A DNA stretch of 64,000 nt, taken from a virus (taxonomy: Duplodnaviria > Caudoviricetes). Location of the stretch: the IMG/VR virus record IMGVR_UViG_3300029955_000001. The stretch is one strand, 5' to 3'. Positions 1-64,000 of the stretch are shown here, one piece after another. The first letter of the stretch is position 1, and each line of letters opens with the position of its first letter. A program made the position numbers and the translations under genes. Under the pieces are notes generated by a model. It saw only the letters and a program-made list of their open reading frames with translations. It was not told the origin of the DNA and did not search any database.

Positions 1-149
1 TGTTTCGCTGAAATCCATCGTTTGCCCCAGTACGGATAGCCTGACGCACTATCGATGTCATAGAACTTCTCAACGGTTTCACCGTCGTTCAAAACACTGA
101 TGACATAAAAGTCTTTGTTAGTTCTAGTGTTCATTTCTTGCTCCTTTGT

Positions 150-464
150 TTATTTAACTACTCTTTTACCAATCCGAACCATATCTGAGAACAGGTTACC
201 CATTTCGTTTACTACTTCACCAGCATGAGTAACTTGTTCTGTCTTATTCGGACCCTCAATTTGTTTCTTTAGTTCCATTAGCTTCCGTTTCGATTTGACT
301 ACTACATAAATCAAACCAATAACCAATAAAAACTCAGGAGCTACAATGGCAATAAATACCAACATCAGAATCTTTGCCATTCCAAAGAAGCTCGTAAGTT
401 TACAACTGTGAATAAGATCAATAAAGAATCCTACACAGCAGAAAAACACAATTACTTGTAGCAT
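150..464 (-). CDS. hypothetical membrane protein
   Basis: 104-aa ORF with two hydrophobic N-terminal segments; co-oriented with neighbours. Confidence 0.6.
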   Translation of the reverse strand: MLQVIVFFCCVGFFIDLIHSCKLTSFFGMAKILMLVFIAIVAPEFLLVIGLIYVVVKSKRKLMELKKQIEGPNKTEQVTHAGEVVNEMGNLFSDMVRIGKRVVK

Positions 465-478
465 GATATTTCTCCTTT

Positions 479-730
479 TTATTTCTGGGACTGAAAAGTA
501 GCGATAGCTGTTTCCATATCCTCAGGCGAAAACTGTTTATGACTCTTAAGTCTTTCTTCAGTTCTTTTGTAGAAAGACTCAACTTTAGGTTGATTATCTT
601 CGATACGTATTTTAGTCCTAGAATTAAATGTTAACCCATGTTTACGAGGCAGTGCTATTAGTGCCATTTTATTATACCCTGATAAAGAATTGGTTAAATG
701 TTTTTGCATTACCCATATCGTAGACATCAT
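479..730 (-). CDS. hypothetical protein
   Basis: 83-aa ORF; the true start may lie downstream because a promoter-like motif overlaps the first ATG. Confidence 0.5.
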   Translation of the reverse strand: MMSTIWVMQKHLTNSLSGYNKMALIALPRKHGLTFNSRTKIRIEDNQPKVESFYKRTEERLKSHKQFSPEDMETAIATFQSQK

Positions 731-753
731 ATATGTCTGAAATATTCTGGAAT
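729..753 (-). promoter_or_regulatory. copy of recurrent phage promoter-like motif
   Basis: plus-strand ATATATGTCTGAAATATTCTGGAAT, identical over 25 nt to 58425-58449. Confidence 0.6.
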
Positions 754-756
754 AAG

Positions 757-817
757 TAATAAATACCCGCTCATATTACCTCGTGTTTTCGACGGTAATA
801 TGAGCGGGTATTTATTA
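757..817. terminator. 24-bp perfect inverted repeat (hairpin/terminator)
   Basis: TAATAAATACCCGCTCATATTACC ... GGTAATATGAGCGGGTATTTATTA with a 13-nt loop, intergenic. Confidence 0.6.
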
Positions 818-978
818 TGTTTATTTAGCATGTTCTGTTATCTTAAAATTAAACATGTTGTACAGATAGAATAGCACTACTGCAATAGTAGCAAGAAATA
901 CAGCTACAAACAATAGTATATAAATTATAGCCATGAAAAAAAATATTACAATAGCAGCTATTAAGTCAAATAGTTTCA

Positions 979-1509
979 TTATTGTCCCCCAATGTCTTCG
1001 GATCTTACTAAATACGGACTGTTACTATCTAACCAGCCTTTAAGCTCATACGGCAACAGTCCTTCTGGCGTGTATGCCCTTATTGTTTTGAATTTGTCAT
1101 ATAACGCAATACCAAGTTGCATAGTGTGTTTTGCGAGTATATCCCCATCATTAGAATTACCTTCTCTAGTGTGAATTCTTTTTATATCACCGCACAACGC
1201 CGGTATACCATACGGAACAGCATCGTTAATATCTGCAATATATAATAGTATTTCGTTTATAGTCTCGGTTGCATCTAATTCAAAATCTTTTGCTTGCTCT
1301 ACACCATCCCAAAATTGTTTTAATTCTTTCTTTAAGTCCAAGACAACTACATCTGGGTATTTATCTAGATTAGCTATTCCTGCTGCCCTGTGACGATTAA
1401 TAATTGTTGAAACATGATGATTTACCGGAAGATAGTAATCATCAATATTAGTCTCGCAAAACGCATTTGGATCGTTCTCCATCATTGCTAATGTTTGTTC
1501 TAAGCTCAT
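979..1509 (-). CDS. hypothetical protein, possible paralogue of 3091-3519
   Basis: 176-aa ORF with RBS; C-terminal IRAYTPEGLLPY resembles LKIYDGDGCLNY of 3091-3519. Confidence 0.7.
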   Translation of the reverse strand: MSLEQTLAMMENDPNAFCETNIDDYYLPVNHHVSTIINRHRAAGIANLDKYPDVVVLDLKKELKQFWDGVEQAKDFELDATETINEILLYIADINDAVPYGIPALCGDIKRIHTREGNSNDGDILAKHTMQLGIALYDKFKTIRAYTPEGLLPYELKGWLDSNSPYLVRSEDIGGQ

Positions 1510-1662
1510 TTTTCATTCCTCTTCAGAACATTACCCTACTCAATATTTTATTAAACTATTCTTATTGTGATATTAAGAAATAAATTAGAAAAGGTATAGT
1601 CGTGAAGAAAATGAATATTGCGATTAAAGTTATAAAAATAATTTTTCTCATTATATTTTCAT

Positions 1663-1848
1663 TTAACGTGGTTCACTAACCTGATGGATAATATCTAAAC
1701 TTTTGCGCCCATATAAATCTAAAGATACGATCTTTTTTGTTGATTGTATACTTTCTAATGCTCGTTGATCTTCTGATCTAAGCTTAGTTTTAGATTGTTT
1801 TAAAATAGCTTTACGTTTAGCAATAAATGCTGGTTGTAAGTGAGACAT
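1663..1848 (-). CDS. hypothetical protein
   Basis: 61-aa ORF abutting the upstream gene. Confidence 0.55.
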   Translation of the reverse strand: MSHLQPAFIAKRKAILKQSKTKLRSEDQRALESIQSTKKIVSLDLYGRKSLDIIHQVSEPR

Positions 1849-1850
1849 CT

Positions 1851-2234
1851 TTATTCTCCTACAAGCTCACCAGTGTTCGCATTTACCTGCACAGCCTTAT
1901 CGTCATATAACTTGATCATGCCTTGGTCTTTTATATTGGTTATTTCGAACAATTGCCCGAAATGTTTACCACACCAATCTTGAATGAACTCTTCAGTTAA
2001 TTCTTTTTCATCGACATCATCAATTGCTACACGAGCAGTGAAGATCTTACAAATATCTCCTTTTGCTAAATGCTCTTTTAAAATCTTTACCATTTTTGGA
2101 ATAGGTTCGCCAATATGTTCGATACCTTTCCACACATCGTAGAAAGCTAGCGTTCCATCAAGGTCGAATCCTACCCATTGTTCTGGTATCTTTTTGTTAT
2201 CCTCTAATGCCCAACTCACATATGCTGGTTTCAT
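1851..2234 (-). CDS. HAD-superfamily phosphatase (polynucleotide phosphatase-like)
   Basis: motif I DLDGT near the N-terminus, FTAR motif II, C-terminal YDD. Confidence 0.75.
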   Translation of the reverse strand: MKPAYVSWALEDNKKIPEQWVGFDLDGTLAFYDVWKGIEHIGEPIPKMVKILKEHLAKGDICKIFTARVAIDDVDEKELTEEFIQDWCGKHFGQLFEITNIKDQGMIKLYDDKAVQVNANTGELVGE

Positions 2235-2243
2235 ATTGTTTCC

Positions 2244-2588
2244 CTAGTTTGTTATTTGCCCATTTCTGATAAACTGATGCCACATACATCCAGCTGTCAA
2301 TGCGATAGAATCCGACCCACCATCGCCAGTTAGCGTCAGGTCGTGATAACCAGTGCCGTGTAGTAGCCACCTACCAGGTCCTGGTTTAGCGTGGTCTGGG
2401 ACGCCTCTAGTCTTACTCCAACAAACAATCAGATGAGTTCCTACTTTACCTTTGTTTGCTTCAAAACACTTAGGGCAAAGAAATCGTATTCCATTGGCTT
2501 GTTCAATCGTATCTACACGGACACTATAAACACCATCTGGTCGTTCTTCGTATCGTAAAAACTGTGGTTCTAATTCTAGTAATAGCAT
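2244..2588 (-). CDS. hypothetical Cys/His-rich phage protein
   Basis: FLCPKC ... HLIVCW ... GCMWHQFIRNG pattern suggests metal binding. Confidence 0.65.
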   Translation of the reverse strand: MLLLELEPQFLRYEERPDGVYSVRVDTIEQANGIRFLCPKCFEANKGKVGTHLIVCWSKTRGVPDHAKPGPGRWLLHGTGYHDLTLTGDGGSDSIALTAGCMWHQFIRNGQITN

Positions 2589-2629
2589 GGGTTACTCTTT
2601 CGTTGGTTCACACATACTATTTTTAATAT

Positions 2630-3094
2630 CTAGAATAAGTAATCAGATTTTTTAGTTAATTTATAACGTAAAGCTAAAGCATCCCAGAAAGCAACATGTT
2701 GTATAGCATCTTTTAAATCATTTGGATAACTATCTACCCGTCTTACTTCAAACGTCATGCGTGGTATATTTATCATAGTGCCAGGACCTGTGATGAAGAA
2801 CTCGCATAGATATTTAATGTCATCAGGCCAGTCAGCAATGAAGTTTGGAAGTAGGTCTCCTGATAGAAACTCTTCTACTAATTTTTGTGCATGTTCTAGT
2901 ATTGATATATGGTACGTTGGGGCTTCTTTAATAAACGGAATAACATTTTTCTCTACCCAAGGGTCTAGATTTAAATCTCGGTATTTGCCTCTAATAATAA
3001 TGTAAATAGATTTTCCATCCTCACGTACTAAAGCTAAACTAATCAATTCTCCACCAAGACCGTTAAACTCGGTGTCAATATAATACGAACTCAT
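2630..3094 (-). CDS. DEDDh 3'-5' exo(ribo)nuclease, Rv2179c-like
   Basis: YIDTEF ExoI motif, ADWPDD, HVAFWDA ExoIII motif. Confidence 0.75.
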   Translation of the reverse strand: MSSYYIDTEFNGLGGELISLALVREDGKSIYIIIRGKYRDLNLDPWVEKNVIPFIKEAPTYHISILEHAQKLVEEFLSGDLLPNFIADWPDDIKYLCEFFITGPGTMINIPRMTFEVRRVDSYPNDLKDAIQHVAFWDALALRYKLTKKSDYLF

Positions 3095-3519
3095 GCTATT
3101 TCCTTTAAAGTGTCAATTTTTAAATAAGTATCTAAAACGGGTTTTCCATCATCGTAGTGTTCTTCATATACTGAATAATTCAAACATCCATCTCCGTCAT
3201 AGATTTTTAATTCATCTATTTTTTTCTTAATCCTCATTCCTAATTCTAAAACACATTCTGCTTCTTTTAAACATTTATCCATGTATTGTTCAACATCAGC
3301 GTCCGTCGTAAAAACATCATCAGAACCATCAACATCGAATTCAAGTTGAGCAGCGTATTCACGTAATTCATAATCAGCCATATGTTTATACTGAATACAA
3401 TTTACAATAGCGTGCAATGTCTCTAATGTTAGGACGTCAATAGCACAATCAGCTGGCATTTGTCTTTTGAATTCTTTTACTATTTCTCGTGTATCCAGTA
3501 CAATTATATCTGGCAACAT
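3091..3519 (-). CDS. hypothetical protein
   Basis: 142-aa ORF overlapping the next gene by 4 nt. Confidence 0.7.
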   Translation of the reverse strand: MLPDIIVLDTREIVKEFKRQMPADCAIDVLTLETLHAIVNCIQYKHMADYELREYAAQLEFDVDGSDDVFTTDADVEQYMDKCLKEAECVLELGMRIKKKIDELKIYDGDGCLNYSVYEEHYDDGKPVLDTYLKIDTLKEIA

Positions 3520-3626
3520 GATCGTCCTTTAGTTGTAACGTACGTTCTAAAATATAGAGCGAATTGGTATTTTTTGTAGCTACGCGGCATAGAGTCATTG
3601 CTCTTTACTGAGCAATGACCCATTGT

Positions 3627-4238
3627 TTAAAGTGATGTTATTAAAGATAAAGATTTCTCAACAAACTCTATATCTTCCAATTGTTTCTGTTTATCTGTAA
3701 GTGTGCAACCAGTTGTATCTATTTCTTTCAAACGAACCATGTCTTTCGATAACTCTTGAAACTCACTCTTTGTGATATCGTTATCTCCATAGCTCTTTAA
3801 AAACATATCGTATCGAGTTTTAATCGAAGCGCTACACATGCTGTGCTGATCTGTTTCGCCTAATGTTCGTTCTATAATTCTTGCACTAGCCTGTATATTG
3901 CTGAGTTTATGAATACAGTAAATGGGAGTATACTTTCCTCTAATTAAAACATCATTAACCATTGCTTGCAAATTAAACGCCATTTGCTTTAACGCTAATG
4001 AATCACTCCTATTGCTTTCGTATTCTACAAACAACATCGTATCTAAATTAGCTTGTTGTACATAAGTACTGTAATTTATTTGTTTATCTACATCATTGCA
4101 TAAATGAATAGCACGAGTAGTAGAAACTGTTACTTTGTTAATAAGTTCGTATTCGACATTATCAAACTGCTTAGGACCGTTTAGATACGAACATCCACAG
4201 ATAAGAATACAAAATAAAAAACTTGTAAATATTCGCAT
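3627..4238 (-). CDS. putative lipoprotein
   Basis: hydrophobic N-terminus with lipobox-like ICGC. Confidence 0.6.
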   Translation of the reverse strand: MRIFTSFLFCILICGCSYLNGPKQFDNVEYELINKVTVSTTRAIHLCNDVDKQINYSTYVQQANLDTMLFVEYESNRSDSLALKQMAFNLQAMVNDVLIRGKYTPIYCIHKLSNIQASARIIERTLGETDQHSMCSASIKTRYDMFLKSYGDNDITKSEFQELSKDMVRLKEIDTTGCTLTDKQKQLEDIEFVEKSLSLITSL

Positions 4239-4250
4239 TGTTTTATTCCC

Positions 4251-5234
4251 TTATGATAATTCAACTTCATCGGTCATTATCAATTGATCGATGCCTTTAA
4301 TGAAGTTATCAGCAGTTAATGAATTGTAGACGCATTCCATTGTAGTCTTATGACATTCATTGAAATTTATATCGTAACGATGCCAGTCGGATGCGCAGAA
4401 ACGACAGTTATTTCTTGGCGGTGCAAATGCTTTGAAATTCCAACCTGTTCTATTGTGACGAACGGGGATACGTAGTTCCGGTGCAACAGTGGTGTACCCA
4501 CAAACTATCTTAACATCAGTACATGCTGCTAGATGAATGAGTCCTGTGTCAGCACCTACCACGACCTCTGCGCCAGCCATAATACAAGCGGCTTCCATCA
4601 GTGAAGTTTTCCCTACTAAATCAATAGTTCCACTACGTCCTTCTGGCGACACACCTTTACGATTCATGTTATTGTAAGTGTCGTGAATCTCCGTATTCTT
4701 ACCCAAGAACACTGGGTTAATCCCGCGACGCAATAGCATGTCTGCTATCTTATACGATTCATCAAATGGAATACTTCTATTTGGATTTAGATTAGTTACT
4801 AAAATACAAGCATAAGGTTCTGGTAATTCAAATTTATCAATGTTAATGTGATTCAAAACTGGAGTTGGATAATTCTTATCTTTCTCTTGTAATACCATCC
4901 CAAGGAACTTAATAGAATTATAATCTACTAACGACATTCTCATTGGAGAAATAATTGCAGATGGATGTAATGTGTTGGGTATCTTATCATACTGACGAAT
5001 GATAACTGTATCTGGTGTCACTATTTGATTTTCTACACCTATGTAGAAAAAACAATCTTCGGGAAGAAAATAAAAAAGATCTCGCAATTCTCGCGGTATC
5101 ATAACTTTCATCATATTACCAAAAATGTTTTCATACGCGTACTTCATTGCAGGGATAGCACTAATCGTATCACCTATTGCGCCTGCTCCAAGGACAAAAA
5201 GGTGTGGAGCATGCATTTTAGTATTATCGTTCAT
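4251..5234 (-). CDS. glycosyltransferase family 9 (heptosyltransferase-like)
   Basis: GAIGDTISAIPA N-terminal motif and GADTGLIHLAA motif typical of GT9; Cys-rich C-terminus. Confidence 0.85.
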   Translation of the reverse strand: MNDNTKMHAPHLFVLGAGAIGDTISAIPAMKYAYENIFGNMMKVMIPRELRDLFYFLPEDCFFYIGVENQIVTPDTVIIRQYDKIPNTLHPSAIISPMRMSLVDYNSIKFLGMVLQEKDKNYPTPVLNHINIDKFELPEPYACILVTNLNPNRSIPFDESYKIADMLLRRGINPVFLGKNTEIHDTYNNMNRKGVSPEGRSGTIDLVGKTSLMEAACIMAGAEVVVGADTGLIHLAACTDVKIVCGYTTVAPELRIPVRHNRTGWNFKAFAPPRNNCRFCASDWHRYDINFNECHKTTMECVYNSLTADNFIKGIDQLIMTDEVELS

Positions 5235-5418
5235 TATAAAAACCTTTGTTATTTGATTAGTTTAGACACCATCTATTCACTTAGCTTTTGGGTGGCTGTG
5301 CTCTATACCTATAGAGTGAATATGTGCCCAACACATGTTAAAATATTCTGCATGGTACAATATAGTAACAAGGCTAAGGTAATGATGTCTAAACTAATCT
5401 TTAATTAAAATATTTCAG

Positions 5419-5625
5419 TTATCTTTTTCCTAGTTCAGCTAATTCTTCAGGAGTAAGTGGTGACTGAGGAACGTCAGCACAGATTTTACAAACTACACGA
5501 CGTTTATGCCCAATAAACAAACTCATGCAACGACAACAACGATTTTCGTAGTTACCATTTTCATAGCTAAAATCTTCTACCCAGTCTCGTTCAGAGCATT
5601 CAGAGGAATACACGCTCATAATCAC
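5419..5625 (-). CDS. small Zn-finger-like protein
   Basis: CxxC ... CxxC (CCRC, CKIC). Confidence 0.55.
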   Translation of the reverse strand: MIMSVYSSECSERDWVEDFSYENGNYENRCCRCMSLFIGHKRRVVCKICADVPQSPLTPEELAELGKR

Positions 5626-5629
5626 TCCT

Positions 5630-6448
5630 TTATTGTGTTTGCGCTGTAATATCGTAATGTGAGATTAATAATTCAACATTACCCGAACCGTATATCTCAG
5701 AGCCGACATACACACCAATAATCTGTAATGAGTCTGCAAGGGCAGGTGTCATGCCGGGAGATTCCAATAATCTTGCGCGTACATCAAACACTAACGGCGA
5801 GCTAATGCCAGTCGGTTTGAAATAAACGATATTGACTAAGCCATCCGATCGATCACTATAACAGCGATCAAAGATCGAACTGGCACATAAATTAAACCCG
5901 CCTTGTAATTCTTGTTCAACGAAAAACGGACTACCAGTAACTGATTGCATACTAACACCTGTTACTACGCGAGCGCGTGCTCCAGCGAAAGTCAGGATTG
6001 TGTAAGACAAATTAACAACTGGATGTTGACGTATAAATACTTGTCCAACCACACCACCATTAAGGAATGAACCGTTATATAGATTGTTAGCGGGCGGTGT
6101 AGTGATAATTAATAAACCATTTTGTGTATTGCTATCTGTCCACCATGGAACAGTATTCTGTAAACCATTCGCATCCTGATCCCATGAGTACGGGCCAAAT
6201 TGTGGCGTTTCTATTGTCCCGTGAACAACCCATTTTCCTACATTAGTCTGCCCTGTAGGAAGTAACCAATTTGCATCTGCATATACAAATTGATCGCCAA
6301 TATGCACAAGCGATACATCCGTAGTTGACGTGGTTGTGTTTATAGTCGTTGTTGTTATAGGGGCTATAGTTTGTGAGGTATTACCGCTACCGCATCCATA
6401 AAGAATAAAGCCTAAAAAAATAACTCTAATGCATCGTAAAATAAGCAT
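5630..6448 (-). CDS. putative lipoprotein
   Basis: signal peptide with LYGC lipobox followed by a Thr-rich linker. Confidence 0.7.
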   Translation of the reverse strand: MLILRCIRVIFLGFILYGCGSGNTSQTIAPITTTTINTTTSTTDVSLVHIGDQFVYADANWLLPTGQTNVGKWVVHGTIETPQFGPYSWDQDANGLQNTVPWWTDSNTQNGLLIITTPPANNLYNGSFLNGGVVGQVFIRQHPVVNLSYTILTFAGARARVVTGVSMQSVTGSPFFVEQELQGGFNLCASSIFDRCYSDRSDGLVNIVYFKPTGISSPLVFDVRARLLESPGMTPALADSLQIIGVYVGSEIYGSGNVELLISHYDITAQTQ

Positions 6449-6704
6449 GGTGCTTTTCCTTTAAACTACGCGGCTACTTTCCCCGCCGTTCTAGAATGTA
6501 TTAGTCATTCTCCCACTGCACGCTTGCCAATTGATAACACAGCCGCTTGTGGTCCATCGTGTGCTCATCTACGCTATAAACTTTCTTCTTGTTTACGCTC
6601 GGTGTGGCTACCGTTTGCAGGCTATACTTGCTGCAACTCAAGTTAAAACTTACGTCCAATACAACAATGGCATTTTAGCTTCAAGAATGACGACAAAATT
6701 CTCA

Positions 6705-7103
6705 TCACGCATGAAACAATGCAATTTCTTCAGGAGTTGGTGGTATCCCAAGGATATTATTATTGATTGTATATGTTGGTGCGCTCTTAACATTATTAGG
6801 AAGTAATGGATTTGTTTCTTCTTCAAGCAATGCAACGTTAGCTTTGATTATTTCTACAGAAGCGTTTTCCATTATCTTCCTAATTTTCTGTGCTTCACTG
6901 TTATCCACACTCACAACAATCGAAGTGCCGCCTATGGGGTGTGTTGTGCACTGTTCTTGAAAAGTATGTTCTTTCAGAGCTGATGTATAAAACTCTAACC
7001 GACGTTTCTTTTCGGCAAGTATATCTTCTTCTTTTGAATTTCGTTCTTTAGCGAAGGCAACACGTTCTTCAAATGTCTTGCCTTTTTGTTTAGCTGCACC
7101 CAT
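6705..7103 (-). CDS. hypothetical protein
   Basis: start moved to the ATG at 7103 (MGAAKQKGK), which follows AAGGAG. Confidence 0.65.
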   Translation of the reverse strand: MGAAKQKGKTFEERVAFAKERNSKEEDILAEKKRRLEFYTSALKEHTFQEQCTTHPIGGTSIVVSVDNSEAQKIRKIMENASVEIIKANVALLEEETNPLLPNNVKSAPTYTINNNILGIPPTPEEIALFHA

Positions 7104-7117
7104 TTTTATTTCTCCTT

Positions 7118-7378
7118 TTAATGAACAGAAGAAGAAGAAGACATTCCAAATTGTTCTTGACATTGAATATCTTGAGCGCACGCCCCAATATAATTATGGA
7201 GTTGTAATTCGGTTTCACCTGTAACTGCGCTAATTGCTTTATAGAGTTCTTCACGCTCTTGTGCTGTATCTGCGGTCCTAGTAACACGACCAACACAATT
7301 TTGATATACCAATCTAACTAAAACAGTCTTCGATGTTTTGATTAACTTTTCCACTAAAACTTCATTCATATTTAGCAT
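7118..7378 (-). CDS. hypothetical protein
   Basis: 86-aa ORF, tightly packed. Confidence 0.6.
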   Translation of the reverse strand: MLNMNEVLVEKLIKTSKTVLVRLVYQNCVGRVTRTADTAQEREELYKAISAVTGETELQLHNYIGACAQDIQCQEQFGMSSSSSVH

Positions 7379-7383
7379 TGGTG

Positions 7384-7695
7384 CTACTTTATTTGTCCCC
7401 CATGTTGTTTCTCCTTAGATTGGTTGTTATGCAGTTGCATCCACTCATTAACGTAATAGACACGTAAAGGTTCAATTAACTTTTCAAAATCAGCGCCTTG
7501 AGTTGTGTTCTTAGCTGTTGCCGATTTATGATGTTTCATAATTGGAGCTAAGGCTTCTTTTACGTAGTTTGATAGTTTCAGAACGTCACTAGCGGTTAGT
7601 GGTTTCGGTTTATGTGTTACGTTAGAATATGTTGGCAACATCATGACTCCATTTATTACTATAATCAGTAAACAAGTTATTTTCGACTGGGACAT
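7384..7695 (-). CDS. hypothetical protein
   Basis: 103-aa ORF, tightly packed. Confidence 0.55.
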   Translation of the reverse strand: MSQSKITCLLIIVINGVMMLPTYSNVTHKPKPLTASDVLKLSNYVKEALAPIMKHHKSATAKNTTQGADFEKLIEPLRVYYVNEWMQLHNNQSKEKQHGGQIK

Positions 7696-7728
7696 TAATT
7701 ACATCCCAGTCCTTTAAGAAATGTTCTT

Positions 7729-8142
7729 CTATGCGTGATTAATCCCCACGCGACGTATTGTCGGGAGTATTAGCTTACGCCCAGATGTTTCAATGGAAAT
7801 AGTTTTCGATTTATTACGTATTGTAATAAGTCTGTGGTCATGATGTTCTGATGAACCAGCGTATGGGTAACCGATGGATGATGGATTTTGCTGTATGTAA
7901 TAACGACCAATGTCGTTTGTTTCAAGATCATAGACAGTGACTACATCGCCATCATAATCTCCGCCTAGATTACGAAAAGCGTTTCTAGCACTAGTGGCGT
8001 GCGTACCATCATTGCTAACAGCAAGGACTAAACCTTGTTTCGGTACAAACAACGGCATCAATGAGGATGCTCTAACGATAGCTGGCGCAGCCACAACCAA
8101 CCCCGCGCCAAACATACCTTTAAGAAATGAACGACGTTCCAT
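7729..8142 (-). CDS. protein with twin-arginine (Tat)-type signal
   Basis: MERRSFLKGMFGAGLVVAAPAIVRA matches the RRxFLK Tat consensus. Confidence 0.7.
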   Translation of the reverse strand: MERRSFLKGMFGAGLVVAAPAIVRASSLMPLFVPKQGLVLAVSNDGTHATSARNAFRNLGGDYDGDVVTVYDLETNDIGRYYIQQNPSSIGYPYAGSSEHHDHRLITIRNKSKTISIETSGRKLILPTIRRVGINHA

Positions 8143-8345
8143 TATGTTTCCTTTTTAATCACGCGATATATACGATTAGCATATTTGCCTGCAAACGCCA
8201 CGAACATGTCTGTTGATTCAATGTGATCAGTAGGTAGCACTGGTTCGAAAAGAGTATCTCCAGTTATTCCTTCTGGTAACCCTTCGGGCAATGAAGTATT
8301 GTGCGCCAATAGCAGTTCATGATAGGTAATTACTTCGGTTGTCAT
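8142..8345 (-). CDS. hypothetical protein
   Basis: 67-aa ORF, stop/start overlap. Confidence 0.6.
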   Translation of the reverse strand: MTTEVITYHELLLAHNTSLPEGLPEGITGDTLFEPVLPTDHIESTDMFVAFAGKYANRIYRVIKKET

Positions 8346-8357
8346 TTTATCTCCACA

Positions 8358-8645
8358 TTATTCTTTAACAAGAAATTTAGCTATTCCTAGTCCATCGGGA
8401 AGATTATCTCCTGTATCACTCATTAAAAAATCTACATAGAGTTCTACAGTGCGAACATTAACAACTAGATCTCTGTAATTCATTTTACTTCTGCTACTAA
8501 AGTATGCACGATCGGATTCGCTGTGCATAGCTTCATATCGCTTTGTGGTCTCTTTATAGATCTTCTCAGCTTCGCTATTAGACTTTGCTAGCGCACTCTC
8601 TAAGGCAGATCCATGACCCACTAGCGTGTCTTTAAATCGGCGCAT
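8358..8645 (-). CDS. hypothetical protein
   Basis: 95-aa ORF with GGAG RBS. Confidence 0.65.
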   Translation of the reverse strand: MRRFKDTLVGHGSALESALAKSNSEAEKIYKETTKRYEAMHSESDRAYFSSRSKMNYRDLVVNVRTVELYVDFLMSDTGDNLPDGLGIAKFLVKE

Positions 8646-8681
8646 GAGTTACTCCTGTTTGTTATTTTTTCTGAAAGAAAA

Positions 8682-9182
8682 CTAAAAATAAATTTCAGTT
8701 CCATCTTTCACTGATTGTGGCCAAGTTTTCACTTCTTGTTGCGCAGCTTTTACTTGATCGTACAAAGTTAAAGATTGTTTTGGTTTTTTATTTTCATCAC
8801 GTAGTCTTATTAATGTAGCGATATCATTTATACAACTACAAGTTTCAATATAAGTTTTATTCTCTACTTTAGCAATTAACTTAATTAGATTGTTTCGTTC
8901 TTCTTGCGCGTTATCTGAACTAATTACTTTTTGCGAAAGATCTTGTACGAATAGTCGCGCTACTGCTATTTTAGCAGCTTGTACTAAATCATTCACTTTC
9001 TGTGTTTCTTCAACAGAAATCAAATTAGGTGCCATGTACAAATGCATTAATATATTCATAGCGTTTGATGTACTTGGACTAACACTCTCTCTATCGTGAA
9101 GCATGCGAGATGCTCCTAGTATTTCTTGTTTTTCTTCTTCTGTATCTACTAGTATTTTAATCATGATGTTATTTTCCTTCAT
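8682..9182 (-). CDS. hypothetical protein
   Basis: 166-aa ORF. Confidence 0.65.
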   Translation of the reverse strand: MKENNIMIKILVDTEEEKQEILGASRMLHDRESVSPSTSNAMNILMHLYMAPNLISVEETQKVNDLVQAAKIAVARLFVQDLSQKVISSDNAQEERNNLIKLIAKVENKTYIETCSCINDIATLIRLRDENKKPKQSLTLYDQVKAAQQEVKTWPQSVKDGTEIYF

Positions 9183-9368
9183 TGTTCTCTAACCATTTTT
9201 TAATATAATTATTTTTTATTTCAATTTTTTTCGATTCAGGTAATTCAGCACTACTAGAAAATAAAATAAATAATGAATCAAGCGTAGAGACATAATGATC
9301 AAATGCTTTCATTTTGGCTATAAAACTTATTTCAGCTGATATCATGCCCCCCCCCTATTATTTTTAAT

Positions 9369-9587
9369 TTACGGACATAAAAGACCATGATGATATACTC
9401 CTTTAGCATCAGGTCTGTCGCCAGGTTGCGTAGAAGATTTTCCAATATTACGCTTAATGATTAGACCAGTTATCTCGTTCATAGCTGCTACTATTTCCAA
9501 ACAATTCATAGTAGCAGCTAACTGATTACATAGATCGTAAATTCCATTCTTTAGTTGTGCTTCTGGGCTATCTCCAAATACACTCAT
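9369..9587 (-). CDS. hypothetical protein
   Basis: 72-aa ORF with AAGGA RBS. Confidence 0.6.
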   Translation of the reverse strand: MSVFGDSPEAQLKNGIYDLCNQLAATMNCLEIVAAMNEITGLIIKRNIGKSSTQPGDRPDAKGVYHHGLLCP

Positions 9588-9809
9588 TTATTTTCCTTCG
9601 TTATTTCAAAGCTGCGAAATTCATAGAACAAATATAAGAAATATGCGCGCACGCTGCTTTAGTACCTGGCGTAATGAATTTATTATGGCGAGGTGTTAAA
9701 CCTTCTAATCCTTTTACTGCCATGTTACTCTCCTTTATTTTTTATGACTTCAACAGAACAATTTTTTAAAGAAAAGCTTAATATCTCTATATCACTCATG
9801 ATCTATCCT

Positions 9810-10013
9810 TTAAGCTGTATGAAAAATGACGCAAACACCGATAATGATAGTAATAGTTGTTACTACCATCATCATCCAAAATGCAAAGAACTCTGGTTCA
9901 GAATTATTTTTCTGTTTACAAATTAAACCAAAATGTTCCACTACAACTCTAGCTGGAGGCGCCTCTGGAGGTGGAGTATGATAATGTAATTCTTTTTTAA
10001 ATTGTTTCTTCAT
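9810..10013 (-). CDS. small membrane protein
   Basis: C-terminal hydrophobic helix; GGAG RBS. Confidence 0.55.
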   Translation of the reverse strand: MKKQFKKELHYHTPPPEAPPARVVVEHFGLICKQKNNSEPEFFAFWMMMVVTTITIIIGVCVIFHTA

Positions 10014-10093
10014 TACTATCTCCTGATGTAGGCTTATGTAACATACCGTTATAAGTAAGTTATTCTGCCAATAGTCTCAAAATTTTTTAATCT

Positions 10094-10342
10094 TTAATCA
10101 ATTGGATGTCTTGATATATTGTACTTCCGTCCATAATCTCGTTCTCTATCCACACATTTTTCGCATTTGTGACAAGTGAAATATAAAATACGTGGACATG
10201 CGCTATTATCACCTTTGAAAGAAACTCCTTCATCCCAATAGTGAAAACAAAATAGTTGCTTAAAGAATTTTCTTATTGATCGACGATAGTCAGATACAAG
10301 TATAATTACAAAGCAAAATACACAAAACGTAACCGACTCCAC
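10094..10342 (-). CDS. hypothetical protein
   Basis: 82-aa ORF with a CFHYW ... CHKC pattern. Confidence 0.5.
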   Translation of the reverse strand: MESVTFCVFCFVIILVSDYRRSIRKFFKQLFCFHYWDEGVSFKGDNSACPRILYFTCHKCEKCVDRERDYGRKYNISRHPID

Positions 10343-10365
10343 AATGCAGAAAGTGCTTGGCGTGA

Positions 10366-11265
10366 TTATCCTATTTTAGAATTACTTCCAGATTTATATT
10401 TAATCGTTATTGCGAAGTTACCAGTATCATTCAATCTTACACCCCAATTACTGTACATGTGCGGGCAGTAGACATTACGCTTGTTAATAATTGTTTCAAA
10501 ACCTCGTACGCCACGTATTTCCACTCTAGTAGTTACTGGATCATATTCAATTGTTCTATACAGCGTTGTTGGTGAAGTTCCTTCTGGACACGCATGACCG
10601 TGAGGTAAAATATGCTTTAACAAAAACATACCTGACGGTAGCGTAATTTTACTAGTAGCTAATGCAAGTTCAGAAATATCTAGTTTTGTTATATCTTCTT
10701 TAGATGGCTGTTTATGCATAGCCCAGGCCACTCCATCAAAATCGAAATCATTACTTTCTTTATTATCTTTACTGACACAAAGTGCAGATTTCTTAAGAAG
10801 TTCCAGTGTCATCTCTGGATTTTCATTAGCAGTCATTGGATCGATGGCGTGTGCTACCTTACAACGAGGCTTGAAGTTTCCATCCCCATCTGCGTAAAAC
10901 CCAACCATCCTACTAGATCCCCAACTAGCCAATTTATTCCAATGATCAAACATGGCTTCTAATGCGATTCCTTGCGCTGGGGTTACGTCAAAGTACGCAG
11001 TCATTTGGTAACGTTCTTTACTCTTTCTGATCGGAGTATGTGTTTCACTCAGCGATATTTGCGTAGTAAAGAATTTACTATCAAATGTCTTTACAATCTC
11101 AGCATAATTAGCAATCGTTTCTGGACGTTCTTCTGGATCGACTAATCGAATATCGTGAAAACCAGCTTCTTTCAGAGCTTTTTGAATAACTGCTAAAATA
11201 ACAGTTTTACCAGTGTTAGCTTTACCCGATATGTTAATCGAGATTTGATCTTTTTCAGTGTTCAT
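10366..11265 (-). CDS. hypothetical protein with N-terminal P-loop-like motif
   Basis: ISGKANTGKT resembles Walker A. Confidence 0.65.
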   Translation of the reverse strand: MNTEKDQISINISGKANTGKTVILAVIQKALKEAGFHDIRLVDPEERPETIANYAEIVKTFDSKFFTTQISLSETHTPIRKSKERYQMTAYFDVTPAQGIALEAMFDHWNKLASWGSSRMVGFYADGDGNFKPRCKVAHAIDPMTANENPEMTLELLKKSALCVSKDNKESNDFDFDGVAWAMHKQPSKEDITKLDISELALATSKITLPSGMFLLKHILPHGHACPEGTSPTTLYRTIEYDPVTTRVEIRGVRGFETIINKRNVYCPHMYSNWGVRLNDTGNFAITIKYKSGSNSKIG

Positions 11266-11292
11266 TATAATTTCCTTTGTTCTAAGAATTTA

Positions 11293-11964
11293 TTATGCTA
11301 AGCCGTGTTTAGTAACCCACTCTGCTACAAGTGGGATGTTCGTAAAGCTTATTTCTTTGGCTAATACTTTCGCTTCTTCAATCTTGTTATTTTGCAAAAG
11401 TATACCAAGGTCACGTACTTCTGAAACACCTTGTCCATTATTATAGGACGCTTGTAACAAATACAATTCTTGCCACAGTGTTGAGAAATTATAAGTACCG
11501 GTGTGTTTAATTGAAAACCTAATAGGATACGCTCGCATAGCAGCCGATCCAATTGAGAGAGGCAGTATGTCGATATTCAAATCGAAATCTTCTCGCATCT
11601 TTTCAAAACTACCAAAAACAAAAAATTCTAACGACGCCATCAATGATGACAATACGAATCCATTACTTGGACGATAGCCGCGCGTTGTTAACTCCTGAAT
11701 AACACGCCCAGCCGATGCGTATGAATAAAATTTCTCAGCCATACTAGCATTCTCTGTCCAACATCCATTTGGTTCATCTGGGTTTTGGCGAATATGTATA
11801 TCTCGATAAAAATAACTCGGAACACGTAAATGTTTCGAATTAACTCGAATAATAACACCAGCAAAGTCAGATGTAATTTGTTGATCTGGAATTATGTCAA
11901 GACGATCTCTTGATTTTGTTATGACTTCCCAACCTGATATTTCTTTACCTCTATAATAGTACAT
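11293..11964 (-). CDS. hypothetical protein
   Basis: 223-aa ORF with AAGGA RBS. Confidence 0.7.
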   Translation of the reverse strand: MYYYRGKEISGWEVITKSRDRLDIIPDQQITSDFAGVIIRVNSKHLRVPSYFYRDIHIRQNPDEPNGCWTENASMAEKFYSYASAGRVIQELTTRGYRPSNGFVLSSLMASLEFFVFGSFEKMREDFDLNIDILPLSIGSAAMRAYPIRFSIKHTGTYNFSTLWQELYLLQASYNNGQGVSEVRDLGILLQNNKIEEAKVLAKEISFTNIPLVAEWVTKHGLA

Positions 11965-12013
11965 TTCTTATCCTTTATCTACACAAACAATTAACGTGTT
12001 CTATATTTTTTTA

Positions 12014-12300
12014 TTATTCTGGCATAGTGTCTATTTTATACCCCATGAATTCTGCGTATTCACGTATCGTTGATACAAATAACTTAATGTCGATTTTATC
12101 TCCATTTATTGGCCATCTAGTGGCAGCGAAGAAGTTAGCCACGATAAAACTTACAGCTTCATCACTCCCCGTGTCATTTGCCCCCCCCCCCACATTCCTA
12201 TCCAAAGATAGTCTTGTGGGTAGAGCTGAAGTATCTTAGAAAGCTGTTGTTCGGTAAGAATGATACCACTAATCTCTTTGATCTTATCTTTGACCCAGTT
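12014..12300 (-). pseudogene. hypothetical gene frameshifted at a G11 run (probable assembly error)
   Basis: upstream frame ...WIGMWG joins the ANDTGSDE frame only if the G run at 12181-12191 has 6, 9 or 12 bases; 5' boundary approximate. Confidence 0.45.
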
Positions 12301-12460
12301 GAACGTATCGTACGTTTGATGCATACCAACAATTTATAGTAATTTCATCATACGTTCTTTATGCATCTTCATGACCGTATTACAGTTGTCACTTGCAAAA
12401 CGCTTCGGATCACTTACAAGATATTTAGGTTCTATGATCAACATGCTATTTTCCTTTATT

Positions 12461-12847
12461 TTATTTAATCACAATGAAACGAAAATTATTGGAACACTTC
12501 TTAGGATCTTCGGTTTCACCAAACCAACGTAGTACCCAATAATTGTTACTTGAGTCTTCAAACGTTATTTCAGCTTTCCACATCTTGCCAGGATAAACAC
12601 CACTTGGTAATGAAGTGGAATATGTTTTTAGTTGACGAAATGTTTCTTGATTCATGATAGCGTTCTTATCATCTATCACAATGTCTTTCGAATCAGGCTG
12701 TTCCCAATATTGCCCCATTGGATCTGTGACTGGCGGAATAATATTTGGATCTTTCTTACCAAATATCTTATCCCAGCCATCTCGATATTTATTCGATGGT
12801 TCTCTTGAAACAATCGTATCACCTGTGATATCATTTTTACTTGCCAT
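12461..12847 (-). CDS. hypothetical protein
   Basis: 128-aa ORF with AAGGAG RBS. Confidence 0.7.
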   Translation of the reverse strand: MASKNDITGDTIVSREPSNKYRDGWDKIFGKKDPNIIPPVTDPMGQYWEQPDSKDIVIDDKNAIMNQETFRQLKTYSTSLPSGVYPGKMWKAEITFEDSSNNYWVLRWFGETEDPKKCSNNFRFIVIK

Positions 12848-12915
12848 TATTACTCCTTAGGAAATAAACTGGAACTTACGAACAACCCTGATAGATTTAA
12901 AGCGTTGATATTAAT

Positions 12916-13212
12916 TCATGCCTCGTATATAAAAATACAAATTTGTAGTTTTACGTGAAAAATACACTGCCATAAATCACCGTCACTATTGCCGCTGTCA
13001 ATAATGATTAAGTTATTGAAATTTTCTTTAATCTCTTTATAAGAAATTAAACTAGGATCATTACCGTTTTCTATTTTTTCAATTCTTTGCTGATTAATTG
13101 GAATTCTTTGGTAAGCGTAAACTCCACCAAGTGCATCTTCATCAAACGCTCTAGTAAGGTAATTATAAAACATTGATATTGCTGCGTCGCCGTATTCAAT
13201 TGTTGTTGCCAT
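12916..13212 (-). CDS. hypothetical protein
   Basis: 98-aa ORF. Confidence 0.6.
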   Translation of the reverse strand: MATTIEYGDAAISMFYNYLTRAFDEDALGGVYAYQRIPINQQRIEKIENGNDPSLISYKEIKENFNNLIIIDSGNSDGDLWQCIFHVKLQICIFIYEA

Positions 13213-13214
13213 TT

Positions 13215-13409
13215 CTATTTTCCTTTTTTCTCTTTGTAAATACCAAATGTTCGTAGATCTTGTTTAGCAATTTTTCGATCTTCTAGTATTACGTGTGTTG
13301 ATGTAGTTTCAATAAATTTACTGATAATAATTTCATCACTACTATAAAGCGTAACGCGTACGCGTTTTCCACGTTTACAACTAGTGTGGGAAGTTTTATG
13401 TTTTAACAT
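13215..13409 (-). CDS. hypothetical basic protein
   Basis: 64-aa ORF with AAGGAG RBS; first gene downstream of the dual-repeat array. Confidence 0.65.
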   Translation of the reverse strand: MLKHKTSHTSCKRGKRVRVTLYSSDEIIISKFIETTSTHVILEDRKIAKQDLRTFGIYKEKKGK

Positions 13410-13550
13410 TATTCTCCTTTATGATTATTAGTAAATTTATGGATGAGGAATGCTCTACCCTCACTCCTCTCCAATTGATACACTATGTTAAACTGTTGAG
13501 AGTCCGGTATCCTTAGGTCTCAACTTTTACTACTTGTCACTTCATATCGT

Positions 13551-15485
13551 TGGTTTACTATCTTTAACTGATTCACTTTTAACTCATGGTTTACTTTACC
13601 AGATTGATTCACTTCACTCCCTTGGTTTACTAAGACGAATTGATTCACTTATTGCTATTGGTTTTATTCGTGGTTCTGATACACTTAAACACATTGGTTT
13701 ACTAAACCTATTTGATTCACTACCCCGCTACGATACACTTGTTGGGTTTGGTTTACTATCTTGATTTGATGCACTAATTGGATCTGGTTTGCTTACGTTC
13801 ATTGACACGCTAATTAATTCTGGTTTACTAGTTCGTAATGACACACTTCGCCAGCTTGGTTTACTACACGTTAATGATACACTACGATGGCTTGGGTTTA
13901 TTTGCATTTCTGATACACTAGAGCACAACGGATTACTTTTATTGATTGATTCACTAACAACCATTGGTTTACTGTTAAGCTTTGATTCACTAATTAATAT
14001 TGGTTTACTGCCTTTCATTGATTCACTGCGGTGGGTTGGTTTACTGTCGAACGTTGATACACTATGCTTCCATGGTTTACTATACATTACTGATAAACTT
14101 ACAGGAGATGGTTTACTTATTTAGTTCGATACACTGGATACCAATGGTTTACTGTTGATTGGCGATACACTAATACCTGTTGGTTTACTTCTGTTTTATG
14201 ATTCAATCGTCGGGCTTGGTTTACTATCGTGTAATGATACACTTTTGACTAATGGTTTGCTAAATCAACTTGATACACTAACCCGCTATGGTTTACTGTT
14301 GATTGGTGACGCACTTCAGTATGTTGGTTTACTAACGGTCATTGATTCACTTTTAACTCATGGACTACTTGCGCATGCCGATACACTTCGTTACATTGAG
14401 TTACTAAAAATATGTGATACAATAAACTCCAATGGATTACTTCCCCATTTTGATACACTTTGCTGACTTGGTTTACTATGTTTCAACGATTAACTAGGTC
14501 TATCTGGTTTACTGTTTTTCACTGATGCGTTACGTAGCTTGGTTTACTTTCCTATTCTGACTCACTGTGCTCCTATGGATTACTTACACATGCTGATTCA
14601 CTACAGGTTAGTGGTTTACTTTGGCTGATTGATACACTAACGTATTATGGTTTACTTAACACCGCTGATACACTTAAACAGATTGGTTTACTTTGCCTTC
14701 TTGATTCAGTTGTTGAGTTTGGTTTACTAACGAATTTTGATTCACTTCAGTCGCATGGTTTACTGCCAGGCTTTGATACACTACGCTGCAATGGTTTACT
14801 TATGTCCCTTGACACACTGTTGCTTCTTGGATTACTTTATACCCGTTGATACACTGGTCTTAACTGGTTTACTCTGGTTCATTGATACACTTACTGTCTT
14901 CGGTTTACTATAACCTTCTGATACACTGTTATAAAACGAGTTAATTATCATCATTGATACTTTAGGTCATTTTGGTTTACTTTTGTTGTTTGATTCGCTA
15001 CTGTCTTCTGGTTTACTTTCTAGTTATGGCACACTAACTACCCATGAGTTACTGAAATTAATTGATACACTATTTCTTCTTGGTTTACTTCTTCGTTGTG
15101 ATACATTGACTTCCCGTGAGTTACTGACCGGAATTGATACACTAGTTCGACTTGGTTTACTGGATAACATTGATACACTTAAGAAGATTGGATTACTATT
15201 GGAATATGATTCACTAGAACTTTATGGTTTACTTGAACGCATTGATACACTACGATGCAGCGGTTTACATGTTTTTGTTGATACACTAATACCTGTTGGT
15301 TTACTACTTAATGTTGACACACTAACATCCCTTGAGTTACTCGTGCACGATGATACACTTAATATTCGTGGTTTACTGATTCATTCCGATTCACTATACA
15401 ACACTGGTTTACTTGTGCACCTTGATACACTACGCTCCTATGGTTTACTATCAAGTATTGATACACTAGTATCTTTTGGTTTACT
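13551..15485 (-). repeat. TIGR-like dual-repeat array: 108 alternating 9-nt repeats and 107 variable ~9-nt spacers (36-nt unit)
   Basis: plus strand TGGTTTACT-N9-TGAT(A/T)CACT-N9 (minus strand AGTAAACCA-N9-AGTG(T/A)ATCA-N9); 1935 bp = 107x18+9; stop codons and indels in every repeat-register frame. Confidence 0.9.
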
Positions 15486-15544
15486 AAGACACTACGACGT
15501 AAAAAGGAGCATAACTCCTAAGTAGTATTTAAATTCATTAGCTA

Positions 15545-15581
15545 CTCACTTAAGTGATATATGACTATATTTGTTTTGAAT
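15545..15581 (-). promoter_or_regulatory. promoter-like motif directly upstream of the dual-repeat array
   Basis: CTCAC-TTAAGT-GATATATGACT-ATATTTGTTTTGAAT aligns gaplessly with CTCAC-TATAAG-GATATATGTCT-AAAATTTTTTGGAAT at 24324-24360. Confidence 0.65.
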
Positions 15582-15582
15582 A

Positions 15583-15631
15583 TAAAAAAAAAATAGGGCA
15601 TAAATAGATGGATTATTTCTAATCCATCTAT
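15583..15631 (-). terminator. intrinsic terminator
   Basis: ATAGATGGATTA/TAATCCATCTAT hairpin with a nearby A-run (U-tract on minus); separates the tRNA/Y-RNA transcript from the array. Confidence 0.5.
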
Positions 15632-16011
15632 TCAATATTTCGATGAAACGAATGTTATTAAACTAGTGTATTAGTCACCAGCCGGAGATTCCAACATCCA
15701 ACAAACCTCCTCTTTTACTGCTTCGTTTTTAATGTATTCAATTCCGGCATTCTAATTGGAAACCAATCAGACAAAAGTGGAGTTGAAATTTCAGTAAACT
15801 AATGTCTACCTAGATTTTATTTAATCTCATCCCATGTAGCAGGAGTCTTGATCACAGTTAAAATCAGACTGTTTAAAACATAGTTGGGTCATGGAGACTG
15901 ACCAACATCACGCGTAATCCCCTGAGGCTTATTCCCCTCACAAGTAATCTCCCAGCCTATTTCTAAGCTTAGCGTCATCATTGGCTGACACAATTATCTA
16001 CTACCAATTAA

Positions 16012-16089
16012 TGGTGCTCACTGTCTGACTCGAACAGACGACCTCCGCATTACAAGTGCGGCGCTACTAGCCAACTGAGCTAAGCGAGC
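16012..16089 (-). tRNA. tRNA-Thr(UGU)
   Basis: cloverleaf: GCTCGCT/AGTGAGC acceptor, CCGCA-CTTGTAA-TGCGG anticodon arm, TTCGAGT T-loop, encoded CCA. Confidence 0.92.
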
Positions 16090-16106
16090 AATACAACGAA
16101 TACAAT

Positions 16107-16270
16107 TTGAACACAATACGACAAGATTGACAAGATAGCGAGATTGCTCCCAGCGCTCTATCCAGCTGAGCTACCTAAATCTCATTTCTGAAATATAGAG
16201 TAGGAATCGAACCTACGACCTCTTCATTAACAGTGTATGTAATCTTTATCTGCATTCGTAAAGCATTCAA
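16107..16270 (-). ncRNA. Y-RNA-like unit 13 (permuted tRNA cargo: T-arm, closed acceptor, D-arm)
   Basis: CGAAUGCAG...UUACA 5' arm and CUUGUC 3' arm; cargo GUAGGUUCGAUUCCUAC then UAGCUCAGCUGGAUAGAGC. Confidence 0.8.
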
Positions 16271-16277
16271 AACTCTG

Positions 16278-16400
16278 ACCTGACAAAATTAATAAGATAT
16301 TTTATAAACTCTTTCGAGTCTATTCCTTGGATTTGAACCAAGTAACTACAGGATTATTCATCCCTCGTATTTGCCCATGTAATATTATTGGCATTCAGGT
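16278..16400 (-). ncRNA. Y-RNA-like unit 12 (T-arm cargo)
   Basis: UGAAUGCC...UUACA / UUUGUC, closing stem CCUGA/UCAGG; CUUGGUUCAAAUCCAAG T-arm. Confidence 0.7.
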
Positions 16401-16414
16401 GTAAACTTTAAAAA

Positions 16415-16515
16415 CTATTGGTGACAAGTGTTGTTAAGAAACGGTACTGCTGGGCGAAGAAAGGGAGTCGAAACTCCCGCATCTCTGCGATGTAATCTTA
16501 ACTGCATTCACCGTA
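16415..16515 (-). ncRNA. Y-RNA-like unit 11
   Basis: UGAAUGCAG...UUACA / CACUUGUC, closing stem GGUGA/UCACC; GGGAG-UUUCGA-CUCCC hairpin. Confidence 0.72.
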
Positions 16516-16523
16516 AACTCGAT

Positions 16524-16653
16524 TGATCACTTCATGACAATTGTTGATGAAATTTCAGCAGTTTCCTGCTCCGCTGGTCATTGCTAGGAACTCTAACCTA
16601 ACTACCTCTCACGGCTTTTCAATGTAATTCCATCTGCATTCATGTTGTAATCA
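16524..16653 (-). ncRNA. Y-RNA-like unit 10
   Basis: UGAAUGCAG...UUACA / AUUGUC, closing stem CAUGA/UCAUG. Confidence 0.7.
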
Positions 16654-16660
16654 AAACCTT

Positions 16661-16735
16661 TGGCAGACCGTATGGGTTTCGATCCCATCTAACCACCTTG
16701 AAAGGGTGATGACCTCACCAGAAGTCGAACGGTCC
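16661..16735 (-). tRNA. tRNA-Glu(UUC), embedded in the Y-RNA array
   Basis: GGACCGT/ACGGTCT acceptor, TCACC-CTTTCAA-GGTGG anticodon arm, atypical T-loop ATCGAAA, encoded CCA. Confidence 0.88.
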
Positions 16736-16744
16736 ATAAAACAC

Positions 16745-16846
16745 TTTCCGACAAGTTAAGTAAAGATAGCCTTTCGGCATGGCGAAATATCAGATGTTTC
16801 CATCCAATAGCTTGGCTCGCAATGTAATCCTTACAGCATTCGGAAT
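16745..16846 (-). ncRNA. Y-RNA-like unit 9
   Basis: CGAAUGCUG...UUACA / ACUUGUC, closing stem UUCCGA/UCGGAA. Confidence 0.72.
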
Positions 16847-16855
16847 AAAACTTTA

Positions 16856-16930
16856 GAGTACTGAATGACAAAATCAATATTGACGTAAATATTCGTAATA
16901 TGTAATCAATACAGCATTCAGTCAGCACTC
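16856..16930 (-). ncRNA. Y-RNA-like unit 8 (minimal, 75 nt)
   Basis: UGAAUGCUG...UUACA / UUUGUC, closing stem GAGUGCUGA/UCAGUACUC. Confidence 0.7.
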
Positions 16931-16939
16931 GTAACTTGA

Positions 16940-17089
16940 TTGAGTCGTAACGACAAGAATTAATAAATCAAGGGTTTCCCCTAGCTAGCGTTCTAACCAA
17001 CTGAACTACAACTCTTTTCAGAATTGACTGGAATCGAACCAGCGACCTCTTGCCTGACTGTAGATTTATCAGCATTCATTACAACTCAA
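16940..17089 (-). ncRNA. Y-RNA-like unit 7 (YrlA-type permuted tRNA cargo)
   Basis: 14-bp closing stem UUGAGUUGUAAUGA/UCGUUACGACUCAA; T-arm GCUGGUUCGAUUCCAGU, acceptor CAAUUCU-GAAA-AGAGUUG, D-arm UAGUUCAGUUGGUUAGAAC. Confidence 0.85.
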
Positions 17090-17141
17090 AACCGGTATCC
17101 GCACATTAGTGATATGTACAATTGAAACTTTAATTAAATCA

Positions 17142-17290
17142 GATGTTTCGTAACAAGTAATAAGTAAAACATGATTGTAGACCTGAGGGAGTGAGCCTCA
17201 GTGCGTTGCCGTCACGCTGTCCCTCACTTACGAGAGGTATGGGGTCGAACCATATCACTTATGTAGTTTTACTCGCATTTACAAACCATC
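17142..17290 (-). ncRNA. Y-RNA-like unit 6 (permuted tRNA cargo plus extra hairpin)
   Basis: AAAUGCGAG...CUACA / ACUUGUU; T-arm UAUGG-UUCGACC-CCAUA, closed acceptor, D-like arm, CUGAGG-CUCACUC-CCUCAG. Confidence 0.75.
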
Positions 17291-17302
17291 CAAATCTTTG
17301 CA

Positions 17303-17453
17303 TGAAACAATTACCAAGCAGACTATGACAAGGGATAGCTAAGAAGTGTCCTTTCGAACTTTTCCCCCATAAGGTATCTATAAGTAACAGAAATAACTTA
17401 TGGGGGAAAATGTAATCCTAACTGCATTCGCAGAAAGCTTGGTAATTGTTTCA
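17303..17453 (-). ncRNA. Y-RNA-like unit 5 (long-hairpin cargo)
   Basis: 17-bp perfect closing repeat TGAAACAATTACCAAGC; CGAAUGCAG...UUACA / CUUGUC; internal 14-bp UUUUCCCCCAUAAG hairpin. Confidence 0.78.
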
Positions 17454-17459
17454 AACTAT

Positions 17460-17614
17460 TTTTGAGTTATTCGACAAGTGGGAATGAATTAACGCGGTTA
17501 CCCGCCAGCTGTCCTATAATTAGACGAGATCCTCATGGGATTACAAGATTAGCCGAAGCACGCTTGTATTCGCTGATTGAAAGTGTAAATTCATCTGCAT
17601 TCGAAATACTCAAA
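17460..17614 (-). ncRNA. Y-RNA-like unit 4
   Basis: CGAAUGCAG...UUUACA / CACUUGUCG, closing stem UUUUGAGU/ACUCAAAA. Confidence 0.75.
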
Positions 17615-17781
17615 ACTTTTACTACTACATAGGTTGATCACAACCGACTTTACGGATATTACTTCTACACCAACAAGCACCGCTTTTAAACGGGATGTAA
17701 TTGAGGTTAGGTACAGGTATTAACTGCAAACCCTTCCTACGAATTTTACGTGACCACAACTCTTTACTACTACAATTTAAA

Positions 17782-17933
17782 TAAGTGCGTATAACAAGTG
17801 TATTAACAAAACATAACAAGACTGAAGTTTCCTCCAGCGCGTCTACCAGTTTCGCCACATCCCTGTAAACAGGAACGATAGGATTCGAACCTATACCCTA
17901 AATGTAGTTTTGTCTGCATTTACACAACACTTA
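17782..17933 (-). ncRNA. Y-RNA-like unit 3 (YrlA-type permuted tRNA cargo)
   Basis: AAAUGCAG...CUACA / CACUUGUU; T-arm AUAGGUUCGAAUCCUAU, acceptor CGUUCCUG-UUUA-CAGGGAUG, D-arm UGGCGAAACUGGUAGACGC. Confidence 0.8.
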
Positions 17934-17940
17934 AACTTGA

Positions 17941-18098
17941 TTGAAAGCGTTATAACAAGTATCAACAAAAAACAATACTAATGCTTTATCAGAGGGATTT
18001 GAACCCCATCTTTTTACCTTATGGCAAAACGCTTTTACCGGACATAAGCTATGAACCACAAAAGAACTAATCTTCATTTGCATTTATAACGCTTTCAA
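17941..18098 (-). ncRNA. Y-RNA-like unit 2 (tRNA cargo in normal D-anticodon-T order)
   Basis: 15-bp perfect closing repeat TTGAAAGCGTTATAA; AAAUGCA / ACUUGUU; D-like arm, hairpin, GGGG-UUCAAAU-CCC. Confidence 0.75.
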
Positions 18099-18105
18099 AA
18101 ACATT

Positions 18106-18190
18106 ATATTTAAACACATTATGACAAGTGTATCGCTGATATCCAGTTAGTGTATGTAATCAGTGAAGCATTCGTAACATGTTTAAATAT
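18106..18190 (-). ncRNA. Y-RNA-like unit 1 (minimal, 85 nt)
   Basis: 16-bp closing stem whose two mismatches are G-U pairs only on the minus strand; CGAAUGC...UUACA / CACUUGUC. Confidence 0.8.
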
Positions 18191-18224
18191 ATTGTCTCAA
18201 ATGATAGGTTAACACGGTAAATTT

Positions 18225-18251
18225 TCACTCCTAGTGTTAGTAGGAGTGAAT
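18225..18251. terminator. hairpin immediately after the Ro60 stop codon
   Basis: TTCACTCCTA-GTGTTAG-TAGGAGTGAA. Confidence 0.5.
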
Positions 18252-18257
18252 TTCTAC

Positions 18258-26615: not shown

Positions 26616-27038
26616 TCAATAGCGTTCCATGCGACTATCTAATCCGAATATTTTAATATTGTACGTGTGTCGTTCGTGGTTAAAGATACGATGGACATGA
26701 ATCATGAAGTATCCGATGGTGGGGTGTAGGTCTATAGATAGCCCAGATAGCTCGCTAGGCTCGATATGTTGTATATGGAGTAGACGTGCTAGGTCTGGTG
26801 CTAAGGCGGCATAGGCAGGCTCTAATACCGCTCTTAAGTCAGATGGTGTAGGTGGTGTTGAAGAAGAACTTGTATAAATTAACAATAATGTCAAATCAGA
26901 TATATATTTTAAAATGATTTTACAAAGTTCTGGTGCAACTGTGACCCTAAATGACTTAGCTCGATGAATTTTTAGTTTAGTGTATTCCATCATTTTTCCT
27001 ATATTAATCAAAAAAGTTTGTTTCACCTGAGAAGGCAA
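26616..27038 (-). CDS. hypothetical protein
   Basis: 140-aa ORF. Confidence 0.5.
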   Translation of the reverse strand: MPSQVKQTFLINIGKMMEYTKLKIHRAKSFRVTVAPELCKIILKYISDLTLLLIYTSSSSTPPTPSDLRAVLEPAYAALAPDLARLLHIQHIEPSELSGLSIDLHPTIGYFMIHVHRIFNHERHTYNIKIFGLDSRMERY

Positions 27039-27276
27039 TCATTTCATCTTTAGTAATTTTGAATTCATCAAAGTCATAGATAGTAGCAGGGTTACATAAG
27101 TCAGGATGTTTAGCGTTGATTAAGGCAGCAGCTTCTTCTAGTGAGTTGGCAAATAATAGAACGCCTCCTTCAAAGCCAGCATCGTACCTGTATGCTTTTA
27201 ATTCAGCCGCTTCTAATTCAGATCTTAAGATTGCGTCTGTGTCTGGATGGTCACCTGCTTTATTTGGAAACGTCAT
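27004..27276 (-). CDS. hypothetical protein
   Basis: 90-aa ORF with AGGAG RBS. Confidence 0.6.
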   Translation of the reverse strand: MTFPNKAGDHPDTDAILRSELEAAELKAYRYDAGFEGGVLLFANSLEEAAALINAKHPDLCNPATIYDFDEFKITKDEMIAFSGETNFFD

Positions 27277-27329
27277 TTTACTTCTCCTTTTTCATTTTAT
27301 CGCAAACAAATAATGTTCACTTACCTTTA

Positions 27330-27590
27330 TTATTTTAACCAAGTTAAATTCATTGGAAGACAGGATATGTTCTCTCGACTTGTAATATAGCATACGACTC
27401 CAGCCTGATGATCTATGAGCCGTACTATTTCACCATTTGCTTGTCTTACCGTAATAATAAGACGTGCGCTATCAGTGGCTTCAGCACGTTCAGTATCAGG
27501 AGATGGAGATTTATTTGTATCTTGACTATTAGATGATTGAGTACATCCTAGTAAAAATACACAGATAATTATTAGTTTTATAAATTTCAT
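27330..27590 (-). CDS. putative lipoprotein
   Basis: signal peptide with LLGC lipobox. Confidence 0.65.
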   Translation of the reverse strand: MKFIKLIIICVFLLGCTQSSNSQDTNKSPSPDTERAEATDSARLIITVRQANGEIVRLIDHQAGVVCYITSRENISCLPMNLTWLK

Positions 27591-27602
27591 TTTACTTTTC
27601 CT

Positions 27603-28574
27603 TTATATTGCGATTTGCACATTACTAGGCACAGTAACCAACCCGTTACATGGGACATAGATATTATTGCGGTTAGCTTCCCATTCATCTGGTGTGCATT
27701 GTCGTGGGTTATATTCGTGCGACGGTGCCTGTATTTCATTTACTCGTAACTTCTTTTCCAAATACGGATTAGCTAATGCAAGATTCTTCCTTAATTCAAT
27801 ATCGCTCGTAAGTAAATTGAAATTAGCTTTACTCAGTATCATTTCTTCGTCACCTGTTTTAACGAATAACGCTAACGCAAAGACTTGGTCCAAAAGTGGG
27901 GTATCCTCTAGATAAACACAAAGATTAGCCACATGTATATCTGTCTTTGTATACAGTTCCAGTTTATAAGGTGTGCTAAAACCAGTACTTTCTGTAGCTC
28001 GTAAAAGATTACCGTTATATTTAGTTAAGACGAACTTAAACAATGAATCTGGATGACTCACTTCAATCTCATTGCCACCTAGGAATATTTTAATATCGTC
28101 TTCCATTCCAAAGTTAGAAATCAACTTCATCGCTCTCTTTATGGAGCTTCGTATAGATTTCTTAATGAGAGGGCCTCGTTTTACTTTAGGAGGAACCCAC
28201 TCAGGTGTGACAATATAACACGATACATTTGTATTTATTACAGTTTGACGCAAACCATTTGTGTTAAATATTAAACCGTATCGTTCAGAACCAGGGCAAT
28301 TTATATAAAGCGTAGGCATAGAACCAGTAAGATTTAAACTAGTTCCGCTATACAACATTCCAGTTGATGCAATAGCGGTAGATGTAAACGCAACCACATT
28401 ACTCTGAGTTTGCAAATTGGTATTCGCAAAAGTACTATAGTCAGAATACTGAATCACCTGAATGTTTTGGTCATTCGATAACACGGTGATCCAGCCTGTA
28501 TCAGCAGGAAGAATATTTTCACCTGGTACAGAAACATCAACGTTATTGTTGTGTAAAACTAAACCAGTAGTCAT
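27603..28574 (-). CDS. hypothetical phage protein
   Basis: 323-aa ORF with AAGGAG RBS. Confidence 0.75.
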   Translation of the reverse strand: MTTGLVLHNNNVDVSVPGENILPADTGWITVLSNDQNIQVIQYSDYSTFANTNLQTQSNVVAFTSTAIASTGMLYSGTSLNLTGSMPTLYINCPGSERYGLIFNTNGLRQTVINTNVSCYIVTPEWVPPKVKRGPLIKKSIRSSIKRAMKLISNFGMEDDIKIFLGGNEIEVSHPDSLFKFVLTKYNGNLLRATESTGFSTPYKLELYTKTDIHVANLCVYLEDTPLLDQVFALALFVKTGDEEMILSKANFNLLTSDIELRKNLALANPYLEKKLRVNEIQAPSHEYNPRQCTPDEWEANRNNIYVPCNGLVTVPSNVQIAI

Positions 28575-28589
28575 ATCGCTCTCCTTTTA

Positions 28590-29144
28590 TTAACCACCGT
28601 GTATGCGACGAACACCTAATGAGTGGTTATCGACTACTTCTTCGGCGGTCTTTGCTGTTCTGCTAGATTCGAAACTTCGTTTCTCTTTATGCTTTCTTAC
28701 GTCGACAACTTTATCACGCGCAAGAGTAGCAATGTCAATATCGTCCATGTCTGTACATATTTTCTCGAACTGCTCGTCTTTGATGATAATCTCTTTAGCA
28801 GATTCAATATTCTTTTCAGTTAACTTTACTCTACGAGAAAAACTAGCTGAACCTAATGACATTTTCTTCATAATAAAGAAAGTATAACCATCTGCCATCT
28901 TCTTACGAATAAGAGCAAGAACTTTTTCACGATTGCGTTCATGCCATGCAATTGTGATATCCCCCAGTTTACAGAGCATTGTGAGTGATCCTAGATATTC
29001 TTCTTCCTCTCCTTCTAATTTAGTCATTGGATATAGTGCAGTTGTAACCGCGCACCATTCTTCACCTGTCTTTTCTAGTATGTCGGTATATACAGGACTA
29101 ATTGTGTTTTTCATAATGTTTTCCTTTTTGTTCAGTAAAACCAA
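28590..29144 (-). CDS. hypothetical phage protein
   Basis: 184-aa ORF; likely start MKNTISP. Confidence 0.7.
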   Translation of the reverse strand: MVLLNKKENIMKNTISPVYTDILEKTGEEWCAVTTALYPMTKLEGEEEEYLGSLTMLCKLGDITIAWHERNREKVLALIRKKMADGYTFFIMKKMSLGSASFSRRVKLTEKNIESAKEIIIKDEQFEKICTDMDDIDIATLARDKVVDVRKHKEKRSFESSRTAKTAEEVVDNHSLGVRRIHGG

Positions 29145-29358
29145 AACGAGACATTTCAGCTTTTGTTACTGTGGCAGTCTCAATACTCACTACGTTGTTC
29201 GTGCCAACATTACCTTTAAAGAACCCGCGACAACGAACACATTGTAGTGAGCCGAATTCTCTATAGCCAATATTAAATAATTGACTGACAGTATGTCCAG
29301 ATTCACCTGAGCAATCTGGACATTTTACATAGGTTTTTGTATAGAGTTCAGCAAGCAT
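29098..29358 (-). CDS. Zn-ribbon protein
   Basis: CPDC ... CVRC. Confidence 0.55.
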   Translation of the reverse strand: MLAELYTKTYVKCPDCSGESGHTVSQLFNIGYREFGSLQCVRCRGFFKGNVGTNNVVSIETATVTKAEMSRFGFTEQKGKHYEKHN

Positions 29359-29371
29359 TTCATTTCCTTTA

Positions 29372-29800
29372 TTACAACCAACGAATAGCTGAATAGTTGA
29401 TGATTAAGTGAATGATATTGTCGCAGATAATTAACAACCATACAGCTAACCAATCAGGGGTACAGTTCGGATATCCTGTCTTAGAACAATCTTTCCATTT
29501 AAGTGTTGGCTCGTTAATCCAGTTCTTTGCAAATACAAGATATTTAGCTAAACTATAATGGTCAATAATTGCGTGTGAAATACAAATGACAATAATTGCA
29601 TTGCGTGATATACCAAGAAACATAAAAGGGATTGCGTAAACAATAGCGTGAAAATAAGCAGCAAACACGCCTCTAATAGAGCCTTCTACTTTCTTATTTG
29701 CCATCCAACTGGTTTGTGTTATGTAATCGCCAATCAGATGCAATAATAGTTGTTCATACATTATGTTTCCTTTACTTAATACGTGTAACGAGTTCAGCAT
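29372..29800 (-). CDS. DUF3307-like membrane protein
   Basis: HLIGDYITQT, HAIVY, HAIIDH, DNIIH His pattern. Confidence 0.75.
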   Translation of the reverse strand: MLNSLHVLSKGNIMYEQLLLHLIGDYITQTSWMANKKVEGSIRGVFAAYFHAIVYAIPFMFLGISRNAIIVICISHAIIDHYSLAKYLVFAKNWINEPTLKWKDCSKTGYPNCTPDWLAVWLLIICDNIIHLIINYSAIRWL

Positions 29801-30083
29801 CGAATAAATAAGCTAGCCATGTAGTCAACGCTGTAACGTAATCGTGTTGGTTACTACCGTTATGGCTAATATGAAATACTAGAGGGCTACATTCATCAAA
29901 TGTTAACCACCAGCTACTATCTCTGGTAAGTATATAAGTGTTACCGTCGCCTACATCAAGTTCGAGTTTAGGTAAACCCTCAATAACGCCAACATTGATA
30001 GTGCGCGAAACAGTCTGTGCGATTATCAGTCTATCTATAGCACCAATAGCATCTGTTATTCTAATGCAAACTAAAGATGACAT
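29772..30083 (-). CDS. hypothetical protein
   Basis: 103-aa ORF with AGGAG RBS. Confidence 0.6.
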   Translation of the reverse strand: MSSLVCIRITDAIGAIDRLIIAQTVSRTINVGVIEGLPKLELDVGDGNTYILTRDSSWWLTFDECSPLVFHISHNGSNQHDYVTALTTWLAYLFDAELVTRIK

Positions 30084-30098
30084 TTTTATTCTCCTGAG

Positions 30099-30797
30099 TT
30101 AACTGCATGTAGTTTCTTTATCTTCTACAAGAAGTAATTGTTTCAAATTTTTCAGTGGTCGTTTTATCTGAGCTTTAGCGTTATAGAGAATAAGACATGC
30201 CGGACACGCACCACACGGTTTAGTAATGTTGTTATCTTTCACTGGTAATTCACACACCCATGTTTTCAAAAGAAGATTTTTCGGTAAAGCTCTTAGAACA
30301 TCAGTTTTCCTAAAACCCTTTTCAATTAATGGGAAACGTAAAGGAATTACAGGTTTATTACCATTAACCAATTTCCATATTTGTTTCCAAAGCTTTTTAA
30401 TTGTATCGAGTTTTATCGTAATGTCATCTCCAAGAATATACCCAATCTGCACTTCTGATACACGGTATGGATCAGCTATGTATACCGCTCCGATGATCCA
30501 CGGTAAAGTTTGTCTGAACTCCATGAAACTACCATAAGTTCCATTGAGTTCACGTAACTCTTTTATACCGTGATCGGTTAGTACTAAATGTTCCCCTTGT
30601 TTTAACAATATCTTAAATATCTCAGAACGTGCTTTTAATTCCATCTGAACTTTTTCTTCATGCTGACAACAATCTACATAGAGCGTATATACATCTGACT
30701 TTTGTAAAGCATTCATCAACATAAGAGTGGAATCATTTCCGCCAGAGAATAACAATAGCGGTAGTTTTCCATCAGAGGATATTTTATTCTTTTTCAC
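30099..30797 (-). CDS. QueC-like PP-loop ATPase
   Basis: LLFSGGNDST PP-loop and C-terminal C-x9-CGACPAC zinc site. Confidence 0.8.
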   Translation of the reverse strand: MKKNKISSDGKLPLLLFSGGNDSTLMLMNALQKSDVYTLYVDCCQHEEKVQMELKARSEIFKILLKQGEHLVLTDHGIKELRELNGTYGSFMEFRQTLPWIIGAVYIADPYRVSEVQIGYILGDDITIKLDTIKKLWKQIWKLVNGNKPVIPLRFPLIEKGFRKTDVLRALPKNLLLKTWVCELPVKDNNITKPCGACPACLILYNAKAQIKRPLKNLKQLLLVEDKETTCS

Positions 30798-31095
30798 TGA
30801 AACTCCTTATTTTCAATTGGTATTTTATACCATGATTTTCAATTTTGCGGCATAAGCGCCACGTTAAATTAAGATCTATTACGTTTCTTAGAACGTCTAG
30901 CAATCTTTGCTAAACTCTTACGAGTTTCTTGCGAACGATGTGTTTTGTTATTGCCGTAGCGAATACGTCTATCACTATCGCTTTAACAACCTGTATCTTG
31001 ACACGGTTCTGCCTCGCGACGCGTGTCTTCATCAACCATTTCTTGAGTCATGACAGGCACCTCTCGTATTAAAGGAATCGTAGTTTGGTTTTCCA

Positions 31096-31481
31096 TTATA
31101 CATTATCCGTATTCTTTACTTCGCGAACAATACGATCTTCTGTACGTTGTTTAAGCCAACTTAAAGCATCTTCTATACACGACATTGCTTTCATGTTTTC
31201 CGTACAATTAAATGGACCAGTTTGAAAACCATATAGACGATAGTAAACAACAGCTAATAGACTTTCTAACGTTACGCCGGTATACCCACAATCTAATGGG
31301 TTACCATTTTGAAACGAAATGCTTAATAGCTGTTCCGTTGCGTTTATGCCGTTGACACAATTATCTAGTACTATGCTATAAACATTATTTGCATTTGTTT
31401 TACTTTTTCGTCACAAGCATAAACTCTTAAGTTTGTGGTTTCGCCTTCTGCTATATGAATATCAATTTCTCGTAACGGCAT
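31096..31481 (-). CDS. tad1: Tad1-like anti-defence sponge protein (one-base frameshift, probably assembly error)
   Basis: adding one A to the A5 run near 31404-31408 gives a 128-aa ORF ending SISFQNG...GVTLESLLAVVYYRLYGFQTGPFNCTENMKAMSCIEDALSWLKQRTEDRIVREV, matching the recalled Tad1 pattern DRLxxFQxGPF...EN..A...EEALxW...RxEDRIxR. Confidence 0.75.
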
Positions 31482-31510
31482 GATTTTATCCTTAGTAAAT
31501 TAAAATGAGA

Positions 31511-31589
31511 TGGCCTGTCAGGAGGGACTCGAACCCCCATTGATCCGCTTACTCGGCTGCAGTTTAGAAGACTGTTGAGATACTGACAG
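31511..31589 (-). tRNA. D-armless tRNA-like gene, UCU anticodon, long variable arm
   Basis: CTGTCAG/CTGACAG acceptor, G73-CCA, only 7 nt before CAGT-CTTCTAA-ACTG, ~20-nt variable region, GGGGG-TTCGAGT-CCCTC. Confidence 0.7.
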
Positions 31590-31597
31590 GTTGAAAC

Positions 31598-31849
31598 TTA
31601 AACTTGTGCTTCTAACAATTGGCTAGATGCCGCGTCAATTGTGGACTGAGTTGTATCAGCTAGAACAACATATGGGACTACGCCATTAATACGCGCAATG
31701 GCTATGTTTGCATCAGCTTGGGTTGCGTAATTAATAACAAATACATCTGAACTAACCCCAATCTCGTACAGTGTCATATTTTCTTTTGAATTGAGATAAA
31801 CCATATTCCAATTCAACGAATTCATCAAAAACAGTAAATAGACATTCAT
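31598..31849 (-). CDS. hypothetical protein
   Basis: 83-aa ORF; real start may be the downstream MTLYEIG. Confidence 0.5.
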   Translation of the reverse strand: MNVYLLFLMNSLNWNMVYLNSKENMTLYEIGVSSDVFVINYATQADANIAIARINGVVPYVVLADTTQSTIDAASSQLLEAQV

Positions 31850-32031
31850 GGCAAAGCCCTTCTCGTAACAGTGATATATTAGTGAAAAATTTTAAGATAG
31901 ACAATATGTCTCTGTACTATAGAGCCGTCTTGTTTATTTTAACTGAGCAAATAAAAAAAAATTAGATTTCTTTATCTATAAAATTAAAGCATACAGTACT
32001 GCGTGATTTATCACGCAGTACTGAGTTATAT

Positions 32032-32754
32032 TTAACTATTATTACGTAACTCGTATTCCAAATAGAAACGCGACCAGTCTTCTAATTTACCAACATCACT
32101 AGAAATTTCATGCAGTATATCATCTGCGGTCATGAATCCTAACAACAGTAATTCATCTTCGTTACTTAAAACTTCAAGATCTTCAGGGACAGTGACTGAC
32201 ATTACTACACCAACATGAACAGCATGAACTTCGTGATTAAGAAGAATAATTAAGTCTTCTGATTGGATTGGAATTTGTCCCAGTGCAAAAGATGCCGTGG
32301 CTGTATCACTTCTTAATTCTTCATCACGTTCACGGAAAGCAGCGTCATGAATAGTTTGAGCCAAATTAATTACAGAATCGCTATTATGAACGATATCCAT
32401 TAAGTCGATATGTCCGCCAAATCCAATACTTATCTTTTCAGCTAATTTCTTTTCACCTACCCCTTTACCACGTTTATATGCAAGATATCGAACAACACCA
32501 TCTTTACCTAATTGTTTAATAATTAGATACGGAATAATTTGCCGATATGATTTATCTTCTTCTAACACAGAACGCTGCTTAATTGCAAGATGGCTGATTA
32601 CTTCTTCGATGAATTTACTTAGTGAAAACTTTGTAACACCCACACGAAAATCTGTTGCGAAGTGTCTTACGCCCTGATCGTTATGATTTTCGAAATACTT
32701 AGTCTCGGCAGCGAGTATAAACTGAGAGTGTTTCTTTGGAGCTAATGCGCTCAT
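32032..32754 (-). CDS. NUDIX-family hydrolase-like protein
   Basis: YRQIIPY ... SIGFGGHID ... AAFRERDEEL Nudix-box-like pattern. Confidence 0.75.
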   Translation of the reverse strand: MSALAPKKHSQFILAAETKYFENHNDQGVRHFATDFRVGVTKFSLSKFIEEVISHLAIKQRSVLEEDKSYRQIIPYLIIKQLGKDGVVRYLAYKRGKGVGEKKLAEKISIGFGGHIDLMDIVHNSDSVINLAQTIHDAAFRERDEELRSDTATASFALGQIPIQSEDLIILLNHEVHAVHVGVVMSVTVPEDLEVLSNEDELLLLGFMTADDILHEISSDVGKLEDWSRFYLEYELRNNS

Positions 32755-32813
32755 TTTCTGTTCCTATATTTAAAAATGTAAATCTAAGCTTTGTTTGCTT
32801 TTCTATGAGCATA

Positions 32814-33770
32814 TCACTTTTTCATACTGACGCCATTTCGATGTGCATATTCGTATAGAAATAGATCAGTGCGAAGTTCATCAATAGTAAGTGGAACGTA
32901 ATGCGACGTATCAGTTTCATCTCTACGACCTACTAGTTTATTTGGGTCAGATGATTTGTAGAAGTATGATGCTAGTTTTTCTTTATGATCAGGAAGAACA
33001 TTTACAGCCAGTTCATCTCTTTTAGCTGATAGAAATGTACGAACGTCGTCTTGTGATCCAAATAGGTCTTCTAAGAATGCTAAAACAATTTCAGTCGGGA
33101 CATTGATCTTAGCCATTTCTTCGTGAAGAAGTTGTTTGCCTTTTTGAACTGCTGCTGGAATACTTTCTTTCCAACTAACAGTAGTTGTAAGATAATGCAA
33201 TCCTCTTGCGTATTCTATTGTTATGGCATATACGTCATCTGCGAATTGTGAAAACGTAGCATTTGTTTCTACATGATAAGTTTGTTCGTGTAATCTCTGA
33301 GATAGTTTGCATAATTGAGAAAAGTCGTTATGTTCTTCTGTTTTTAAGAAATGTTCAAGTAAACAAACAGTGCTCAGTACATCAGGGATAAAGTTAATAA
33401 TCTCTTTACCTTTAATCAACTGTCCTTCGATAGTAATGAGACCATAAATAGCACCACATCCCATAATGTCAAATGCGTGCCCTGGTGTTCCGTCTACCCA
33501 TTGATCGGCATCTAATGGATTCATCTTTTCCAGAGGACCACCTTGACGAAAATATCTAGTAGTAACAACAAATTCACCAGCGCGTCTATCACAAGGTACT
33601 GTATGATCCCAAGGTTCTACCTTTTCAGCATCGTAGAACGCACGTGCTTCTTCTAAAGTATAGAAAGGCCCGAACTGTTTACGGTTAACAGGTGGGAAAA
33701 AATCTTTCTGAGGTTGTAGAAAAATTAAGGCGCCATAGATAGCAGTGCCTGAGATTTGGTAGCGAGTCAT
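32814..33770 (-). CDS. hypothetical protein
   Basis: 318-aa ORF with AAGGA RBS. Confidence 0.75.
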   Translation of the reverse strand: MTRYQISGTAIYGALIFLQPQKDFFPPVNRKQFGPFYTLEEARAFYDAEKVEPWDHTVPCDRRAGEFVVTTRYFRQGGPLEKMNPLDADQWVDGTPGHAFDIMGCGAIYGLITIEGQLIKGKEIINFIPDVLSTVCLLEHFLKTEEHNDFSQLCKLSQRLHEQTYHVETNATFSQFADDVYAITIEYARGLHYLTTTVSWKESIPAAVQKGKQLLHEEMAKINVPTEIVLAFLEDLFGSQDDVRTFLSAKRDELAVNVLPDHKEKLASYFYKSSDPNKLVGRRDETDTSHYVPLTIDELRTDLFLYEYAHRNGVSMKK

Positions 33771-33914
33771 TATTTATCCTTTGTTTGGCTGTTAATAAAA
33801 TATTCGTTCATCTTACGTAAGTTTTCAAAATACTGAAAATAAGCACTTGTCCATACGTTCATGATTTCGCGGGCAAGAATATAAGTTGGAAATGATATAA
33901 ACATTTTTATTCCT

Positions 33915-34223
33915 TTATTTGAAACTGGTTATTTCGGTATCTCTCCATTCGGAATTACCGGCTGCATCCTCAAACTTCTGTTGCATACGCTTACGTTTAA
34001 CACCAGATATCAACGCTTTAATGAAACCAATTTTTAGTATCCTGAATTCTAAAGTAGGCTTCATTAAACGTTTATTTTCTTTTTCTTTTACGTTTTGCAT
34101 AATTGTATCAAAACGAGCGCGGTCAAAGCGTTTACCAAGTTCGTATGTAATTTGTCCAGCAATCTCTGGTGTGACATACTCTTCGAAATACTGCCGCGTG
34201 TTACATACTTTAGCATTATCCAT
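33915..34223 (-). CDS. hypothetical protein
   Basis: 102-aa ORF with AGGTG RBS. Confidence 0.65.
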   Translation of the reverse strand: MDNAKVCNTRQYFEEYVTPEIAGQITYELGKRFDRARFDTIMQNVKEKENKRLMKPTLEFRILKIGFIKALISGVKRKRMQQKFEDAAGNSEWRDTEITSFK

Positions 34224-34288
34224 TTATATCACCTTCATTAAAAGTATTTCTATTAGTACAAGTATATTTAGAAGTTATTCGTGGTATT

Positions 34289-35431
34289 TCAGTTAATACA
34301 AACAGCTTCTTTTTCTGTTTTTATTTCATTCCACAGTGCAGAAAGTGCTTGACTTGTTGTTTGAATAACGAAAATCTGAGATTCTCGTCTTACAGCAGAA
34401 GGTTCTACGCGTGTCATTAAGTTATTAATTTTAGTAACAAACGTTGTCTCACGAGAAGGATAACTACCTTTTGTATTAGTGAACGTTAACTCGTACATTG
34501 TGCCGAACCGTAATTGAATAAAAGAACAATCTCCTTGGTTAGCATATCTTGCAACAGCATGCACGGAATCATCCTTTATTACTTTACCCGCTACTACAGA
34601 ACATGACTTCGGCAACACTGCTTCGTTATTGAAAATTTCAAAACTTAGTTCTGTTAATTTATTTAGTTCTTTTTCAAAAACAAATTCATCATTTACGGGT
34701 TCTGCTTCGTCATACGCTATTTTAAATTCTTTTTCAAATTCCTCTTTTAACCCCACAAACGTATAAGTTCCATCTGATTGTACCCATGATTTTTCTAATG
34801 GATGGTAGTACCATAAATTAGGATTAGCGTTAGGAACTACAATAAAAATCGCTTCTAGCGTAATTAAAGCAGACAGTGGTAGCTTAGCTCTTAGAACAAT
34901 AGTAACGTCTTCCGTACTACCACTATCACCATATAAGCCTGTTGCGATTTCTCCAATTACATTGTGCGAAGCAGGAACACCGTTAACTACTAACGGAGGT
35001 TTGACGTTTTTAAACACACTGCGTTTAACAGAGGCCATTATGCTGCCTAAAAGTAAACTTAACTCATTATTAAGCACTACGTCGTTAGTTGGATGAAAAT
35101 TAAATAATTCAATTGCTTCCTTTAATCGCGGGGATGGTTCTGGTCCGAATACTTCAGAATAGTTTAAATATTCTTTAAGTTTAGAAGCGAACGAACCATC
35201 CCCTTCAAATACGCATTTTACATTAGCTTTATCTGATCGAAACTCATTAATGGCACTTTCAAATCGTGTATTTGTTTCAATGAACATCTGCTTGTCATTA
35301 GGAAACAGTAAACCAAGATTTTGCATTAATTGACCAAAGATAGTTACAACGATATTGATTTCTTTCTCTGGCCGTGAGTCTACACGCAACTTATCAAGTA
35401 GTTCTAATAATTCCATTTCGCATTCTTTCAT
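34289..35431 (-). CDS. hypothetical protein
   Basis: 380-aa ORF. Confidence 0.75.
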   Translation of the reverse strand: MKECEMELLELLDKLRVDSRPEKEINIVVTIFGQLMQNLGLLFPNDKQMFIETNTRFESAINEFRSDKANVKCVFEGDGSFASKLKEYLNYSEVFGPEPSPRLKEAIELFNFHPTNDVVLNNELSLLLGSIMASVKRSVFKNVKPPLVVNGVPASHNVIGEIATGLYGDSGSTEDVTIVLRAKLPLSALITLEAIFIVVPNANPNLWYYHPLEKSWVQSDGTYTFVGLKEEFEKEFKIAYDEAEPVNDEFVFEKELNKLTELSFEIFNNEAVLPKSCSVVAGKVIKDDSVHAVARYANQGDCSFIQLRFGTMYELTFTNTKGSYPSRETTFVTKINNLMTRVEPSAVRRESQIFVIQTTSQALSALWNEIKTEKEAVCIN

Positions 35432-35433
35432 CT

Positions 35434-36123
35434 TTACATTTCCAAGGAATCATCTTTTAACAAAAACTTAGGAATGCCAGTTAGTACAAAATCACTAGTA
35501 GCTTGGGTTCCTTCTGGCAATATTGATTCTACCCATACATCTTCAGAATATAATTCTGGTATACTGGTATTGCCTGTCTTTTTAATAATTTGATTTGCGT
35601 ATGCTGCAATTTCGAATGCTTCGACCCGGTCAACATAACGAAACTTACTAGTTAAGAAACCTTGATCATCTGTATACTTACAAGATTTTCCATTTACTCC
35701 AAGTTCACCCATTCCCCAAATAACATGATGATGTCTTCCTGGTCTAGGTACTTGAAATATAAGGCCAGACGGATGTCGAATAGCAGAAGCTAAAATTGTT
35801 TCAAAACTATTAGAATCCTCACAAACGGATTTGTGATATAACGTAGACCACGCGCGCTGTGTACCATACAGCAACATGTATTTTACAGATTGTACATTAA
35901 TTGGTTTACTTTCTATTTTTCTGTAAAATACTTCTACCAGTAATTTATTTACGTTAACCCTTAAAAATAATTTAATATATATTAACACTGGTAATATAGC
36001 AAAACATCCTATAACAGGATGACTTGTATGAAGTGTATAATTGACGATTAAAAATAAACTAATCAAATAAAACACATACAAGACGAAATTCGTTTTTCCA
36101 ATAAACCACAATGTCCATTTCAT
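35434..36123 (-). CDS. membrane-anchored phage protein
   Basis: two N-terminal TM segments; C-terminal RPGRHHH...QGFLTS...YVDRVEA domain common in phages. Confidence 0.7.
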   Translation of the reverse strand: MKWTLWFIGKTNFVLYVFYLISLFLIVNYTLHTSHPVIGCFAILPVLIYIKLFLRVNVNKLLVEVFYRKIESKPINVQSVKYMLLYGTQRAWSTLYHKSVCEDSNSFETILASAIRHPSGLIFQVPRPGRHHHVIWGMGELGVNGKSCKYTDDQGFLTSKFRYVDRVEAFEIAAYANQIIKKTGNTSIPELYSEDVWVESILPEGTQATSDFVLTGIPKFLLKDDSLEM

Positions 36124-36471
36124 TTTATTCTCCTAATATCTTTTAAAACCGTTATCAAGTAAATTCGAAAGAAGAAGCACTTTACGTTTACACAATAATC
36201 CGTAAGTCTTTCTTGATTCTTGTTCTGATTTTTGGATTAAGTTATAAACTTCATTACGATTGGGGCAAATGAAAACGCCCCATTCATTAAAGATAAAACC
36301 ATATGACAATCTGATTATACGAGTGTCTATTTTTCTTCATCGAATAAATGGAAAGCGTTGCTCCATTCACGACCATCAACTTCTCGATAGATACTTGCTA
36401 TTTCATTATTGTTTTTATGTATTCGATTTGAAAATAAATCAAGAACACTTTGTGACATTTTATTCTCCATT

Positions 36472-36846
36472 TTAATTTGGATTGAGTAGATATTCTCTTA
36501 TTTTTTTCTTTGCTATTTCAACATCAGCTTTATATCCAATGCCTTGACAATGTGAAGATATTTCATTATGTAATTCTTCTATTAAAGCCATTGTCTTATC
36601 AGCTTGTTCAATAGTCAAACCTTTAGCTGGATATTTTGGATCAACTACCTTCACTGGTAAAATATCATACTTAAAACCATTCCAATGATACTCGAGTTTA
36701 GTATGACTGGAATAATACGTTACTCCAGCAGTACCTATTTTTGGAAAATGTGATTCATTTTCATATTCTCGTTTAAGAGGTAAAGACAGATATACTTCTT
36801 TTTTATTATAAGCAGGATAAGTAACAGTCATTATGTCAATATTCAT
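36472..36846 (-). CDS. hypothetical protein
   Basis: 124-aa ORF, stop/start overlap. Confidence 0.65.
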   Translation of the reverse strand: MNIDIMTVTYPAYNKKEVYLSLPLKREYENESHFPKIGTAGVTYYSSHTKLEYHWNGFKYDILPVKVVDPKYPAKGLTIEQADKTMALIEELHNEISSHCQGIGYKADVEIAKKKIREYLLNPN

Positions 36847-37121
36847 TAACGTTCCTTTATTTCTTTTAAGGTATTCGTTGTCGAGTCAAATTTAAATAGA
36901 GATATTTTAGATGTCTCATTGTCAACAATCGATAACGTAATATCATCCGATAGTGGGATTGGTTGATTTATGCACTTTTCTCTCTCTTGTTTACCTTTTG
37001 TTATTTTAGCATTAAGATTAACCAAAGCATAAAACAAAACAGCAATAAACGCACCGCCAATAGCGTATCCAATTAATAGAAAAGTAATTAACCACTCAGA
37101 AACTGTTAAGGGAATGTTCAT
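36846..37121 (-). CDS. small membrane protein
   Basis: N-terminal TM helix. Confidence 0.6.
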   Translation of the reverse strand: MNIPLTVSEWLITFLLIGYAIGGAFIAVLFYALVNLNAKITKGKQEREKCINQPIPLSDDITLSIVDNETSKISLFKFDSTTNTLKEIKER

Positions 37122-37129
37122 TTGGTTTT

Positions 37130-38144
37130 ATGCGAGATACCTCGCTATTTATTGCGAGGAGGGATAGCATATAGGGTAATGTAGTCACATTACCCTACCC
37201 TCACGCATTCCTTTCTATAGTAGCTATCATGATTATATTGGTACAGCTATGTTTTTACCACCAGACATAGATAGATAGTGATATAGTTGTAAACAGTAAG
37301 AATAACCATCATTCTTTTGAATGAGTGCACACTGGTTCCATTTAATAGATATTGGTTTATCATTAAATATTACTGAAAAATACCCACTAGCTCTAATCAC
37401 TACTCTACTAAAAATAGCTTTATTAACATAGCCTAATGTCGTTTTAATTTCTCTAGTAAACTTTACTAAATCACCAGTAGCAAATCAAAAGACACGTTTA
37501 GACATTTTACTAATAGTACGAGGGAATCCGTATTGATCTGGTTTAGTACGCTGGTATTGTCCTCGTCCTGTACATTTAATTTCTAGATGTGGTCTACGCC
37601 AGTTATTTACTACTAAAACATTACCGACACAAGCAGCATCTAAGGCATGGGTCTTAGGTATATTAAAATTATGTCGATTATATTTAGTTTGACTACCAGA
37701 TCCTGTATTCACTGGTAATCCAGTATTTATACATTCTAAATATAATTGATTACGCGTAGCATTGACAGCAGCAGCATCGCGTAGTGGTTTTTGAGCAGTA
37801 GATAATATCTTTTTCAGTAATTCAGGCTTATCTTTTAAAAACACTTCTATCAGTATATTACTTTTCTTTTGATTACAATCATGACAGGCTATGCCTAAAT
37901 TGGATACACGATTAGATCCACCTCGACTACGCGCTACTATATGCTCAATTTCTAATGGTCGATCATTTTCTGTCTTACAATACATACATTGATGATCGTA
38001 TTTCTCTAGTAGATATTCTTTTACGTCGTAATTAAACAATGTACCCTGTTGATATTCAATACCTGTAATCTCTGGTTTTACTAACTTTTGCATATCAAAT
38101 TTGACTCTCTCGATAGCTAACCATGATAATTGGAGGGTATTCAA
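37130..38144 (-). mobile_element. iscB: decayed IS200/IS605-type IscB (HNH) element
   Basis: [44 protein letters not shown]; in-frame TGA at 37485-37487 then FATGDLVK...RASG...QKNDGYSY to 37233; subterminal hairpin CCTCGC/GCGAGG at 37140-37159; N-terminus missing. Confidence 0.85.
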
Positions 38145-38199
38145 ATGGTGAGTTATAAATAGCCATTTACTCTTCCTTTATTTTAATATATTTTTATTA

Positions 38200-38457
38200 T
38201 TACGTTTGGACAGACACGTTCTCAAATGGGAATGTATCTTTCGTTGGATTTTTAATATAATCAAGTAAGTTTGCGCGCGCAATATTTCGCAATACTTTTA
38301 AGCTAGCTGAATCTCTGCTTAAATAATATTCCAAGTATGCTTTAATGGTTTCATCTAACAAATGCTCAACTTTTGGCATTTGTTCTTTACTTAAACCTTC
38401 ACGTTGTTCTTCGTCCATCCATTCAGCAAATGTTTTATCAACAAGGTTATGCAACAC
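38200..38457 (-). CDS. hypothetical protein
   Basis: 85-aa ORF. Confidence 0.6.
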   Translation of the reverse strand: MLHNLVDKTFAEWMDEEQREGLSKEQMPKVEHLLDETIKAYLEYYLSRDSASLKVLRNIARANLLDYIKNPTKDTFPFENVSVQT

Positions 38458-38475
38458 GCTATCATCGATGCTCGT

Positions 38476-39528
38476 TTATTTTCCTTTGTCCGCTTCCCAT
38501 AAATACTTGCAGTCAGTAATAAACTTCTCAATATGTTCTTGAGTTGTTTGTTCTTGAATAATCCAGTCTGTAAAACTAAATCCTACAGGGGATCGAGATT
38601 TGCAAAACTCCATGAACTGTCCTAGTTCTTTTCCAACAAAACCAGAAATAGAACCAATAATAAATCCATTCCATTTTGTTTTAATTACTTTTTGTTGTTT
38701 GTGTTTAGCATACTCTAAAGTAAGCTGTTCAGCAAAACCAGGAAATATAGCTGGATTAGTAGCGCATAATAACCAGTAGTTTTTCTCTTCTTCTCGTTTA
38801 ACAGATACCTTATCTTGGACATACGCAGACCACTTGTACTTGTCAAGTTCTGGTTTATCTTCTATCCATTTCAGAAACGCTGTATAAGTAGGACGTTTAA
38901 TATCACGAATACGACTAATGTGATTTCTATTATCAAGTTTAAATATCTGACGATGGAAATATGGACTAGAAGCAGCATACTCAAAGACATCTTCTAACGT
39001 TTCGAAACCCTTGATATGCCGCGAGAAATCATAACCAAGGAATTTAAATACAGCACTTACGTCCCTACTTACTAAAACTTCAGCATAAGCATGCGTTCCG
39101 TCTCTCAGTATTTTCCACAGTCCGTTATGCCCGTACTTAAACCCCATTTTGTGCGCTATGCGACCCATTAAATTACCCAGATCATTAAATGCAAAATATA
39201 CTTGGGCAAAGAAGAAATCTATCCTGGGCGCTTTGATTAAATCAATTTGCATTCCACGATAGTCAAATGACACTACATCATTATTTAATAAGTCTTGTGG
39301 TTTAAATACAGCACGAATTATGTCTATCCAATTAGGTGGAAGATTATCTGATTCAATAAGAATGTCAGCATCCCCAAATGATTCTTTTGATGAGTATGCT
39401 TCAATTGGATTAGCTAGGCATGTTGGAAAAGCATCGTGCAACTTACTTAAAACGTCACCGACAATCGCAAAATATTCTGTAGTTGTCTTCCTTGTCACAC
39501 CTACATGTTTCATCGCGTTACCGCCCAT
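38476..39528 (-). CDS. Pol-beta-like nucleotidyltransferase
   Basis: MGGNA start, KESFGDADIL (hG[GS]xDxD-like), downstream QIDLI. Confidence 0.7.
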   Translation of the reverse strand: MGGNAMKHVGVTRKTTTEYFAIVGDVLSKLHDAFPTCLANPIEAYSSKESFGDADILIESDNLPPNWIDIIRAVFKPQDLLNNDVVSFDYRGMQIDLIKAPRIDFFFAQVYFAFNDLGNLMGRIAHKMGFKYGHNGLWKILRDGTHAYAEVLVSRDVSAVFKFLGYDFSRHIKGFETLEDVFEYAASSPYFHRQIFKLDNRNHISRIRDIKRPTYTAFLKWIEDKPELDKYKWSAYVQDKVSVKREEEKNYWLLCATNPAIFPGFAEQLTLEYAKHKQQKVIKTKWNGFIIGSISGFVGKELGQFMEFCKSRSPVGFSFTDWIIQEQTTQEHIEKFITDCKYLWEADKGK

Positions 39529-39591
39529 GTTATTTCTCCTTTTATTTTTAACGGAATAAAATGGAAGAACTTTCGTTCTTCCATTTTATAA

Positions 39592-40125
39592 TTACTTTTC
39601 TGAATCGCCAAACAATAATTTCTGAGGAATGCTTTTCGTTACGACAGTAAAGTTTTCTTCATCATCAGATGTATAAGCAAGATGAATAATACGATCGAAA
39701 ACATCTGCGTCCCATATACAGTTCTTCATTGGAGCTACACACGGATTACCACCCAAAACATCAATCAATTCTGGGATCTTGCCGTGGTGCCAACAAATCG
39801 CCACTACTTTTCCTTTATACTTCTTTTTACTAAGTAGACGTTTAGCTAATACACTAAAATCTTCATCAGACCATTTAGTTTCTACTTTAATCTTAACAGC
39901 ATCAGCAAATGGCGTAATTGTTTCGATAGGGCGCACACTACCTTTTGATTTTTTAGTGGCTATAACGTGATGCACTTTATGAGAGAATGGTTTATATAGC
40001 CCTAAGCCTACTGCACGAGTATGCCCGCGTACAGAAAGATTAGGACCGTCGTTAGGTCCATCAACATGCGATTCGCCTGGTTTCTCAGCATGTCGCACAA
40101 TAAATATATGCGCTGGGTAAGTCAT
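39592..40125 (-). CDS. histidine phosphatase (phosphoglycerate mutase-like)
   Basis: IVRHAEK catalytic motif, R..ET, ICWHH. Confidence 0.8.
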   Translation of the reverse strand: MTYPAHIFIVRHAEKPGESHVDGPNDGPNLSVRGHTRAVGLGLYKPFSHKVHHVIATKKSKGSVRPIETITPFADAVKIKVETKWSDEDFSVLAKRLLSKKKYKGKVVAICWHHGKIPELIDVLGGNPCVAPMKNCIWDADVFDRIIHLAYTSDDEENFTVVTKSIPQKLLFGDSEK

Positions 40126-40178
40126 GTTTAAATTCCTCGTTCAGTGAACACATAGCATTACTGTTGTGTATTTTAAAA

Positions 40179-40712
40179 CTATGTTAATAATCGTTCTCGG
40201 TAGTTTTGGATAGGTGATTCCGCGTCATCGACGCTGCTCCATGTAACCCCTCGTAGCGCCCTAGAGATGTTTGCCTGAGAAGTGTTGTATTTAGTTTCTA
40301 ATTCAGCTAATGTCATCTCCATATCCATTTTCTTAATCCGACGCATTTCAATTACTGTCTCAGCATTTAAAACTGTCGTACTACGATTTTTACAAGACGA
40401 TTTTATTGTAGACAAACAACAGTTATTAGGACTGAAATTCTTTGTTACATCTAAACGTATAACTTTAAAAGGAACATTAATTAATTCTGGTTGGTAAGAT
40501 AACTCCCTATCTACCCATTTAATGAAATTACATATTCCTTCAGGATTTGTATCTATCCAAACTTTTGCTACTGTAATCCCTTTACCACCGTAACTAGGAT
40601 AATTTTTATTCGAACTATCGTAACAACGCTGGATAAAACTAAGCCATCTAGCGTAATACTTATGTTTTTTCATACCGTGCTTAACTGCGCCGAGATGATT
40701 CATTTTGTGCAC
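40179..40712 (-). CDS. HNH/homing-endonuclease-related protein
   Basis: W..FIQRCY.....YPSYGGKGITV pattern, FSPNNC, C-terminal HTH-like segment; catalytic His apparently absent. Confidence 0.6.
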   Translation of the reverse strand: MHKMNHLGAVKHGMKKHKYYARWLSFIQRCYDSSNKNYPSYGGKGITVAKVWIDTNPEGICNFIKWVDRELSYQPELINVPFKVIRLDVTKNFSPNNCCLSTIKSSCKNRSTTVLNAETVIEMRRIKKMDMEMTLAELETKYNTSQANISRALRGVTWSSVDDAESPIQNYRERLLT

Positions 40713-40771
40713 TTTTTAAGAGTGAAAAAATAAAAAAATGTTAAACGGTGGTAGTTTAACATTTTTTCTAG

Positions 40772-41089
40772 TTATTCTTCGCTATCGGAAAACGACTGTA
40801 TAATAATCTCAACTTGTTCAGACAGATTTTTAACTGTCATATCGAGATTTATTTGTTCTCCATCAATTACGATACCGAACTCTTCTTCTAGTCGTTCTAT
40901 AAGCGACGCTTCGTCAATATAATCCATTCCAAGGTTATCGCCCAAAACAGATTGAGAATTAACATCATCGGGCGGTGAGTTTGTTATATCGATAATAATA
41001 TTTTTTATTTTATCAAGTACAGTCATTTCGATAGCGTCTTCTATTTCACTTCTGTTCTCAACTACAATATCTAACTCTTCATCAGCCAT
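40772..41089 (-). CDS. acyl carrier protein-like, lacking the conserved Ser
   Basis: ACP pattern LGDNLGMDYID...LEEEFGIVI, with DYID where DSLD is expected. Confidence 0.65.
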   Translation of the reverse strand: MADEELDIVVENRSEIEDAIEMTVLDKIKNIIIDITNSPPDDVNSQSVLGDNLGMDYIDEASLIERLEEEFGIVIDGEQINLDMTVKNLSEQVEIIIQSFSDSEE

Positions 41090-41110
41090 TATTACTCTCC
41101 TTTTTTTACT

Positions 41111-41566
41111 TTACGTGGCATCTTTATCAAGCGTAAGGTTAACTTGCATGCGTGGTTGACCTGCTGGGCGTTGTTGTTTTAAATCTTCAATGCAATACAA
41201 AGAGTCTGGGTCTAACATCCCCATTATGTTTGTCCGTTTGAAAGCAGGTACTTTAATCACATACCAACATAGTGGACACCATGCTAGATTTATACCTACT
41301 TGACTCAGACGATCTGTTACGAGTCCGTAGTATTTACGAATAACCGGTTTTTGCATTGCCTCAGTGAATTTCAGACTAATTTCTGGTCCTAAAATGTGAG
41401 CCATAGCATCACGGTCAACTGGTATAAAATATCCATACGGATTACCAGACCCTACTACTTTTGGCGTATCGTTCCGATTGCAAATAGCAACAATCATATC
41501 TGTTGCCTTAGTTACGCTATATGGGAACGAATGCTTTTCTTCATTGACAAAATTATACACAGTCAT
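41111..41566 (-). CDS. hypothetical protein
   Basis: 151-aa ORF with AAGGAG RBS. Confidence 0.7.
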   Translation of the reverse strand: MTVYNFVNEEKHSFPYSVTKATDMIVAICNRNDTPKVVGSGNPYGYFIPVDRDAMAHILGPEISLKFTEAMQKPVIRKYYGLVTDRLSQVGINLAWCPLCWYVIKVPAFKRTNIMGMLDPDSLYCIEDLKQQRPAGQPRMQVNLTLDKDAT

Positions 41567-41663
41567 TTGTTACTCCTTACAAGTTTAATATAACATTAGC
41601 ACTATGCGTAACATGCTAACTCTCCCTACATTCCCTCCCAGTATTAATGAGAGGGAATTCCTT

Positions 41664-42182
41664 TTAAAGAATACCGAGTTTCTTGTAGAGTGCGTATTCT
41701 TTAATTACCGGCATGAATTTCAGAATCCACTGAAAGAAAAGAAGAATTGCTAAAGAGTTTGCTCTCTTCACGCGACCTTCTTCCGTATTCGTGAAATCGA
41801 AACTACACTTACCTTTCAAATTCCCAGTGGAAATCCCTGCAATATAAAACGGAACAGGGTTAGATACGTAAGACGATTCTCCGTCTCCAGCAAAGTATAA
41901 ACTATGCTCGCTAAGAATACCTGATGAGTTAGAGAAAATCTTTGGCGTAATAACACCACTTTTTATTTTTTCTTGAAGGACATAGAAAAGTTTCTGATCT
42001 TCATTGAAAGTAGAAAAGCCAACTGATTGGCTTCTAACAAAGAAATCAGCATCGATACCGTACGATTTATTGAGTGGTAACTTTGCATACGATCCTGCAT
42101 ATACGGGATCATCGAATACTATTCCGTTAAACAAACAAAAATCTCTAACCTGATCGATAGCTACTGTGGGAAGGTGTTTCAT
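41664..42182 (-). CDS. hypothetical protein
   Basis: 172-aa ORF with AAGGA RBS. Confidence 0.7.
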   Translation of the reverse strand: MKHLPTVAIDQVRDFCLFNGIVFDDPVYAGSYAKLPLNKSYGIDADFFVRSQSVGFSTFNEDQKLFYVLQEKIKSGVITPKIFSNSSGILSEHSLYFAGDGESSYVSNPVPFYIAGISTGNLKGKCSFDFTNTEEGRVKRANSLAILLFFQWILKFMPVIKEYALYKKLGIL

Positions 42183-42295
42183 AATAGTCGTTCCTTTAGA
42201 CTATTTTAATAAACCCGATTGCCTATGCGCTCGGATGTTAGTCGCTGAAAGCACTAACATGAATCCCTCCTCATTAGAAGAGGGCATCATCTTAA

Positions 42296-42532
42296 TTACT
42301 TTGCGTTATTAGTGATGTAATCAATAACGTCTTGCACTGTAATGAACTTTTCTGCTGCTTCGTCAGGTATTTCTAATTCAAATTCATCTTCCAAAGCCAT
42401 AACAAGTTCAACAGCATCCAGCGAGTCCATACCAAGATCATCGTCGAACTTCGTAGTTGTTGTAACGTTTTGTTCTAACGAATCAAATTGATCAGAAACA
42501 ATTTTCTGAATACGACTTTCAACATTTTTCAT
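42296..42532 (-). CDS. acpP: acyl carrier protein
   Basis: DLGMDSLDAVELVMALEDEFELEIPDEAAEKFITVQDVIDYI, canonical ACP. Confidence 0.95.
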   Translation of the reverse strand: MKNVESRIQKIVSDQFDSLEQNVTTTTKFDDDLGMDSLDAVELVMALEDEFELEIPDEAAEKFITVQDVIDYITNNAK

Positions 42533-42549
42533 GTAATCCTCACTGAGAT

Positions 42550-42888
42550 TTAGTCTTTGTCATATATTGCGCGGTTTATGATTTTTCTCTCTTTGTAATT
42601 ATCAACTGGCATAAAGTCACTAGTGACAACATAAATATTTACGTATATATTAAATGTGTTACGAGCAAAGTCACTGGCGATACTCCATGCTGCTTTTTCA
42701 TCCGGAATAAGTTCTTCTCCAGCCCGACTATCCGGGAAATAGTCAGTTGTTGCTACCAATCCGTCTAGCTTTTCGAAATGAACCATAAAGCCAGGTTTAA
42801 TTGGTTTTGCACGACCGCCGCTATTAATTATTTTTAACGCCTCTTCCATTTTCATATCGCTCTCCTTGAGTAACTCAGTAACTATCAA
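42550..42888 (-). CDS. hypothetical protein
   Basis: 112-aa ORF; likely start MKMEEA after AAGGAG. Confidence 0.65.
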   Translation of the reverse strand: MIVTELLKESDMKMEEALKIINSGGRAKPIKPGFMVHFEKLDGLVATTDYFPDSRAGEELIPDEKAAWSIASDFARNTFNIYVNIYVVTSDFMPVDNYKERKIINRAIYDKD

Positions 42889-42923
42889 GTTAGTGATATA
42901 TTACTGAGTTATTTTAGATTTAA

Positions 42924-43898
42924 TTATGCTGACATTGGAGCGTCAATTCTAGCGAGATGTTGGTAATCTTGCAATACAATATCATCAGGTTTAATACGTG
43001 TGAATGCGCCTTTTATATCATCTAGATTTATAATTGGTTTGACATTATCAGACAATAATACTTTCGGCAATGAAAGATGTTCACGCTTTAGTAACTCTTC
43101 AGCTTGTTCGAAATGATCCTCGTAAAGATGACAGTTTGCAGCTTGCATTGTGATTGTGCCTGGTGCAAAGCCACTTAAACGCGCCATGATTAGTAGCTGT
43201 AGAGCGGTTGTTGCTATGTTTGTCGGCGCGCCTAAAAATCCATCCATTGAACGGATTGTCATAACAAGATGTAACACTTTTGGATTTTCTAAAGCTATAT
43301 AGCGATAATCCATGTGGCACGCCGGGAGTGCTTGTAAATCAATCTCAGCAGGATTCCACGCAGTGATAATCATACGGCGATCAGATGGATTCGTTAACAA
43401 TGTACGCAGTACGTTTTCAAGCTGATTAATTTCACGTTCAAATAGAAATAAACCCCTGCTGGAGTCATACATAGCGACCGAGTAACCTAATTCACTTAAA
43501 CGATCAAATTCTTTTCCATCTGAACTATTAATAACACGTCGATCTTTCCACGCTGTCCATTGAACACCGTAACAACGACCGATATCATCTTCTCCCTTAC
43601 GATGTGGGTTATCTAACCACGCTTTCGTTTCATTAGCGTTTTGGTTCCATAGATTACATCCCATATTACGAAAATCAACAGCATTATCGTACCCGCGAAA
43701 GAAGCTTAATAACTCTCCTTTAATGCCGTTAAAAAACAACTTACGTGTTGTTAGTAGAGGAAAGAATTCACTAACATCATATTGCAATTGATAACCGAGC
43801 AATACGCGGCATAGCTTACCAGTGCGCTCATTAAATTGTTCGATAGGACTATTTAAAGTTGCTCTAATCATATCGTGATAGTTTTGCATGTTACTCAT
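42924..43898 (-). CDS. thyA: thymidylate synthase
   Basis: FPLLTTRK, GRCYGVQW, RRMIITAWNP, ALPACH catalytic Cys, HLYEDH. Confidence 0.97.
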   Translation of the reverse strand: MSNMQNYHDMIRATLNSPIEQFNERTGKLCRVLLGYQLQYDVSEFFPLLTTRKLFFNGIKGELLSFFRGYDNAVDFRNMGCNLWNQNANETKAWLDNPHRKGEDDIGRCYGVQWTAWKDRRVINSSDGKEFDRLSELGYSVAMYDSSRGLFLFEREINQLENVLRTLLTNPSDRRMIITAWNPAEIDLQALPACHMDYRYIALENPKVLHLVMTIRSMDGFLGAPTNIATTALQLLIMARLSGFAPGTITMQAANCHLYEDHFEQAEELLKREHLSLPKVLLSDNVKPIINLDDIKGAFTRIKPDDIVLQDYQHLARIDAPMSA

Positions 43899-43910
43899 AA
43901 TGATTTCCTT

Positions 43911-44174
43911 TTAGTGCATGTGCGCTATGTTTGGTTTATTTAATAGGTCTACAGCGTTAGTAATTGCTTGTTTAATATCGGCTCGTTCAATATCAACATT
44001 AAACACTATTGCCCTGTCCATAATGTTTTTTTCATAATGACGATGTTGCGCTATGAGAGCTATGTATTGTTGCTCGCGTTCGCCTGTAACACCCGTGCTT
44101 TTAATAGCTTTACAGAACTCACAATCGCAATAATTTTCTGAACTATCAATATTACTAGTTGAATCAGTTTTCAT
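43911..44174 (-). CDS. hypothetical protein
   Basis: 87-aa ORF with GGAGG RBS. Confidence 0.6.
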   Translation of the reverse strand: MKTDSTSNIDSSENYCDCEFCKAIKSTGVTGEREQQYIALIAQHRHYEKNIMDRAIVFNVDIERADIKQAITNAVDLLNKPNIAHMH

Positions 44175-44380
44175 ATTACCTCCGTTGAGTTTTTTTCATT
44201 TCCGAAACAAGTTCCTCATAGTTTTTTCTTTGAGCTTCTCGTAACTTTGCATCTCTATTTGATTTCCATACCCTATAAAGAACAATGAAGCATGCGGATA
44301 ATGATCCTAATACTAAAATCAAAATAATAATCAAAAATATACTCACGCTTTATCCTTTTCAAGTTATTTAGAAATCACTA

Positions 44381-44761
44381 CTATTTTATTTTCTCAGACC
44401 TGATTACTTTAGCGCATTCATCTGACGTCATGTTGCCTTCAAATTCTTTACCTGTTGCATCGTATCCAGGTGGTCGAAAAACTGTATTCTCACAAAGTCG
44501 TGCAGCAAACTCTAGAGTAAGATTAACTATAGCTGCGTTGTTAATACTTAGCTCTCTTGTTTTGCTTATGTAATTACGAAGAAATGTTGCCGGTGATGTC
44601 TTATCCGGCATAAGGAATTTATTTTCTAGATTATTTAGCGCTATTCTTGCATCGTTTATTTCTTTATCAGTGAAAGATACTATTGGCAGCACATTTGCGA
44701 TTGTGACAGGCTCAGGTCCGTATATCGCTTTCATTGTTTCTGGACCATATTTTTCATTCAT
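44381..44761 (-). CDS. hypothetical protein
   Basis: 126-aa ORF with AAGGA RBS. Confidence 0.65.
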   Translation of the reverse strand: MNEKYGPETMKAIYGPEPVTIANVLPIVSFTDKEINDARIALNNLENKFLMPDKTSPATFLRNYISKTRELSINNAAIVNLTLEFAARLCENTVFRPPGYDATGKEFEGNMTSDECAKVIRSEKIK

Positions 44762-44770
44762 AATTTTTCC

Positions 44771-45145
44771 TTAATGAACGGTTTCATCAGGTGAAACTAA
44801 TCCAGCGATATGAACATTTGTGTCTTTTCCTTTTGTTGCAAGAGCAATGGCATCGAATAACGAACCAAACATTAATTCAAGACGAGCATCTTCATTAGAA
44901 TCAACAAACAATTGACGTTTCTCCAGTGGCCAAAGAAGACTTGGTTCGCAACATGAGAAGTCTGGGCAACATTCATTTTTAAAATGATTATGTTTTGGTT
45001 CACCAGCTAACCACGATTCTTCCTGCGCTTTCAACGAGGCTCTGTACGGGACAGCGTACTCTTCTTTCATAATCCATTCTGACCCATCTTCAGATTGGTA
45101 ATGTGTTACTTCGATAGGCAAGTCAACCATTGTAGTAATTGTCAT
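44771..45145 (-). CDS. hypothetical protein
   Basis: 124-aa ORF with an ECCPDFSCC motif. Confidence 0.7.
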   Translation of the reverse strand: MTITTMVDLPIEVTHYQSEDGSEWIMKEEYAVPYRASLKAQEESWLAGEPKHNHFKNECCPDFSCCEPSLLWPLEKRQLFVDSNEDARLELMFGSLFDAIALATKGKDTNVHIAGLVSPDETVH

Positions 45146-45156
45146 TTTTAATTTCC

Positions 45157-45645
45157 TTAAGGAGTTTGAAAACCTGTGTCAACATGAACAAAGCTTGTCG
45201 GCATTCCGCGCAGAGTATGATGCTGAAGACTCGATATTGGTACTTGATGCTCGCTTACAATCTGTGTATTTATTTTCGGAGTGTTAATCTCTTTCCATCT
45301 ACGTGAAAATTCTTTTTCTATTTTAGATACTTCTTCATTATACCCCGCCATCACTTTCTTACCGTCTGGTGTGCGGCGTTGTTGACGATTTAGTCGATCT
45401 ATACCGAAATGATTTCGCACTGCTTCCATACTAGCATTACGCCCACATTCCAAGATTAAGTTGTTATATTCCCTATCTTTTTTATCAGATTCAGTTTCGA
45501 ATACTAAGCGTTGGGATAGCGGGTTGTTTTTAATCTTGCTATTATAGTGTTGATATTCACTTTCGCCACGAGCGCCGTAGTTGTGTTTCAGATTATTTTT
45601 TGTCGCTGGTGGGAGACGCATTTGTTGTTGGTTGTTCTCGGTCAT
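45157..45645 (-). CDS. hypothetical protein
   Basis: 162-aa ORF. Confidence 0.65.
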   Translation of the reverse strand: MTENNQQQMRLPPATKNNLKHNYGARGESEYQHYNSKIKNNPLSQRLVFETESDKKDREYNNLILECGRNASMEAVRNHFGIDRLNRQQRRTPDGKKVMAGYNEEVSKIEKEFSRRWKEINTPKINTQIVSEHQVPISSLQHHTLRGMPTSFVHVDTGFQTP

Positions 45646-45919
45646 GACTAAACCCTATCGGTATACGTTGTAAAATTGGAAGAGATACTATCGGCATTAA
45701 TGGTTGAACTTGTAGTTCAGATACAATAGTTTTATTACAAGATTCAATTTTCTGAAACCCTATAGATTCTAACCATTCAGAAAATCTGTTACTTCTCTGT
45801 TTTAATTCTTCTTTTTGTTCATCAGGTAAAGCAAGCCAAGCTTCGTAATCTTTACGCTCCTCTTCCGCACGTGCTTCAGCTTGTTCTGGTGTTTCCCAGT
45901 CTCTTTGATCCATTGTCAT
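45593..45919 (-). CDS. hypothetical protein
   Basis: 108-aa ORF with AAGGA RBS. Confidence 0.6.
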   Translation of the reverse strand: MTMDQRDWETPEQAEARAEEERKDYEAWLALPDEQKEELKQRSNRFSEWLESIGFQKIESCNKTIVSELQVQPLMPIVSLPILQRIPIGFSHDREQPTTNASPTSDKK

Positions 45920-45975
45920 AATTATTTCCTTTTTAGAAATAGCAATCTATCGTAGTGGTAGATTGCTATTTCTAA

Positions 45976-46785
45976 TTAAATGTTATTAATTCTTGTTTGT
46001 TCAATATCTTTATTAATACTGTCAATAAATGCTGCGCGTATACTTGGATCAGCGCTTGCTGTATTTATTTTATTGAGAACTTGTTGTGCGTCGTCATCAA
46101 TGGTTTGACTTTGTAATATTTCCCCATGAAAAACAATTTCGTAATTCAACGGGCTAGTTAAATTCATACCCATATCTCTAACTGCTTCGCTGCTTGGAAA
46201 ACGTTTTGGAAACACATCCTTAACTAACCATGCACTTTGAATTACAGTGTGTGTTGGGTCAGGTTCAAATAAGATAACATCGAACGTGTAATTTAACTTA
46301 CGAGCTTTGTCGTAATCTATAAGTTGTGCTATAGACATTTTACAAGCCGCAATAGCCCGTTCATTGCAAATTTGCTGATAGTGTCTACCCCATACTTGGA
46401 AAAAAGCATCTACTGGTTTTCCATACTTTTCACCAATGAGAATTTTTAATTCTTTTTTATCTGGAATAAACTGATGATTTAAAGTTGTTGTGTATCCGTT
46501 ATTAATACCGAATATTTTTAATGGATGAAGTTCGAATAACGCACGAGCTGTGGCATTAAAAGTTTTATCTTCTGAACGAATATCGGCAGATTCTACATAT
46601 TCAGATTCGCCAAAGCGTGGTGGGTTATTTATAAACCGTGTTACAACAGCGCAAACATTACGTTTAAAATGCGCTCGGTTACTAACCCAGGTATCTAATT
46701 TATCAATGTTGTCGAAATCTTTAGGATCATTATTAATGTTCATGCTATTCTTTCGCCAATGGATTGTTGGGGACAAATACTTCAT
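45976..46785 (-). CDS. hypothetical protein
   Basis: 269-aa ORF; likely start MNINNDP. Confidence 0.7.
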   Translation of the reverse strand: MKYLSPTIHWRKNSMNINNDPKDFDNIDKLDTWVSNRAHFKRNVCAVVTRFINNPPRFGESEYVESADIRSEDKTFNATARALFELHPLKIFGINNGYTTTLNHQFIPDKKELKILIGEKYGKPVDAFFQVWGRHYQQICNERAIAACKMSIAQLIDYDKARKLNYTFDVILFEPDPTHTVIQSAWLVKDVFPKRFPSSEAVRDMGMNLTSPLNYEIVFHGEILQSQTIDDDAQQVLNKINTASADPSIRAAFIDSINKDIEQTRINNI

Positions 46786-47791
46786 CTACCCATTTTTCAA
46801 TTTGTTTCTCTACATCGCCTATAGATTGCATAGCGTCAATTTCAACCATGCGGTGCGATTTAACTCGTAAGCGCGCTAAATAACCGGCGTGTACCCGTTC
46901 TTTAAAAGCAGTTTCTTCCGTATCAAAATGATTAATGTCCGTATTACGAGCAGTTAACCGTTTAATGCTTTCTTCTAAGGTAATATTAAAAAATAGCGTA
47001 TAATCTGGTTCAAAAATATCACATACTAATTTTTCCAGTGTTGACACAACATCATGTAACCCACGACCATATCCTTGATACGCGCTAGTGCTATCCGTAA
47101 AACGGTCAGAAATAACTATTTTACCATCTGCGATGGCTGGTTTTATCAACGTATCTAAATGATCAGATCTAGCCGCAGCAAAAAGTAAAGCTTCTGTTTT
47201 AGGACACATCTTTTCACTGAGAAGTAGACCTCTTATTTTTTCAGCTAACGGACTACCACCAGGTTCACGTGTCTGGATAACATCGTATCCTTTTTCTCTA
47301 AGGTAATTTACTAAGAACTTTGTCATTGTAGATTTACCAGCGCCATCAATTCCTTCCACGCTGACCATCCGACCCTTCGACATAATTTTTGATTCTTGTT
47401 TATGTGTAAAACCGAAAGCACATATACAATCTTCAGCCATTGTCATCAGCGGGAAACAACCGAAGTAAACAACATTACCATATTCAATATCGATTGAATA
47501 GAAACTCGGGTCACCATTAATTAAACCAATTGATTTAGATTTTGTATTTGGGTCCATTATCAGTGTTCTGATCCACTTAGATAATAGCGCATTAAAAACA
47601 TGAAAACGTAATCCATCTACTTTTATATTAATGCGCCTGCAATCAGAAACACTTTCTTCGATACTTAAAAGATAAAATGGCATACTAATCATTTCTATTT
47701 GTACAGATAGTAATTCTTGATCTTCGTCTGATTTATCAAAAGCACTAGGGTAACGTTTAATTTTAACTACGTTCATGATTGGATCTTTCAA
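46745..47791 (-). CDS. tmk: thymidylate (dTMP) kinase with N-terminal extension
   Basis: EGIDGAGKST P-loop, TREPGG, LFAAAR, DRF; kinase core begins at 47383. Confidence 0.92.
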   Translation of the reverse strand: MKDPIMNVVKIKRYPSAFDKSDEDQELLSVQIEMISMPFYLLSIEESVSDCRRINIKVDGLRFHVFNALLSKWIRTLIMDPNTKSKSIGLINGDPSFYSIDIEYGNVVYFGCFPLMTMAEDCICAFGFTHKQESKIMSKGRMVSVEGIDGAGKSTMTKFLVNYLREKGYDVIQTREPGGSPLAEKIRGLLLSEKMCPKTEALLFAAARSDHLDTLIKPAIADGKIVISDRFTDSTSAYQGYGRGLHDVVSTLEKLVCDIFEPDYTLFFNITLEESIKRLTARNTDINHFDTEETAFKERVHAGYLARLRVKSHRMVEIDAMQSIGDVEKQIEKWVDEVFVPNNPLAKE

Positions 47792-47822
47792 ATTAGTTAA
47801 CTGCTGCTGCGCTACAGTCTAC

Positions 47823-47857
47823 CACACTAGTGATATATAGCTAAAATAAATTGGAAT
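47823..47857 (-). promoter_or_regulatory. degenerate copy of promoter-like motif
   Basis: CACAC-N-GATATATAGCTAAAATAAATTGGAAT. Confidence 0.45.
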
Positions 47858-47913
47858 AGCAAAAAAAAACTACTCCGGGAACATCAGAGTAGTTTATAGT
47901 TTAACACACAACG

Positions 47914-48243
47914 CTATATGCGCTGTATCAGTACCGGTCTAATCTTCCCTGCTTTAAATACAATACGTTTACCTTCAATCACAATTTCCAAATTCTTTGG
48001 AAAGAATCCCATCCTATTAAGCTGGTTAAAAATAGAATTGATGGTAAACATATTAGCGCGTCTCAACACATCCGGTCTATCGACAATGAATGGGTATGGT
48101 ACAATCCCGCCCATCGGGCATTGTACCCACGCAATTCCGTGTCGTTTGCCTTTACCGATATCTTTGCTAATTCCAATACGAACATTCAGTGTAAAGAAAT
48201 CAAAGAAAATATAAAGAAGACTTTCGATAAAGTTTAATTGCAT
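47914..48243 (-). CDS. hypothetical protein
   Basis: 109-aa ORF with AGGAG RBS. Confidence 0.6.
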   Translation of the reverse strand: MQLNFIESLLYIFFDFFTLNVRIGISKDIGKGKRHGIAWVQCPMGGIVPYPFIVDRPDVLRRANMFTINSIFNQLNRMGFFPKNLEIVIEGKRIVFKAGKIRPVLIQRI

Positions 48244-48262
48244 GGTGATTCTCCTGTTGACT

Positions 48263-48772
48263 TTAACCGACTTTCTTTATCTTTTCGTCTCGAGTCCAAA
48301 CTGATGACATTGGTCCCGCTGTTGCTGGGACTTTCACGTTTGGGAGTTCATTTACTTTATCGGCATTGATGACCGGTAGTGAAGTCCTTACGCTGACCGC
48401 GTCTGTAGTAAGATCATTAATAACTGGAAGAGTATTTACAATTTCGTTATCCTTTCCATAAGTCACTAACGCGTGCGGGATATAGCCTTGCTCCTTTGCT
48501 GCTTCCCATAAAAACACGAATGTGAATAGATCGAGTTTCGGCGGTGTGGTTAAACCGACAAACACAAAACGAATGTTTGTTTCTTTTAGTTCTTGTTTAT
48601 GATGACTGGCGTTGAGTGTCCCGTGTTCTCCAAAGAAGTTTGCTTCCTTGTGAAAGCGTACTTCCAATTCGTGAAACACTTGCCTACGCTGTACTTTCTT
48701 AATTAAGAAAGCCCCGATAAAAGAAGCAATTGCCAGCATGGCAAGAATGCCGTACATTATGTTTGTATTCAT
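48263..48772 (-). CDS. membrane-anchored hypothetical protein
   Basis: N-terminal TM helix; AGGAG RBS. Confidence 0.7.
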   Translation of the reverse strand: MNTNIMYGILAMLAIASFIGAFLIKKVQRRQVFHELEVRFHKEANFFGEHGTLNASHHKQELKETNIRFVFVGLTTPPKLDLFTFVFLWEAAKEQGYIPHALVTYGKDNEIVNTLPVINDLTTDAVSVRTSLPVINADKVNELPNVKVPATAGPMSSVWTRDEKIKKVG

Positions 48773-48946
48773 TTTTTATTTCTCCTAAGTTATTTTAAAA
48801 TCACATGTTCAGTTTGATTACTAGATGCTTCAATAGGGGCCATAAAACCACCTATAGAAAGCAAAGCAAACAAACCAAGTAATTTCAACAAATCCAAAAT
48901 CTTTGTTTTCATTATACTCTCCGTAAATGGACAAGATTGTTTTAAT

Positions 48947-48980
48947 CTCACTTGTAGGATATATGTCTCAAATTTTCTGG
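48947..48980 (-). promoter_or_regulatory. copy of promoter-like motif
   Basis: CTCAC-TTGTAG-GATATATGTCTCAAATTTTCTGG. Confidence 0.6.
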
Positions 48981-49024
48981 GTTACTAAAACATATAGCGA
49001 TTTGATATTTTTTGAACAATCGGG

Positions 49025-49060
49025 CATAAAACCAGAGCGATTCAGTAAGCTCTGGTTTTA
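49025..49060. terminator. hairpin terminator; related copies at 51141-51172 and 59588-59622
   Basis: CATAAAACC(C)AGAG...CTCTGG(G)TTTT stem shared by three intergenic hairpins. Confidence 0.6.
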
Positions 49061-49070
49061 TATTTTTTAA

Positions 49071-50219
49071 TCAAAAACGATACGTCGTTGCGAATACAGT
49101 TGTAGTCCATGACGCGTTATTTGCGTTATAGTTTTCCCACTGTAGCCCATGTCCGCGATGTTCCTCTAACGAAAATGTCCATCTGCTATAATCGTACGTT
49201 ACGCCTAATACAGTGTCCTTTTCACTACCCGTAGTATTGCCGTTTCCAGTACTCTCTGAAATATATGTGTAAATTTCATCTGTCCAATTATAACCTGCTA
49301 AAAAATAAAAAGTATTATAACTAGATACATTTTTAAATGGTCCTGTTAAGCCAGCTTCGTAATAGCTATCGTGACGCAATTCCGTTTCAAGAGAATAACC
49401 GTTTTTACTATAAGAAATGCCAAAGCTGGTGCTTATGTATTTAACATGTGATTCGTTATCGATTATTTGAATTGCAATAGGATTTAAAACATTTGGGGGT
49501 ACTGCCCCTCCAGTAAAAACATTCTGGCTATTTGGGTTTTCTAAGGTAACACCACCGCGCCATATACTACGTGCTAAAATAAAACCAAATGAATCAGTTT
49601 CATAATTCAATGAGTAATCATAGTTCCCTTTTTCTCCTACTTGTCTATAGTCGTCTGTGCATGGCGGACCATTGATCTCTAACTGTACGTGACAAGCGTC
49701 TTCTATATGTGTCAAACCATAATCAAAACGCGTAAGTAGTACACCATTACCCACTTTGCTTTTAACGACTACGTTTATACCGTTGATGGCTGTAAATGTT
49801 TCGTTATCGACCATGCGCCTATCGTATAAACCTAAAGGTAACATTGCTACTCCGGCAGTAGCAGGAGAATCAGTGACGTTATTATAAAAGGTAGTTAATC
49901 TGATAAATTTTCCTAATTGAATAGTAACATCGTTATCGGCATTCAACTCGAAAGACTTCTCTATTACAGCACGACGTACTACTTGATTATACGGGGCTGA
50001 TATCTGAGCACGAAATGCATACTCGCCATAACTAACATCCGTGTTAACAGCTAACTCAGATTTATTTGGATAAAAATTTCTATTACTAAACGTCGTTCCG
50101 TCAATAAAACCTGAGAAAGTCGTGTTCAGCTCTTGTGCTGTGCATTGTGTCACAAATAATGCACTAATCAGCAATATGCAAAACTTTAACATCGTTTCCT
50201 CCAAAATTAATAATAACAT
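49071..50219 (-). CDS. porin-like outer-membrane beta-barrel protein
   Basis: signal peptide, alternating beta-strand pattern, C-terminal aromatic YRF. Confidence 0.65.
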   Translation of the reverse strand: MLLLILEETMLKFCILLISALFVTQCTAQELNTTFSGFIDGTTFSNRNFYPNKSELAVNTDVSYGEYAFRAQISAPYNQVVRRAVIEKSFELNADNDVTIQLGKFIRLTTFYNNVTDSPATAGVAMLPLGLYDRRMVDNETFTAINGINVVVKSKVGNGVLLTRFDYGLTHIEDACHVQLEINGPPCTDDYRQVGEKGNYDYSLNYETDSFGFILARSIWRGGVTLENPNSQNVFTGGAVPPNVLNPIAIQIIDNESHVKYISTSFGISYSKNGYSLETELRHDSYYEAGLTGPFKNVSSYNTFYFLAGYNWTDEIYTYISESTGNGNTTGSEKDTVLGVTYDYSRWTFSLEEHRGHGLQWENYNANNASWTTTVFATTYRF

Positions 50220-50592
50220 TGTCGCTATCTATATACCCAATCGCACTTCTAGTAGAACTCACACGACGAAGCATTTCATCCGTCGTTTTTACATAGCGAA
50301 CTTCACTTCCCAAACCAGAATTAACCATTTTATTCCATTTCTTATTGTATTCCTCCACTGACATTCCTAATATATCACGTACGAAATGGCGAAATAAATA
50401 AGTATCTTCCGTCATCTGAAAGAGAACTACTTTATCGCCATTTGGCCATCTGTTATATCGCATCAGATAAATATTTCTTATATCAGTCGTACTTAGCTTA
50501 CCTGAATTAACATCCACATTAATAATAACTGATGTGTCGCCGAATGTTAATCCAGTAAAGAAATATAAAAATATCAGAATTAATTTTTTCAT
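50164..50592 (-). CDS. periplasmic substrate-binding-like protein (phosphate ABC/PBP type)
   Basis: signal peptide, IRNIYL...WPNG, V......AIGYID pattern. Confidence 0.7.
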   Translation of the reverse strand: MKKLILIFLYFFTGLTFGDTSVIINVDVNSGKLSTTDIRNIYLMRYNRWPNGDKVVLFQMTEDTYLFRHFVRDILGMSVEEYNKKWNKMVNSGLGSEVRYVKTTDEMLRRVSSTRSAIGYIDSDNVIINFGGNDVKVLHIAD

Positions 50593-51041
50593 CGTCTTTT
50601 TGCCTGTTGCTCGCTTCTTGACTGAGTGTCATCAAGCTGTCGCTGAAGATCAATTGTGATGCGTTTCATTGCATCTACCTTATCAGACATATCTCTAATT
50701 TTATCTACATCAGGCTTCATTGCTGTGGTTGTTTTTTCAATTAAATTAACCCGATCTACGAATGCATCGAATTTTTCAATCGAATGTTCAAGATAATAAC
50801 CAATACCACTGCCGACAATAGCCCATATAACGATGGCTGTTTTAATTAAAGTTTTATTACGGGTTTCGCTAGCATGTACTGTTTCATGCACACGCTCATA
50901 TCGCTGTGCTAGATCATCGTACTTACCGCCAATCGTTTTAATGGCACTATTATTAGATTGACAAATTATTGCTACTGTAGCGTAGAATTGCTGTCTGTCG
51001 ATCAAATCATCTGATCTTGGGGCTAACACTGGTTCATTCAT
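50589..51041 (-). CDS. membrane coiled-coil protein
   Basis: single TM flanked by coiled-coil-like segments. Confidence 0.65.
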   Translation of the reverse strand: MNEPVLAPRSDDLIDRQQFYATVAIICQSNNSAIKTIGGKYDDLAQRYERVHETVHASETRNKTLIKTAIVIWAIVGSGIGYYLEHSIEKFDAFVDRVNLIEKTTTAMKPDVDKIRDMSDKVDAMKRITIDLQRQLDDTQSRSEQQAKRR

Positions 51042-51177
51042 ACAAGCTCCTATTGCTGTACGTCATAATGTTTCCTAAAAGAAAGTTATGGAAAATATAG
51101 CGCACGATCATAGTATTTATTTTTTATTTTATTATTACAGCATAAAACCAGAGTAGAATATTCTACTCTGGTAATGG

Positions 51178-51693
51178 TTAAACTGATGCCTTAAGTGCTA
51201 GCAAAGGTGATTCTGTCAGATGATTCAAACTAGAAAATAAATCAAGTCCAGAAGCTTTTAGACATCCTCCAGATAGTTCGTAACAAAACCAGTTTGTATC
51301 ATCGTTCCAATTACGACTGGGGTCGATAGCTAAGCCTAATACACCGATGTAGTCATACCCTTTCCCTAACTGAGCTTCTAAAAACGCCCTACCAGCTGCT
51401 TGATTAGGCACAACGAAATCAACTGTATCAACTATAGTAGAACCAGATAGCGCAACTGATCGAATTGATTTACGCACACCATAACCAGGCAATGCTTCGT
51501 ATAACACATCCCCAAAATCAATCAACACATGTGACGATATCCCCATAACGAAACGAGAACGTGGTAAAGCATACCGAACAACTAATGACGGAATACTCCA
51601 ATCAGTTTTAGTAAATACCAAACGGATAATGTTTGAAGGTATTTGCGAGGAATCGGTCATTATATCTCCTATTAATTTAGAACTTAATTTCAA
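51178..51693 (-). CDS. permuted papain-like (YiiX/NlpC-P60) amidase
   Basis: SHV...EA N-terminal, GKGYDY, WFCYEL with C-terminal catalytic Cys. Confidence 0.75.
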   Translation of the reverse strand: MKLSSKLIGDIMTDSSQIPSNIIRLVFTKTDWSIPSLVVRYALPRSRFVMGISSHVLIDFGDVLYEALPGYGVRKSIRSVALSGSTIVDTVDFVVPNQAAGRAFLEAQLGKGYDYIGVLGLAIDPSRNWNDDTNWFCYELSGGCLKASGLDLFSSLNHLTESPLLALKASV

Positions 51694-52387
51694 TTCCTAA
51701 CGTTGGCGATACAGCTTTTGACAAACCTTTCAAACCATCAACTTCTGAAGTGTGTGATTGCTCTATCTTTAAGAATAAAGAAATTGGTTCGTTCGCTATT
51801 TTGTAAGGTAACTTGTAGCCAATTGTAGCACCTAAACCATATTGTGTTCTTGCGTCAGCGTTAAGCTGTGAAACAATGGGTCCTACCGCACTAGTGTTGC
51901 CGGGGCCGTACCAATCGTAATTAATTGATTCCAAATGATACGTTGTTGCAGTTAACTGTATTTCACCCCACCAGTTACCATAATTCTGCCGTACTGCAAG
52001 AAAGATATTCGATACAGTCGCCTGCGTTTGCATATGCGACAAAGGCCCACATGGCCCATTACAGTGCGATGCCGAATTAGGATTATAGTTGGCATCGGAG
52101 TTAAGAATCATCGCGTCGGCTGTCATTCTACCGACCCAATCAAAACCAACCCCAAACTGTGTGCCGTATGTATTTATATCTGTGTAAAGACCAAACGATA
52201 CAGACGGCGAAATTAGATGTTCGTTATTAGGAAAACCATTCTGTTTCCAATTTCCATTTGCACTAGGCGTAAACTTTTCTAAACCAAAGTCCACCACTAT
52301 TTCACTGGCGATAGCGACATCGCAACAACTGAGCATTAAGAAAATAATAAACAAACGTAAATACTTGGTAAATTGTTGAGAATGCAT
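51677..52387 (-). CDS. outer-membrane beta-barrel protein
   Basis: signal peptide, amphipathic strands, terminal Phe (GIEIKF). Confidence 0.65.
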   Translation of the reverse strand: MHSQQFTKYLRLFIIFLMLSCCDVAIASEIVVDFGLEKFTPSANGNWKQNGFPNNEHLISPSVSFGLYTDINTYGTQFGVGFDWVGRMTADAMILNSDANYNPNSASHCNGPCGPLSHMQTQATVSNIFLAVRQNYGNWWGEIQLTATTYHLESINYDWYGPGNTSAVGPIVSQLNADARTQYGLGATIGYKLPYKIANEPISLFLKIEQSHTSEVDGLKGLSKAVSPTLGIEIKF

Positions 52388-52537
52388 TTTGATATTTCCT
52401 TAATTTAAATTTTGCGCTTACCGCATTACTTAATACGTGGTGGCTTATTCTTTTTCATTTAACTACTTTTTTAAATAACAACAATATATTAAAAATAGGA
52501 GCACTTAGGTTAATAAGTGCTCCTATTTTCTTTACAC

Positions 52538-55500
52538 TTACTCGTGTGTGAGATAAGTGTAATTTGCTGAGAACGCTTTTCCTTGATCAGCTACATTGAA
52601 AATGAATGTCCCCATGTATGGATCTACGCTGACCTCACCTGGCAGAGGGGCAGTTCCATCTACATGAATATTAATGGCTGACACACCATTAATATTTGCC
52701 GATACTGCACCTTGAGCATCTGTATCGATAGCCAAGAACAATGGGTTAAAATAACCAGTTGTTGTTCCATTGCCAGCAACAATTGCGTTGTCGGAACCAT
52801 TAGAAACAATGGTAGCGGCAGGGCAAGTGCGATTAGCGACAGCTGCAGCAGGGTTCCAGACATTAGTTGGCGTACATATCAAATTAAAGCGAGATTGTGC
52901 TGGGTTAGGTTGAAAGAATGAATTGGTTATTGGCACACCATTAACGATAAGTTGAATAACACCGCCCACCCTTGAAATCCCAAGTGATGTAACGTTACTA
53001 GCTGGCCCTAAATCAGCGCCCCCGTTAATAGGCGGCGTTAAGCCATTGGGTGGGTATATAGCGTGAGCGTGTCCGATACCAGGACTAACCGTTGAGTCAA
53101 TGGAAAACCCCCAAACAATACCACTTCGGCCATTCTGGTCTAACGAGCCAGCCACGCCAACATATCCGATACCAAATTCAATGTCCTTCATATTTACATT
53201 GGTGTTATCCCAGCCATATGTGATTACAAAATCACCAATAACTGTTTTATCTCCAACACTAAATTGCGAGCCGTTCTGATCTAGAAAAACGGTATTGTTA
53301 TTCGCATCCAAAGTAGTTCTAGATGCTGCGTTTGAACGATTTAAATCAATCCCAACTAATCCCGTTTGCCCAGCTGTTGGGACGGGAATGACAGCAAGAT
53401 TAACATCGTTTACATTAATGTAGGCCTTCTTGAAATAGATATTATCTTCGATAGTATTTGTCGTGGCGTTGTCTTTCAACAGACCTTCACAGACAGCAAA
53501 GTTATAGAACTCCGTCACTACAAAAGAAGTACCTGATGCACCATCGACGAAATTAATACTCAGCCCACTGTCGAGTGATTCAACTGCCGTGTGCGTTAAT
53601 TTTGATGTGGTAGACCCAGCTACCCAACTACTACCGTTCCATCCATAACTCGTTTTACCCAGATAAGCTAATGATCCAGCGCCAGCAACTGAATTATCAA
53701 ACGGGTATATGAATAAGGATGAATATATTCCATTTCCCCAACCGCTAACACCCAAACCGTTATAAAGTAGCATAGCAGACATGACGAATAGCACGCCATT
53801 ACCAAGATTCACACAAACAGCCATGTCAGAACCACCGTATGAAGCGAATTCTACGGAATTCGCAACTTTAAAAGAAGGTGAGATATTAACTGGAATACAC
53901 ATTGATGCTGCGTTGGCGTTGCTTTCAGTGAGAGAAGTATCTATTCCACTCCCATCTGGCTTTACAAGATAGAGCTGCGCTCTTCCCCCAGTAGAATTAG
54001 ACAAACTATTCGCGACACCAATCTGAAGAATACGGTCATCTCCGGTAGCGGCTGGTACGAAATTTACACTGTTCAATGCTGAAGTAAAGTTGTTACTGGT
54101 GCCAAAAACATCATCTCCTTGTGTATATACGTTTTTTGTTGGTCCCTGCAACAGTGTTGTATTGTTCGTACCAAACGTTAATGCGTAGTTAGCACTACTC
54201 CACGCGATTACCCACGTGCCATGTGTGGCTGAACACTTTAAGTGACTGCGATTCAAGCGCGGCATACCGTAGCCAGCACCGTTGTCGAGTGCTGAAGTAA
54301 AGTTAACCGCACTACCTAACACTGGCGACCACCAGACGCCAAATGAAGTTGCGTCTACGGTAGCATCAAGTCTACGAACTAACATTAAGTCGCCGCTAAC
54401 ACTACTTGCATCTGCTACCAAATATTCAACATTGGACCAGTTTCCATCACTGATACCTGGTGAATTAAATGCAGGGGTTGTTGTTTGGTTATACGCTGTC
54501 CATGTTGAAATACCATCATAGTTCGCAATGCAGTTATTGCCAACAACCCACACTGAGTTATTGTAACCGGCAGCTACACCATTCGTTGCACTTAAATCAA
54601 TTCCTACAGCTGGCGCTGCTAAGGAAGTTACTGAGCCGGTAACTGGGTTGATTACCCATAAGCCGGTTGCTTTACAGGACACATAAATCAGACCATTCAC
54701 AACAGCAGCTTGCTGAATGTTTGTGAAAGCTGCGGTATAATACCAGTAATCAGAGTTTGCCAGATTATACAGCATGATTCTGTTCATACTTGGGATCACA
54801 ACAGACACTGCATCATACGCCACTGTAGAGCTAATTTGACGTGTGCCAATCTGCGTTAAGTCGCCAAGAAGCCCGCTGTAAATATCTTGTCCAAGCGTTA
54901 CTTGAGCTTCATTGACACCGGCATTGAAATTGTTATATTGAGTATTATTCGTTGGAAAAGAAGTACAAAGTGCTGGCACTGGAGTAAAGTCCTGTGTATT
55001 GCTATTACCATAGTTCGCAAGAACGCTTGGTGAATAACCGAAACATGGCCGCTTAGAGTACGTATATTCTGCGACGCCTACATTGCCGCTTACTACAATG
55101 TTTACATTGTACATTTGTGGAAATTCTCCACTATAGCACTGCCCTGCGTTAGCAGCGGCGTTCTTATTAGCCCAATTTCCAGTTGGAGAAAAATACCCTG
55201 TTCCAGTAGGCAAGCCGTCTACATCTAAAAACTGCAACGTACTACTCTGTGTATGACCAAAAACATTTTGAATGCCCGCTGGCGCAAACGGAACGTCAGC
55301 CATGTGCAGATCGCTTGCACTATCATTGTAGCTAACACCACCAAGCATTACGCCAACCACATCGGTTAGACTAAAATTTCTATTAAATTTATTTTTGAAA
55401 AAGACGCCATTTGTAGAAAAATTAGCAATGCCACTACCCAATGAAGTATGATCAAACATAGGATTCAGTGTAATATTCGGAATGTCGGCGGCTTTAATTA

Positions 55501-56197
55501 CCGGCAATTTAAACACATTACTATTGGCTGAACCGTATAGTGGGGATTTCGAGTTATTGCCATAGATACCAGAGATTCTCTTTGCAATTTCTCTATTCTG
55601 AACAGTCGAGTAATTAGCGGCTTGAGGAAACTGAACACGATAATAGACATCCAATATCTGCGTCGTCGATTGAGGACAGGGTGTCGCTAAACTAGCGTAC
55701 GCGTAAACGTGCGCGTAGTTTAAATACCCTGAAATATCATTCAATTGATTCTGCGTGATTGACGCGCAGTCTGTCAGCATTACTGTGTTAATTAACATAT
55801 TGACAGGTGGCACTGGTATCCGTGTAGTAAATTCAACATATTGTTCTGTACTACCAGACGTCGGAAAGAACGTAGGATTAACTACGTTTGGGATTGCGTT
55901 ACCAATAGCCGTTGTATCAGTAACCCCACTCACGCTGCCTGGTATTGTATTGTTAATACGGCTAGGCGACATCACGCGTGTTGTAACAGCTACGGTATTA
56001 GGTAGTGTGATTAAACCAGAATTGTTACCGTTGCCATCCGCATAGGGAATGTCAGTATTACCAAAACTTATTAAATCAATAAATATATTATCCAAAATAA
56101 TATTCGATTGATCAAAACCACCTTCTATTTCCAATGTTTTTGCATTACGCAAAATGCCAATTGCTCTACCTTTTGGTTTAATTCCCGTTGCATGCAT
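52538..56197 (-). CDS. large virion structural / tail-associated protein
   Basis: 1219 aa, rich in Gly/Ser/Thr/Asn with beta character, in a structural gene cluster. Confidence 0.7.
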   Translation of the reverse strand: MHATGIKPKGRAIGILRNAKTLEIEGGFDQSNIILDNIFIDLISFGNTDIPYADGNGNNSGLITLPNTVAVTTRVMSPSRINNTIPGSVSGVTDTTAIGNAIPNVVNPTFFPTSGSTEQYVEFTTRIPVPPVNMLINTVMLTDCASITQNQLNDISGYLNYAHVYAYASLATPCPQSTTQILDVYYRVQFPQAANYSTVQNREIAKRISGIYGNNSKSPLYGSANSNVFKLPVIKAADIPNITLNPMFDHTSLGSGIANFSTNGVFFKNKFNRNFSLTDVVGVMLGGVSYNDSASDLHMADVPFAPAGIQNVFGHTQSSTLQFLDVDGLPTGTGYFSPTGNWANKNAAANAGQCYSGEFPQMYNVNIVVSGNVGVAEYTYSKRPCFGYSPSVLANYGNSNTQDFTPVPALCTSFPTNNTQYNNFNAGVNEAQVTLGQDIYSGLLGDLTQIGTRQISSTVAYDAVSVVIPSMNRIMLYNLANSDYWYYTAAFTNIQQAAVVNGLIYVSCKATGLWVINPVTGSVTSLAAPAVGIDLSATNGVAAGYNNSVWVVGNNCIANYDGISTWTAYNQTTTPAFNSPGISDGNWSNVEYLVADASSVSGDLMLVRRLDATVDATSFGVWWSPVLGSAVNFTSALDNGAGYGMPRLNRSHLKCSATHGTWVIAWSSANYALTFGTNNTTLLQGPTKNVYTQGDDVFGTSNNFTSALNSVNFVPAATGDDRILQIGVANSLSNSTGGRAQLYLVKPDGSGIDTSLTESNANAASMCIPVNISPSFKVANSVEFASYGGSDMAVCVNLGNGVLFVMSAMLLYNGLGVSGWGNGIYSSLFIYPFDNSVAGAGSLAYLGKTSYGWNGSSWVAGSTTSKLTHTAVESLDSGLSINFVDGASGTSFVVTEFYNFAVCEGLLKDNATTNTIEDNIYFKKAYINVNDVNLAVIPVPTAGQTGLVGIDLNRSNAASRTTLDANNNTVFLDQNGSQFSVGDKTVIGDFVITYGWDNTNVNMKDIEFGIGYVGVAGSLDQNGRSGIVWGFSIDSTVSPGIGHAHAIYPPNGLTPPINGGADLGPASNVTSLGISRVGGVIQLIVNGVPITNSFFQPNPAQSRFNLICTPTNVWNPAAAVANRTCPAATIVSNGSDNAIVAGNGTTTGYFNPLFLAIDTDAQGAVSANINGVSAINIHVDGTAPLPGEVSVDPYMGTFIFNVADQGKAFSANYTYLTHE

Positions 56198-56208
56198 GAT
56201 TTCTTCCT

Positions 56209-57231
56209 CTAGCCAATTGACGAATATGCTGACTGCGTGACAGTCATTGTGAAATGAATACCTCTATTTTTGAATCCACCTGTCATTGTGTCTAACACAA
56301 CTGGAGCAGTCTCTAAAGAACGCGATATGACTGCTTTTGTCATTGCTATTCCTAAGCAACTAAACGCACCCGTCATCGTGTCATTGTTATCCGGCGCAAG
56401 TGTTTCTAATTCACGAGATATAGTGTTCTTTGTAAAATTAATACCACGGGTTACGTTAGCAACGTGTATTGGACTTTTCTCCATCACAGCTAACTCATTG
56501 TTAGCCGGTAACACAGCTGTAACGACACTCCCCTTCAATTGAGAAATAAAACCGTTATTGTTAAGAACGGTGTCGATTCTATACACTGAACCGAGTTCCA
56601 AACCACGGAAATAATTCACCTTAAAAGGAATATGTTGCTCTTCAGTCGTTGATCCGATTTGTAATTTATTCAATTGATAATGCGAAACAAATTGTGTATC
56701 TGTCACTGGCTGGAACACTACCATTCGTTCCGTATTATTCAGCACAACAACACCTAGCTGATTATCCGTTGGTGCTGGTTCTATGCTGTATGGTGGTTTA
56801 ACAATCTGTGTCGCTAAACCAGTTCTTACAAATATTGGAGCAATAGCGGGTGGTTGTGAAAACGTATCTAACGCAACAGAAGTTATCGTAATATCAGCAT
56901 ACTGTTGCCACCGCGTTCCTTGATCAAGCCAGAAACGAAATACTTTATCGTTACGATTGGATGGTTGTTGGAATGTCGACGATGCTTGATTTTGAGGCTC
57001 TAGCCAGGTGACAGGAGACCCTGACAACTGAACCCAGTTATACGTCTGCGGTCCAATTGGAGTCCCTATTAATGTTGCGTCTAGTGTAACGATGTCCTGA
57101 CACGACACCAACATCATTTTTTGCAATTGAATAATTAAACCACCGCCAGCACTACTGCCTCTACGCCTAGATGGATTACCTATTAAAATAGACATATGTG
57201 CCTTTACGCTAGATGAATTGGAAACTACCAA
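56209..57231 (-). CDS. virion structural protein (Ig/PKD-like)
   Basis: YNWVQLSGSPV PKD-like motif; C-terminal internal duplication (ISRELET/ISRSLET...DTMTG). Confidence 0.6.
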   Translation of the reverse strand: MVVSNSSSVKAHMSILIGNPSRRRGSSAGGGLIIQLQKMMLVSCQDIVTLDATLIGTPIGPQTYNWVQLSGSPVTWLEPQNQASSTFQQPSNRNDKVFRFWLDQGTRWQQYADITITSVALDTFSQPPAIAPIFVRTGLATQIVKPPYSIEPAPTDNQLGVVVLNNTERMVVFQPVTDTQFVSHYQLNKLQIGSTTEEQHIPFKVNYFRGLELGSVYRIDTVLNNNGFISQLKGSVVTAVLPANNELAVMEKSPIHVANVTRGINFTKNTISRELETLAPDNNDTMTGAFSCLGIAMTKAVISRSLETAPVVLDTMTGGFKNRGIHFTMTVTQSAYSSIG

Positions 57232-57622
57232 CTAAAGTCATTGATATATTTGCAATAGAAATATCAAACACAGTTGCATCTGTAACTATTTCTAATTTAT
57301 CTCCAGCGTTAAGTGTTATAGCGTTTGTAAATGTAAATACACCAGAATTCGACACGGGAGTAAACAACACACTACCGACAACAGTTCCATTTACTTTAAC
57401 ATTGAGTTGTGAGTTAGACGTAGTTGGTGGCGTGTCGCATGTTGCGAGTGATCCTATTAACAATGCTGGTAATGTTATCGTTCGAACCATTATCATACTG
57501 CCAAATACTTCGCTTGCTGATATTTGATCCAAACAAGAGAAAGGTAAGTCATAAGGCAGCGTCGATGGCATTGGGGCAATATCTGTGTTTTGACCGTATT
57601 GATCACTTCCGTATGATAACAT
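57209..57622 (-). CDS. virion structural protein
   Basis: beta-rich 137-aa ORF in the structural cluster. Confidence 0.6.
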   Translation of the reverse strand: MLSYGSDQYGQNTDIAPMPSTLPYDLPFSCLDQISASEVFGSMIMVRTITLPALLIGSLATCDTPPTTSNSQLNVKVNGTVVGSVLFTPVSNSGVFTFTNAITLNAGDKLEIVTDATVFDISIANISMTLVGSFQFI

Positions 57623-57778
57623 AATTGATCCTTATCCATTAAATTGAACTTATACAATACTGTAATTATTATTTTCTAACTTACAATCATAAGAATCTAG
57701 GAACTATTACTAAAAAAGAACAAAAAAAAACAGGAAAGAATAACTCTCCTGTTTTTATACTATCGACGGTCTTACTTT

Positions 57779-58349
57779 TTAAGTAAGACCGTCACGCCAA
57801 TACACCGCCGCGTCGCAATAGTATTTGTTTTCGCCACGATTACATTGTCGATCGAGGACCACAAGGAACTTATCATTTGCGCCAACGATTTTCGCTTCAC
57901 GCAAAATTCCAGCACCTAACTGATTGGTAATGGCTTCCAGAGTTCTTTCATGATCAGGAAACGAAATGACCAATTTCGAAACGAGTAGCTTCCATCCCTG
58001 CACGGTTCACCGGCGAAGTTTTGTAGACAGCCGATTGTTTCAAAACGGACCAGTTATTTTCCAGCATTGTTTTGCATTCCGCGCTAACTACAGCTGGAAC
58101 ATGCGTTGAATCCGTAATCGGAATATCGATCGGGCTGACGATAATGTTCGAGCATGCTAAACCCTGAATGTTGCAAATGAATCGAGGAACCTTTGGTAAC
58201 GTTGTTGTCGATGGTGGAATCACAACCTCTGCTGGTTGTTGTGATACAATGAACGAATCTACTGGATTCGAAACAGTTGTTACTGCGCCGGTTGCGAAAA
58301 CGGTGGACGAAAATAGAGCAAAGACAATCGCAGAGATAAAGGTTTTCAT
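57779..58349 (-). CDS. secreted hypothetical protein, possibly frameshifted
   Basis: signal-peptide ORF 57954-58349 overlaps a second frame 57779-58003 that lacks its own RBS. Confidence 0.45.
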
Positions 58350-58412
58350 GGTATTCTCCTAGTATTAAAATTAAGTGTTACGTGATTGTATCAAGCTTAG
58401 TATAGGCTCAAT

Positions 58413-58449
58413 CTCACCTCCAGTATATATGTCTGAAATATTCTGGAAT
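58413..58449 (-). promoter_or_regulatory. copy of promoter-like motif
   Basis: CTCAC-CTCCAG-TATATATGTCTGAAATATTCTGGAAT. Confidence 0.6.
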
Positions 58450-58508
58450 GAGTCTTTTTGGTATATATTTCATAGTTTAATTTACTGCTATTAAACATAA
58501 TAAAACAC

Positions 58509-59517
58509 TTACAAATAAATAACAGATTGAGTTTCTTTTATATTAGAAAATTCACCTTTTACTATTAACGCACTAATAATTTTATCTGCTTGTGTGGATG
58601 TTAAACATTCGTATGAATCTTTATCGTAACAATTATTAAAATTCCAACCATTCATCCACCAGTCAGATTGACAAAATTGACACTTATCCGAATCTGGAAC
58701 AATTGGTACAAAGTTCCATCCTAATTGATTGTGGCGTACAGGCATTCTGAGATCTGGTCTGACAGTCGTATAACAACAAAATGATTCTAACGTCACTACA
58801 AGCTGCTAGATGAATTAAACCAGTATCTGCACCTACCACACACTCTGACTTCGCCATGACCTTAGCGGCCTCTAGAAGACTAGTCTTATCGATTAAGTCA
58901 ATGACACCTGGAATTGCTTTAGGCGCCACACCATATTGCGTTCCTGCACCAAATGTTTCAAAAGGGCGTTCTGATTTACCAAGATACACCGGTGTAATCC
59001 CAACGCTAAGTAAGTATTCAGATAACTTAATAATTTCTGCTGCTGGCAGCGCTCTGTTTTTATTGACTTCGGTGGCGCAGATACAAACATATCTTTCTGG
59101 TAATTTGAATTTACTAATGTTGGTCCCGTTAGTTGATATCTTGGGATAATTTTTATGTTCTAATGGCAATACTGTTCCAAGAAGCTTAATTGACGCGTAA
59201 TCGATCAGCGACATACGTAATGGATTAATATCCGCTGTAGGTCCGTTAGGGGAATCTTTTATATCATTTAACCAAACTGCTGTAGTTGCTATCTTTGATT
59301 CGAATCCTTCTTTACCGAGAATTCTAATACGAGATATTGGAACGAAATGAAGAAGAGGTATAAAATATTCTTTTATCATCACATTGTAAATTGAGTCTGG
59401 TTTATTCCAGATATTTTCTATGGCATATTTTAAAGTAGGGGTCGCGGCGACGATGTCGCCTAACGCGCCTGCATTCACCATAAAAAGCCATGGTGTATTT
59501 ATTTTTACATTTGGCAT
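58509..59517 (-). CDS. second GT9 glycosyltransferase (one-base frameshift near 58780)
   Basis: GALGDIVAA and GADTGLIHLAA; removing one T restores DVRIICCYTTVRPDLRMPVRH, collinear with DVKIVCGYTTVAPELRIPVRH of 4251-5234. Confidence 0.85.
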
Positions 59518-59635
59518 GTTATTTTACCTATTAAGAAACAATGTTAAATTTTCAAATTATACACGCAATTAGTAAAAAATACTACGTCATAAAACCCAGA
59601 GTATTTAGCTCTGGGTTTTATGATTCTAAAACACT

Positions 59636-60001
59636 TTACGGATGTCTGCTAAATGATTCTAATACGCTCAGTCCGGGATTACAAATATATACATCTTTTC
59701 CATCTGGTGAAATACAGAAACTATTAGGATTAGTAGTAGCTATCGAAAGCGTAGCTGGTGTTAGAGCAGCTAATAACCCTGTACTCGTATTAATAGAAAA
59801 CATCGATACGCTATTCCCACCGTTATTAGCAGTATATATATTCAATCCATCTGGAGAAATAGTCGGGTACTGTGGCGAAGAACCAGTCGCTATAGACGCA
59901 GGCACTGTTCCTTGTAATGGTGATAATAGTCCAAACAAACTCTTAACGAAATTAACAAATGAATTAATCGCGTTCGCTGCCAGCGTTCCCATTAAAGGCA
60001 T
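59636..60001 (-). CDS. lactonase/YVTN-type beta-propeller repeat fragment
   Basis: ISPDGLNIYTAN..SVSMFSINTSTGLL and ISPDGKDVYICN repeats. Confidence 0.5.
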   Translation of the reverse strand: MPLMGTLAANAINSFVNFVKSLFGLLSPLQGTVPASIATGSSPQYPTISPDGLNIYTANNGGNSVSMFSINTSTGLLAALTPATLSIATTNPNSFCISPDGKDVYICNPGLSVLESFSRHP

Positions 60002-60089
60002 GATTATTCCTTCTAACTAATATTTTTTAATAAACTAACTACAACAAGTAAAAATCTTATCCATGTTGTAGTTAGTTTTTTGAATGAAA

Positions 60090-61640
60090 TTAAAATCTTA
60101 ATTGTGCGATCTTAGCAATATACGTCGCACTTGCTACCTTGTCGATATTGATTGCGTAGCGATCGTAACCATTTGTTGAAAGACCAGTTGTTGGTGGTGT
60201 ATCGTTACCCCAAAATAGATTCGTACCATTTACTAAATCAACACCATCAATTTGTAAACCAGACATGTAGTACGTTGGAGAACTTCCTTGCAACACATCA
60301 ATTATTAATGAAACAGCTATATTGTCGCCAACAACACTGTTAAACGTTGTCGTTGCACTCCACGCGACATTTAAAATGAAATTATTAGTAGCTGCCACAT
60401 TACAATACATTACACCTCCTAACGCTACGTAAAAATTCTGTATAGCGGTAGGCGCAGCTGCTATATTTTGAACTACTTCAGCAGCATTAGTTAAAACGGC
60501 AGCAGGAGCATTAATCGATCCATGAGCAACAATACCACCTGTATCTACAATACCGACTGTAGCAGAAGCAGTGGTGGTAGTTATACTAGAAAACGTCGCG
60601 TTAGATGTAGTTCCTAAACCTAAAGCTGTAGCGGCAGCGGCTGCTGTAACAGCGCCAGTACCGCCATTTGCAATCGCTACAGTGCCGGTAACATTACCAG
60701 CATTAGTAGCTGTAGTGGCATTACCGGCAAGAGCGCCAGTAAACGTCGTGGCTGACACAGCTGCAAAAGTTGGTGAGTCAGTAGTAGTTAAACCAGTAAT
60801 GTCAGACTGTGATAACACAACAGCACCGACTCTACCAGCAACAGTAGTAACTTCAGTAGTTGCGCCATTCCACTTATCCCAAGTCACTCCATTAAATACC
60901 GCCGAATCCCCCCCCCCACATTCCAACTACTATTTCCATCAAGTGTCGTAGTGCCAGCAGTGCTAACCTTATACACATAACCTTTAGTACCAACACCATT
61001 TGCTAAAGCTGGTATGTTAGTACCCGCGTTCCAAGTACCTTGATACGACATCGCACTCGTAATAGAAGTAGGTAACTGCGCTAGTGTTAACGTACCACCA
61101 GCTGTCAAGGTGGCAACACCACTAGCAGCGCCAAGTAACGCGCTACTTACAGGTGTGTATCCAAGAGCACTTGTAATCTGGCTTGATTGTAGAGTAATAG
61201 CGTTTTGATTTAAAAAGGTAGGTGCACCAGTGCCGCCACTTAGCACGAGTTGCCCGGAAACACCAGCTGCGCTAAACAGAGTAGTGTTAACAGCACTTTG
61301 ATACGGTAACGCACCTGCTACACCGCCGTCCAAGTTATTAGAAGTGGTTGCGTTTGTAATAGTCCCAGAGAAAGCGCCTACAAACGTAGTAGCAGTAACT
61401 GTATTAAACGTAACATCGGATGTAGTTCCTAAACCTAACGCTGTAGCCGCTCCAGCGGCAGTAGTAGATCCAGTACCACCAAAAGCTATAGCTAAAATCC
61501 CAGAAGAAATATTTGAAGCATTTGAACCATAAATTTTTGTTACCACGTCTTGCGCGTTAACAGGATCAGCTACATTTGTGATTGAGAATGAATTTGCGTC
61601 TAAGCCAAAACGACTTTTAAAAGCGTAATTGACTACTCAT
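60090..61640 (-). CDS. tail fibre-like protein (two homopolymer frameshifts)
   Basis: repeated LAIAFGGTGSTTAAGAATALGL / VAIANGGTGAVTAAAAATALGL; YQGTWNA; frames join across a T4 run near 61618 and a G10 run at 60908-60917. Confidence 0.75.
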
Positions 61641-61689
61641 GATTATTATTCCTAAAGTAATGTCAGTGTAATTACATTTAAACTATCTA

Positions 61690-62343
61690 TTACCCAGACG
61701 CAACTTGAGCCTGCCTGATAACAGCAAGTACATTCAAATAAACAGTATCCAGATTTGTTGTCGTGCCTAAACTTACTCCGGTCGTAGGATCCACTAATGG
61801 AATAACGGCTGTTCCGTTATTTACAAGATCGAGTGTTATTGTTATTGGAGATAAAACATCCAAGTGCCTAACAGACCCATCAACAAGAACAACGGCATTA
61901 CTTTGAGAAATTATTGCTGTTGGTAACCCCCCTGTAGAATCTGGCCAATTAATAACTAACTGTGGCGTACGAACATATAACACACCAACCGCATTAGCAG
62001 AATAATTCGTTGCTGGTGGATTATTAGCAACTTGAGCTTGTCTGATAACTGCGAGTATCTGAAGAAAGACGTTATCCAGCGTTGTAGTGGTTCCTAAACC
62101 AGCACCGGTGACTGGATCTACCAATGGAATAGGGGTGCTCCCGTCGCTCGTAAGATCTATCGGTATCACCAGTGATTGTAAAACATCAAGATTTCTAGTA
62201 GTGTCATCAGCCATCGTAACTGCGTTACTTTGGCATATTGCCGCTACTGGCGACCCAGCTACATCTGGGTAATTTATTACAAGATTTGTAATTCGAACAT
62301 AAGGAAGACCTACCGTAGAAGAATCATAATTCGCGCTCATCAC
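61690..62343 (-). CDS. hypothetical protein with two tandem ~105-aa domains
   Basis: VGLPYVRITNLVINYPD...IPLVDPVTG...VFLQILAVIRQAQ repeated as VGVLYVRTPQLVINWPD...IPLVDPTTG...VYLNVLAVIRQAQ. Confidence 0.75.
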   Translation of the reverse strand: MMSANYDSSTVGLPYVRITNLVINYPDVAGSPVAAICQSNAVTMADDTTRNLDVLQSLVIPIDLTSDGSTPIPLVDPVTGAGLGTTTTLDNVFLQILAVIRQAQVANNPPATNYSANAVGVLYVRTPQLVINWPDSTGGLPTAIISQSNAVVLVDGSVRHLDVLSPITITLDLVNNGTAVIPLVDPTTGVSLGTTTNLDTVYLNVLAVIRQAQVASG

Positions 62344-62356
62344 TGCCTCATTTCGT

Positions 62357-63997
62357 CTAATATAAGAACCCGGTTACAATAACTGAAACAGTCGAAGATA
62401 TGGCCGACATTGATTGACTAATTCCGATCTGTTGGCCAGCTGCAATTTCTATTCCATCTGGGATATCGTACGATACATTTGTCCCGACACCGTTTGCGAA
62501 CGTACCAGTCATATTAGGCACATCGACATTCATAACAATGCCCGAAGTCACCGCAACGGTGGCCGCTGCTCGAACTCGAACTCTACCAGTTATAGCGGTA
62601 GTAGACGTTGCCTTTATAGTAACTGAAATTGATGACAAACGTAATACCTTACCAGCTGGAACAGTGTAAGATGTTCCCGTCGTCACTGTCCCGGCAGTGT
62701 TTATACTCATTGACGCCAGTGCTTCAGCGGTAACGCCAGCAGCAACGTCCATGTAGAACGTCATATACGTTCTGCCTGTATCGCTAACATTTTGAACTGG
62801 CAAAAATAATGCAGCCTGTGCTGATTTAGGCATACGTGGTGAAGAAGACCCTGCCGCCATACAAGACGTGCCAATTGTCTGAGCAGTTGTACCAAGACTA
62901 TTGATCCAAATCGACATCGGTAAATTCGGATTTTGTAAGGTAGGCGCTACAGCGATATTCGCGTTATAAATGACATGAAATACGACCCAAACGCTATCTG
63001 GTGAAAACACTTCGAATATAATCGATGCTGCACCCAACCATCCAAAACGAATTCTGAATATGTTCAAGTTAGCAAAATTAATCGCTACAGGAACCCCAGC
63101 CTGTGTAAATTTAGAATTAGACAGCCCAGTCAACAGGTCACCGTTCCAAGATGTTCTCGGAGTAGACGTTATTGCGCCGCCAGTCATTCTGGATAACGAC
63201 ATTACCCCTGCTTCGTATCCCAGCCATAACCCATTCGCAGAACCGTCCATGTAACCGATACGGGAGAATGTGGCAGCTACTGAACTCGCCCCTGACCAAT
63301 AGGCTGTAAAATAAGCAAATATTTCAAAACCAGCACGGTACGTATTTGTAGCAATGGATGACAATAACGCAACTGATGGATTAGTTGTTGTAGTCGCAAC
63401 AGTCAGCTGACCTGCTGTCCATGTTGCTGTCGCGCTACCTGACAACGTTGTTTGATTCATTAGCGTGGTAACTGTACCAGCGCCAATAAAACTCAGTTCG
63501 ACTTGCGCAGTGCGTTCAGCCACTACAACCTGATTGAAACCATCTACATTGTTCGTATTAAGTGCAACAGGCAAGCCGATGTTTGTTGTAGGTATCGCCA
63601 CACCGTTGATTTCGTTAATCGATACCGGACTATTACCAAGCTGAGTTACTGCGGCTTCAGTGCCATAGTACGTATTAATATTTAACGTTGTTGTGGTCGC
63701 TGTTCCCGTGTTTTGTACCACCACGTTTAAATAGTTCCCATTGATTGGGATCGCCTGATTAAACCCTGTTCCAGCTTTAGCGTAATACACAAACGAACTA
63801 CATTTTGTATTAGAAGAGGACGTGATATACTGATTGACTGTTATCGTGACCGGCTGGTCAGACACAACAGTTAATGAAAGAGTAACTTGATTAAGAATTG
63901 ATTCAATTGTCCCAGTGAACACACTAGAAGCAGTAAGTTGCCCGGTTGATGAGTTCACTGTGGATGCGATAAAACTACTTGCTGTCGGCACCACCAT
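62357..63997 (-). CDS. virion structural / tail-associated protein
   Basis: 546 aa, Thr/Ala/Ser-rich beta protein; FRIRFGWLG motif; start lies at the window edge. Confidence 0.65.
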   Translation of the reverse strand: MVVPTASSFIASTVNSSTGQLTASSVFTGTIESILNQVTLSLTVVSDQPVTITVNQYITSSSNTKCSSFVYYAKAGTGFNQAIPINGNYLNVVVQNTGTATTTTLNINTYYGTEAAVTQLGNSPVSINEINGVAIPTTNIGLPVALNTNNVDGFNQVVVAERTAQVELSFIGAGTVTTLMNQTTLSGSATATWTAGQLTVATTTTNPSVALLSSIATNTYRAGFEIFAYFTAYWSGASSVAATFSRIGYMDGSANGLWLGYEAGVMSLSRMTGGAITSTPRTSWNGDLLTGLSNSKFTQAGVPVAINFANLNIFRIRFGWLGAASIIFEVFSPDSVWVVFHVIYNANIAVAPTLQNPNLPMSIWINSLGTTAQTIGTSCMAAGSSSPRMPKSAQAALFLPVQNVSDTGRTYMTFYMDVAAGVTAEALASMSINTAGTVTTGTSYTVPAGKVLRLSSISVTIKATSTTAITGRVRVRAAATVAVTSGIVMNVDVPNMTGTFANGVGTNVSYDIPDGIEIAAGQQIGISQSMSAISSTVSVIVTGFLY

Positions 63998-64000
63998 TAT

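Follow-up and report, generated by a model that had tools for sequence, protein, structure and literature searches.

A very large dual-repeat TIGR array of the TasA clade, detached from tas, in an uncultivated jumbo phage of peat and permafrost

TIGR-Tas systems were first described in 2025, and both their natural role and their targets are still open. Published surveys seek TIGR arrays around tas genes, and no mention of remote or orphan arrays was found in the literature searched. A 64,000-nt stretch of DNA from an uncultivated jumbo phage of peat and permafrost (IMG/VR record IMGVR_UViG_3300029955_000001; the whole stretch is called the window here) raises the question of what to make of an array that has the look of a TIGR array and yet no recognisable Tas gene at its side: to which family does it belong, and which protein would use its guides? 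(The size class of the phage follows from one gene of the array locus, which is recorded on a 287,693-bp contig.)

Anatomy and family of the array

The array contains 108 full 9-nt repeats on the minus strand. They start at 15485, end at 13551 and follow one another every 18 nt, alternating between a loop-type repeat, AGUAAACCA, and an edge-type repeat, AGUG(U/A)AUCA. At the 3' end, a last spacer is followed by a truncated 109th repeat of the edge type, AGTGACAAG, at 13541-13533 (Table 1). The loop-type repeat AGTAAACCA is present in 37 exact copies and the edge-type repeat in 21 (AGTGTATCA) and 11 (AGTGAATCA); the other repeats show 1-3 base differences. In each repeat type, 8 of the 9 positions carry 1.1-2.0 bits of information, and the U/A position in the edge repeat carries 0.68 bits; the spacers, whose G+C content is 37.2% (window, 37.6%), stay at ~0-0.45 bits. 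A 45-nt pattern of three repeats occurs 11 times in the window, compared with 0.00 times in shuffles. The spacers are 9 nt long in 104 of 108 cases, 8 nt in two and 10 nt in two, and 105 of the 108 are unique. Two edge-type repeats are consecutive at 13739/13721, a phase slip outside of which the alternation is kept. This re-parse bears out the two alternating 9-nt repeats, the minus strand and the 108 full repeats given in the preliminary description, together with its mostly unique spacers; the alternation that it called strict has the one slip, and where it counted a single 8-nt and a single 10-nt spacer there are two of each.

No open reading frame spans the whole array (the longest has 180 aa on the plus strand and 119 aa on the minus strand), all frames have stops, and the off-length (8- or 10-nt) spacers change the reading frame yet preserve the register of the repeats, in agreement with the nucleotide-level constraint already proposed for this tract. 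Three independent assemblies, L125, L126 and L128, read through the array with 100% identity, and for this reason it is not an assembly artefact; it was detected in peat and permafrost runs from 2018 to 2025. Given the degenerate repeats and the phase slip, part of it may be non-functional. Three half-spacers, ACAGGTATT, CCAATCAAC and TGAGTTAAA, are each present twice (at 15305/14189, 14315/14171 and 14369/13595, respectively, on the minus strand) with a different partner spacer each time, a pattern that points to recombination between units.

Table 1. Features of the array locus and of detached arrays in other TasA phages (positions refer to the window unless a locus is named)
Feature	Position	Strand	Details
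Dual-repeat TIGR array	13533..15485	minus	~53 complete 36-nt units and a degenerate first unit; homologous arrays adjoin tasA genes
Hairpin and U-run, like an intrinsic terminator	15584..15634	minus	15-bp stem 15634-15601; fold z -3.6 for 171-nt stretch
Phage promoter-like motif	15545..15581	minus	core CATATATCAC at 15563-15554
6-bp hairpin, then U5	15505..15519	minus	terminator-like scan and fold; between promoter-like motif and first repeat
Two modest hairpins after array	13440..13524	minus	13524-13495 and 13473-13440; no U-run; z -1.5, not significant
Gene for 64-aa basic protein	13215..13409	minus	directly downstream of array; no Pfam match
Homologue of the 142-aa gene after tasA in L019 (L019:10843-11271)	12017..12324	minus	split by frameshift near 12181
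Ro60 gene	18258-19931		Pfam vWA_Ro60 and TROVE
Secondary arrays away from tas	G018:C1:2200-2600; G009:C1:53300-53420; G013:C1:28700-28760		one on opposite strand

By the published definition (Faure et al. 2025; PMC12045711), a TIGR array is built from two alternating repeats of 8-12 nt and spacers of 9 nt. Box D opens each repeat and box C (CCA) closes it; the loop repeat carries a tetraloop rich in A, and one additional pair that covaries marks the edge repeat. The window array has this dual-repeat anatomy, with its 36-nt unit, its 108 repeats of 9 nt and its 9-nt spacers in 104/108 positions. Both of its repeats start with AG, the loop repeat ending in CCA and the edge repeat in UCA. The loop repeat, AG-UAAA-CCA, combines a G2-C7 pair with an A-rich tetraloop, and the edge repeat can form G2.U7 and U3-A6 pairs, the second of which appears as C3-G6 in AGCGUGUCA inside the window. 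Across more than 80 TasA loci, positions 2-7 (G-C, G.U, A-U) and 3-6 (C-G, U-A) of the edge repeat covary as published, and the loop repeat retains G2-C7.

Eighty IMG/VR reference loci were fetched, and each was oriented by its tas gene. The arrays of these loci have loop repeats of the form AG-NNNN-CCA and edge repeats of the form AGCGAGCCA, AGCGAGUCA, AACGAGUCA or AGUGWAUCA. In every oriented locus the array runs in the direction of tas. This sets the strand of the window array as minus and also settles which of its repeats is edge and which is loop. The repeats of TasR arrays are UG...CCA (PMC12045711), so that the window array differs from them both in box D (AG rather than UG) and at the end of the edge repeat (UCA rather than CCA). 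The AG start had been a source of doubt in the preliminary description; however, the AG...CCA/UCA form is found in the tasA-adjacent arrays of more than 80 loci, where it is the norm.

Pattern scans recovered these repeats from two contigs of IMG/VR and from 14 metagenome contigs. They lie directly beside a tasA gene of 289-450 aa in L004/G001 (406 aa), L002/G002 (289 aa), L019 (450 aa), L012 and L016. Bona fide tasA genes thus have identical repeats at their side in L004, L019 and L002, which removes the new branch of guide system that had been entertained for this array. The TasA gene family comprises 4,221 representative clusters, and its profile matches the solved TasR (9MTY) at E 3.3e-21 and TasH at E 2.4e-12. 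In addition, the TasA clade has an invariant C-terminal Y276/H285, which in the alignment falls on the TasH C-terminal tail; a preprint locates a Y/H processing dyad in that tail, and the two TasA residues may correspond to it. Taken together, these comparisons identify the window array as a dual-repeat TIGR array of the nuclease-free TasA clade, a member of a known family and not a new guide system, and the TIGR-type reading that had been made from the letters alone stands.

What is unusual about the array is its very large size and its detachment from tasA; its sequence family is ordinary TasA-type. It resembles the dual-repeat TIGR-TasA systems (for example FpTIGR of Flavonifractor plautii; PMC12045711; 10.64898/2026.09.09.750476) in its 36-nt unit with alternating 9-nt repeats and two 9-nt spacers, in the box D/box C ends, the A-rich loop repeat and the paired edge repeat, and in its phage setting. 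Unlike them, it has no tas within 64 kb, its likely partner being ~195 kb away, and its 54 units compare with 'most often 5 to 15' in TIGR arrays (PMC12045711) and with a mean of ~16 per dual-repeat array (65,635/4,126). With TIGR-TasR (9MTY) and TIGR-TasH (Salicola phage CGphi29) it shares the tigRNA architecture and a partner family that has a Nop-type RNA-binding domain. However, the partner clade of the window array has neither RuvC nor HNH, so that DNA binding or repression would be expected here and not cleavage.

Outside of the TIGR family, a Rfam search of the array gave no family match even at E up to 1. A CRISPR array was rejected, since it would have one repeat of ~25-36 nt in place of two different 9-nt repeats with 9-nt spacers. 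A box C/D sRNA was rejected as well, because the repeats carry no RUGAUGA and CUGA K-turn boxes; the array further differs from archaeal and eukaryotic box C/D guide RNAs in being a tandem array of 9-nt repeats, in having DNA as the predicted target, and in having no methyltransferase partner. In one respect the locus is comparable to orphan or remote CRISPR arrays that are served in trans, in that a guide array with its own promoter-like motif lies far from the putative effector gene, although the two systems are unrelated and the TIGR system has 9-nt repeats, dual-spacer guides and a Nop-domain effector. TIGR systems are not known to have adaptation machinery.

Absence of tas from the window and the surroundings of the array

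In most of the 80 reference loci the array lies within ~100 nt of tas, an adjacency that is not seen in the window. A TasA HMM made from 120 close homologues detected no Tas in the six-frame translation of the 64-kb window (best E 0.056), a broader TasA HMM made from 150 representatives with <50% mutual identity likewise detected none (best E 0.27), and tblastn of the window with two Tas proteins was negative. A tas gene is accordingly lacking in the 13.5 kb downstream and the 48.5 kb upstream of the array, which extends to the whole window an absence previously reported for the immediate neighbours. (It should be noted that the Pfam Nop model, PF01798, is unusable as a test for Tas, because it gives no match on the related contig G001 although Tas is present there.)

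A sequence word-index look-up leads beyond the window. The Tas of L019 has 5 of 180 words in common with one stretch of this phage genome, which lies ~181 kb before the window; for the Tas of G001, that stretch was the top match, with 8 of 180 words. Moderate evidence of this kind places a putative cognate tasA ~195 kb from the array in the same genome. The distal tas rests on the word-index match, and the gene could be broken; when a distal Tas was sought by motif among 380 retrieved homologues, none fitted. The array, which had been called an orphan, is one within the window but probably not within its genome, and the trans-acting option raised at the same time becomes the better reading, given the Tas look-alike in the same genome.

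Other loci offer points of comparison. Two of the genes that flank the array in the window, the 64-aa gene and one of ~140 aa, also occur in L019, yet the tasA of L019 comes directly after the array there and occupies the place where the window has other small genes. In other TasA phages, secondary arrays lie 5-14 kb from tas (G018, with 12 units, G009 and G013; Table 1), and these provide a small-scale precedent for detachment. The Ro60-related jumbo phages G003-G007 contain neither Tas nor array, and megablast of the 10 kb around the array gave no match among deposited phages.

Upstream of the array, the terminator-like hairpin closes the upstream tRNA/Y-RNA transcription unit, and the promoter-like motif lies just behind it, which is the arrangement that the preliminary description had recognised. 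A second copy of the motif (CATATATAAC) is present in the window at 24269 on the minus strand, and in the related contig G001 the near-identical TAGTCATATATAAC precedes tas and the variant AACCATATATAAC precedes the array. In three runs, the assembly graphs fork and the contigs depart from the window sequence precisely at the two edges of the motif (15545/15582), which marks it as a repeat dispersed in the genome; that it acts as a promoter is a prediction. The small hairpin with its U5 comes after the motif and ahead of the first repeat; it may serve as a leader structure or an attenuator, and it might terminate transcription before the array is reached. On the other side, the fold of 13440..13524 revealed no canonical terminator 3' of the array, and therefore read-through into the next genes is possible; in the relative G001, a clear terminator follows the array.

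The 64-aa gene has homologues at L019:5706-5921 (46-47% identity) and at L086:2800-2976 (33% identity), the latter immediately upstream of tas. A jackhmmer search gave only these three members, and a large protein search with the 64-aa protein found only itself. Across ~830 kb of loci the gene is thus restricted to three unrelated contigs, each time near a TIGR locus; a homologue is present in only 2 of ~90 tas loci examined, and the gene could be either an accessory gene or a lineage marker. Farther downstream, the gene at 12017..12324 falls into two overlapping frames; at 12181 one base is missing from DNA run X7, and the frameshift is consequently either polymorphic or an assembly error. 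Among nine neighbouring ORFs, Pfam recognised only Ro60 and gave no match for the downstream genes.

Several sub-threshold matches to YrlA-type Y RNA lie between Ro60 and the array (window 16150-18190, minus strand; best 45.3 bits, E 5e-8), with tRNA-Thr and tRNA-Glu interleaved. This context of Y RNA, tRNA and Ro60 puts the TIGR array at the end of a non-coding-RNA island. A permuted tmRNA (RF04321) has a sub-threshold match at 21846-22303 on the minus strand (40.4 bits against a gathering threshold of 47, E 8.6e-6), which adjoins tRNA-Ser and tRNA-Met. Positions 20000-21400 (minus strand likely) give rise to by far the most abundant RNA of the region in three metatranscriptomes, where its contigs of 1.36-1.65 kb have a depth of 160-550 compared with ~5 in neighbouring genes; this RNA has no long ORF, and Rfam returned only a chance-level match at E 0.2.

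Parts of the array itself are present in six metatranscriptome runs. In the three metatranscriptomes that were mapped to the window, its depth is 0.5-9, similar to that of neighbouring genes, and the depth reaches 44-105 in the tRNA/Y-RNA region and 160-550 in the region of 20.0-21.0 kb. The array RNA consists of assembled contigs at low depth that carry no strand information and for which DNA carry-over is possible; these contigs establish that the array is present in RNA libraries, without strand, ends or processing.

Competing readings and a proposed mechanism

The analysis establishes the anatomy, family and strand of the array, shows that the window lacks tas, and finds the sequence stable from sample to sample. 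It is unlikely that the array is a relic, or a true orphan, that once had a tasA neighbour like that of L019 and has been left as a decaying or inert tract after the partner was lost. Such a history would account for 64 kb without tas, for an L019 tasA that sits exactly at the place of the other small genes in the window, for the 1-3 changes seen in about a third of the repeats, for the phase slip and the four off-length spacers, and for the frameshift in a neighbouring gene. However, conservation of the repeats remains high (37 loop repeats are exact, and most positions carry 1.1-2 bits). A promoter motif of its own precedes the array, RNA libraries contain it, independent samples give one and the same sequence, runs from 2018 through 2025 include it, and a Tas look-alike is present in its genome.

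The possibility that a different, unrecognised effector encoded nearby (by the downstream genes of 64, 98 or 128 aa) serves the array, which would then be a new branch, has very little to commend it: the repeats are identical to those of canonical TasA loci, so a known partner suffices. The downstream genes are all without a Pfam match, which leaves room for such an effector, but these small proteins have no similarity to Tas or Nop; the 64-aa gene does recur near the TIGR loci of L019 and L086, but its homologue is confined to those 2 among the ~90 tas loci. It is more improbable still that the tract is not a guide array at all but a protein-coding repeat of 6 residues, a set of protein-binding DNA sites or a plus-strand RNA, a reading to which the 18-nt period, being a multiple of 3, and the 180-aa plus-strand ORF would lend themselves. 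Only the 9-nt repeats are conserved, the spacers carrying next to no information, and the RNA pairs covary. A coding repeat was rejected because there are stops in all frames and the off-length spacers break the frame while the repeat register is kept; a plus-strand RNA was rejected because homologous arrays are attached to tasA and run in the same direction.

We therefore favour, as probable, the reading in which a genuine TasA-clade array with its own promoter-like motif is loaded in trans by a distal TasA for DNA binding and repression. The transcription start, processing, trans partnership and repressive outcome that we infer would fit together as follows. Minus-strand transcription from the phage promoter-like motif of the array would yield a precursor of ~2 kb. 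With no tas adjacent to the array, the distal TasA probably processes this precursor into 36-nt dual-spacer guides and loads them; in particular, the guides would be taken up in trans by a dimer of the nuclease-free TasA, apparently encoded ~195 kb away in the same genome. The TasA complexes would then bind 18-bp DNA sites, with one spacer for each strand, and block transcription or other DNA transactions at targets in the host, in competing phages or in the phage itself. Binding and repression are the expected outcome because TasA lacks a nuclease and because a TasA has been shown to repress transcription in a guide-dependent (RNA-guided) manner (preprint 10.64898/2026.09.09.750476).

Candidate targets were sought with both possible half-site geometries and both unit registers, using partner-shuffled guides as the control. 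The window contains no match with 2 or fewer mismatches, and its matches with 3 or fewer are at control level, as are the counts in 829 kb of other loci; adjacent opposite-strand matches of paired spacers, which the preliminary description had proposed to look for, are thus at background in both. The large natural guide set of this one phage is good material for finding TasA targets.

A wider reading can be offered tentatively, at somewhat less than even likelihood: the phage would keep its main guide repertoire in a detached super-array with its own promoter, within a non-coding-RNA island that also holds tRNAs, Y RNAs with Ro60 and a tmRNA-like RNA, ~195 kb from tasA. If the array is indeed served from such a distance, then TIGR arrays can work in trans across a whole jumbo genome, and guides can be encoded apart from their effector, as happens in CRISPR. 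The recurring 64-aa gene beside the array might in that case be a TIGR accessory factor. Surveys anchored on tas would miss a class of remote arrays, and current catalogues would undercount the guides.

What the first reader, a model, noticed from the sequence alone, without database searches (positions are those of the whole stretch)
16107..18190. Tandem array of 13 Y-RNA-like genes downstream of a phage Ro60
Seen: 13 consecutive units of 75-165 nt. Each has its own closing stem (up to 17 perfect bp, with G-U pairs favouring the minus strand) enclosing the same bipartite motif, 5' GAAUGC(A/U)G-N7-UUACA and 3' (CA)CUUGUC. Established: Ro60 binds a conserved bulged helix in Y RNAs; human Y3 has CCGAGUGCAG and CACUUGAC at these positions, and bacterial rsr loci usually carry only one or two Y RNAs (e.g. 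YrlA/YrlB). Inference: the phage encodes a library of Ro60 adaptor RNAs, one protein scaffold with 13 interchangeable tethers. I know of no described locus with this many.
Basis: partly seen in the sequence, partly recalled or inferred. Interest (0 to 1): 0.9.

Follow-up and report, generated by a model that had tools for sequence, protein, structure and literature searches.

The report
Thirteen Y-RNA genes behind phage Ro60
A giant phage from peat carries a gene for the ring-shaped RNA-binding protein Ro60, followed by 13 different small RNA genes that share one Ro60-type docking stem; this is the largest set of such partner RNAs I found, and smaller arrays turn out to be the rule in hundreds of related soil loci.

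Summary
On the minus strand, 16108-18184 holds exactly 13 units of 74-161 nt. Each has its own closing stem, the motifs (G/A)AAUGC ... YUACA and UUGU(C/U), and a different inner module. A covariance model finds the 13 at 48-89 bits; the next best hit in the 64 kb scores 17.6 bits. The gene upstream is an intact Ro60 by Pfam and predicted fold.

The units are YrlA/YrlB-type Y RNAs, although all score below Rfam's cut-offs. The same RNA occurs in 76 of 80 metagenomic Ro60 loci, always on the Ro60 strand. Contigs found through the RNA alone encode Ro60 in 4 of 5 cases.

Three peat metatranscriptomes cover the array more deeply than the flanking genes.

Arrays of 3-9 units are normal in this Ro60 clade, in jumbo phages and in one presumably cellular rsr-RNA ligase-rtcB locus. 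So 13 is an extreme case, not a unique kind. I found no paper describing such arrays. This scan has noted similar phage arrays on other DNA, one of about nine units.

Ro60 binding and the "13 interchangeable tethers" idea remain inference.

Verdict: a new variant of a known system, of moderate to high interest.

The parts
18258..19931 (-). Ro60 (Rsr-type) gene, 557 aa, TROVE/HEAT ring plus vWA domain with MIDAS motif DVSGSM
   Evidence: Pfam vWA_Ro60 65.5 bits and TROVE 29.8 bits, both above cut-off. PDB sequence hits: D. radiodurans Rsr 6e-20, Xenopus and human Ro60, phiLo Ro60. AF2 model pLDDT 82; the top 13 Foldseek hits are all Ro60, TM 0.58-0.73. MIDAS residues are invariant in 12 homologues.
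18224..18250 (-). 10-bp hairpin directly after the Ro60 stop codon, followed by a weak U tract; possibly a partial terminator or a processing site
   Evidence: Read from the sequence; not tested.
18111..18184 (-). U1, short unit (74 nt) with a single-hairpin module, YrlB-like; its closing stem extends to 18201/18095
   Evidence: R1 60.3 bits; MFE fold; stem of 27 bp; Rfam YrlB 21.4 bits, below cut-off.
17942..18096 (-). U2, 155 nt, AAAUGC/UUGUU handle variant; the module contains a T-arm-like hairpin and a weak cloverleaf
   Evidence: R1 74.7 bits; Rfam tRNA 19.6 bits, E=1, inside it.
17782..17932 (-). U3, 151 nt, AAAUGC/UUGUU variant with a tRNA-like module (T arm, closed acceptor-like hairpin, D arm)
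   Evidence: Held out of the seed and still found at 48.2 bits; Rfam YrlA 24.6 bits; T arm.
17614..17781 (-). Unassigned spacer between U3 and U4; contains degenerate handle-like words and may be a decayed unit
   Evidence: No model hit at E<=1; folds no better than shuffles, z 0.17.
17461..17613 (-). U4, 153 nt, module of three hairpins with no T loop
   Evidence: R1 82.6 bits; fold.
17315..17440 (-). U5, 126 nt, module is one long 14-bp hairpin plus a small hairpin
   Evidence: R1 63.5 bits; fold.
17140..17291 (-). U6, 152 nt, AAAUGC/UUGUU variant, T arm plus further hairpins
   Evidence: R1 68.5 bits; T arm.
16940..17088 (-). U7, 149 nt, canonical YrlA-type unit (T arm, acceptor-like hairpin, D arm)
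   Evidence: R1 89.1 bits; Rfam YrlA 45.3 bits, E 3e-8, full length, below the cut-off of 69.
16855..16930 (-). U8, short unit (76 nt) with a single-hairpin module
   Evidence: R1 50.7 bits; fold.
16738..16852 (-). U9, 115 nt, module of hairpins with no T loop
   Evidence: R1 78.0 bits.
16661..16735 (-). tRNA-Glu(UUC) gene embedded in the array between U9 and U10
   Evidence: ARAGORN; Rfam tRNA 41.8 bits.
16524..16652 (-). U10, 129 nt, degenerate tRNA-like module
   Evidence: R1 82.6 bits; Rfam YrlA 23.6 bits; similarity to the U13 module z 5.1.
16411..16520 (-). U11, 110 nt, module with a T-arm-like hairpin
   Evidence: R1 78.5 bits; Rfam YrlA 23.4 bits.
16270..16407 (-). U12, 138 nt, T arm plus acceptor-like hairpin
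   Evidence: R1 55.5 bits; T arm.
16108..16268 (-). U13, 161 nt, canonical YrlA-type unit, closest to U7
   Evidence: R1 80.9 bits; Rfam YrlA 29.9 bits on the tRNA-like core; module similarity to U7 z 17.
16012..16089 (-). tRNA-Thr(UGU) gene closing the array
   Evidence: ARAGORN; Rfam tRNA 58 bits.

Best explanation
The 13 units are genes for Y RNAs of the bacterial YrlA/YrlB type. They are the RNA partners of the phage's own Ro60.

**Proposed mechanism**
1. The units are transcribed on the minus strand together with tRNA-Glu and tRNA-Thr, at least partly as a multi-unit precursor.
2. Each unit folds on its own because its closing stem has a private sequence.
3. The constant part is the handle: closing stem, internal loop AUGC / (C)UUG, a second helix and YUACA. 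It docks on the Ro60 ring as in known Ro60-Y RNA complexes.
4. The variable module points away from the ring. It is tRNA-like in U3, U7 and U13, partly so in U2, U6, U10, U11 and U12, and made of plain hairpins in U1, U4, U5, U8 and U9.
5. As in other Y RNAs, the module would recruit a partner protein or control access to the Ro60 cavity.

**Shown:** anatomy, covariation, linkage to Ro60, transcription.
**Inferred:** Ro60 binding (about 0.8), and that different modules mean different partners (about 0.4-0.5).
For: **Handle and homology**
- The handle is constant and structured. All 13 units score 48-89 bits and nothing else in the window comes close.
- Compensatory changes occur in 18 of 22 pairs within the window. 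Across 50 units from 14 sources they occur in 21 of 22 pairs, with 87% of cells paired against 33-52% when slid.
- Rfam YrlA aligns full length to U7 (45.3 bits, E 3e-8) and more weakly to U13, U3, U10 and U11. The alignment matches GAAUGC, CUA and CUUGUC of the family consensus.
- The motifs fit the CGAA-containing Ro60 site and the YUAY described for YrlA (PMC4201824).
- They differ by one base each from human Y3.

**Protein**
- The upstream protein is a complete Ro60.

**Linkage, searching from Ro60 to the RNA**
- 76 of 80 metagenomic Ro60 loci carry units. There are 229 hits, all on the Ro60 strand and nearly all directly downstream.
- The 4 loci without units have 250 nt or less after the gene.
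- 14 of the 15 phage contigs searched whole carry units. The one miss (G009) is a fragment estimated at 15% complete whose Ro60 locus has a unit at locus level. Ten of the 15 were found through Ro60.

**Linkage, searching from the RNA to Ro60**
- Of 5 contigs found only through the RNA motif and model, 4 encode Ro60 (E 1e-66 to 1e-146). None of 3 control contigs does.
- Only 89 of 50,697 phage records encode a Ro60 homologue.

**Expression**
- In three metatranscriptomes from different studies, contigs over the array reach k-mer depth 10-56.
- The flanking genes reach 0-6 and the Ro60 gene 3-7, while the DNA run is flat at 4-8.
- One RNA contig spans tRNA-Thr through U6.

**Module diversity and maintenance**
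- 74 of 78 module pairs show no similarity.
- In a set of related soil loci at 60-80% identity, five different unit types keep their order and their modules.
Against: - No binding experiment exists for this Ro60 or these RNAs.
- All units fall below Rfam's curated cut-offs: YrlA best 45.3 against 69, YrlB 21.4 against 97. No hit to metazoan Y_RNA appears at E<=10.
- Contig data cannot show discrete RNA ends, strand or abundance per unit.
- In some relatives the units lie far from Ro60: about 80 kb in G008 and 11 kb in phage Mx1.
- The non-tRNA-like modules of this window have no recognisable counterpart in the distant phage relatives, so their constraint is unproven here.
- The 64-kb window encodes no RtcB or Rnl1 partner enzyme.
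Confidence: 0.78

Rival explanations
1. The units are Ro60 ligands but not a library of tethers. They would be functionally redundant copies that raise Y RNA dosage, or simply gate or sequester Ro60 (the phage's or the host's). On this view the module differences come from drift, or from selection against recombination and mispairing in a tandem transcript.
For: - Closing stems are all different, which by itself prevents inter-unit mispairing.
- Non-tRNA-like modules are not conserved in distant phage relatives.
- Unit number varies widely between relatives, from 1 to 9.
- A gating role for Y RNA is established in D. radiodurans (bioRxiv 10.1101/312249).
Against: - In related soil loci the distinct unit types and their order are kept at 60-80% identity.
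- Short and tRNA-like classes coexist in most arrays, as YrlA and YrlB do in Salmonella.
- Pure dosage would be met more simply by identical copies.
Confidence: 0.3
2. The units work without Ro60. They would be tRNA mimics or decoys of the phage tRNA island, for example against host tRNA-targeting nucleases or tRNA-modifying enzymes. The conserved handle would then be a processing or stability signal.
For: - The array sits in a tRNA/tmRNA island and contains real tRNAs.
- Seven or more units carry T-arm-like hairpins.
- In G008 and Mx1 the units sit in tRNA regions far from Ro60.
Against: - The handle is the part shared with YrlA and metazoan Y RNAs, in which it is the Ro60 site (PMC4201824).
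- Five units have no tRNA-like feature.
- The units lack an anticodon loop and free acceptor ends.
- Co-occurrence with Ro60 is near total in both search directions.
Confidence: 0.07
3. The array is a non-functional or selfish repeat: a palindromic element that multiplied in an intergenic region.
For: Tandem arrangement in a gene-poor stretch.
Against: - Units share no sequence apart from the motifs, yet keep pairing through compensatory changes that include strand-specific G-U pairs.
- They are transcribed above the level of the neighbouring genes.
- They are conserved next to Ro60 in hundreds of loci.
Confidence: 0.02

Closest known systems
Bacterial Rsr (Ro60) with YrlA and YrlB, e.g. the Salmonella rsr-yrlBA-rtcBA operon and M. 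smegmatis (Chen et al. 2014, PMC4201824; Rfam RF02553, RF02565)
   Same: - Encoded next to Ro60 on the same strand.
- Closing stem formed by the 5' and 3' ends, carrying CGAAUG... and ...CUUGUC.
- YUAY after the second helix.
- A tRNA-like module (T arm, closed acceptor-like hairpin, D arm) in some units and a short hairpin module in others.
   Different: - 13 genes instead of 2.
- Most modules are not tRNA-like.
- All units score below the Rfam cut-offs.
- Both strands of the handle are conserved.
- No rtcB or rtcA in the window.
- The array is embedded in a phage tRNA/tmRNA island.
Thermus phage phiLo Ro60 with Yrl1 and Yrl2 (PMC12135203)
   Same: A phage-encoded Ro60 with adjacent Y-like RNAs that contain a CGAA motif. 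In that system, binding to Ro60 and complex formation with host PNPase were shown in vitro.
   Different: - Two RNAs, located upstream of the gene.
- The proteins are only distantly related (E 5e-7 over about 120 residues).
- No array and no tRNA-like modules are reported.
Metazoan Y RNAs (hY1, hY3, hY4, hY5)
   Same: - Modular design: a Ro60-binding stem plus a variable loop region.
- The handle words differ from hY3 by one base each: CGAAUGCAG against CGAGUGCAG, and CACUUGUC against CACUUGAC.
   Different: - No hit to Rfam Y_RNA at E<=10.
- Covariation puts the phage stem in the YrlA register, not the metazoan bulged-helix register.
- Two to four genes per vertebrate species (PMC4201824).
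Uncharacterised soil loci found here, e.g. L200 (903-kb contig): Ro60, nine units, Rnl1-like RNA ligase, RtcB
   Same: The same Ro60 clade (about 53% identity), the same handle, and a tandem array directly downstream on the same strand.
   Different: - Probably cellular, and followed by RNA-repair ligases.
- Nine units or fewer.
- No tRNA genes in the locus.
Nematode stem-bulge RNAs (recalled from memory, not checked here)
   Same: A lineage in which Y RNA homologues expanded to many genes per genome.
   Different: Eukaryotic, dispersed genes; no phage or operon context.

Membership tests
Ro60 / Rsr protein | TROVE (HEAT-repeat ring) domain | tested here: met
   Pfam TROVE 29.8 bits (cut-off 23). 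The predicted fold matches Ro60 structures over the full length, TM 0.58-0.73.
Ro60 / Rsr protein | C-terminal vWA domain with a MIDAS site | tested here: met
   Pfam vWA_Ro60 65.5 bits. D369, S371, S373, T446 and D470 are invariant in 12 homologues.
Ro60 / Rsr protein | Binds Y RNA and misfolded RNA | not testable with these tools
   Needs pull-down or gel-shift experiments.
Y RNA (general) | Long stem formed by pairing of the 5' and 3' ends | tested here: met
   MFE folds. Closing-stem pairs: 12 of 13 change on both sides, 86.5% of cells paired. Holds in 50 units across 14 sources.
Y RNA (general) | Conserved Ro60-binding sequence within that stem | tested here: met
   AAUGC and UUGU are invariant in all 13 units. 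They align to GAAUGC/CUUGUC of the YrlA consensus and differ by one base from the hY3 words. The full published GNCGAAN0-1G motif is only partly matched.
Y RNA (general) | Encoded beside, and co-occurring with, a Ro60 gene | tested here: met
   The array starts 57 nt after the Ro60 stop. 76 of 80 related loci carry units. In the reverse test, 4 of 5 against 0 of 3 contigs encode Ro60.
Y RNA (general) | Physically bound by Ro60 in vivo | not testable with these tools
   No RNA-protein prediction or experimental data are available.
Y RNA (general) | Expressed as a discrete small RNA of about 80-150 nt | tested here: inconclusive
   Three metatranscriptomes cover the array above its neighbours. 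Contigs cannot show RNA ends, and one contig spans several units.
YrlA (Rfam RF02553) | Score at or above the curated gathering cut-off (69 bits) | tested here: not met
   Best 45.3 bits (U7); others 23-30 bits; eight units have no hit.
YrlA (Rfam RF02553) | tRNA-like effector module: T arm, closed acceptor-like stem, D arm | tested here: met
   Met for U3, U7 and U13 (alignments). Partial in U2, U6, U10, U11 and U12. Absent in U1, U4, U5, U8 and U9.
YrlB (Rfam RF02565) | Score at or above the gathering cut-off (97 bits) | tested here: not met
   21.4 bits on U1 only. The resemblance is in size and architecture, not in sequence.
Metazoan Y_RNA (Rfam RF00019) | Match to the family model | tested here: not met
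   No hit at E<=10 in 15700-18400.

The most novel reading that the evidence does not exclude
The array is an adaptor set. One phage Ro60 ring is loaded with any of about ten structurally different Y RNA modules, and each module directs the ring to a different host or phage RNA-handling enzyme or RNA substrate. This would give a jumbo phage a multi-purpose RNA surveillance or host-takeover tool. The modules would turn over quickly between phages, while the handle stays fixed from phages to animals.
Probability: 0.25. Interest if true: 0.85.

Novelty: new variant of a known kind. Interest (0 to 1): 0.62.

Why it matters
What the variable half of bacterial Y RNAs does is still unknown. Published systems offer one to four RNAs per organism.

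This locus puts 13 RNAs with one handle and about ten unrelated modules behind a single Ro60. The survey shows that arrays of 3-9 are the norm in at least 76 related loci from soils, peat and jumbo phages. One of them is followed by RNA-repair ligases.

Together these give a natural panel for asking which module binds what. They also show that current models (Rfam YrlA/YrlB) miss most of the family.

Phage Mx1 is a culturable entry point. It encodes a Ro60 of this clade and two units, one unannotated and one annotated as a 40-aa protein.

Tried and rejected
- **Rfam at gathering cut-offs:** found only tRNAs in the window. The Y RNA identity rests on sub-threshold YrlA alignments plus my own models.
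- **DNA similarity to 50,697 phage records:** only tRNA-Thr matched, so there is no close sequenced relative.
- **A 14th unit in the 17614-17781 gap:** rejected. No model hit, and folding is no better than shuffles.
- **Promoter word CATATATCAC suggested by other notes:** not enriched (10 found, 6.7 expected), so I make no promoter claim.
- **Whole genome:** not held. RtcB, PNPase or further units elsewhere in the phage could not be sought. A tblastn search with RtcB and Rnl1 from L200 found nothing in the window.
- **Literature gaps:** the supplementary tables of Chen et al. 2014 and the 2020 Annual Review were not available. The published maximum of Y RNAs per locus could not be read. Three literature searches found no description of phage Y RNA arrays.
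- **Orthologues of the non-tRNA-like modules in distant phage relatives:** none detectable.
- **Neighbouring proteins:** Pfam and PHROGs scans gave no RNA-repair function. I found only a QueC-like protein, thymidylate synthase and kinase, and virion proteins.
- **Metazoan-style pairing register (GAAUG with CACUU):** considered and rejected. It needs the outer stem shifted by 2, and the slid controls do not support that.
Full report
**1. What is there**

The minus strand of 16108-18184 carries 13 units. Each unit has four parts:
- a 5' word (G/A)AAUGC;
- a helix strand, then YUACA (UUAGU in U2);
- a variable inner part of 15-100 nt;
- the returning helix strand and a 3' word UUGU(C/U).

Fourteen of the 102 minus-strand AAUGC sites in the window lie in this 2.1 kb. 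MFE folds close every unit with a stem made from sequence just outside the two words. The stems are bipartite: 5-7 bp, a small internal loop, then 8-14 bp, giving 12-27 bp in all.

With 12-nt stems the unit sizes are 74, 155, 151, 153, 126, 152, 149, 76, 115, 129, 110, 138 and 161 nt. Spacers are mostly 2-46 nt. The two exceptions are a bona fide tRNA-Glu between U9 and U10 and an unassigned stretch of about 170 nt between U3 and U4. tRNA-Thr follows U13.

**2. Is it more than chance?**

I aligned 12 units and specified two helices: 13 closing pairs and 9 pairs of helix 2.
- Pairing is 79.8% in register against 35-52% when the 3' partner is slid.
- Eighteen of 22 pairs change on both sides.
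- None of 500 shuffles reaches the observed covariation score.
- The closing G-C next to the motif becomes A-U in U2, U3 and U6, giving AAAUGC with UUGUU.

The model built from this alignment, run over the whole window on both strands with filters off, gives 13 hits of 48-89 bits. All are in the array and on the minus strand. U3 was left out of the seed and was still found (E 4e-9). The next best hit scores 17.6 bits. The gap between U3 and U4 is not a unit.

**3. The protein**

The ORF 18258-19931 (minus strand, 557 aa) ends 57 nt before the outer stem of U1.
- It passes the Pfam cut-offs for vWA_Ro60 and TROVE.
- It matches D. radiodurans Rsr (6e-20), Xenopus and human Ro60, and phage phiLo Ro60 in the PDB.
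- It keeps the MIDAS residues.
- Its AlphaFold model (pLDDT 82) matches Ro60 structures for the top 13 Foldseek hits, over the full length.

The window is phage-like: virion proteins, thymidylate synthase and kinase, and co-oriented genes. Earlier notes of this scan place it in a jumbo phage genome (not tested here).

**4. What the units are**

Rfam's YrlA model aligns full length to U7 (45.3 bits, E 3e-8). It aligns more weakly to U13, U3, U10 and U11, and the YrlB model aligns weakly to U1. All of these are below the curated cut-offs.

The alignments match the family's GAAUGC, CUA and CUUGUC. In U3, U7 and U13 they also match the T arm, the closed acceptor-like hairpin and the D arm. These are the published hallmarks of YrlA: a CGAA-containing Ro60 site in the terminal stem, YUAY, and a tRNA-like effector module (PMC4201824; bioRxiv 10.1101/312249).

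Published hY3 primers contain CCGAGUGCAG and, on the reverse complement, CACUUGAC. No hit to the metazoan Y_RNA model was obtained.

**5. Linkage to Ro60 across genomes**

*From Ro60 to the RNA.*
- Thirteen IMG/VR contigs and phage Mx1 encode Ro60 at 40-51% identity.
- A second model built from 25 units finds units on most of these contigs when they are searched whole. Counts are G003 8, G001 7 in tandem, G008 6, G007 5, G005 4, G002 3, G004 3, Mx1 2 and G006 1.
- In metagenomes there are 407 relatives, the best at 58% identity. Among the best 80 loci, 76 carry units: 229 hits, every one on the Ro60 strand and nearly all directly downstream.
- The four loci without units have 250 nt or less after the gene.
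- Typical arrays have 3-5 units. The largest are L200 with 9 and L207 with 7.

*From the RNA to Ro60.*
- An exact-word scan of IMG/VR gave 80 loci, mostly chance matches. The model found true units in six of them and none in the other 74 loci, about 620 kb.
- Of five unit-bearing contigs, four encode Ro60 (E 1e-66 to 1e-146). The fifth is a fragment estimated at 30% complete. None of three control contigs encodes it.
- Searched whole with the model, these five contigs carry 9, 4, 4, 4 and 2 units; the 424-kb complete phage G011 has the 9.
- Ro60 homologues occur in only 89 of 50,697 phage records.

Across 50 units from 14 sources, 87% of cells pair against 33-52% when slid, and 21 of 22 pairs show compensatory change. 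This alignment was fitted to the model, which flatters it somewhat.

**6. Expression**

The stretch is present in 20 public runs from peat and permafrost, 8 of them metatranscriptomes. I laid contigs from three RNA runs of different studies and one DNA run on 12000-24000.

| Region | k-mer depth |
|---|---|
| DNA run, whole stretch | 4-8 (flat) |
| RNA runs, genes at 12000-15200 | 0-6 |
| RNA runs, Ro60 gene | 3-7 |
| RNA runs, 16411-18086 | 6-45 |
| RNA runs, 15650-16410 (U13, U12, tRNA-Thr and beyond) | 48-60 |

One RNA contig runs from tRNA-Thr through U6, which points to a multi-unit precursor.

That these libraries report real RNA is shown by two RNA-only junctions nearby that correspond to intron removal (section 9). 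Contigs cannot give strand, ends or per-unit levels, so discrete small RNAs are not shown.

A strong terminator-like hairpin with a U tract at about 19990-20030 coincides with the sharp end of a very abundant upstream RNA. The array signal is therefore not simple read-through from that RNA.

**7. How alike are the modules?**

- Only U7, U13 and U3, and weakly U10, resemble each other. Seventy-four of 78 module pairs show no similarity.
- Across the distant phage relatives, only the tRNA-like modules are recognisable.
- In a group of soil loci related to each other at 60-80% identity, five different unit types keep their order and modules, with occasional loss or replacement of a whole unit. 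The types are a short hairpin, T arm only, multi-hairpin, D-arm type and canonical tRNA-like. This argues that the units in such arrays are individually maintained, not redundant copies. It was not shown for this window itself.

**8. Interpretation and novelty**

The best reading is a Ro60-Y RNA system with an unusually expanded and diversified RNA side.

Phage Ro60 with Y-like RNAs is known: 22 phages in PMC4201824, and phiLo with two RNAs in PMC12135203. Published counts are one to four per organism. I found no paper describing arrays.

This scan has noted similar things on other DNA: phage Ro60-like genes with four partner RNAs, one with about nine, and bacterial rsr loci with three to five.

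The L200 locus reads Ro60, nine units, Rnl1-like ligase, RtcB. This ties the clade to the known rsr-Y RNA-rtcB repair operon. The phage window has no such ligase.

The finding is therefore a new variant of a known kind. The number 13 is the maximum in my survey, not a singular feature. The "interchangeable tethers" mechanism follows from the established modular model of Y RNAs but is untested here.

**9. Surroundings**

The array is part of an RNA island.
- A tRNA-Leu(UAA) gene at about 23288-23975 is split by a 601-nt intron. ARAGORN calls the tRNA once the exons are joined. All three RNA runs, but not the DNA run, contain a 599-nt circular junction at depth 216-1135.
- A permuted tmRNA at 21846-22303 is interrupted in its T loop by 236 nt. 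One RNA run shows the spliced junction. After removal of the insert, ARAGORN calls a permuted tmRNA with the tag ASNDSTYDQRLAA.
- The ORF-poor 20020-21850 is very abundant in RNA and remains unexplained.

Noticed in passing
window 23288-23975 (minus strand): A class II tRNA-Leu(UAA) gene split in the anticodon loop by a 601-nt intron (23342-23942) that ends in G. ARAGORN and Rfam miss the gene until the exons are joined. All three metatranscriptomes, but not the DNA run, contain a 599-nt circular junction at depth 216-1135. This fits a group I intron circle that has lost its first 2 nt.
   Followed up: yes
window 21846-22303 (minus strand): A permuted (two-piece) tmRNA with a 236-nt insertion in the T loop (22029-22264). 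One RNA run shows the spliced junction at depth 99, absent from DNA. After removing the insert, ARAGORN calls a permuted tmRNA with the tag ASNDSTYDQRLAA. Rfam tmRNA_permuted scores 40.4 bits against a cut-off of 47.
   Followed up: yes
window 20020-21850 (minus strand): An ORF-poor stretch with RNA contig depth 135-650 against DNA depth 7. It ends sharply at a terminator-like hairpin plus U tract near 19990-20030. It contains tRNA-like pieces: a D arm near 20840, and T arms near 20715 and 21575. One could be a tRNA with an insertion of about 90 nt. No Rfam family matched.
   Followed up: partly
window 13551-15485: Another first-reader note flags this stretch as a short-repeat guide-like array. 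In the three metatranscriptomes, contig depth is 0-6 up to about 15200 and 0-3 beyond, far below the Y RNA and tRNA regions.
   Followed up: no
L200 5001-11117 (metagenome contig of 903 kb): Ro60, then nine Y-like units (6608-8374), then an Rnl1-type RNA ligase and RtcB on the same strand. This looks like a cellular RNA-repair operon with an expanded Y RNA array.
   Followed up: partly
Myxococcus phage Mx1, OR576727.2 45163-45301 and 45515-45631: Two Y-like units in the tRNA array, 11 kb upstream of the phage's Ro60. One is unannotated. The other is annotated as a 40-aa hypothetical protein (WNM70101.1). Mx1 is a culturable system for testing.
   Followed up: partly
window 16896: T in the window and in the DNA run, C in all three RNA runs (inside U8). 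Most likely strain variation between samples. Editing is not excluded.
   Followed up: no
window 30099-30797 (minus strand): QueC-like protein (Pfam 31.6 bits), hinting at 7-deazaguanine modification genes in this phage.
   Followed up: no
L201 2849-4954 (483-kb contig) and L002, L006, L009: Ro60 genes of this clade often sit beside large tRNA arrays (17-28 tRNAs). L006 also has a tmRNA. The Ro60/Y RNA/tRNA/tmRNA island looks like a recurring module of large phages.
   Followed up: partly
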